DNA from: an uncultured archaeon
GTDB lineage: Archaea > EX4484-52 > JAADEF01
Direction: 5' to 3'
DNA length: 18,138 nucleotides
Assembly (NCBI GenBank): GCA_964407715.1
Contig: CAYOWP010000006.1
Span: forward strand, 12,645 to 30,782
Shown: positions 1 through 18,138 of the stretch, piece by piece
Position numbering within the stretch: position 1 is the first letter of the stretch
Layout of the letters: the number at the start of each line of letters is the position of its first letter
Translations under genes and position numbers: made by a program
Notes under the pieces: model-generated
What the model saw: the letters and a program-made list of their open reading frames with translations, nothing else
Databases searched by the model: none
What the model was told of the DNA's origin: nothing

Positions 1-83
1 CTTTTAAAATCATCCTTTCGTCATAGCTCATAACATACTCCAAGTTATGAGCGCGGCGCTCTGACCAACTGAGCCACGTGGGC
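1..83 (-). tRNA. tRNA-Met(CAU), elongator type, intron-containing; only the 5' exon (46-83) and part of the intron (1-45) are in the window
   Basis: Minus strand reads GCCCACG TG GCTC AGTTGGTCA GAGC G CCGCG CT CAT A, then non-tRNA sequence. G1-C2-C3 fits archaeal elongator Met better than Ile2 or initiator Met. The 3' exon lies outside the window. Confidence 0.85.
7..34 (-). ncRNA. Putative intron-encoded box C'/D' guide for 2'-O-methylation of C34 of the host tRNA-Met
   Basis: GTTATGAGC (26-34) is antisense to GCUCAUAAC of the host anticodon arm. It is followed by T, D'-like ATGA (21-24), C-GAAA-G and C'-like ATGATT (8-13). The 5th nt upstream of D' pairs with C34. Confidence 0.65.
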
Positions 84-220
84 TCATCCAATAATACATT
101 TTAAATTATAATGATATTTTTAAATATTTTGAAATGGCGTCTTAACAATGCGCTACTTTTAAGTGAGAAAACAACATTTTTTAAATCTTTATGATTATTT
201 ATTGTTATGGGAGATAAAGT

Positions 221-769
221 ATGGAAATATATCGCATATCCACCATATATCAAAACCAAAATAGAGGAGAGATATCCAGGAAGATAAGTAAAGGAGGAAT
301 AAGAGAATATGCTCGTCTATACTACGAGATAGCTTCCAATTCTGATTTACCTAAGGACATTCGTAAAAAAGCATTAGAAAATGCAATTAACGGATATCTT
401 AAACATTTCGATATTTTTTATTCTTTTTATATATTAGAAGAAATAATAACCGGGAAAAATCATAGGATAAAGGATATATATGGTAATGATATTAAGGAAT
501 ATGCATCTTTTGGATTAATAGAAAAACTGAAAAATCTTTACTATGAAAACTTTAATAACAGTCCATTTCTTAAAATGGAGATATTAAAAATATTGAAGGA
601 AATAAAGGAGAACAACAGTTTTCCCGAAAACGCCAGAAAAAAAGCGGATAACGTATATAAAGAACTTAAACTTAAATTTGATAATGAAGTCAATGAGAAA
701 TATAGAGATAAAGAACATCTATATAACTCAATAATAAAGGAATTGGAATTATATGGCATAAAGAAATAA
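221..769 (+). CDS. Hypothetical protein, 182 aa, charged and probably alpha-helical
   Basis: Long ORF in AT-rich DNA filling the gap between two tRNA genes, with GGAG upstream of the ATG. No motif recognised. Confidence 0.7.
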   Translation: MEIYRISTIYQNQNRGEISRKISKGGIREYARLYYEIASNSDLPKDIRKKALENAINGYLKHFDIFYSFYILEEIITGKNHRIKDIYGNDIKEYASFGLIEKLKNLYYENFNNSPFLKMEILKILKEIKENNSFPENARKKADNVYKELKLKFDNEVNEKYRDKEHLYNSIIKELELYGIKK

Positions 770-774
770 AAAAG

Positions 775-893
775 TGGTCCCGGAGGGATTCGAACCCTCG
801 ACCTCCGGCTCGCTTCGGATTGGGAGGAAATTTGCGCATATACCTCCCAAGGCCCTATAAGACCGGCGCTCTGCCAAGCTGAGCCACGGGACC
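775..893 (-). tRNA. tRNA-Ile(UAU) with 45-nt intron at 37/38 (intron 811-855)
   Basis: GGTCCCG/CGGGACC acceptor stem, A73, GCTC/GAGC D stem, CCGGT CT TAT A|A GCCGG anticodon arm, GAGGG TTCGAAT CCCTC T arm. Intron hairpin TTGGGAGG/CCTCCCAA and a relaxed BHB. CCA not encoded. Confidence 0.9.
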
Positions 894-941
894 ATCATTA
901 AAATAATATAAACATTATTTAAAATTTAAAAATGATATTTT

Positions 942-1121
942 TTATCTCACAACCTCTATAGGTATTACGCCCATCTCAAATTCTTTTTTAGCAATAGAAA
1001 CAGGATCTAACACATTAACTCCTTCAAGCTTTATTAATGGTGGAGCGCCCATAGAAATTTGCATTGCTCTTGCACCTATAATTCGCGCTCTTTCATACTT
1101 CGTATATTTTTGAGAACTCAT
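942..1121 (-). CDS. rpoK: RNA polymerase subunit K (Rpo6), 59 aa; not in the supplied ORF track
   Basis: Manual translation [59 protein letters not shown] has the Rpo6 T.YE.AR..GARA.Q motif. SD GGAGGTG upstream; follows rpoN. Confidence 0.96.
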
Positions 1122-1151
1122 CCTTTTACACCTCCAAAGATAGCAACAAAA

Positions 1152-1376
1152 CTATTTCTTTTCCTTTATAGGTATTATCTTATTTCTGAAGATAGCGATC
1201 TCATCAAAAACATCAACATAAGTTAAAAAGTGCTTTCTGCAACAATATCTCTTTACACCTAACTCATCCAACACCTCTCCTGGAGGTCTCCCTTTCTTAT
1301 TTACCTCTTCATTATATTTTTCCCATAAATGACCTATAACCTTTCCACATGAAATGCATCTTACTGGGAATAGCAT
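1152..1376 (-). CDS. rpoN: RNA polymerase subunit N (Rpo10)
   Basis: PVRCISCGK and RYCCR zinc motifs. Start moved to the ATG at 1376 because the track's GTG lies inside the SD GGAGGTG. Confidence 0.97.
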   Translation of the reverse strand: MLFPVRCISCGKVIGHLWEKYNEEVNKKGRPPGEVLDELGVKRYCCRKHFLTYVDVFDEIAIFRNKIIPIKEKK

Positions 1377-1409
1377 ATTAAGCACCTCCTTATAAGAATA
1401 GGTATTTGG

Positions 1410-1916
1410 TTATCTTTTACTTAATTGCTTCTTTCTTCTTGGTCCTTGCTTTGATCTCGATGGCTTATGAGGCTCGGTTTGTCTAACGTCAGGAACAAGT
1501 AAGGATCTATCATAATCTATAAACATTTCCTTTAAAGCATCATCCTTATAATACTCTACAAGTGCTTTAGCAATAATTTGTCTTACAGCATCACTTTGAC
1601 CTGTTATTCCACCACCGTGAACATCAATCTCTATAGAGATATTTTTCATTTTATCCTCCCCAGCTAAATATACTGGCTCTAATATCCTATAAAGAAGTAG
1701 TTTTGGAAAATATGATTCTAATGGTTTTCCATTAACCCTAATACTACCATTCCCTTTCCTAATATAGCCTCTTGCGATTGCCTTTTTTCTATACCCAATA
1801 ATCACTAATGTCTCCTGTTTTTTTGATGTCTGCTTAGTTTTTTTAGATGTGCTTCTTGCCCTTTTAACATTCTTCTTATCTTTTTTCTTTGAAACATCTT
1901 TCTTTTTCCTGCTCAT
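1410..1916 (-). CDS. rps9: 30S ribosomal protein S9 (uS9) with Lys-rich N-terminal extension
   Basis: G.RK.AIAR, IRVNG, VHGGGITGQSDAVR and DRSLLV.D.R..EP motifs; conserved synteny. Confidence 0.97.
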   Translation of the reverse strand: MSRKKKDVSKKKDKKNVKRARSTSKKTKQTSKKQETLVIIGYRKKAIARGYIRKGNGSIRVNGKPLESYFPKLLLYRILEPVYLAGEDKMKNISIEIDVHGGGITGQSDAVRQIIAKALVEYYKDDALKEMFIDYDRSLLVPDVRQTEPHKPSRSKQGPRRKKQLSKR

Positions 1917-1927
1917 TTGTTCTCACC

Positions 1928-2365
1928 TTATTTTGCACTATCTTGGATATTAGCACCTAAATGTTTTGATACCTCTTCAAGATATACATACTTCATGTTT
2001 TTCAAATTATTTTTTGAGAACATTTCCAATCTAATGAACTCTTTGTCTTTGTATTCCTTTGGAATACCAATAAATGTTTTAATCCTTCTTAAAGCCTCTC
2101 TCCCTCTTTTTGTCTTATATGGTAACATACCTCGAATTGTCCTTCTCACAATTCTATCAGGGTATCTTGGATAAAAAGGTCCTTTGTATCTATCTCCCCT
2201 TTCTCTCTTAGCTTCATATCTTTCCAAGATATTTTCGCGGTTACCTGAGATAACACATTTTTCGCAGTTTACTATGATGATCTCTTCCCCTTCTAATGCC
2301 TTCTTAGCGATATAACTAGCCATCCTACCTAATATAGTATCTGAGGCATCTATATATAATGTCAT
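1928..2365 (-). CDS. rpl13: 50S ribosomal protein L13 (uL13)
   Basis: IDA...ILGRMAS, GPFYPRYPDRIVRRTIRGMLP. Start placed at the ATG at 2365, downstream of SD AGGTG. Confidence 0.97.
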   Translation of the reverse strand: MTLYIDASDTILGRMASYIAKKALEGEEIIIVNCEKCVISGNRENILERYEAKRERGDRYKGPFYPRYPDRIVRRTIRGMLPYKTKRGREALRRIKTFIGIPKEYKDKEFIRLEMFSKNNLKNMKYVYLEEVSKHLGANIQDSAK

Positions 2366-2377
2366 CTTATACACCTA

Positions 2378-2743
2378 TTACTCCATTATTCTTATGTTTT
2401 TTCCTTCTTTGTTTATTTTCACTAATTCCTCAAAAGATATTATTTTTCCTCCTGCCAATTTAACTTTATTCAAAGCATTTTTTGAACATGATAAAGCTGC
2501 AATGATTAATGGCTTTTCCAATATCCCATAACCCAAAACCTTTCCAGGAACTGCAATGAATTCTCCCTCTTTGCCATATCTATTTATTTTTATTAGGTTA
2601 ACACTAGATCTTTGCCTTCTTGGTCTCATTAATCTTTCTGCTAAGTCCTTCCATACCTTCTTCTTAGTTTTTCTATATGTCTTCTCTAAAATAGCTATCT
2701 GCTTTCTTGTTACTGGATTTGTTGGTCCTGTTCTCACTACCAT
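2378..2743 (-). CDS. rpl18e: 50S ribosomal protein L18e (eL18)
   Basis: TNP, W..LAE.L.RPRR, VNL.KINR and VPGKVLG motifs; synteny. Confidence 0.96.
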   Translation of the reverse strand: MVVRTGPTNPVTRKQIAILEKTYRKTKKKVWKDLAERLMRPRRQRSSVNLIKINRYGKEGEFIAVPGKVLGYGILEKPLIIAALSCSKNALNKVKLAGGKIISFEELVKINKEGKNIRIME

Positions 2744-2774
2744 CTCGCATCACTTTACGATAAATTGGTTATGA

Positions 2775-2907
2775 TGCAGGGGGCGGGATTCGAACCCGCG
2801 AAGGCACTAAGCCACAGGATTTCTTATGAAATCATTGCTTAAGCTCATAACTTAAGATGCATTTCATCTTAAGTCCTGCCCCATTGACCAGGCTAGGGGA
2901 CCCCTGC
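2775..2907 (-). tRNA. tRNA-Leu(UAA) with 47-nt intron at 37/38 (intron 2821-2867)
   Basis: GCAGGGG/CCCCTGC acceptor stem, A73, CAGGA CT TAA G|A TCCTG anticodon arm, long variable arm, TTCGAAT T loop. Strict BHB (CUUA/UAAG central helix, UGAAAU/AUUUCA outer helix). Usual archaeal position between rpoD and rpl18e. Confidence 0.95.
2829..2859 (-). ncRNA. Putative intron-encoded box C'/D' guide for 2'-O-methylation of U34 of the host tRNA-Leu
   Basis: CATCTTAAGT (2850-2859) is antisense to ACUUAAGAUG of the host pre-tRNA. It is followed by T, ATGA (2845-2848), GC-TTAA-GC-A and ATGATT (2830-2835). D'+5 pairs with U34; same layout as the Met intron. Confidence 0.55.
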
Positions 2908-2931
2908 CCAATACTAACATAATGTAAGTTT

Positions 2932-3564
2932 TTATTTAAAAGTCTTTTCCAGTATTTTAAGTTCATCGATCACATTTTTGACAGCCTCTTTTAGAATCTC
3001 ACGTGGTGATAATGCGCTTATACTTTCCACATACATTTCATATTCCTCATCTTCTTTTATTTGTTTTATACCCACAATAGCAGGGATATATTTAGCATGA
3101 TCCTTGCCACTTCCTAAAGTAATCGCGCCTTCTATATCTATTTCTTGCTCCTCCAACAATCTTACAACAATGATATCATCATATAATGGCTTAAAACTCT
3201 CGTGAGTGGTTTTTATATCCTTTGCATATACAGTGCATGGTCCTTTTTTGGATAATACAAACTTAACACTACATCTGGGTGAATCTGGGTTTTCCTTACA
3301 TTCCTTTGAGTTTCTGTTAAGTAATGCCCTTTTATCGAAGGTAAAAGGTATCATTGCTAATCTATGAGCCAACATTTCATCATATAATCCAGATGTATTT
3401 TTGAGCACATCAATATATTCCACTGCTGCAGTCTCAACAGAATTTATTATTCTTCTCCTAATAGTATTTACAAAATAAGACGGGTATCCTTTAAGGATAC
3501 ATCTTATATATTCATCCGTCTCTTCCAATATCTTAATAGTTTTATCTTTTTTTGAATTGCTCAT
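2932..3564 (-). CDS. rpoD: RNA polymerase subunit D (Rpo3), short form
   Basis: NTIRR, NTSGLYDEMLAHRLAMIP, VYAKDI and G.GKDHAKY.P motifs; follows rps11. Confidence 0.97.
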   Translation of the reverse strand: MSNSKKDKTIKILEETDEYIRCILKGYPSYFVNTIRRRIINSVETAAVEYIDVLKNTSGLYDEMLAHRLAMIPFTFDKRALLNRNSKECKENPDSPRCSVKFVLSKKGPCTVYAKDIKTTHESFKPLYDDIIVVRLLEEQEIDIEGAITLGSGKDHAKYIPAIVGIKQIKEDEEYEMYVESISALSPREILKEAVKNVIDELKILEKTFK

Positions 3565-3599
3565 GTTCTCATAGCCTCCCTTGGAGTATAATGAAAGGG

Positions 3600-4073
3600 C
3601 TATACTCTTCTACCTCTTTTACCTCCAGGTCTTCGTGTATGATCATGAGGTATAGGTGTAACATCCTCTATCCTCAATACCTTTAATCCTCCTTGGATTA
3701 GCCCTCTAATTGCAGATTGTGCGCCTGGACCAGGAATCTTTTGCCTATTTCCACCTGGTGCTCTGACCTTTACATAGACCTTCTTTATGGTTTTTTCTAT
3801 TGCCTCCTCAGCAGCTCTCTTTGCTGCTTGCATCGCAGGATATGGAGTGCCTTTTAATCTGCCTTTATCTGTGAAATTACCTCCACTATACCTTGCGATG
3901 GTTTCTGATCCTGTGATATCTGTAATATGCACAATAGTATTATTCATACTACTATATATATGTGCTATCCCTACTCTTTCAATTGATTTTTTGCTTATAG
4001 GGGAAGAGGATTTTTCATTCTTTATCTCTTCTTTCTCATTTCCAGCTTCTTGCTGTGTAGTTTTTTCAACCAT
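3600..4073 (-). CDS. rps11: 30S ribosomal protein S11 (uS11)
   Basis: [46 protein letters not shown]. Confidence 0.98.
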
Positions 4074-4088
4074 TTATTTCACCTTTTA

Positions 4089-4580
4089 TTATGCCTCTTC
4101 TTTCATTTTTGCATAATAAGGAGATTCAGGATCTATTTCCACGACATCATTTACAGTGACTAAATAGCTTGGGCTTGTTATCCTTGTACCATTCACGAGG
4201 ATATGTCCATGAACTATCATTTGTCTTGCTTGTAATGGTGTCCTAGCAAATCCTTTCTTGTATACTATTGTCTGCAATCTTCTTTCGAGAAGATCCTCAA
4301 CATTTAATCGTAAAACATCTTCTAAGGATGGATTTTCGCCGAGTAATCCATATTTGCGTAGTTGATCAAACAACCTTTTTTCTTTTTCCTCATCATATTT
4401 AGCAATGAGATCCCTCGCTTGATGCCTAAATTTTCTCAGCAATGCTTTGATCCTCCATATCTCTCTATTTTTTCTTAATCCATATTTCTTTTTTAATTTT
4501 GATTCCTCTACTATTCTATCTTTATCGTACAATCTTTTTGGTGATAAATATTTATTTTTGAATTTTCTAGGATCCCCCAT
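4089..4580 (-). CDS. rps4: 30S ribosomal protein S4 (uS4)
   Basis: MGDP, YGLRKNREIW, LERRLQTIV, ARQMIVHGHI. Confidence 0.98.
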   Translation of the reverse strand: MGDPRKFKNKYLSPKRLYDKDRIVEESKLKKKYGLRKNREIWRIKALLRKFRHQARDLIAKYDEEKEKRLFDQLRKYGLLGENPSLEDVLRLNVEDLLERRLQTIVYKKGFARTPLQARQMIVHGHILVNGTRITSPSYLVTVNDVVEIDPESPYYAKMKEEA

Positions 4581-4599
4581 TATTCTTCACCTTTTCTTG

Positions 4600-5061
4600 T
4601 TACTTTTTCTTTCTTTGTACTCCAACAGTTTTGCCGTGTCTAAATGAAGTTCTTGTTCTTTGACCTCTGACTGGTAATCCTAGTTCATGCCTTATACCTC
4701 TATATGCCCTTATTTTCCTTAGTCTATTGATATCATTTTTTACTGTCAAATCAATGTCACTTCCTATTAAATGAATGTCTTTTCCTGTTTCATAATCTTT
4801 TCTTCTATTCATTATCCAAGAAGGTATACCATATTTTGATGGATTTTTTGCTGCATCCTCTATTTTTTCAAGTTCTTCTTCTGTAAATTCATTTAATTTT
4901 TTATTTTCATCAAATCCAAGGGCTCTCAATATGGCCCGAGCAAAGTTATGGCTTATTCCTTTAACTTTTATTAAGGCATGATATGCCTTTTTGTTTCCAT
5001 CCAAGTCATAACCCAAAACCCTAATTACATCTGCAGGTTTATCTTCCTGGCTTTTTGCCAT
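4600..5061 (-). CDS. rps13: 30S ribosomal protein S13 (uS13)
   Basis: IPSWIMNRRKD, YRGIRHELGLPVRGQRTR; SD GGTGA upstream. Confidence 0.98.
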   Translation of the reverse strand: MAKSQEDKPADVIRVLGYDLDGNKKAYHALIKVKGISHNFARAILRALGFDENKKLNEFTEEELEKIEDAAKNPSKYGIPSWIMNRRKDYETGKDIHLIGSDIDLTVKNDINRLRKIRAYRGIRHELGLPVRGQRTRTSFRHGKTVGVQRKKK

Positions 5062-5112
5062 ACTTTTTCACCAAATCCGTCATAACGTGTATATATTCAA
5101 AATATAACGGAT

Positions 5113-5125
5113 AATTTTAAAAAGA
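5113..5125 (-). promoter_or_regulatory. Possible TATA box of the rps13 operon
   Basis: Minus-strand TTTTTAAAAT about 55-60 nt upstream of the rps13 start. The genome is AT-rich, so specificity is low. Confidence 0.3.
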
Positions 5126-5147
5126 TGATTGATTCAAATCACAGTCT

Positions 5148-5410
5148 GGCTTTGTCCAATAATTCTCTTATTAACAAAATTTGTTAAGCAGAAAAGTAGC
5201 CTTTTAAAGAAGAGCATTAGAGCAGCAAACCTTAAAGATGAGATGCTACAAAACCTGTGGTAATAGCGATTTCTTCCCGTTAACAATTTTTGTCCATTCA
5301 AAATAATTTGTTAACGGGAAGCATATCCCTATTCAAAAGGGTTAAACCGCTATAAGTGCTATTTGCGCGTTAAATTTCCGCTTAACAATAAAGAATTTTT
5401 GGACAATGCT
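5148..5410. mobile_element. MITE-like element, copy 1 (263 bp)
   Basis: Imperfect terminal IRs: GGCTTTGTCCAATAATTCTCTTATT vs right-end reverse complement AGCATTGTCCAAAAATTCTTTATT. Subterminal IRs TTGTTAAGC(A/G)GAAA. Perfect internal 14-bp IR at 5273-5286/5308-5321. Both flanks begin TCACA in the 9-bp register. Homologous to 17853-17987. Confidence 0.8.
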
Positions 5411-5462
5411 TCACAACTCAATTATAATGATTTTTAAATTTTATTAAGAAAAAATATTAATT

Positions 5463-6239
5463 ATGATCCTGAAACCAAATGTTGCTGGGATATTTTATCC
5501 TTCGGATAAAAAAGATTTATTAGATATGCTAAAATCCTTAAAAGAAAGGGTTGATATTAAAGAAATCAAAGATAAGATAGAGGATGTAAGAGATATCAAA
5601 GCTCTGATAGCACCGCATGCAGGATATATCTACAGTGGTTTAGTGGCAATGTATGGATATTTAACCTTGAAAAAAATAAAGTTAAACCTCAAAACTGTGT
5701 TATTATGGGGACCTACACACTATTATTATTTTTCAGGAGCATATCAGCCAGAGACATATAAATATTGGGAAACTCCTTTAGGTAAGCTGGCTATTGAAAA
5801 ATACCCTTCTATTCCAGCAAATGATGCTGTATTTTATAGAGAGCATAGTTTGGAAGTGCATTTGCCTTTTATTCAATTTTTCTATGATAATCCAAAAATA
5901 AAACCTCTGTTATTTGGTAATCCTTATTCCTTAGATGATATTAATCTTAAAGAAGATGAGGTAATAATTGTTAGTTCTGATTTAAGCCATTATTTGCCAT
6001 ATGATGATGCAGTAAAAAGGGATAATGAAACCTTACAAATGATAGTTAATAAGGATGAAAGGAGGTTCCTTCAACAAGGAGATGCATGTGGAAAGTATGC
6101 AATATTGTCTTTATTATCTATTGCTAATAAAAGAGAATGGAAAGTCAAGGTCATAAAATACAACAATTCTGGAGATGTTATAGAGGATAAGTCAAGTGTT
6201 GTAGGATATAGCAGTGTGATCTTTTATGAACAAAAATGA
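5463..6239 (+). CDS. amrB: MEMO1-family protein (AmmeMemoRadiSam system protein B)
   Basis: P.VAG.FYP, APHAGYIYSG, GPTH, EHSLEVHLPF, SSDLSHY, ACG and VVGY motifs. Confidence 0.93.
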   Translation: MILKPNVAGIFYPSDKKDLLDMLKSLKERVDIKEIKDKIEDVRDIKALIAPHAGYIYSGLVAMYGYLTLKKIKLNLKTVLLWGPTHYYYFSGAYQPETYKYWETPLGKLAIEKYPSIPANDAVFYREHSLEVHLPFIQFFYDNPKIKPLLFGNPYSLDDINLKEDEVIIVSSDLSHYLPYDDAVKRDNETLQMIVNKDERRFLQQGDACGKYAILSLLSIANKREWKVKVIKYNNSGDVIEDKSSVVGYSSVIFYEQK

Positions 6240-6777
6240 GGAATATCCTTGGGATGAGCTTTTTGAAATCGCAAGGAAAGCTATCATAACTTATTTAGAA
6301 AAAAGAGAATATCTAAAAATTGAAAATGATTCTCCAAAAAAAGCCACATTTGTTACCTTGGAAATTAATGGCATGCTCCGAGGTTGTATTGGAAGCATAT
6401 TTCCTATGAGGAGTTTAAAACAAGATGTTGCAATAAATGCAGTGAATGCTGCTTTCTTTGATCCAAGATTCGTGCCTATATCAAAAGAGGAATTAAAATA
6501 TCTTGATATCACTATATCCATATTGAGCGACTTAAAAGAATTTAATGGTTCCAATGAGGAATGGCTCGATTTTCTAAGAGAAAACAAGCCTGGAGTATAT
6601 ATCTCTTCCAATAGGGCTTCAGCAACATTTCTTCCAGAGGTTTGGAAAGAGATAAAGGATGCTGATCTTTTCATGAAATATCTGTCTCTCAAGGCAGGAG
6701 TAGGAGAGAATGAATGGAAAAATATGAAAAAATACTATTACTTTGTTGATGCTCAAAAAAGGAAATTCTATGAATGA
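6226..6777 (+). CDS. amrA: AMMECR1-domain protein (AmmeMemoRadiSam system protein A)
   Basis: FVTL, LRGCIG, AAFFDPRF, ATFLPEVW and L..KAG motifs; overlaps the MEMO1 gene by 14 nt. Confidence 0.93.
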   Translation: MNKNEEYPWDELFEIARKAIITYLEKREYLKIENDSPKKATFVTLEINGMLRGCIGSIFPMRSLKQDVAINAVNAAFFDPRFVPISKEELKYLDITISILSDLKEFNGSNEEWLDFLRENKPGVYISSNRASATFLPEVWKEIKDADLFMKYLSLKAGVGENEWKNMKKYYYFVDAQKRKFYE

Positions 6778-7281
6778 CCTCTTTATTTAAAAGGGGTTAG
6801 CATGACATAAAATCTCTGTGAAATAGGTATTTTTCCTGTTAACCATTTTTTAATTTGGTTAACGGGAGATATAGCCTTTTTCATTTGGGGTATTAGAGCA
6901 GCTAAACCTTTAAAAGAGGTTAGCATACTGAAATGTGTTGCGAATGCGATATCTTCCCGTTAACCATTTTTTTAAAAAATAAAGATGGTTAAGGGGAAAC
7001 ATAGCCTTTTTCATTTGAGGTATTCGAGCATCTAACCTTTTATGCACGTTTGGTAAGCAGCTAACCCTTTTGAGAGGTTAGCGTACTCCAATATGCTTTG
7101 GAAAAGCAATGTTCTGCCGTTAACCATATTATCAAAAAATATTGTTAAAAGAGATATCCTCTTAATGAAGGATATTATAGCGGCTAACCTTCCAAGGCAA
7201 ATTGTGAAACAGCTAAACTTTTTCAAAGAGGTTAGCATGCTTTGGAATGTTGTTGTAATGACGATATCTTCCCATTAACCA
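6775..7281. repeat. Tandem array of about 3.5 degenerate palindromic units: half unit 6775-6845, units 6856-6966, 6986-7126, 7142-7281
   Basis: GGTTAGC recurs at 6795, 6918, 7076 and 7230; (G/A)TTAACCA at 6838, 6959, 7119 and 7274. 6871-6900 and 7001-7030 match at 28/30. Units are bounded by IRs and separated by 10-19 nt A/T-rich spacers. Confidence 0.88.
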
Positions 7282-7347
7282 TTTTTATATGCTTCTATGG
7301 ATTAGCTACTTTAAAATCTTTGTAAAAAGAGTATTTTTTCCTGGTAA

Positions 7348-8814
7348 TCAACTCTTATTTTTTGACTTTACCTTTTTTGATTTCTTTTTTGATAGAATTA
7401 CTAATATAACGATTAGTATAGCTATTAAAATTCCAGCAATTACTGTCTTTAAAACTGTTGGATTTGTTAAGATTACATATCCAGTTGGAAGGGATGTTTT
7501 TGAAGGACAAACACCACAATCTATTTCACATGTTGAACAATTTTCATTCTCTTCACAAATTCCATCTCCACAAAAATTCTTCTTTACTGCCAGAGTAATT
7601 GTATCGCCCGTTTTATCTATTTTAACAGGAAGTATATATTCTATTTTCTCTTCTGTGGTTTTAGGAGTCCATCTTATGATAGGATCCTCCTGTAAAATCT
7701 CAGGTAGAAGGCCTTTAAATACTATTTTATTTGCATTATCTACAATTTCCTTTGGAATTATTTCTATGATTTCTATATTTGCATCACTGATTTTTATAGT
7801 GATTTTTGATTTGTATATTTCTTTTCCTGTCTGCTTATTCCTTATTCTATATACTTTTATTTGTTTTTCAACAGAAACTTTTGGTTTATTGGATAAAGAA
7901 TTAATGAGGGATTTAACCTTTTCATTTGTTGCAATTGATAAAGCATAGCTTATTTCTTTTTGTGTTGTTTCTATTGTTCCAGAAGTTTCTTTTATCTGTT
8001 TTATTTCAGGTATTTTATCTTTTATTTGTTCTTTCAGTAACTCGATTGTACTAATTAATCTTAATTTCGTCTCCAAATCCTCTGTATTTTTTGCAATCTC
8101 TATTAATTCCTTCACAGTTTTAAGGTCTTTTAATGCTTTCTGATATTCTTCAAAAGACAAACCGATTGCGCTTAAATCATCAAAAGTTATTGAAAGAGTT
8201 TCTATGAGTGTTTTGGAGTTATAAATATCTTCTATCTCTATTCTTTGTTTTTCTTCTATTTTTGATAAAGCTTCTTTTGCTTCCTCTATTTTGTTGGATG
8301 CGATCAATTCCTTTATTTCATCTAATTCTGATTTTTCCTCTACAATATTTGGCTCTTCTTCTGTTTCATTACTTTCAGCTGTTTCTGCATATGGTGGAGT
8401 ATAACCTCCGCCTCTTCTTGCAGTGACAGGAGGAATATAATTTTCTGTTGTTTTTAAATCTAGTCTAGTGTAAGCTCCATTTGTAAAAGTTGCCGTCTGT
8501 ACTATTGAATAAGTATGTTTCGTAGCTGGATCATATAACTTAAAAGAAATTGTTTTACCTTCTCTGTTGTTGTCTGGATCTGTAACAAAAAATATAAAAG
8601 GATTGTATCCATACTTTCCATCTAACGTATAGGTTGTTCCCGCAACCTCTCCATCAACATATGCCTTTAATATAAACCCTGCTCCAACTTTTTCTCCATT
8701 ATTAAATGTTATTGTTCCATAAAATTGGTGAGGTATTCCTGGCACTGCAAAAGTGATTGAACTAAGTAGGATAGAAAACAATAACATAATCCAAAAAAAT
8801 TTTATTTTTACCAT
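7348..8814 (-). CDS. Predicted cell-surface protein with signal peptide and C-terminal membrane anchor, 488 aa
   Basis: N-terminal basic+hydrophobic leader, beta-rich domain (PHQFYG...DGKYG), GGG/acidic linker, helical region, CGDGICEENENCSTCEIDCGVC motif, TM helix and Lys-rich tail. Confidence 0.85.
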   Translation of the reverse strand: MVKIKFFWIMLLFSILLSSITFAVPGIPHQFYGTITFNNGEKVGAGFILKAYVDGEVAGTTYTLDGKYGYNPFIFFVTDPDNNREGKTISFKLYDPATKHTYSIVQTATFTNGAYTRLDLKTTENYIPPVTARRGGGYTPPYAETAESNETEEEPNIVEEKSELDEIKELIASNKIEEAKEALSKIEEKQRIEIEDIYNSKTLIETLSITFDDLSAIGLSFEEYQKALKDLKTVKELIEIAKNTEDLETKLRLISTIELLKEQIKDKIPEIKQIKETSGTIETTQKEISYALSIATNEKVKSLINSLSNKPKVSVEKQIKVYRIRNKQTGKEIYKSKITIKISDANIEIIEIIPKEIVDNANKIVFKGLLPEILQEDPIIRWTPKTTEEKIEYILPVKIDKTGDTITLAVKKNFCGDGICEENENCSTCEIDCGVCPSKTSLPTGYVILTNPTVLKTVIAGILIAILIVILVILSKKKSKKVKSKNKS

Positions 8815-8872
8815 AATTATCCCCCTTCTAACAACATTTCTTACTTATCCTCCTAAGTATATACATAAATTT

Positions 8873-11800
8873 TTAATCACAGATGTCTCCTGGACCATAC
8901 ATGTATGTTTCTCCTATATCACTTGACTTCATAAATATCCAATATCCTTTACCTGGTATCATATAATCATCAGGTGTAACTTCTTCAAATGTCTTCTTGT
9001 AATTATCATATGTTACCAAAGTTGTCCAGTATTTTTCAGATATGTCAATAATACATTCTTCCTCATTTAGATTTGGAATACTAATACATTCATACTTTAT
9101 TAAACTCGATAGAGCACAGTATACAGGAGATTCATCTTCACCAGGCTTTTGGTAATATCCAATTAAATTCCATCCAGGTTTTAAAACTCTCTGAGGAGGA
9201 GTCTCTTTTTCTTTGAACAAACTGCCATAACCTTCAATAACAGCTTCTTCTGTGGCGCTTATCCAATAACCATATCCAGCGGTCATTGTGTCAAGGTTAC
9301 TTGTTTCTGGACTGTCAGGATGGTAAACATACCATTCATCATTTACAGCATCATAGGTCCACACAGAATCTATTGCATTTTTAGCATCTCCTAAAACAGC
9401 ATCAATACTTGTATCTCCAGGCACAGTTGGAATAGAAATTAAATTCCATCCAGGAGTTAACTCAATAGAGTAGTAAGTAGCTGTTATAAAGCTCCATTCT
9501 GTATCTCCTAACTCATTTTCTGCAAGGTCAGTGATTCCAGTCAATGTCACTCTAAATTCTGTATTGGAGTCCAAGTTGTTTGTTGGATCAAATGTTAATG
9601 TATCTGTACTGTATGTTACTATCCCTTCAATAGAGTTCCCAGTAGAATCGATAACAGAAATACAATTTTCCCAACTTCCTAAAGTGCACTTTACCTCTTC
9701 ACTAAACTTCACCATGATATTAGTAGTTGGATCCACACCAACTGCATTTATTCCTGGGCTTCTTTCCAAAATTGTTGGAGGAGTCAAATCCACAGTAAAT
9801 GAGATTACATAATCTTCAGAGTTAACTGGTTCACCATCTATCTCGGATTTACATTTTACGTAATATGTATACTTTCCTTCTTTAAGGTTACTTAACTCAA
9901 CATAATGATATAATCCATCATCTGTGTTAAATGTTCCCTCCATTGAATCATACTCTGTTCCTTCTGTTTCGCTATACTTACAAGTTGCTGGTCTGTCGGT
10001 TGTTAAGGAAAGTGTCAAAGTATCTGTATTTACATAACCAGTTGGCGCTCCGTTTTCTCTAACAGGTGCATCATCTTTGCTTGCTTTTAGCCATGGATCA
10101 TAATCAACATTTTCGCTTACAGCATCACAACCCTCACTACCAGGTCCATCAGCACAGCCCCAGTAGTTGAATTCTGCATCTAAAATACCACTGCCATCGT
10201 TATAAACACCATATGCAGCATTTCCTTCGATATTATTGAAATTGATCTTTATACATGAGACATCAACACCTACTATATGGATACCGGAATCTACCTCGAC
10301 ATTATTAATGATGTTGTTGTTTGTTATAACGATTTGATTGCTTGTAGGACCTAGCCAAATACCATGTCCCCAGTTTGAGATGTCATTTCCTTCTATAGTA
10401 GCATCGACTGTACCATCGCCATATTCAGATCCGATTGAAATACCTTCACCATAGCCAGCTCCAGTTAGATCGTTGTTCTTTATGGTAACGGTAATGGCAG
10501 CATTTTCATCCCACGTCACAGCACCTGTACCGGCAATATAGGAAAGGCTTGTAAGACCACTTGCATCTATCGTGTTGTTCTCGATCGTTACATCACAAGT
10601 AACAGGTGGATACCATCCTGCCTGGGCAACAATACCGGCTTGACAGTTAGTTACTATGTTATTTCTGGCATTTCCACTTGAATCGACGAATAGAATTCCA
10701 GTTGCTATCCAACCTGCGCCTGTGTAAGCAATATCTGATACCATATTTTCAACTACAGAACCGGTTGCTCCGTAGCCAATCTGAATTCCATTTTGAGCCA
10801 CATCATCCCTAGGTCCTGAGCCAATGATGGTATTATCATGTATATTAACTGTAAGCCCCTCGTAATTTGCTGTAATTCCGTTTTTGTAGAAATTTGAGAT
10901 TGTAGATCCTTTTACTTCCACGTTAACATTATTGCCCATAGAGGAAAGATAAATAGCATTACCATCGGCTATATTAATGCCTTCTACGGTAACAGAATCA
11001 ATTATTCCATTGACACCACGATATAATATTCCAACGAACATAGTGTCTCCACTTGGTACAGAACTGACCTCTGAACCATCTATCTTTAGATTCTTTATAG
11101 TTGCATCAGCATTGGCCACAACTATAGGAGCTGTGTTATCAGATCCACCAGGTTTTCGGCTGAAAAGCTGGAAGTTATCTGCTGTAGTCTGAGATGGCTT
11201 TATGATTGTTGTATCTCCCTGACCTTGAATTGTTAGAGGTTTACTAATAATAATCTGCTCATCATAAGTTCCATCAGCAACTTCAATTGTATCTCCTTCA
11301 CTTGCAGCATCTATAGCTGCTTGAATGCTGGTGAAGTCAGCTCCACTTGGACCAACAGTAAGAGAATTATCCAAATCAACCACAAATGAAACACTATCAG
11401 AAACTGAATTTCCTGCGGCATCTGTTACAGTTAGTGTTAAATGATGACGACCATCAGATAAGCCAGTAATCGTTGTATCAACTTGCATATCACGTTGACA
11501 ATCCACTGAAGCAGGATCGTTATTATCAATTTTATAAGAGCAAGTTACCGCTGTTCCTGTGTCATGAGGAGTAAATCTCAATGGAACGTTACCTTTATAA
11601 ACTTTATCATTTTTTGGTTCATCGAAATTAGTAATAGTTGGCTTTTGAGTATCAACAGTTAATTCATTGCTCGTATCATCATTTCCAATATTACCAGCTT
11701 GATCAGTTGCAGTTACAGAAACATCATAAGTTCCGTCACTCAATTCATCGGTAACATCAGCTGTCCAAGTACCATCGCCATTATTCGTTGCTGCATATGT

Positions 11801-14443
11801 ATTTCCACCTACAGTTACTTCAACTGTAGCTGTAGGATCATCAACTGTACCTGTCAATTGAGGAGTATTATCATTGATAATTAAAGTGTTAATAGTTACT
11901 ACTGGTGCTTTAGTATCTACAGTAACCGTTTTACTTGTATCTGTTACTGAATTTCCAGCCTTATCAGTGATAACTACTTCTATTGTATAAACTCCATCGC
12001 TAACTAAATTTTCATTGTCATCTTTTCCATCCCAAATTTTTGAGATTGAACTGGTTTCAGTTCCAGTCCAAGATTTAACAGTATTACCTTCGCCATCTTT
12101 AATACTAATTGTATAATCCACTGCCTCGGAAAATTCTAAATTAATAGTTGCAGTATCTTTTACTCCATCATTATTAGGTGAAAAGATAGGATTATCTATA
12201 GTATAAGTTGTAATTTCTGGAGGAGTATTATCTACAGTAACAGAAATAGCACTAGATGTTAGCGAGTTCCCTGCTTTATCAATTGCCACAGCAGTTAGAG
12301 AATAAGTACCGTCTTTAACTTTTGTTGTATCCCAATCTATAGAATATGGCGAATCTGCATCTTCTCCTATTTTTGTATTCTCATAATAAAACTCAACTTT
12401 TGCTATTCCAGAACCACCATTATTGTCCTTTGCGTCTGCTTGTATGGTAATTTTTCCTTTTACGTAGTCATCATTTGAAGGACTTGTTATTTTTATAGTT
12501 ATTGGTTTTGTTTTATCAATTTTAACTGTGAAAGTGCCAACATCTGAAGGGTTACCAGCGTTATCCCAAGCCTGATATCTTATAACCTTTATTCCATCAT
12601 CCGAAAAAGTTAATTGATATGGAGAATAAAGAACAGTACCTTGTGAAACATCGCAAGATTCGCCCTCGCAATATTTAACCTCTTTTATTTTACTATCTCC
12701 TTCATCGTGTGGTGACAAAGATACTGTCTGCTCAGAGTTAACCCAAATTCCATCATATATATAATCATCAGAAATTGTTGGAGCAATTTTATCAACTCTA
12801 AATTCAACCGGTCCTGCTGTAGCAGAATTTCCTACATTGTCTTCTCCATAAGCACAAACCCATTGGTGAGAAGAAATTTTCACTGAAGTACCAACAGTAT
12901 ATTCTGAAGCATCACCAGGACAGGTTCCGGGATCTGAATCATAAAGTTTATAACCAATTGTATTTGAATTACATCCGCTTTCTCCATTACCATCTTCGCA
13001 AGAAATTTGAGCTATTCGATCCACATTTACCCAATCATCAGGATTGCCAGAAATTGAAATTGACGGAGCATTTTTATCTACTACCACATTAACTGCTGCC
13101 CCCTTTCCTGTATTCTCAACATAATCTGTCGCTCTAAAGTTAATTGAGGTAGCGCCAGAAGTATCAACATTTTCTGCTTTGCAAAGATGGTTTTCAGAAT
13201 CATACTCTGCGAAATTCCAATTTATTCCACCATCTAAAGTATATTCACAACTCGCTACTCCAGAGCCATCTCCATCATTTACTGAGGCAGAGATAGTGGA
13301 AGTACCAGAAATATAGAGATTTGTACCATCAGAATAAGATGGTTCTATCTGGATATTTTCAATTGTTGGTCCGCTGTTATCAACATAAACGGATAATGTT
13401 TTCGCATTTTCCACATTTCCAGCTTTGTCCTCGCTCCAATAAGTAATCGTATGAGGACCTTCGCTGGAAATGGTTATTGGATTAGAGTAGAGTTGATCAT
13501 CTCCGTTATCTATTTTGTAATAAGTTACCTGAACTCCTGAACCCTCATCTTCTGCACTTAGGGTGATTTGAGTTGAGGAGGTTATATAAGTTGGATTTGT
13601 ACCATATTTCGGGTCTCCAACACTAACCTCAGTTACTGGTGCTTTTTTATCGATTTTGATAACTCCTGAAGTTTTAGTGTTTTCTGTATTGTCAACATTA
13701 TCGATAGAATAGTACTTTATTGTATACTTGCAAACAGAATCTTTTGAGCAAGTTATGGGTATAGAAATACTATTTCCTGTTCCTATTTGTTCATTACCGC
13801 AATTTTCTCCGTTTTCATCGCAGATTTGATAATGAATTTCTTTGCAATCGGAACCTATATCACCGTCATTGCAAGTTAAAGTAACGGTAACATCAGAATT
13901 CTGCCATTCTGTTGGAGCATTATCTGAGGTTGTTGGTGGAGTAACATCAACTGTAGTTGTAGCATCGGTATTGGTAGAGGAACCCCCTGCATTATCATAT
14001 GTAGTCACAATCCAAGTTACTACAGTATCTTGAGATAATCCACTTGCAGAAGCAGCATCAAAAGAAACCTCAGCTGAGCTACCTTTTTCAATGTATTGTG
14101 GGTCTGTAAAATCATATAAACACTTAGCTAATTTATTTATTGAATCATAAATAGGTATCCAATTTAATGGACATTGTAGATTGCCACTGTAAGCAATAGT
14201 ACCATCTTCTGGAAACTTTATTACAATTCCCTTTAATTTATCATCTCCATTATTTGTTACCGTAAAAGTGTATGTCTTCGTGACTTCGCCTTGGACGTAT
14301 TGTGGAGAGACTGTCACGCTTGCGGTATGGGTTGCGAAGGCAGGAAGGATACAAAGAGCCATGAAGAATAATGACAAGACAAACAATGACTTTGACACTC
14401 CTACAGAATTTATTATCAAGTTTTTTATGGATGTTTTTTGCAT
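8873..14443 (-). CDS. Giant secreted/surface protein, 1856 aa, with multiple Ig-like domains and a right-handed beta-helix
   Basis: Signal peptide and SD GGAGGTG. Repeated D.AGN...VD.T.P Ig-like units, FSPNNDG (FlgD-Ig-like), TSIQAAIDAA..GDTI.V..GTY.E beta-helix start ending VDYDPWL, SbsA-type Ig unit, duplicated PGWNLI...G.GYWI C-terminus. Confidence 0.9.
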   Translation of the reverse strand: MQKTSIKNLIINSVGVSKSLFVLSLFFMALCILPAFATHTASVTVSPQYVQGEVTKTYTFTVTNNGDDKLKGIVIKFPEDGTIAYSGNLQCPLNWIPIYDSINKLAKCLYDFTDPQYIEKGSSAEVSFDAASASGLSQDTVVTWIVTTYDNAGGSSTNTDATTTVDVTPPTTSDNAPTEWQNSDVTVTLTCNDGDIGSDCKEIHYQICDENGENCGNEQIGTGNSISIPITCSKDSVCKYTIKYYSIDNVDNTENTKTSGVIKIDKKAPVTEVSVGDPKYGTNPTYITSSTQITLSAEDEGSGVQVTYYKIDNGDDQLYSNPITISSEGPHTITYWSEDKAGNVENAKTLSVYVDNSGPTIENIQIEPSYSDGTNLYISGTSTISASVNDGDGSGVASCEYTLDGGINWNFAEYDSENHLCKAENVDTSGATSINFRATDYVENTGKGAAVNVVVDKNAPSISISGNPDDWVNVDRIAQISCEDGNGESGCNSNTIGYKLYDSDPGTCPGDASEYTVGTSVKISSHQWVCAYGEDNVGNSATAGPVEFRVDKIAPTISDDYIYDGIWVNSEQTVSLSPHDEGDSKIKEVKYCEGESCDVSQGTVLYSPYQLTFSDDGIKVIRYQAWDNAGNPSDVGTFTVKIDKTKPITIKITSPSNDDYVKGKITIQADAKDNNGGSGIAKVEFYYENTKIGEDADSPYSIDWDTTKVKDGTYSLTAVAIDKAGNSLTSSAISVTVDNTPPEITTYTIDNPIFSPNNDGVKDTATINLEFSEAVDYTISIKDGEGNTVKSWTGTETSSISKIWDGKDDNENLVSDGVYTIEVVITDKAGNSVTDTSKTVTVDTKAPVVTINTLIINDNTPQLTGTVDDPTATVEVTVGGNTYAATNNGDGTWTADVTDELSDGTYDVSVTATDQAGNIGNDDTSNELTVDTQKPTITNFDEPKNDKVYKGNVPLRFTPHDTGTAVTCSYKIDNNDPASVDCQRDMQVDTTITGLSDGRHHLTLTVTDAAGNSVSDSVSFVVDLDNSLTVGPSGADFTSIQAAIDAASEGDTIEVADGTYDEQIIISKPLTIQGQGDTTIIKPSQTTADNFQLFSRKPGGSDNTAPIVVANADATIKNLKIDGSEVSSVPSGDTMFVGILYRGVNGIIDSVTVEGINIADGNAIYLSSMGNNVNVEVKGSTISNFYKNGITANYEGLTVNIHDNTIIGSGPRDDVAQNGIQIGYGATGSVVENMVSDIAYTGAGWIATGILFVDSSGNARNNIVTNCQAGIVAQAGWYPPVTCDVTIENNTIDASGLTSLSYIAGTGAVTWDENAAITVTIKNNDLTGAGYGEGISIGSEYGDGTVDATIEGNDISNWGHGIWLGPTSNQIVITNNNIINNVEVDSGIHIVGVDVSCIKINFNNIEGNAAYGVYNDGSGILDAEFNYWGCADGPGSEGCDAVSENVDYDPWLKASKDDAPVRENGAPTGYVNTDTLTLSLTTDRPATCKYSETEGTEYDSMEGTFNTDDGLYHYVELSNLKEGKYTYYVKCKSEIDGEPVNSEDYVISFTVDLTPPTILERSPGINAVGVDPTTNIMVKFSEEVKCTLGSWENCISVIDSTGNSIEGIVTYSTDTLTFDPTNNLDSNTEFRVTLTGITDLAENELGDTEWSFITATYYSIELTPGWNLISIPTVPGDTSIDAVLGDAKNAIDSVWTYDAVNDEWYVYHPDSPETSNLDTMTAGYGYWISATEEAVIEGYGSLFKEKETPPQRVLKPGWNLIGYYQKPGEDESPVYCALSSLIKYECISIPNLNEEECIIDISEKYWTTLVTYDNYKKTFEEVTPDDYMIPGKGYWIFMKSSDIGETYMYGPGDICD

Positions 14444-14642
14444 AATGCCACCTCCTTTTTTCTATTTATTTATGATCGAAATTTTTCGATTTAATATTAT
14501 CTTAATATATGAAGAAAACTTTTTAAAGTTTTCCCTCTTTTCCATGAGAATAAGAGGGCCTATACATAAATTTTAAAATATTTCGTAAAATATATTATTA
14601 GTATATTTCAAAAATAAAGTTGAGTTATAAAAGGTGAAAGAT

Positions 14643-14924
14643 ATGAATCCTATGGCAAAAATGATAGGTGGTTGGTTAATAGTAGTTGCAGGTGTAATAT
14701 GGTATGTTTTCTTCTATAAGGATTTATGGACATTCATAAAAGGCACATTAGGTTTGGGATTGATATTAGTAGGACTTTTAATTTATCTCATTGGAAGGGA
14801 AGAGAAGGCATTTATTGAAGAAGAGAAAAAATTGGAAAAGGAATTAAAAAAAGCAGAGGAAGAAATGAAAAAGAAAGGCAAAACAAAAACTTCTAAACCT
14901 ACTAAAAAATCAAAGAGGAAGTAG
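14643..14924 (+). CDS. Small membrane protein, two TM helices and charged/basic C-terminal tail
   Basis: Two hydrophobic stretches. SD AGGTGA contains the track's GTG, so the ATG at 14643 is preferred. Confidence 0.75.
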   Translation: MNPMAKMIGGWLIVVAGVIWYVFFYKDLWTFIKGTLGLGLILVGLLIYLIGREEKAFIEEEKKLEKELKKAEEEMKKKGKTKTSKPTKKSKRK

Positions 14925-14936
14925 TTAAGTGATGTA

Positions 14937-15767
14937 ATGAACAAAACACATTACATTAAATTCTTAATTGGATTATTTTTGCTTTTATTTGTTTTTTATT
15001 ATATAAAACCTACAAAAGAGATATTATCCAAAATTGTGTGGAAGTACATTTTTCTTAGTTCTCTTTTTTTGATTTTTAGTTATAATTTCAGAGCGTTGGG
15101 ATTTGTTTTCTTAACAAAAGTATTCAAAAATAAAAAAGCAACCTTTAAGGAAAATCTTGAGTTTTATAAGATTTCTTTAAAATCAATGATTATAAATGAA
15201 GTGAGCATAAAGGGAAGTGGAGACATTTACAAATTTGCATTACTTAAGAAAAGAATTGGTTATTCCAATAAAGATAGCGCTTTTCTTACATTAAGCGATA
15301 GAATCCTTTCTCTTTTCTCTTTGATTTTTATTGTTTTATTTATTCTCCTTAAAGATAATATCTTAGGAATAAGCATTGCGATTTTTTTAGGTTTAATGAT
15401 GTTGCTCATATTTTCTAAAATAATGAGAAATAAGATTTATTATAATAAAAAAATGATTATTATATCATTTTTATCAAATTCCTTAGGTTGGTTCTTTGAG
15501 GGAATAGCATTATATATAATCTTCATGAAGAATTTGGTATATGAGGTTTCCTTTCCTCAAATATATTTGCTTCTTGCATCTTATATTATAATAGGATATG
15601 CCTCCTTAATTCCTTCCTCATTGGGAATTAGAGAACTTATATTCGTGTTATGTTCTAAGATATATTCGGCATCTCAAGAGATATATTTTATAGCGTCTCT
15701 TATCTTGAGAGTAGCCCACATCATTGCTATAATAGTGCTATCTTTCCTTATAAAAATATTACATTAA
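14937..15767 (+). CDS. Flippase-like / lysylphosphatidylglycerol synthase TM-domain (UPF0104-type) membrane protein
   Basis: Multi-pass hydrophobic pattern with GD..K...L, DR and P..LG.RE motifs typical of the family. Confidence 0.75.
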   Translation: MNKTHYIKFLIGLFLLLFVFYYIKPTKEILSKIVWKYIFLSSLFLIFSYNFRALGFVFLTKVFKNKKATFKENLEFYKISLKSMIINEVSIKGSGDIYKFALLKKRIGYSNKDSAFLTLSDRILSLFSLIFIVLFILLKDNILGISIAIFLGLMMLLIFSKIMRNKIYYNKKMIIISFLSNSLGWFFEGIALYIIFMKNLVYEVSFPQIYLLLASYIIIGYASLIPSSLGIRELIFVLCSKIYSASQEIYFIASLILRVAHIIAIIVLSFLIKILH

Positions 15768-15805
15768 TAACTTATATATTATCGTGTGCAATTACATAAT
15801 ACTTT

Positions 15806-16636
15806 ATGGTAGATTATTTTGTTAGCTCTTTTTTGAATATAGGAATAGAGAAGGTTGTGGAACCACTTTTTACCTTCTATGTGAACTATAATTTTTATAT
15901 AAATTTTGGATTATTTTTTGTTTTTATATTTTTATTAATAAGAAACTTCATGAGATTCGCTTATATAACTTCTCGTATAAATGAAATTAGTTTTGCAATC
16001 TCGCTAAGTATGTCTATGATATTATATTATCTTGCAAAGAGATTATTTTTAAAGCCTGAAATTGTCATATTGTTGATTTCTTTTATACTTATGATTTATC
16101 TTGTAGATTTTATGTTTTCCACCTTGATCTTCATTTTTTCATTCTTATTTTTTATGATAAAAGGGCAAATCTATACAGATATCGCAATATTAATCTCATA
16201 CTATAATGTTGCTTTTAGTATATTGTATCATAAGGCATTATTAAAAGATGTAAATGCTATGTTTGCTATATCTCATGACATAAAAAGGAAATTCAGATAT
16301 TTTGTAAAATATATTTTTAAAAGCGCTCTGATTATGCTCCCTCTTCTTTTGATATGGTTAAAGAGCATTGAGAATATAGGTTTTCTATATATGTGCTTAG
16401 TGATTCATGCAATATATGCTCTTTTTGCGCTATCAGATAAGATAATCCTTTTTCTTATCTTTTCTATTTTTATCCAAAGCAATATAGAGGAGAATCAAAA
16501 AGCAATAGAGAGGAAAATTGAGTTACTTGAGAAATTGAAGAAGGATATAAAAGAGAAATCTTTTTATGGAAGTGAAGAGATATTAAATAGAATAGAAAGA
16601 GAGATAAGAAAATTGAAGGAGAGTAAGACATCATGA
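15806..16636 (+). CDS. Hypothetical multi-pass membrane protein with C-terminal coiled coil
   Basis: 276-aa ORF with many hydrophobic segments and a charged helical tail; no family recognised. Confidence 0.7.
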   Translation: MVDYFVSSFLNIGIEKVVEPLFTFYVNYNFYINFGLFFVFIFLLIRNFMRFAYITSRINEISFAISLSMSMILYYLAKRLFLKPEIVILLISFILMIYLVDFMFSTLIFIFSFLFFMIKGQIYTDIAILISYYNVAFSILYHKALLKDVNAMFAISHDIKRKFRYFVKYIFKSALIMLPLLLIWLKSIENIGFLYMCLVIHAIYALFALSDKIILFLIFSIFIQSNIEENQKAIERKIELLEKLKKDIKEKSFYGSEEILNRIEREIRKLKESKTS

Positions 16637-16645
16637 GAGAGCATT

Positions 16646-17641
16646 TTACATTTTCACAGAATCTTTGATTTTTTTATTTAAATATGCTAAGAACATTTTT
16701 ATAGTTTGATTTTCCAGATTATCAATTTTTTCTTCTGCCTTAAGAAGGAAACTTTCCATATTATCAATCGCATTATCTATTATCTTCTTTTCTTTTAATA
16801 ACCTATAAACATCACGAGCAGCTTTCACATGATTTCTATGATTTCTTTTTCTCTCTTTATATATCTCTAATATATCAATGCCTTCTTTTTTTGCCAATAC
16901 ATACAAGATTGTTGGCTTATTTTCTTTTAAATCTGATGCAAAATCCTCTCTCCATTTTTGATGAGTATAAAGAATATCATGAATATCATCTGCCATTTGA
17001 AATGCCTTTCCAATTTCTTTACCTATATAATAAAGAAGTTTTTTCTTTTTTGATTTTTTTGCAGATAAAGAAAGAGCCACACCAAAAAATTCAGCTGTCT
17101 TTAATGATATCATATTAAGATATTCATCATATATTTTTTGTGGATCAACTTTCTCTTTGAGAATTTTTTCAGAAAGTTGCATCTCTAATGCCTGACCATC
17201 GCATATAGTGTTATACAATCTGCAGAGCTCCTTCATAGTATTTTGAGGTCTAGTGATGGATACAGCATAAGAAAACAGAACATCTCCGCATAGTATTCCC
17301 ATGTCATGTCCAAATTTTTTATGCACTGTGGATTTTCCACGTCTAAGAGAGCTTTTATCAATTATATCATCATGAACTAATGTTGAAACATGTATCATCT
17401 CAAGTGCAGCAGCATTTTTTAGATGCCTATCATTTTGATAGTTTTCCCCCACCTCATCACATCCAAAAAGATAAAGCAACGGCCTTAATAGTTTTCCTCC
17501 ATTTTTGAAATACCATTCTCCAGCTTCTTTTAATTTCTCGGAATAAAAGGAAATCTCATTTAAGAGATTATTAAGATAACTTTTTATCTTGTTTCTCCTT
17601 TCGTTTATTTCTTTCTCTATTCCTTGATAATTTTTTTCCAT
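16646..17641 (-). CDS. Polyprenyl synthetase (trans-isoprenyl diphosphate synthase)
   Basis: GGKLLRP, first Asp-rich motif LVHDDIID...RRG, GQ, KT and second motif FQMADDIHD. Start MEKNYQ at 17641 preferred over the low-complexity upstream extension; start uncertain. Confidence 0.93.
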   Translation of the reverse strand: MEKNYQGIEKEINERRNKIKSYLNNLLNEISFYSEKLKEAGEWYFKNGGKLLRPLLYLFGCDEVGENYQNDRHLKNAAALEMIHVSTLVHDDIIDKSSLRRGKSTVHKKFGHDMGILCGDVLFSYAVSITRPQNTMKELCRLYNTICDGQALEMQLSEKILKEKVDPQKIYDEYLNMISLKTAEFFGVALSLSAKKSKKKKLLYYIGKEIGKAFQMADDIHDILYTHQKWREDFASDLKENKPTILYVLAKKEGIDILEIYKERKRNHRNHVKAARDVYRLLKEKKIIDNAIDNMESFLLKAEEKIDNLENQTIKMFLAYLNKKIKDSVKM

Positions 17642-17715
17642 CTTTTGATGAAGTAATAGAAAATACATATAAAATATTAATAATTTTGATAACATTTTTA
17701 AATCTTAAGCAAATA

Positions 17716-17787
17716 TAGCCCCGCCAGGATTCGAACCTGGGTCGCAGGGTCCAGAGCCCTGCATGATTACCACTACACCACGGGGCT
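17716..17787 (-). tRNA. tRNA-Gln(CUG), no intron
   Basis: AGCCCCG/CGGGGCT acceptor stem with the archaeal A1-U72 pair, CAGGG CT CTG GA CCCTG anticodon arm, CCAGG TTCGAAT CCTGG T arm. Confidence 0.96.
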
Positions 17788-17818
17788 CCATGATAATATA
17801 AATTAAAATAAAATTTGA

Positions 17819-17826
17819 TATATAAA
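17819..17826 (-). promoter_or_regulatory. Probable TATA box of tRNA-Gln
   Basis: Minus-strand TTTATATA 32-39 nt upstream of the tRNA. A similar TTTAAAAA lies 34-41 nt upstream of tRNA-Met (117-124). Confidence 0.4.
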
Positions 17827-17852
17827 AAGATTTATATTCTTCGTATTGTTTA

Positions 17853-17987
17853 GGCATGTCCAATAATTCTCTATTAAAGTAACCTTTTAAAGAGACGCAT
17901 TAGAGCAGCAAACCTTAGAGAGCCAATGCGATCACCGCTACAAGTGCTATTTGCGTGTTAAGTTTCCGCTTAACAATGAACAATGCC
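17853..17987. mobile_element. MITE-like element, copy 2 (135 bp, internally deleted) with 9-bp target-site duplication
   Basis: Ends GGCATGTCCA...TGAACAATGCC, flanked by the perfect direct repeat TATTGTTTA (17844-17852, 17988-17996). Interior blocks match about 5193-5234 and 5346-5389. Confidence 0.88.
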
Positions 17988-18000
17988 TATTGTTTACGCT

Positions 18001-18138
18001 CTATGAGGAAAACATATCAGAAAATACAACATCAGGTAAGCATTTACACAGCTGTTTCGCTGGATGATTATTGCCTTGGATACATACCTCTTTGAGGAAG
18101 GTAGAAATTGGAAAATCTTTCCCTTTCTCCTCATACTC
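18001..18138 (-). CDS. Possible 3' end of a gene entering from the right edge
   Basis: Frame open from the window edge to a TAG: EYEEKGKDFPISTFLKEVCIQGNNHPAKQLCKCLPDVVFSDMFSS*. No motif recognised. Confidence 0.4.
   Translation of the reverse strand, partial: EYEEKGKDFPISTFLKEVCIQGNNHPAKQLCKCLPDVVFSDMFSS

Follow-up and report, generated by a model that had tools for sequence, protein, structure and literature searches.

What does an antisense copy of the anticodon loop do inside a tRNA intron? The window analysed here, an 18,138-nucleotide stretch of DNA from an uncultured archaeon, raises this question in its first lines, where two tRNA genes on the minus strand carry introns that each contain nine nucleotides complementary to positions 31-39 of their own host. 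The first is an elongator tRNA-Met(CAU), an identity assigned on the basis that the remaining intron-less CAU tRNA of the genome is initiator-like (A1, three anticodon-stem G-C pairs). Its features, and those of the intron-bearing tRNA-Ile(UAU) and tRNA-Leu(UAA) genes that follow, are listed below.

46..83, minus strand: 5′ exon of elongator tRNA-Met(CAU), positions 1-37 (position 1 at window 83, C34 at 49)
1..45, minus strand: tRNA-Met intron at the 37/38 position, 5′ portion only; it starts at 45 and runs past the window edge into a scaffold gap of 10 N
26..34, minus strand: Met guide, 9 nt antisense to host 31-39, with window 29 opposite C34 (register confirmed by pattern match and alignment)
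21..24, minus strand: Met D-type box AUGA, separated from the guide by a single spacer U at 25
15..20, minus strand: Met hairpin, a C-G pair closing a GAAA loop, the canonical stem of the predicted K-turn
7..14, minus strand: Met 3-nt bulge GAU (14-12) and GAUUU (11-7), with the C-type box AUGAUU at 13-8
775..893, minus strand: tRNA-Ile(UAU) with a 45-nt intron lacking the module (longest antisense 4 nt, 2219/3000 shuffles)
2775..2907, minus strand: tRNA-Leu(UAA) gene (5′ exon 2868-2907, 47-nt intron 2821-2867, 3′ exon 2775-2820, U34 at 2871)
2850..2858, minus strand: Leu(UAA) guide, 9 nt antisense to host 31-39 (intron nt 10-18)
2845..2848, minus strand: Leu(UAA) D-type box AUGA, after a spacer U at 2849
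2837..2844, minus strand: Leu(UAA) 8-nt palindromic hairpin separating the two boxes
2829..2836, minus strand: Leu(UAA) bulge AAU (2836-2834) and GAUUU (2833-2829), with the C-type box AUGAUU at 2835-2830
2823..2826, minus strand: separate 4-nt Leu(UAA) intron segment forming the bulge-helix-bulge central helix with positions 32-35 (4/4 pairs)

The 3′ part of the tRNA-Met intron and its 3′ exon fall at the 10-N scaffold gap and are absent from the assembly; full-length orthologues in relatives G001-G004 measure 45-55 nt. A first-pass annotation had read in the Met and Leu(UAA) introns a common order of antisense to 31-39, spacer, AUGA, hairpin, 3-nt bulge and GAUUU, and had suggested that one intron module was reused on several tRNAs. 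We recover this order in both introns on the minus strand, and the module recurs in four of the nine intron-bearing tRNAs of this small archaeal genome, namely Met, Leu(UAA), Leu(CAA) and Trp(CCA), the latter two lying elsewhere in the genome. All four are 37/38 introns of the tRNA that they would target and, in Leu(UAA), Leu(CAA) and Trp, sit beside a bulge-helix-bulge motif, while the module was not found in the Phe, Thr, Ile(UAU), Tyr and Lys introns of the same genome. As a chance test each intron was shuffled 3000 times with the last 8 nt excluded and the longest Watson-Crick antisense scored; the Met intron, which runs into the assembly gap, was left out. Nine nucleotides of antisense arise in only 7/3000 shuffles of Leu(UAA) and 1/3000 of Leu(CAA). 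The Trp match is not significant alone because its 6 nt are equalled in 211/3000 shuffles, and the five introns lacking the module reach only 4-6 nt (352-2767/3000 shuffles). The shared intron module is genuine and beyond chance.

The module is also retained in relatives. Among 33 orthologous introns, gathered by exon similarity alone, 24 keep it, and the conservation on which the first-pass annotation had staked its claim is thereby borne out. That annotation had further expected guides that differ in sequence yet match their own hosts in a common register, covarying with the anticodon arm while the box stays five nucleotides from the base paired with position 34. In all 24 module introns the xUGA box starts at a fixed distance, exactly 5 nt in the 3′ direction from the base that faces nt 34, which places a plausible Nm site at the fifth paired nucleotide upstream of the D-type box. 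Guide pairing extends over positions 31-36 in 24/24, position 37 in 21/24 and position 38 in 20/24, giving guide-anticodon duplexes of 7-9 bp (just 6 Watson-Crick bp in Trp), and across the four tRNA identities double-sided changes of guide and host are seen at 31, 34, 35, 36 and 37. Furthermore, a scan of public genomes with a pattern that imposes no match between nt 34 and the base facing it returned 96 distinct tRNA-Leu introns with the module; that base pair is Watson-Crick in 96/96 distinct tRNA-like matches (57 U:A, 39 C:G), the equivalent figure for chance matches outside tRNAs being 10/18. Among the matches listed with titles, nearly all labels are DPANN, and they are many different ones, so the module is not special to the source lineage as had first been supposed. 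The Met module is present in 26/42 genomes and 6/8 families of the phylum, a reversed-pattern control giving 0/42. The Leu(UAA) module is absent in the sister genus (introns 23-33 nt), and a search there for a free-standing replacement of the guide found none, these genomes being 74-85% complete; it is therefore dispensable or replaced by something unseen there.

It could be argued that the introns once housed complete C/D sRNAs and are now non-functional remnants of them, or that the module results from chance together with the constraints of the splice motif, and indeed the 33-nt Leu(UAA) intron of G002 resembles a decayed copy and the splice-motif strand itself supplies a UGA in Met and Leu(CAA). 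We give this almost no credence, as the guide is distinct from that strand: the bulge-helix-bulge central helix uses a separate intron segment with 4/4 pairs in Leu(UAA), Leu(CAA) and Trp of the genome, so that the guide adds a second stretch of antisense that does not depend on the 4-nt strand of the splice motif. The persistence of the Met module over families, of the Leu module under many DPANN labels (among the matches listed with titles), and the compensatory changes in guide and hairpin likewise speak against decay.

What lies beyond the guide has the layout expected of a K-turn. A K-turn combines tandem G.A pairs and a 3-nt bulge with a flanking canonical stem or loop, and the layout xUGA, stem or loop, RAU and GAU, invariant among the modules, provides C-type and D-type boxes capable of this fold. 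The hairpins are very short in the source genome (1 bp with GAAA, or 2 bp with UUAA), and it is the stems of relatives that support the reality of these mini-hairpins. At least 3 closing base pairs flush with the D-type box and bulge occur in 46/63 spacers of at least 9 nt against 7.6% of shuffles, although the sequences are related and such shuffle statistics overstate independence. tRNA-Met orthologues in relatives were aligned, and a MAFFT alignment built from 25 Met introns has pairing in 93.6% of its cells, as against 31.8-48.4% with the partners slid; the hairpin is longer in the relatives, 5/5 of its pairs show changes on both strands, and RNAalifold, unaided, predicts both helices. At the equivalent site the Leu(UAA) orthologue of G001 carries a hairpin that differs and spans 9 nt. 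A pair between the first base of xUGA and position 6 of box C is present in 68/95 Leu modules, where permutation yields a mean of 40.6 and 0/10000 permutations reach the observed value. The pair is missing in 27/95 Leu modules and in 14/24 Met modules (present in 10/24). The earlier idea that AUGA/AUGAUU is a compensatory variant of CUGA/RUGAUG finds independent support in the same boxes of conserved free-standing sRNAs of the genome, though its A-U pair is frequent rather than universal. The D-before-C order with a hairpin link is a circular permutation of the normal terminal C/D motif.

The genome also encodes the proteins that such a motif would require, one of the computational checks that the first-pass annotation had named, all of which came out in its support: L7Ae (93 bits), fibrillarin (220 bits) and Nop5 (141-143 bits, aligned to residues 120-374 of the P. 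furiosus Nop5 chain 3nvk_A). Free-standing double-guide C/D sRNAs are present as well, with a terminal stem, two K-turn motifs, 12-nt spacers, two 12-13-nt guides and the boxes AUGAUUA/AUGA; a relaxed C/D sRNA pattern gives 7 matches in the genome and 0 in the reversed sequence.

G000 contig C3, 57990-58043 and 58086-58134: free-standing C/D sRNAs with boxes AUGAUUA and AUGA

Two free-standing sRNAs are kept as 55-67-nt islands across three families, with boxes and guides invariant. No rRNA gene is assembled in the source genome. The box variants of these RNAs are identical to those of the intron modules, which differ in having no terminal stem, one K-turn and one guide, and in being intronic. 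Inspection by eye of the four introns and their orthologues revealed no second K-turn or C/D box pair. Having a single K-turn, such an intron departs from the canonical C/D sRNA; for methylation to be efficient, archaeal C/D RNPs generally require a pair of juxtaposed motifs.

Taking the register, the boxes and the proteins together, we think it likely that the four introns are minimal box C/D-type guides lying inside their own target genes, each with one K-turn, for 2′-O-methylation of nt 34. An L7Ae-bound K-turn and a helix that masks the anticodon might instead control folding, splicing order or other anticodon modifications, with no ribose methylation at all. Since a single K-turn is atypical of an active methylation RNP, and since the guide fold surpasses the splice-competent fold in stability in 24/24 (median -4.9 kcal/mol) and in competing with it could act as a timing switch, this deserves mention, but we regard it as improbable. 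Mere masking requires no fixed 5-nt register to the D-type box, the boxes equal those of the true C/D sRNAs of the genome, and the four hosts coincide with reported nt-34 targets of Pyrococcus C/D sRNAs (PMC7994747).

Known systems place the methylation guide in context. Cm34, or predicted C/D targeting of nt 34, is on record for archaeal tRNAs (PMC7668247, PMC7994747), and four Pyrococcus C/D sRNAs are described as directed to nt 34 in tRNA-Leu(CAA), Leu(UAA), Met and Trp, the same four tRNAs and the same nucleotide as the modules; as described, only the Trp guide is intronic and the other three are separate trans-acting genes of canonical two-K-turn form, whereas in the source genome all four lie inside their targets (PMC7994747). 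The euryarchaeal pre-tRNA-Trp intron (Haloferax volcanii, Pyrococcus sR50) shares with the modules its place as a 37/38 intron of its own target, the coexisting bulge-helix-bulge, and antisense to the anticodon loop that sets C34 five nt upstream of a D-type box. In its classical form this intron makes up a full sRNA, furnished with C, D′, C′ and D boxes and with guides for both 34 and 39, whereas the modules have one K-turn, a single guide for 34, and D followed by C through a hairpin, and occur beyond Trp in Leu(UAA), Leu(CAA) and Met. A distant relative, G047, has the classical form, with two guides (39, 34) and a CUGA after each of them; in the Trp introns of module type we found no second box pair or 38-43 antisense that could serve position 39. 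In reviews of 2014 and 2024 the intron of tRNA-Trp stands as the case of a C/D RNA nested in an intron (PMC4090602, PMC11408192), the former terming it a 'unique example' (PMC4090602). Another close case is the 66-nt intron of Nanoarchaeum equitans elongator tRNA-Met, reported as a C/D-like RNA with consensus box D, variant box C and a stable GC hairpin (Randau 2012, PMC3491384), which, compared by description only, sounds like the guide-D-hairpin-C layout; neither a target nor a register is named in that description, and Met alone is described in this way there, the remaining three introns being considerably shorter (PMC3491384).

From 5′ to 3′ the module comprises a short linker, a 7-9 nt guide to positions 31-37 (up to 39), one spacer nucleotide, the D-type xUGA, a hairpin or short loop, the 3-nt bulge RAU, a C-type box of GAU plus a base often pairing with the first base of xUGA, and a tail that closes with the 4 nt used for the splice motif. 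In the model that we propose for its action, the two boxes would form one K-turn, bound first by L7Ae and then by Nop5-fibrillarin. Before splicing, the guide would pair with the anticodon loop of the pre-tRNA, the simplest arrangement being a hairpin in cis. Fibrillarin would methylate the 2′-OH of nt 34, the paired nucleotide that lies 5 nt upstream of the D-type box, the predicted products being Cm34 in Met, Trp and Leu(CAA) and Um34 in Leu(UAA). The RNA would then refold into the bulge-helix-bulge form and be spliced.

That the guide probably acts on the unspliced pre-tRNA is suggested by the folding and by the ends of the guide. The cis helix is part of the predicted MFE in 21/24; in Leu(UAA) of the source genome the MFE uses the intron-internal palindromic hairpin, with 0/7 guide pairs, and the guide fold lies 0.6 kcal/mol higher. 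The same guide RNP could work only after excision, the excised and probably circular intron acting in trans on spliced tRNA or other pre-tRNAs, much as the H. volcanii Trp intron is said in reviews to act in trans or once excised; a Nop5 with the coiled-coil-aligned region would bridge two K-turns, possibly on two RNAs. Guides are complementary to mature positions 38-39 in 20 and 10 of 24, yet they pair with intron nt 1-2 as well or better (22 and 15 of 24), intron nt 1 covaries with the guide in the Met alignment, and in two genomes intron nt 1 is a U opposite A, where mature A38 would be mismatched. Together with the predicted ground state, this leaves action in trans rather unlikely. More tentatively, the cis-acting module may represent a hitherto unrecognised minimal C/D RNP of DPANN archaea, in which a single K-turn has its guide joined through a short loop to the substrate itself, the wobble ribose of the pre-tRNA is methylated in cis before the splice refolding, and introns persist as guides, perhaps having arisen from circular or permuted guide RNAs inserted at the paired site.

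Judged from sequence, the self-targeting intron guide, previously described mainly for tRNA-Trp, is widespread in DPANN-labelled archaea (among the matches listed with titles). If the model is correct, four of the nine tRNA introns here, and similar introns in many DPANN-labelled genomes, would acquire a concrete function, and there would be one reason why such introns stay in genomes. The Trp intron would become one instance of a wider rule, no longer the 'unique example' of the 2014 review (PMC4090602), by which four tRNAs that distinguish purine-ending codons (AUG, UGG, UUA/UUG) can each bear their own wobble-methylation guide. A natural one-K-turn fusion of substrate and guide would also serve to ask what minimum of RNA a Nop5-fibrillarin-L7Ae particle needs. 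Finally, with the C/D box consensus shifted lineage-wide to AUGAUUA/AUGA, sRNA finders set for RUGAUGA/CUGA may overlook such genes.

We propose a model for the introns of four tRNAs of this archaeon, elongator tRNA-Met(CAU), tRNA-Leu(UAA), tRNA-Leu(CAA) and tRNA-Trp(CCA), in which each intron would direct modification of nucleotide 34 of its own host. Judged from its sequence, the module, which runs from the guide through a D-type box, a closing stem and a 3-nt bulge to a C-type box, most likely corresponds to a terminal C/D K-turn in which a hairpin closes the terminal stem, and most likely represents a normal sRNA in circularly permuted form with a single guide. L7Ae would bind the intron K-turn first, Nop5-fibrillarin would then join, and the ribose of nucleotide 34 would be methylated, after which the RNA would refold to the bulge-helix-bulge form and be spliced. 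Guide complementarity extends no less well into intron nucleotides 1-2 than into the mature positions 38-39, which points to the unspliced pre-tRNA as the putative substrate. The proposal of the first-pass annotation, that such introns may guide methylation of the wobble base of their own tRNA, finds support in all of the computational tests available.

Rfam identifies three tRNA genes in the window and, at the gathering score, no family besides tRNA; with E up to 1, neither the intron loci of the four tRNAs nor the locus of the free-standing sRNAs matches a non-tRNA family. Together with a partial gene called by ARAGORN these are as follows.

tRNA genes of the window
83-1, minus strand: 5' exon and first 45 intron nucleotides of tRNA-Met(CAU) (ARAGORN)
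775-893, minus strand: tRNA-Ile(UAU) with a 45-nt intron, a long anticodon-loop insertion (Rfam tRNA and ARAGORN intron mode)
2775-2907, minus strand: tRNA-Leu(UAA) with a 47-nt intron, a long anticodon-loop insertion (Rfam tRNA and ARAGORN intron mode)
17716-17787: tRNA-Gln(CUG) (Rfam)

ARAGORN in intron mode, run on the full assembly (0.9 Mb, 32% G+C, 16 contigs), gives nine real intron-bearing tRNAs and a tenth call, on contig C2, that spans an N gap. The tRNA-Met gene is interrupted by a 10-N scaffold gap directly outside the window start (contig C6, about 12635-12644), and since the sequence past the gap comes from the 3' portion of a different tRNA, with an anticodon arm reading GAC, the single tRNA-Met gene with an 82-nt 'intron' called by ARAGORN is a chimera. 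Contig C2 holds a second artefact of this kind (53789-53875). Contigs from two DNA sequencing runs span window positions 1-300 and extend beyond the window start, and no RNA run is among those listed as containing the locus. The contig C10 gene miscalled 'Ile gat' by ARAGORN is tRNA-Leu(CAA), and Rfam matches it as a tRNA. Only two CAU tRNAs are found in the assembly, which is 92% complete; because the intron-less one shows initiator features, the intron-bearing one is taken as the elongator, and with only these two present AUA may be read by the UAU tRNA-Ile (775-893) instead of a modified CAU tRNA. Among the window tRNAs lie genes for RpoK, RpoN, S9, L13 and L18e, with an RpoD-like gene farther on. 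The module-bearing tRNA-Leu sits within a row of ribosomal-protein and RNA-polymerase genes, the conserved archaeal cluster RpoD-like, tRNA-Leu, L18e, L13, S9, RpoN, RpoK (940-3564, minus strand).

In the Met and Leu(UAA) introns the order of elements described in the first-pass annotation is present on the minus strand, position for position, and the 9-nt antisense is fully complementary to positions 31-39 of its own host. When introns were shuffled 3000 times, with the last 8 intron nucleotides excluded, the Leu(UAA) antisense was equalled in 7 trials. The Leu(CAA) intron has a 9-nt antisense to 31-39 (1/3000), followed by the same boxes, and its guide differs from that of Leu(UAA) exactly opposite nucleotide 34. 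The Trp(CCA) intron carries a 6-nt antisense to 31-36, then the same boxes, and at 211/3000 is weak alone. The same test found nothing comparable in the Phe, Thr, Ile(UAU), Tyr and Lys introns of this genome. The gap-cut Met intron was left out of the shuffle, register and folding tests. The antisense is distinct from the splice-motif strand, as the bulge-helix-bulge helix is built by a separate 4-nt segment, 2 nt from the intron 3' end, which forms 4/4 pairs in Leu(UAA), Leu(CAA) and Trp. On inspection by eye, a second, terminal C/D pair was rejected as a general feature of these introns: in Met and Leu(CAA) the splice-motif strand supplies a UGA 8-12 nt past the C-type box, which has no partner box and is missing in Leu(UAA) and Trp.

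Orthologues were gathered by similarity of whole genes or their 5' parts, plus extra regions, and introns were extracted by the anticodon stem and splice helix only. The module is present in 24/33 orthologous introns (Met 4/4, Trp 5/6, Leu(CAA) 12/13, Leu(UAA) 3/10). In all 24 the longest antisense includes nucleotide 34, AUGA lies 7-19 nt downstream of xUGA, and the start of xUGA is always precisely 5 nt 3' of the base that faces nucleotide 34, which is the fixed register expected in the first-pass annotation. Numbering host position p against guide nucleotide p minus 29, positions 31-36 are paired in 24/24, position 37 in 21, position 38 in 20 and position 39 in 10. The covariation of guide and anticodon arm that the same annotation anticipated is seen as two-sided changes at 31, 34, 35, 36 and 37. 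One locus with a spurious A/T-only 'stem' (L006) was excluded from the register, pair-count, complementarity and folding counts, and two others (L054, Trp of relative G031; L060, Met of relative G008) fell outside the extraction filter, though module-bearing in the orthologue and pattern scans. The module is absent from nine introns: seven from Leu(UAA), all of them short (23-33 nt), one from Leu(CAA) in a distant genome, and a classical two-guide Trp intron (relative G047). One of the short introns, of 33 nt in the sister genus (L009, G002), looks like a decayed guide-plus-box region, and its sequence suggests that the sister genus may have lost the Leu(UAA) module recently. In three relatives of one family (L026, L031 and L032 of G027, G041 and G037), tRNA-Leu(CAA) has, besides the module-bearing 37/38 intron, another one near the D arm that measures about 40 nt; the D-type box in these introns is the canonical CUGA.

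The structure proposed for the module can be followed in Leu and Met introns. Where the spacer of a Leu intron is 9 nt or longer, a stem of at least 3 bp directly abuts both boxes in 46/63 cases, compared with 7.6% of shuffles; a shorter spacer forms a plain loop. Pairing between the first base of xUGA and position 6 of the C-type box occurs in 68/95 Leu modules, compared with a mean of 40.6 under permutation (0/10000 permutations). In a MAFFT alignment of 25 Met introns scored for the proposed structure, pairing holds in 93.6% of cells, while shuffles give 82.1% (0/500) and slid partners 31.8-48.4%; all five hairpin pairs have changes on both sides and the pair of position 31 with the guide alternates between A-U and G-C, with the pair of box positions 1 and 6 formed in only 10/24 modules. 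Given no hint, RNAalifold finds the anticodon-loop:guide helix and the hairpin in Met introns and lengthens the former to intron nucleotide 1, which covaries with the guide. The opposite assignment of the boxes, the first as C-type and the second as D-type, is ruled out by the covarying stem between them, flush with both. When the isolated anticodon arm and intron are folded, the guide:anticodon helix is within the predicted most stable fold in 21/24, and in a 37 C model with no proteins the guide fold beats the best splice-competent fold in 24/24, by a median of -4.9 kcal/mol.

The protein components are in place, as all three genes named in the first-pass annotation, for L7Ae, Nop5 and fibrillarin, are encoded in the genome. 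Nop5 aligns to residues 120 to 374 of P. furiosus Nop5 (chain 3nvk_A), which we take to include the coiled-coil region. The fibrillarin and Nop5 genes (contig C4, 61842-62474 and 78126-78572) are about 16 kb apart, not adjacent, and the initiator-like tRNA lies immediately upstream of the fibrillarin gene. A strict canonical scan of the genome (RUGAUGA...CUGA) gave one dubious match; the same order with the box variants of the introns gave 7 sRNA candidates, against 0 in reversed sequence.

Free-standing C/D sRNA candidates
Contig C3, 57990-58043 and 58086-58134 (locus L224): double-guide C/D sRNAs, conserved in relatives
Contigs C4, C6 and C14: further candidates from the relaxed-box scan
Contig C6, 24464-24518 (window 11820-11874), minus strand: one of these further candidates

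The two C3 candidates, about 40 nt apart, have terminal stems enclosing AUGAUUA, a 12-nt guide, AUGA, a 3-7-nt loop, RUGAUUA, a 12-13-nt guide and AUGA. Both are kept in three families as isolated islands of 55-67 nt with invariant boxes and guides, flanks not being conserved, and this conservation indicates that genuine C/D sRNAs of the lineage probably use AUGAUUA/AUGA boxes. In a K-turn, C-box position 6 pairs with D-box position 1, and the compensatory change read from the introns at the outset (C-box G6 to U, D-box C1 to A) recurs in these free-standing boxes. In a target search with the free-standing guides several cores are AT-rich, and neither SSU nor LSU rRNA was found in the assembly (marker completeness 92%). 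The box motif alone has 88 matches genome-wide, against 30-45 in shuffles, and lacks the specificity needed to identify free-standing guides with a single K-turn.

In an exact-pattern scan of 42 phylum genomes the Met module occurs in 26 (reversed-pattern control 0), the Trp module in 16 (control 1) and a Leu module in 16 (control 0), the Leu(UAA) module being seen in no genus other than that of this archaeon. In the sister genus, with its short Leu(UAA) introns, a free-standing copy of the guide was not found in genomes 74-85% complete. A Leu-pattern scan of public species genomes returned 115 loci, with about 20 chance matches estimated beforehand; of these, 97 satisfy a tRNA filter, representing 96 distinct introns, and 18 fail. 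Titles are known for 80 of the 115, 67 of which pass, and among the titles listed the passing loci are from Aenigmatarchaeota (20), Woesearchaeota (9), Nanohal(o)archaeota (6), 'uncultured Methanosarcinales' (5), Nanobdellati (4), Undinarchaeota, Micrarchaeota and Nanoarchaeota/-ia (2 each) and Pacearchaeota (1), with 15 labelled plain 'archaeon' and 1 plain 'bacterium'. Specific bacterial labels fail in 11/11 of the titles listed, as do two archaeal loci, L072 and L129, the latter at a contig end. This set is no test of register, which the pattern fixes; the base opposite nucleotide 34, left free by the pattern, is Watson-Crick in 96/96 introns against 10/18 non-tRNA matches. The pattern likewise leaves free the spacer closure and the pairing between boxes given above for Leu introns, as well as the base that faces A38; this last is U in no more than 38/96, which makes a duplex of 7 bp the usual one for Leu.

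Comparison with known systems indicates which aspects are new. In three Pyrococcus species four C/D sRNAs are described whose targets are the first anticodon nucleotides of tRNA-Leu(CAA), Leu(UAA), Met and Trp, the Trp guide alone being an intron of its own target (PMC7994747). For N. equitans, a stable RNA that combines C/D-like elements with a GC hairpin is reported from the elongator tRNA-Met intron of 66 nt, only tRNA-Trp introns having been known before to contain such RNA (Randau 2012, PMC3491384). In a 2014 review (PMC4090602), where the tRNA-Trp intron is called a unique example, and in a 2024 review (PMC11408192), the Trp case alone is presented. That classical form is seen in the Trp intron of G047, from a distant family (L053), which at 63 nt has two guides (39, 34) with CUGA after each, that for nucleotide 34 before the terminal CUGA, in contrast to the form with one K-turn. 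A literature search of limited coverage returned nothing on C/D guides in tRNA-Leu introns, a one-K-turn intronic design or a spread through DPANN archaea. Taken with these reports, the mechanism is an already known one. What appears to be new is which tRNAs act as hosts (the two UUR leucine tRNAs and, beyond N. equitans, tRNA-Met), an architecture that is both minimal and permuted, and how widely the module occurs. The module is of good interest to those who study archaeal RNA modification and tRNA introns.

What the first reader, a model, noticed from the sequence alone, without database searches (positions are those of the whole stretch)
2821..2874. tRNA-Leu(UAA) intron looks like a minimal single-guide C'/D' RNA for Um34
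Seen: the 47-nt intron has a 10-nt antisense match to its own pre-tRNA anticodon arm (9 nt to the spliced tRNA), then U-AUGA, GC-UUAA-GC, an AAU bulge and GAUU. D'+5 is U34. The C'-like box overlaps the BHB outer helix, so the splicing fold and the kink-turn fold exclude each other, implying activity after excision. No terminal C/D pair is evident. I know of no described guide in a tRNA-Leu intron. Caveat: CTTAAG is palindromic and the intron can also fold as a plain hairpin.
Basis: partly seen in the sequence, partly recalled or inferred. Interest (0 to 1): 0.8.

Follow-up and report, generated by a model that had tools for sequence, protein, structure and literature searches.

The report
Intron-borne methylation guide in tRNA-Leu
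The intron of this archaeal leucine tRNA gene carries a small built-in guide that most likely directs a methyl group onto the first anticodon base of its own tRNA, using half of the usual guide-RNA architecture.

Summary
Window 2775-2907 (minus strand) is tRNA-Leu(UAA) with a 47-nt intron (2867-2821) at the canonical 37/38 site.

The intron holds three elements in order:
- a 10-nt antisense to A31-G37 plus intron nt 1-3;
- one spacer nucleotide;
- a kink-turn made of AUGA, a GC-UUAA-GC hairpin, an AAU bulge and GAUUU.

The nucleotide paired five positions upstream of the D'-like box is U34.

Support comes from comparison, not experiment:
- The same module, each with an antisense matching its own anticodon loop, sits in the Leu(CAA), Trp and Met introns of the same genome and its relatives.
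- It also sits in 69 tRNA-Leu introns of DPANN archaea found by a pattern scan.
- Nucleotide 34 and its guide partner are Watson-Crick in 69 of 69.
- Hairpin and box positions that the pattern left free also covary.
- Fibrillarin, Nop5 and L7Ae are encoded.

No second box pair exists, so this is a natural single-kink-turn guide. I found no tRNA-Leu intron guide in print. No RNA or modification data exist.

The parts
2775..2907 (-). tRNA-Leu(UAA) gene with intron (pre-tRNA, 133 nt)
   Evidence: Rfam RF00005 39 bits; ARAGORN -i tRNA-Leu(taa) with a 47-nt intron; sequence read.
2868..2874 (-). Target strand A31-G37 of the anticodon arm; U34 is at 2871
   Evidence: Read. It pairs with intron nt 12-18 in the MFE fold.
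2821..2867 (-). 47-nt intron at the canonical 37/38 position
   Evidence: BHB central helix: C32-A35 with intron nt 42-45 (2826-2823). 3-nt bulges: A36 G37|A1 and A46 A47|A38.
2850..2859 (-). Guide (antisense) element CAUCUUAAGU, intron nt 9-18; A15 (2853) pairs with U34
   Evidence: 10-bp helix; 9 nt to the spliced arm; 24 of 20000 shuffles reach 9 nt or more.
2845..2848 (-). D'-like box AUGA, preceded by the unpaired spacer U19 (2849)
   Evidence: Sequence. Among 61 strictly parsed family members D' is UUGA 27, AUGA 25, CUGA 8, GUGA 1.
2837..2844 (-). C-stem of the kink-turn: GC-UUAA-GC mini hairpin
   Evidence: Sequence. Across the family, 42 distinct linkers of 8 nt or more close into stems: mean 2.88 closing pairs against 0.68 in shuffles. 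G001 has CUU-UAU-AAG here.
2829..2836 (-). 3-nt bulge AAU plus GAUUU (C'-like box AUGAUUU, 2835-2829)
   Evidence: Sequence. D' position 1 and C' position 6 are Watson-Crick in 50 of 69 family members; permutation mean 27.6, maximum 41 of 10000.
2827..2832 (-). 3' strand of the BHB inner helix (intron nt 36-41, pairs with nt 2-7 at 2866-2861); overlaps the C'-like box
   Evidence: Read. The BHB-constrained fold is -16.7 kcal/mol, the guide-constrained fold -18.0 and the MFE -18.6.
1..85 (-). 5' part of a tRNA-Met(CAU) gene whose intron carries the same module: guide UAUGAGC at 32-26, AUGA at 24-21, CGAAAG at 20-15, GAU at 14-12, GAUUU at 11-7; C34 is at 49
   Evidence: N+5 falls on C34. The gene is cut by a run of 10 N just outside the window.

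Best explanation
The intron of pre-tRNA-Leu(UAA) is a box C'/D'-type 2'-O-methylation guide reduced to one guide and one kink-turn.

**Proposed mechanism:**
1. L7Ae binds the kink-turn formed by AUGA, the GC hairpin, the AAU bulge and GAUUU.
2. Nop5 and fibrillarin join.
3. The antisense element just upstream pairs with A31-G37 and the first intron nucleotides of the precursor. This is most simply the same molecule, forming a hairpin.
4. The nucleotide paired five positions upstream of the D'-like box, U34, is methylated. The product is Um34, or a 5-substituted Um34.
5. The kink-turn and the guide helix use nucleotides that the bulge-helix-bulge splicing motif also needs. The RNA must therefore refold before the endonuclease can cut, so methylation would precede splicing.

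**Shown here:** the sequence anatomy, the register, its conservation and covariation, and the presence of the three protein genes.

**Inferred:** L7Ae binding, methyl transfer, action in cis, and the order of events.
For: **1. Anatomy and chance.** The full module appeared in 0 of 20000 shuffles.

**2. Paralogues in the same genome.**
- Leu(CAA), Trp and Met introns each carry [antisense to own nt 31-37]-N-AUGA-[short hairpin]-RAU-GAUUN.
- The antisenses are UCUUGAGU, UGGAGC and UAUGAGC.
- All place N+5 on nt 34.
- Five other intron-containing tRNAs (Phe, Thr, Ile-UAU, Tyr, Lys) show no such module.

**3. Orthologue in G001, same genus.** Guide, UAUGA, GAU-GAUUA and the register are kept, while the hairpin changes to CUU-UAU-AAG.

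**4. Relatives found by homology, not by pattern.**
- The module is present in Trp introns in 6 of 6 hits and in Met introns in 6 of 6 Met hits.
- It is present in Leu(CAA) introns of 14 genomes out of 18 whose gene I could read.

**5. Pattern scan of 185,579 species genomes.**
- There were 73 hits, 69 of them inside tRNA-Leu genes of DPANN-labelled archaea.
- The pattern allowed all four Y-R combinations at 34/guide.
- The 69 are all Watson-Crick: 45 U-A and 24 C-G.
- Two of the 4 non-tRNA chance hits are mismatched.

**6. Features the pattern left free.**
- Linker hairpins: mean 2.88 closing pairs against 0.68 in shuffles, maximum 1.24 in 2000.
- D'1-C'6 pair: 50 of 69 Watson-Crick, never reached in 10000 permutations.
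- Intron nt 1 pairing with the nucleotide 5' of the guide: 49 of 59.

**7. Protein genes in G000.** Fibrillarin scores 220.8 bits, the Nop domain 142.8 bits and L7Ae 93.4 bits. Nop5 aligns to P. furiosus Nop5 residues 120-374, which I take (recalled layout, no call) to span the coiled coil. No SpoU-type methylase was found in the 92%-complete genome.

**8. Same target set as in Pyrococcus.** Position 34 of Leu(CAA), Leu(UAA), Met and Trp is exactly the set reported as targeted by four C/D sRNAs in Pyrococcus (PMC7994747, passage seen).
Against: - **No direct data.** No run on record as RNA was listed for this DNA, and there are no modification data. L7Ae binding and methylation are untested.
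- **In vitro work argues against a single box pair.** Hardin and Batey 2006 (PMC1635284, abstract and passages) found single-box 'hemi' complexes active but non-specific. They call the bipartite architecture absolutely conserved in nature.
- **The guide helix is short.** It is 7-8 bp in most family members, and 10 bp here.
- **The Leu(UAA) module is dispensable in the lineage.** It is present in 2 of 23 genomes of the own phylum whose Leu(UAA) gene I read (G000, G001). Nine have 23-33-nt introns without it, 3 have no intron, and 9 have only a T-loop intron.
- **Leu(CAA) is patchy too.** The module is degenerate in G011 and missing in G015, G023 and G040.
- **Self-sequestration.** In this genome the excised intron can fold into a hairpin of -11.7 kcal/mol that sequesters the guide.
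- **Possible protein enzyme.** A weak FtsJ-like gene (24.7 bits) could in principle be a protein-only 2'-O-methylase.
- **No other guide RNAs seen.** A strict regex for full-length C/D sRNAs found 1 site in G000 against 0.2 per shuffle. rRNA genes are not assembled. I could not show that the RNP has other guides in this organism.
Confidence: 0.75

Rival explanations
1. The kink-turn binds L7Ae and the antisense masks the anticodon loop, but the purpose is not methylation. The module would act as a folding chaperone or a timer that delays formation of the bulge-helix-bulge motif and so controls splicing, or it would titrate L7Ae.
For: The kink-turn and guide helix are mutually exclusive with the BHB. 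In 33 of 61 family members the C'-like box overlaps the last six intron nucleotides. Here it overlaps the inner helix. The two folds are nearly isoenergetic: -16.7 against -18.0 kcal/mol. L7Ae is reported to bind regulatory kink-turns in mRNA leaders (PMC5539422 and PMC6298567, abstracts only).
Against: A timer does not need the fixed one-nucleotide spacing that puts nt 34 at N+5 in four different tRNAs. It also does not explain why the hosts are exactly the four tRNAs whose nt 34 is reported as a C/D target in Pyrococcus (PMC7994747). The D'1-C'6 covariation mimics the box C G6 - box D C1 pair of methylation guides (the pairing scheme itself is recalled).
Confidence: 0.12
2. The excised intron, linear or circular, acts in trans on spliced tRNA-Leu(UAA) or on other precursor molecules. 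It does not act in cis before splicing.
For: In this window 9 nt pair with the spliced arm. For pre-tRNA-Trp of H. volcanii the intron RNP is described as trans-acting (Singh et al. 2004, as cited in PMC11408192 and PMC4090602; passages). The Met guide of this window also matches 8 nt of a second, intron-less tRNA(CAU) gene.
Against: The family-wide pair between intron nt 1 and the nucleotide 5' of the guide (49 of 59) is specific to the precursor; fit to nt 38 is 26 of 68. Spacers between G37 and the guide are as short as 3 nt, with a median of 7, which fits a hairpin within one molecule. The excised G000 intron self-pairs its guide. This rival is a variant of the best explanation, differing only in the substrate.
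Confidence: 0.2
3. An ordinary BHB intron in which the palindromic CUUAAG and AU-rich composition give box-like words by chance, or a decayed relic of a former full C/D intron with no present function.
For: CUUAAG is palindromic. The intron alone folds as a hairpin (-11.7 kcal/mol, 3 of 200 shuffles fold as well). The two boxes alone arise in 619 of 20000 shuffles. Most relatives lack the Leu(UAA) module (2 of 23).
Against: The full module appeared in 0 of 20000 shuffles. The hairpin is not conserved in G001 or in the Leu(CAA) paralogue, whereas the boxes and register are. 34-guide covariation is 69 of 69. Box and hairpin positions covary. A truly decayed copy looks different: in G011, UAUAGA and CAAUAAC replace the boxes.
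Confidence: 0.03

Closest known systems
Box C/D guide in the intron of archaeal pre-tRNA-Trp (Haloferax volcanii; Pyrococcus sR50)
   Same: It sits in the 37/38 intron of the tRNA it modifies, its D'-side guide targets nt 34, it uses L7Ae/Nop5/fibrillarin, and guide pairing competes with the splicing motif. Reviews call it the unique example (PMC4090602 and PMC11408192, passages).
   Different: The host here is tRNA-Leu(UAA). The Trp intron nests a complete sRNA and also targets nt 39, and median Trp intron length is given as 65 nt (PMC4090602). Here there are 47 nt, one kink-turn, one guide and one target. The Trp intron of this genome has the reduced form as well.
66-nt intron of elongator tRNA-Met in Nanoarchaeum equitans, proposed as a C/D box sRNA (Randau 2012, PMC3491384, passages)
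   Same: It is a DPANN archaeon with a stable intron RNA carrying C/D-like boxes in a tRNA other than Trp. The window itself holds a Met intron module at 1-45.
   Different: The host is Met, not Leu. The paper marks a box C and a box D. No target register is given in the passages I saw.
[quoted passage not shown]
   Same: Same target nucleotide in the same tRNAs, and the same RNP.
   Different: These are separate genes acting in trans, and I take them to be the usual two-box-pair sRNAs (the passage seen does not give their architecture). Here the guide is inside the target's own intron and has one box pair.
Engineered hemi- or half-mer box C/D RNAs (PMC1635284; PMC6239191)
   Same: One box pair plus one guide. 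They assemble with L7Ae, Nop5 and fibrillarin and can methylate.
   Different: They are artificial and were reported as non-specific for the methylated position. The natural module may gain a second anchor from being covalently tied to its target (inference).
Protein-only Nm34 enzymes: bacterial TrmL and eukaryotic Trm7-Trm734 (PMC6313347 table passages; PMC6847430 abstract)
   Same: Same chemistry at the same nucleotide of tRNA-Leu isoacceptors.
   Different: They use no guide RNA. No SpoU-type gene was found in G000, and only a weak FtsJ-like match.

Membership tests
Archaeal box C/D methylation guide sRNA | A box pair (RUGAUGA-like with CUGA-like) able to form a kink-turn or K-loop with tandem G.A pairs | tested here: met
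   AUGA ... AAU-GAUUU with a GC/GC C-stem. Family covariation of the C-stem and of D'1-C'6. This is tested at sequence level only.
Archaeal box C/D methylation guide sRNA | Bipartite architecture: terminal C/D plus internal C'/D' | tested here: not met
   There is no second box pair in the 47-nt intron. Of 61 family introns, 0 have RUGAUGA in the 5' spacer, median spacer is 7 nt and median tail 5 nt.
Archaeal box C/D methylation guide sRNA | Antisense element ending next to box D/D', with the target at the fifth paired position (N+5) | tested here: met
   10 bp to the pre-tRNA, and A15 pairs with U34. The register arose once in 20000 shuffles. The same register holds in Leu(CAA), Trp and Met.
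Archaeal box C/D methylation guide sRNA | L7Ae, Nop5 and fibrillarin encoded by the organism | tested here: met
   Fibrillarin is over the cut-off in 35 of 41 relatives.
Archaeal box C/D methylation guide sRNA | L7Ae binding and guide-dependent 2'-O-methylation | not testable with these tools
   No run on record as RNA was listed. This needs biochemistry.
Archaeal box C/D methylation guide sRNA | Match to a curated Rfam C/D family | tested here: not met
   cmscan with E up to 10 over window 600-3100 gave only the tRNA model and chance-level matches on this locus.
Pre-tRNA-Trp-type intron guide | Guide lies in the 37/38 intron of the tRNA it targets, at nt 34 | tested here: met
Pre-tRNA-Trp-type intron guide | Second guide for nt 39 with a box D | tested here: not met
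   There is no D box or second antisense after the C'-like box. Only CAUAAGAA follows, and it forms the BHB.
Canonical archaeal BHB (hBHBh') tRNA intron | Two 3-nt bulges separated by a 4-bp helix at position 37/38 | tested here: met
   C32-A35 pair with UAAG. The bulges are AG|A and AA|A38, and there is a 6-bp inner helix. The structure evaluates to -16.7 kcal/mol when enforced. The central helix is fully paired in 47 of 61 family members.

The most novel reading that the evidence does not exclude
DPANN archaea carry a family of natural single-kink-turn ('hemi') C/D guides built into the 37/38 introns of four tRNAs: Leu-UAA, Leu-CAA, Met and Trp.

- Each guide acts in cis on its own precursor to make Nm34.
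- A fold switch between the guide/kink-turn form and the bulge-helix-bulge form forces methylation to precede splicing.
- This would be a natural exception to the bipartite architecture thought to be required for site-specific methylation.
- It would give a concrete reason why these introns are kept.
- It would show that guides can be copied between isoacceptor introns with matched changes in anticodon, guide and splice helix.
Probability: 0.45. Interest if true: 0.85.

Novelty: new variant of a known kind. Interest (0 to 1): 0.7.

Why it matters
- **Beyond the one textbook case.** Reviews treat the tRNA-Trp intron as the single case of a tRNA intron that guides modification of its own tRNA. 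Here the principle extends to tRNA-Leu, and in the same genomes to Met and Trp, across many DPANN lineages.
- **A challenge to current models.** The guide has only one box pair. In vitro work says two are needed for site specificity, so these RNAs are a natural test of how the RNP measures N+5.
- **A function for canonical introns.** The four host tRNAs are ones where wobble restriction matters: UUA/UUG against Phe codons, AUG against AUA, UGG against UGA.
- **Directly testable.** A pre-tRNA of about 130 nt plus three recombinant proteins would give a minimal assay.

Tried and rejected
- **Expression.** The look-up of sequencing runs listed no RNA holder. Read laying was therefore not used, and nothing is concluded about expression.
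- **Other guides in G000.** A strict regex for full-length C/D sRNAs gave 1 site against 0.2 per shuffled genome. rRNA genes are not in the assembly, so rRNA guides could not be sought. A scan found 416 module-like sites. Among them, 8-nt complementarity to tRNAs recovered the Leu(UAA), Leu(CAA) and Met modules plus a handful of matches to AU-rich intron sequence that look like chance. Trp is missed there because its antisense is only 6 nt.
- **Stand-alone U34 guide in relatives that lack the module.** The pattern found 0 of 5 genomes: G002, G003, G004, G006 and G009.
- **Co-occurrence with fibrillarin.** This was uninformative because fibrillarin is nearly universal in the relatives.
- **Second kink-turn.** I considered one between the intron 5' AUGA and the 3' AAGA, with the anticodon stem as C-stem. 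I rejected it because the bulge would be 8 nt and G001 has AUGG there.
- **Box C in the 3' flank.** The apparent GUGAUGC is the start of the L18e ORF.
- **Origin of the intron.** The G000/G001 Leu(UAA) introns are 63-77% identical to the Leu(CAA) introns of the same family, except G001's against genus g2 (56-61%). They are 40-56% identical to the Leu(UAA) introns of the sister genus. This suggests copying between isoacceptors, but the sequences are too short and too constrained for a firm call.
- **Literature.** Searches, with passages read, found no tRNA-Leu intron guide. PMC92551 and PMC1370505 are not held. Supplements are closed, and subscription papers are not searched, so a prior mention cannot be excluded.
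- **Not built.** I made no covariance model. All pair counts come from my own scripts.
Full report
**What is there.**
- The window is AT-rich, 28-39% G+C, and comes from a 0.9-Mb, 92%-complete archaeal genome in 16 contigs.
- On the minus strand, 2907-2775 is a tRNA gene (Rfam tRNA 39 bits). ARAGORN with introns allowed reads it as tRNA-Leu(UAA) with a 47-nt intron.
- It lies between rpoD (2932-3564) and the L18e-L13-S9 genes, inside a ribosomal protein cluster.
- Read, the anticodon stem is CAGGA/UCCUG and the loop is C32 U33 U34 A35 A36 G37, followed by the intron and A38.
- The intron satisfies the canonical bulge-helix-bulge rule. C32-A35 pair with UAAG four to seven nucleotides from the 3' splice site. 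Each splice site sits in a 3-nt bulge. A 6-bp inner helix (nt 2-7 with nt 36-41) follows.

- Every element is present at the stated place: CAUCUUAAGU (nt 9-18), U, AUGA, GC-UUAA-GC, AAU, GAUUU.
- The antisense pairs with A31-G37 and intron nt 1-3, and this 10-bp helix is in the minimum-energy fold of the whole precursor.
- Nine of the ten nucleotides also fit the spliced arm.
- Counting from AUGA, the fifth upstream nucleotide (A15) pairs with U34.
- Read as a kink-turn:
  - AUGA supplies the non-bulged GA.
  - The GC/GC pairs form the C-stem, with a C-G pair next to the bulge.
  - AAU is the 3-nt bulge.
  - GA of GAUUU forms the tandem G.A pairs.
  - U.U and U-A pairs follow.
  - This pairing scheme is recalled from the box C/D literature and not taken from a call.
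- In 20000 dinucleotide shuffles of intron nt 1-41 the full module never arose. The antisense in register with NUGA arose once.

**Paralogues settle the palindrome problem.**
- ARAGORN on the whole genome lists further intron-containing tRNAs.
- Three of them carry the same module with a different antisense:

| Host tRNA | Antisense | Rest of the module |
|---|---|---|
| Leu(CAA) | UCUUGAGU | A AUGA, GC-GAU-GC, GAU, GAUUU |
| Trp | UGGAGC | U AUGA, GC-UCUAAU-GC, AAU, GAUUC |
| Met (in this window at 1-45) | UAUGAGC | U AUGA, C-GAAA-G, GAU, GAUUU |

- In each, N+5 is nt 34.
- CUCAAG, the Leu(CAA) loop, is not palindromic, so the intron element there is a true antisense and not a copy of the loop.
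- The Phe, Thr, Ile(UAU), Tyr and Lys introns have no such module.

**Orthologues and relatives.**
- The sister genome G001 keeps the guide, UAUGA, GAU-GAUUA and the register in Leu(UAA). It replaces the hairpin by CUU-UAU-AAG.
- The stable all-intron hairpin of this window (-11.7 kcal/mol) is not kept. The G001 orthologue folds at -3.6 kcal/mol (z 0.06) and the own Leu(CAA) intron at -4.0 (z +1.8).
- Within the own phylum (42 genomes held) the Leu(UAA) module is rare. Of the 23 genomes whose gene I read:
  - 2 have it;
  - 9 have shorter 37/38 introns without it;
  - 3 have no intron;
  - 9 have only a T-loop intron.
- The Leu(CAA) module is common. Of 18 genomes whose gene I read:
  - 14 have it;
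  - one copy (G011) is visibly decayed;
  - three lack it.
- Trp introns carry it in 6 of 6 homology hits, and Met introns in 6 of 6 Met hits.
- The G000/G001 Leu(UAA) introns resemble the family's Leu(CAA) introns more closely than they resemble the sister genus's Leu(UAA) introns. Identity is 63-77% (56-61% for G001's against genus g2) against 40-56%. This hints that the module was copied between isoacceptors, with matched A/G changes in anticodon, guide and splice helix.

**Wider distribution.**
- One exact-pattern scan of one genome per prokaryote species returned 73 loci.
- By context, 69 are tRNA-Leu genes.
- Their record titles, by my own tally, read as follows:

| Label in record title | Loci |
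|---|---|
| Aenigmatarchaeota | 27 |
| Woesearchaeota | 8 |
| Nanobdellati | 7 |
| Nanohaloarchaeal labels | 4 |
| Nanoarchaeota/Nanoarchaeia | 2 |
| Pacearchaeota | 1 |
| Micrarchaeota | 1 |
| Undinarchaeota | 1 |
| 'archaeon' (unspecified) | 14 |
| 'Methanosarcinales' | 3 |
| 'bacterium' | 1 |

- Four hits are not tRNAs (L050, L081, L094, L109).
- The pattern fixed the guide core, the register, UGA and RAUGAU. Conservation of those features among the hits proves nothing.

**What the pattern left free is informative.**
- It allowed all four Y-R combinations at nt 34 and its partner. The 69 tRNA rows are all Watson-Crick (45 U-A, 24 C-G). Two of the four chance hits are not.
- The linker between the boxes is either a 5-7-nt loop (K-loop-like) or a hairpin of unrelated sequence. 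For 42 distinct linkers of 8 nt or more, mean closing stem is 2.88 pairs against 0.68 in shuffles, and 26 have 3 or more pairs against 2.7 expected.
- D' position 1 and C' position 6 are Watson-Crick in 50 of 69 rows, which 0 of 10000 permutations reached.
- D' is CUGA, AUGA, UUGA or GUGA, and C' is canonical UGAUGA in a few.
- These rows include kin, and they overlap with the unnamed relatives, so the counts overstate independence.

**Substrate and order of events.**
- The nucleotide 5' of the 7-nt guide core pairs with intron nt 1 in 49 of 59 rows, using A-U, U-A, C-G and G-C pairs. Shifted controls give 19 of 59. It fits nt 38 in only 26 of 68.
- Spacers between G37 and the guide are 3-20 nt, with a median of 7.
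- This points to the unspliced precursor, most simply as an intramolecular hairpin.
- The kink-turn overlaps the splice motif:
  - in this window it overlaps the inner helix;
  - in 33 of 61 rows it overlaps the last six intron nucleotides themselves.
- The two folds are close in energy here: -18.0 kcal/mol for the guide fold and -16.7 for the BHB fold.
- I therefore infer 'methylate, refold, splice' and not 'excise, then act'. A trans action of the intron RNP on other precursors is not excluded.

**Machinery and rivals.**
- G000 encodes fibrillarin, Nop5 and L7Ae. Its Nop5 aligns with P. furiosus Nop5 over residues 120-374, which I take (recalled layout, no call) to include the coiled coil.
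- It has no detectable SpoU-type methylase and only a borderline FtsJ-like match.
- A purely structural role for the L7Ae site cannot be excluded. It does not explain the fixed N+5 register in four tRNAs or the choice of hosts.

**Comparison with the known.**
- Position 34 of Leu(CAA), Leu(UAA), Met and Trp is the reported target set of four Pyrococcus C/D sRNAs, of which only the Trp guide is intronic (PMC7994747).
- Reviews of 2014 and 2024 describe the Trp intron as the unique intron-borne guide.
- A C/D-like RNA in the tRNA-Met intron of N. equitans was proposed in 2012.
- I found no report of a guide in a tRNA-Leu intron. Key older papers and all supplements could not be read.
- The module fails one defining feature of box C/D sRNAs, the bipartite C/D plus C'/D' architecture. 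In vitro work links that architecture to site specificity (PMC1635284).
- It works like a C/D guide but is a reduced variant of the family.

**Verdict.**
- Function is inferred from strong comparative evidence only.

Noticed in passing
window 1-85 (minus strand): 5' exon and intron start of a tRNA-Met(CAU) gene. Its intron has the same guide-plus-kink-turn module aimed at C34. The gene is interrupted by a run of 10 N just beyond the window start. The sequence after the gap looks like the 3' part of a tRNA-Val(GAC), so ARAGORN's 82-nt 'intron' is an assembly artefact.
   Followed up: partly
window 775-893 (minus strand): tRNA with anticodon UAU (Ile) and a 45-46-nt GC-rich intron without any kink-turn module. 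tRNA-Ile(UAU) is described as uncommon in archaea (tRNAscan-SE 2.0 paper, passage).
   Followed up: no
G000 C4:61697-61773: An intron-less tRNA(CAU) gene whose anticodon loop matches 8 nt of the Met intron guide from the window. That guide could therefore also act in trans on a second CAU tRNA.
   Followed up: no
L012, L014-L017, L024, L028-L030 (relatives G034, G028, G024, G018, G021, G006, G020, G015, G040): tRNA-Leu(UAA) genes with no anticodon-loop intron but a long insertion in the T-loop. L009, L018 and L021 (Leu-CAA) have an extra intron in the D-loop region as well as the guide intron.
   Followed up: no
L140 (G011): Leu(CAA) intron that looks like a decayed module: AUUGAGU UAUAGA ... 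CAAUAAC, with both GA dinucleotides lost.
   Followed up: no
L096: Leu(UAA) gene in which the C'-like GAUGAU abuts AUCCUG directly, so no standard BHB central helix can be drawn. Because the guide copy CUUAAG is palindromic, alternative splice-site assignments are possible.
   Followed up: no
window 2932-5061 and 1410-2743 (minus strand): The tRNA-Leu gene sits inside the conserved S13-S4-S11-RpoD / L18e-L13-S9 gene cluster. An A/T-rich box (UUUUAAAUAAAA) lies about 30 nt upstream of the tRNA and may be its own promoter.
   Followed up: no
window 8873-14443 (minus strand): A 1856-aa ORF. The adjacent 488-aa ORF (7348-8814) has no Pfam match. The large ORF was not examined.
   Followed up: no
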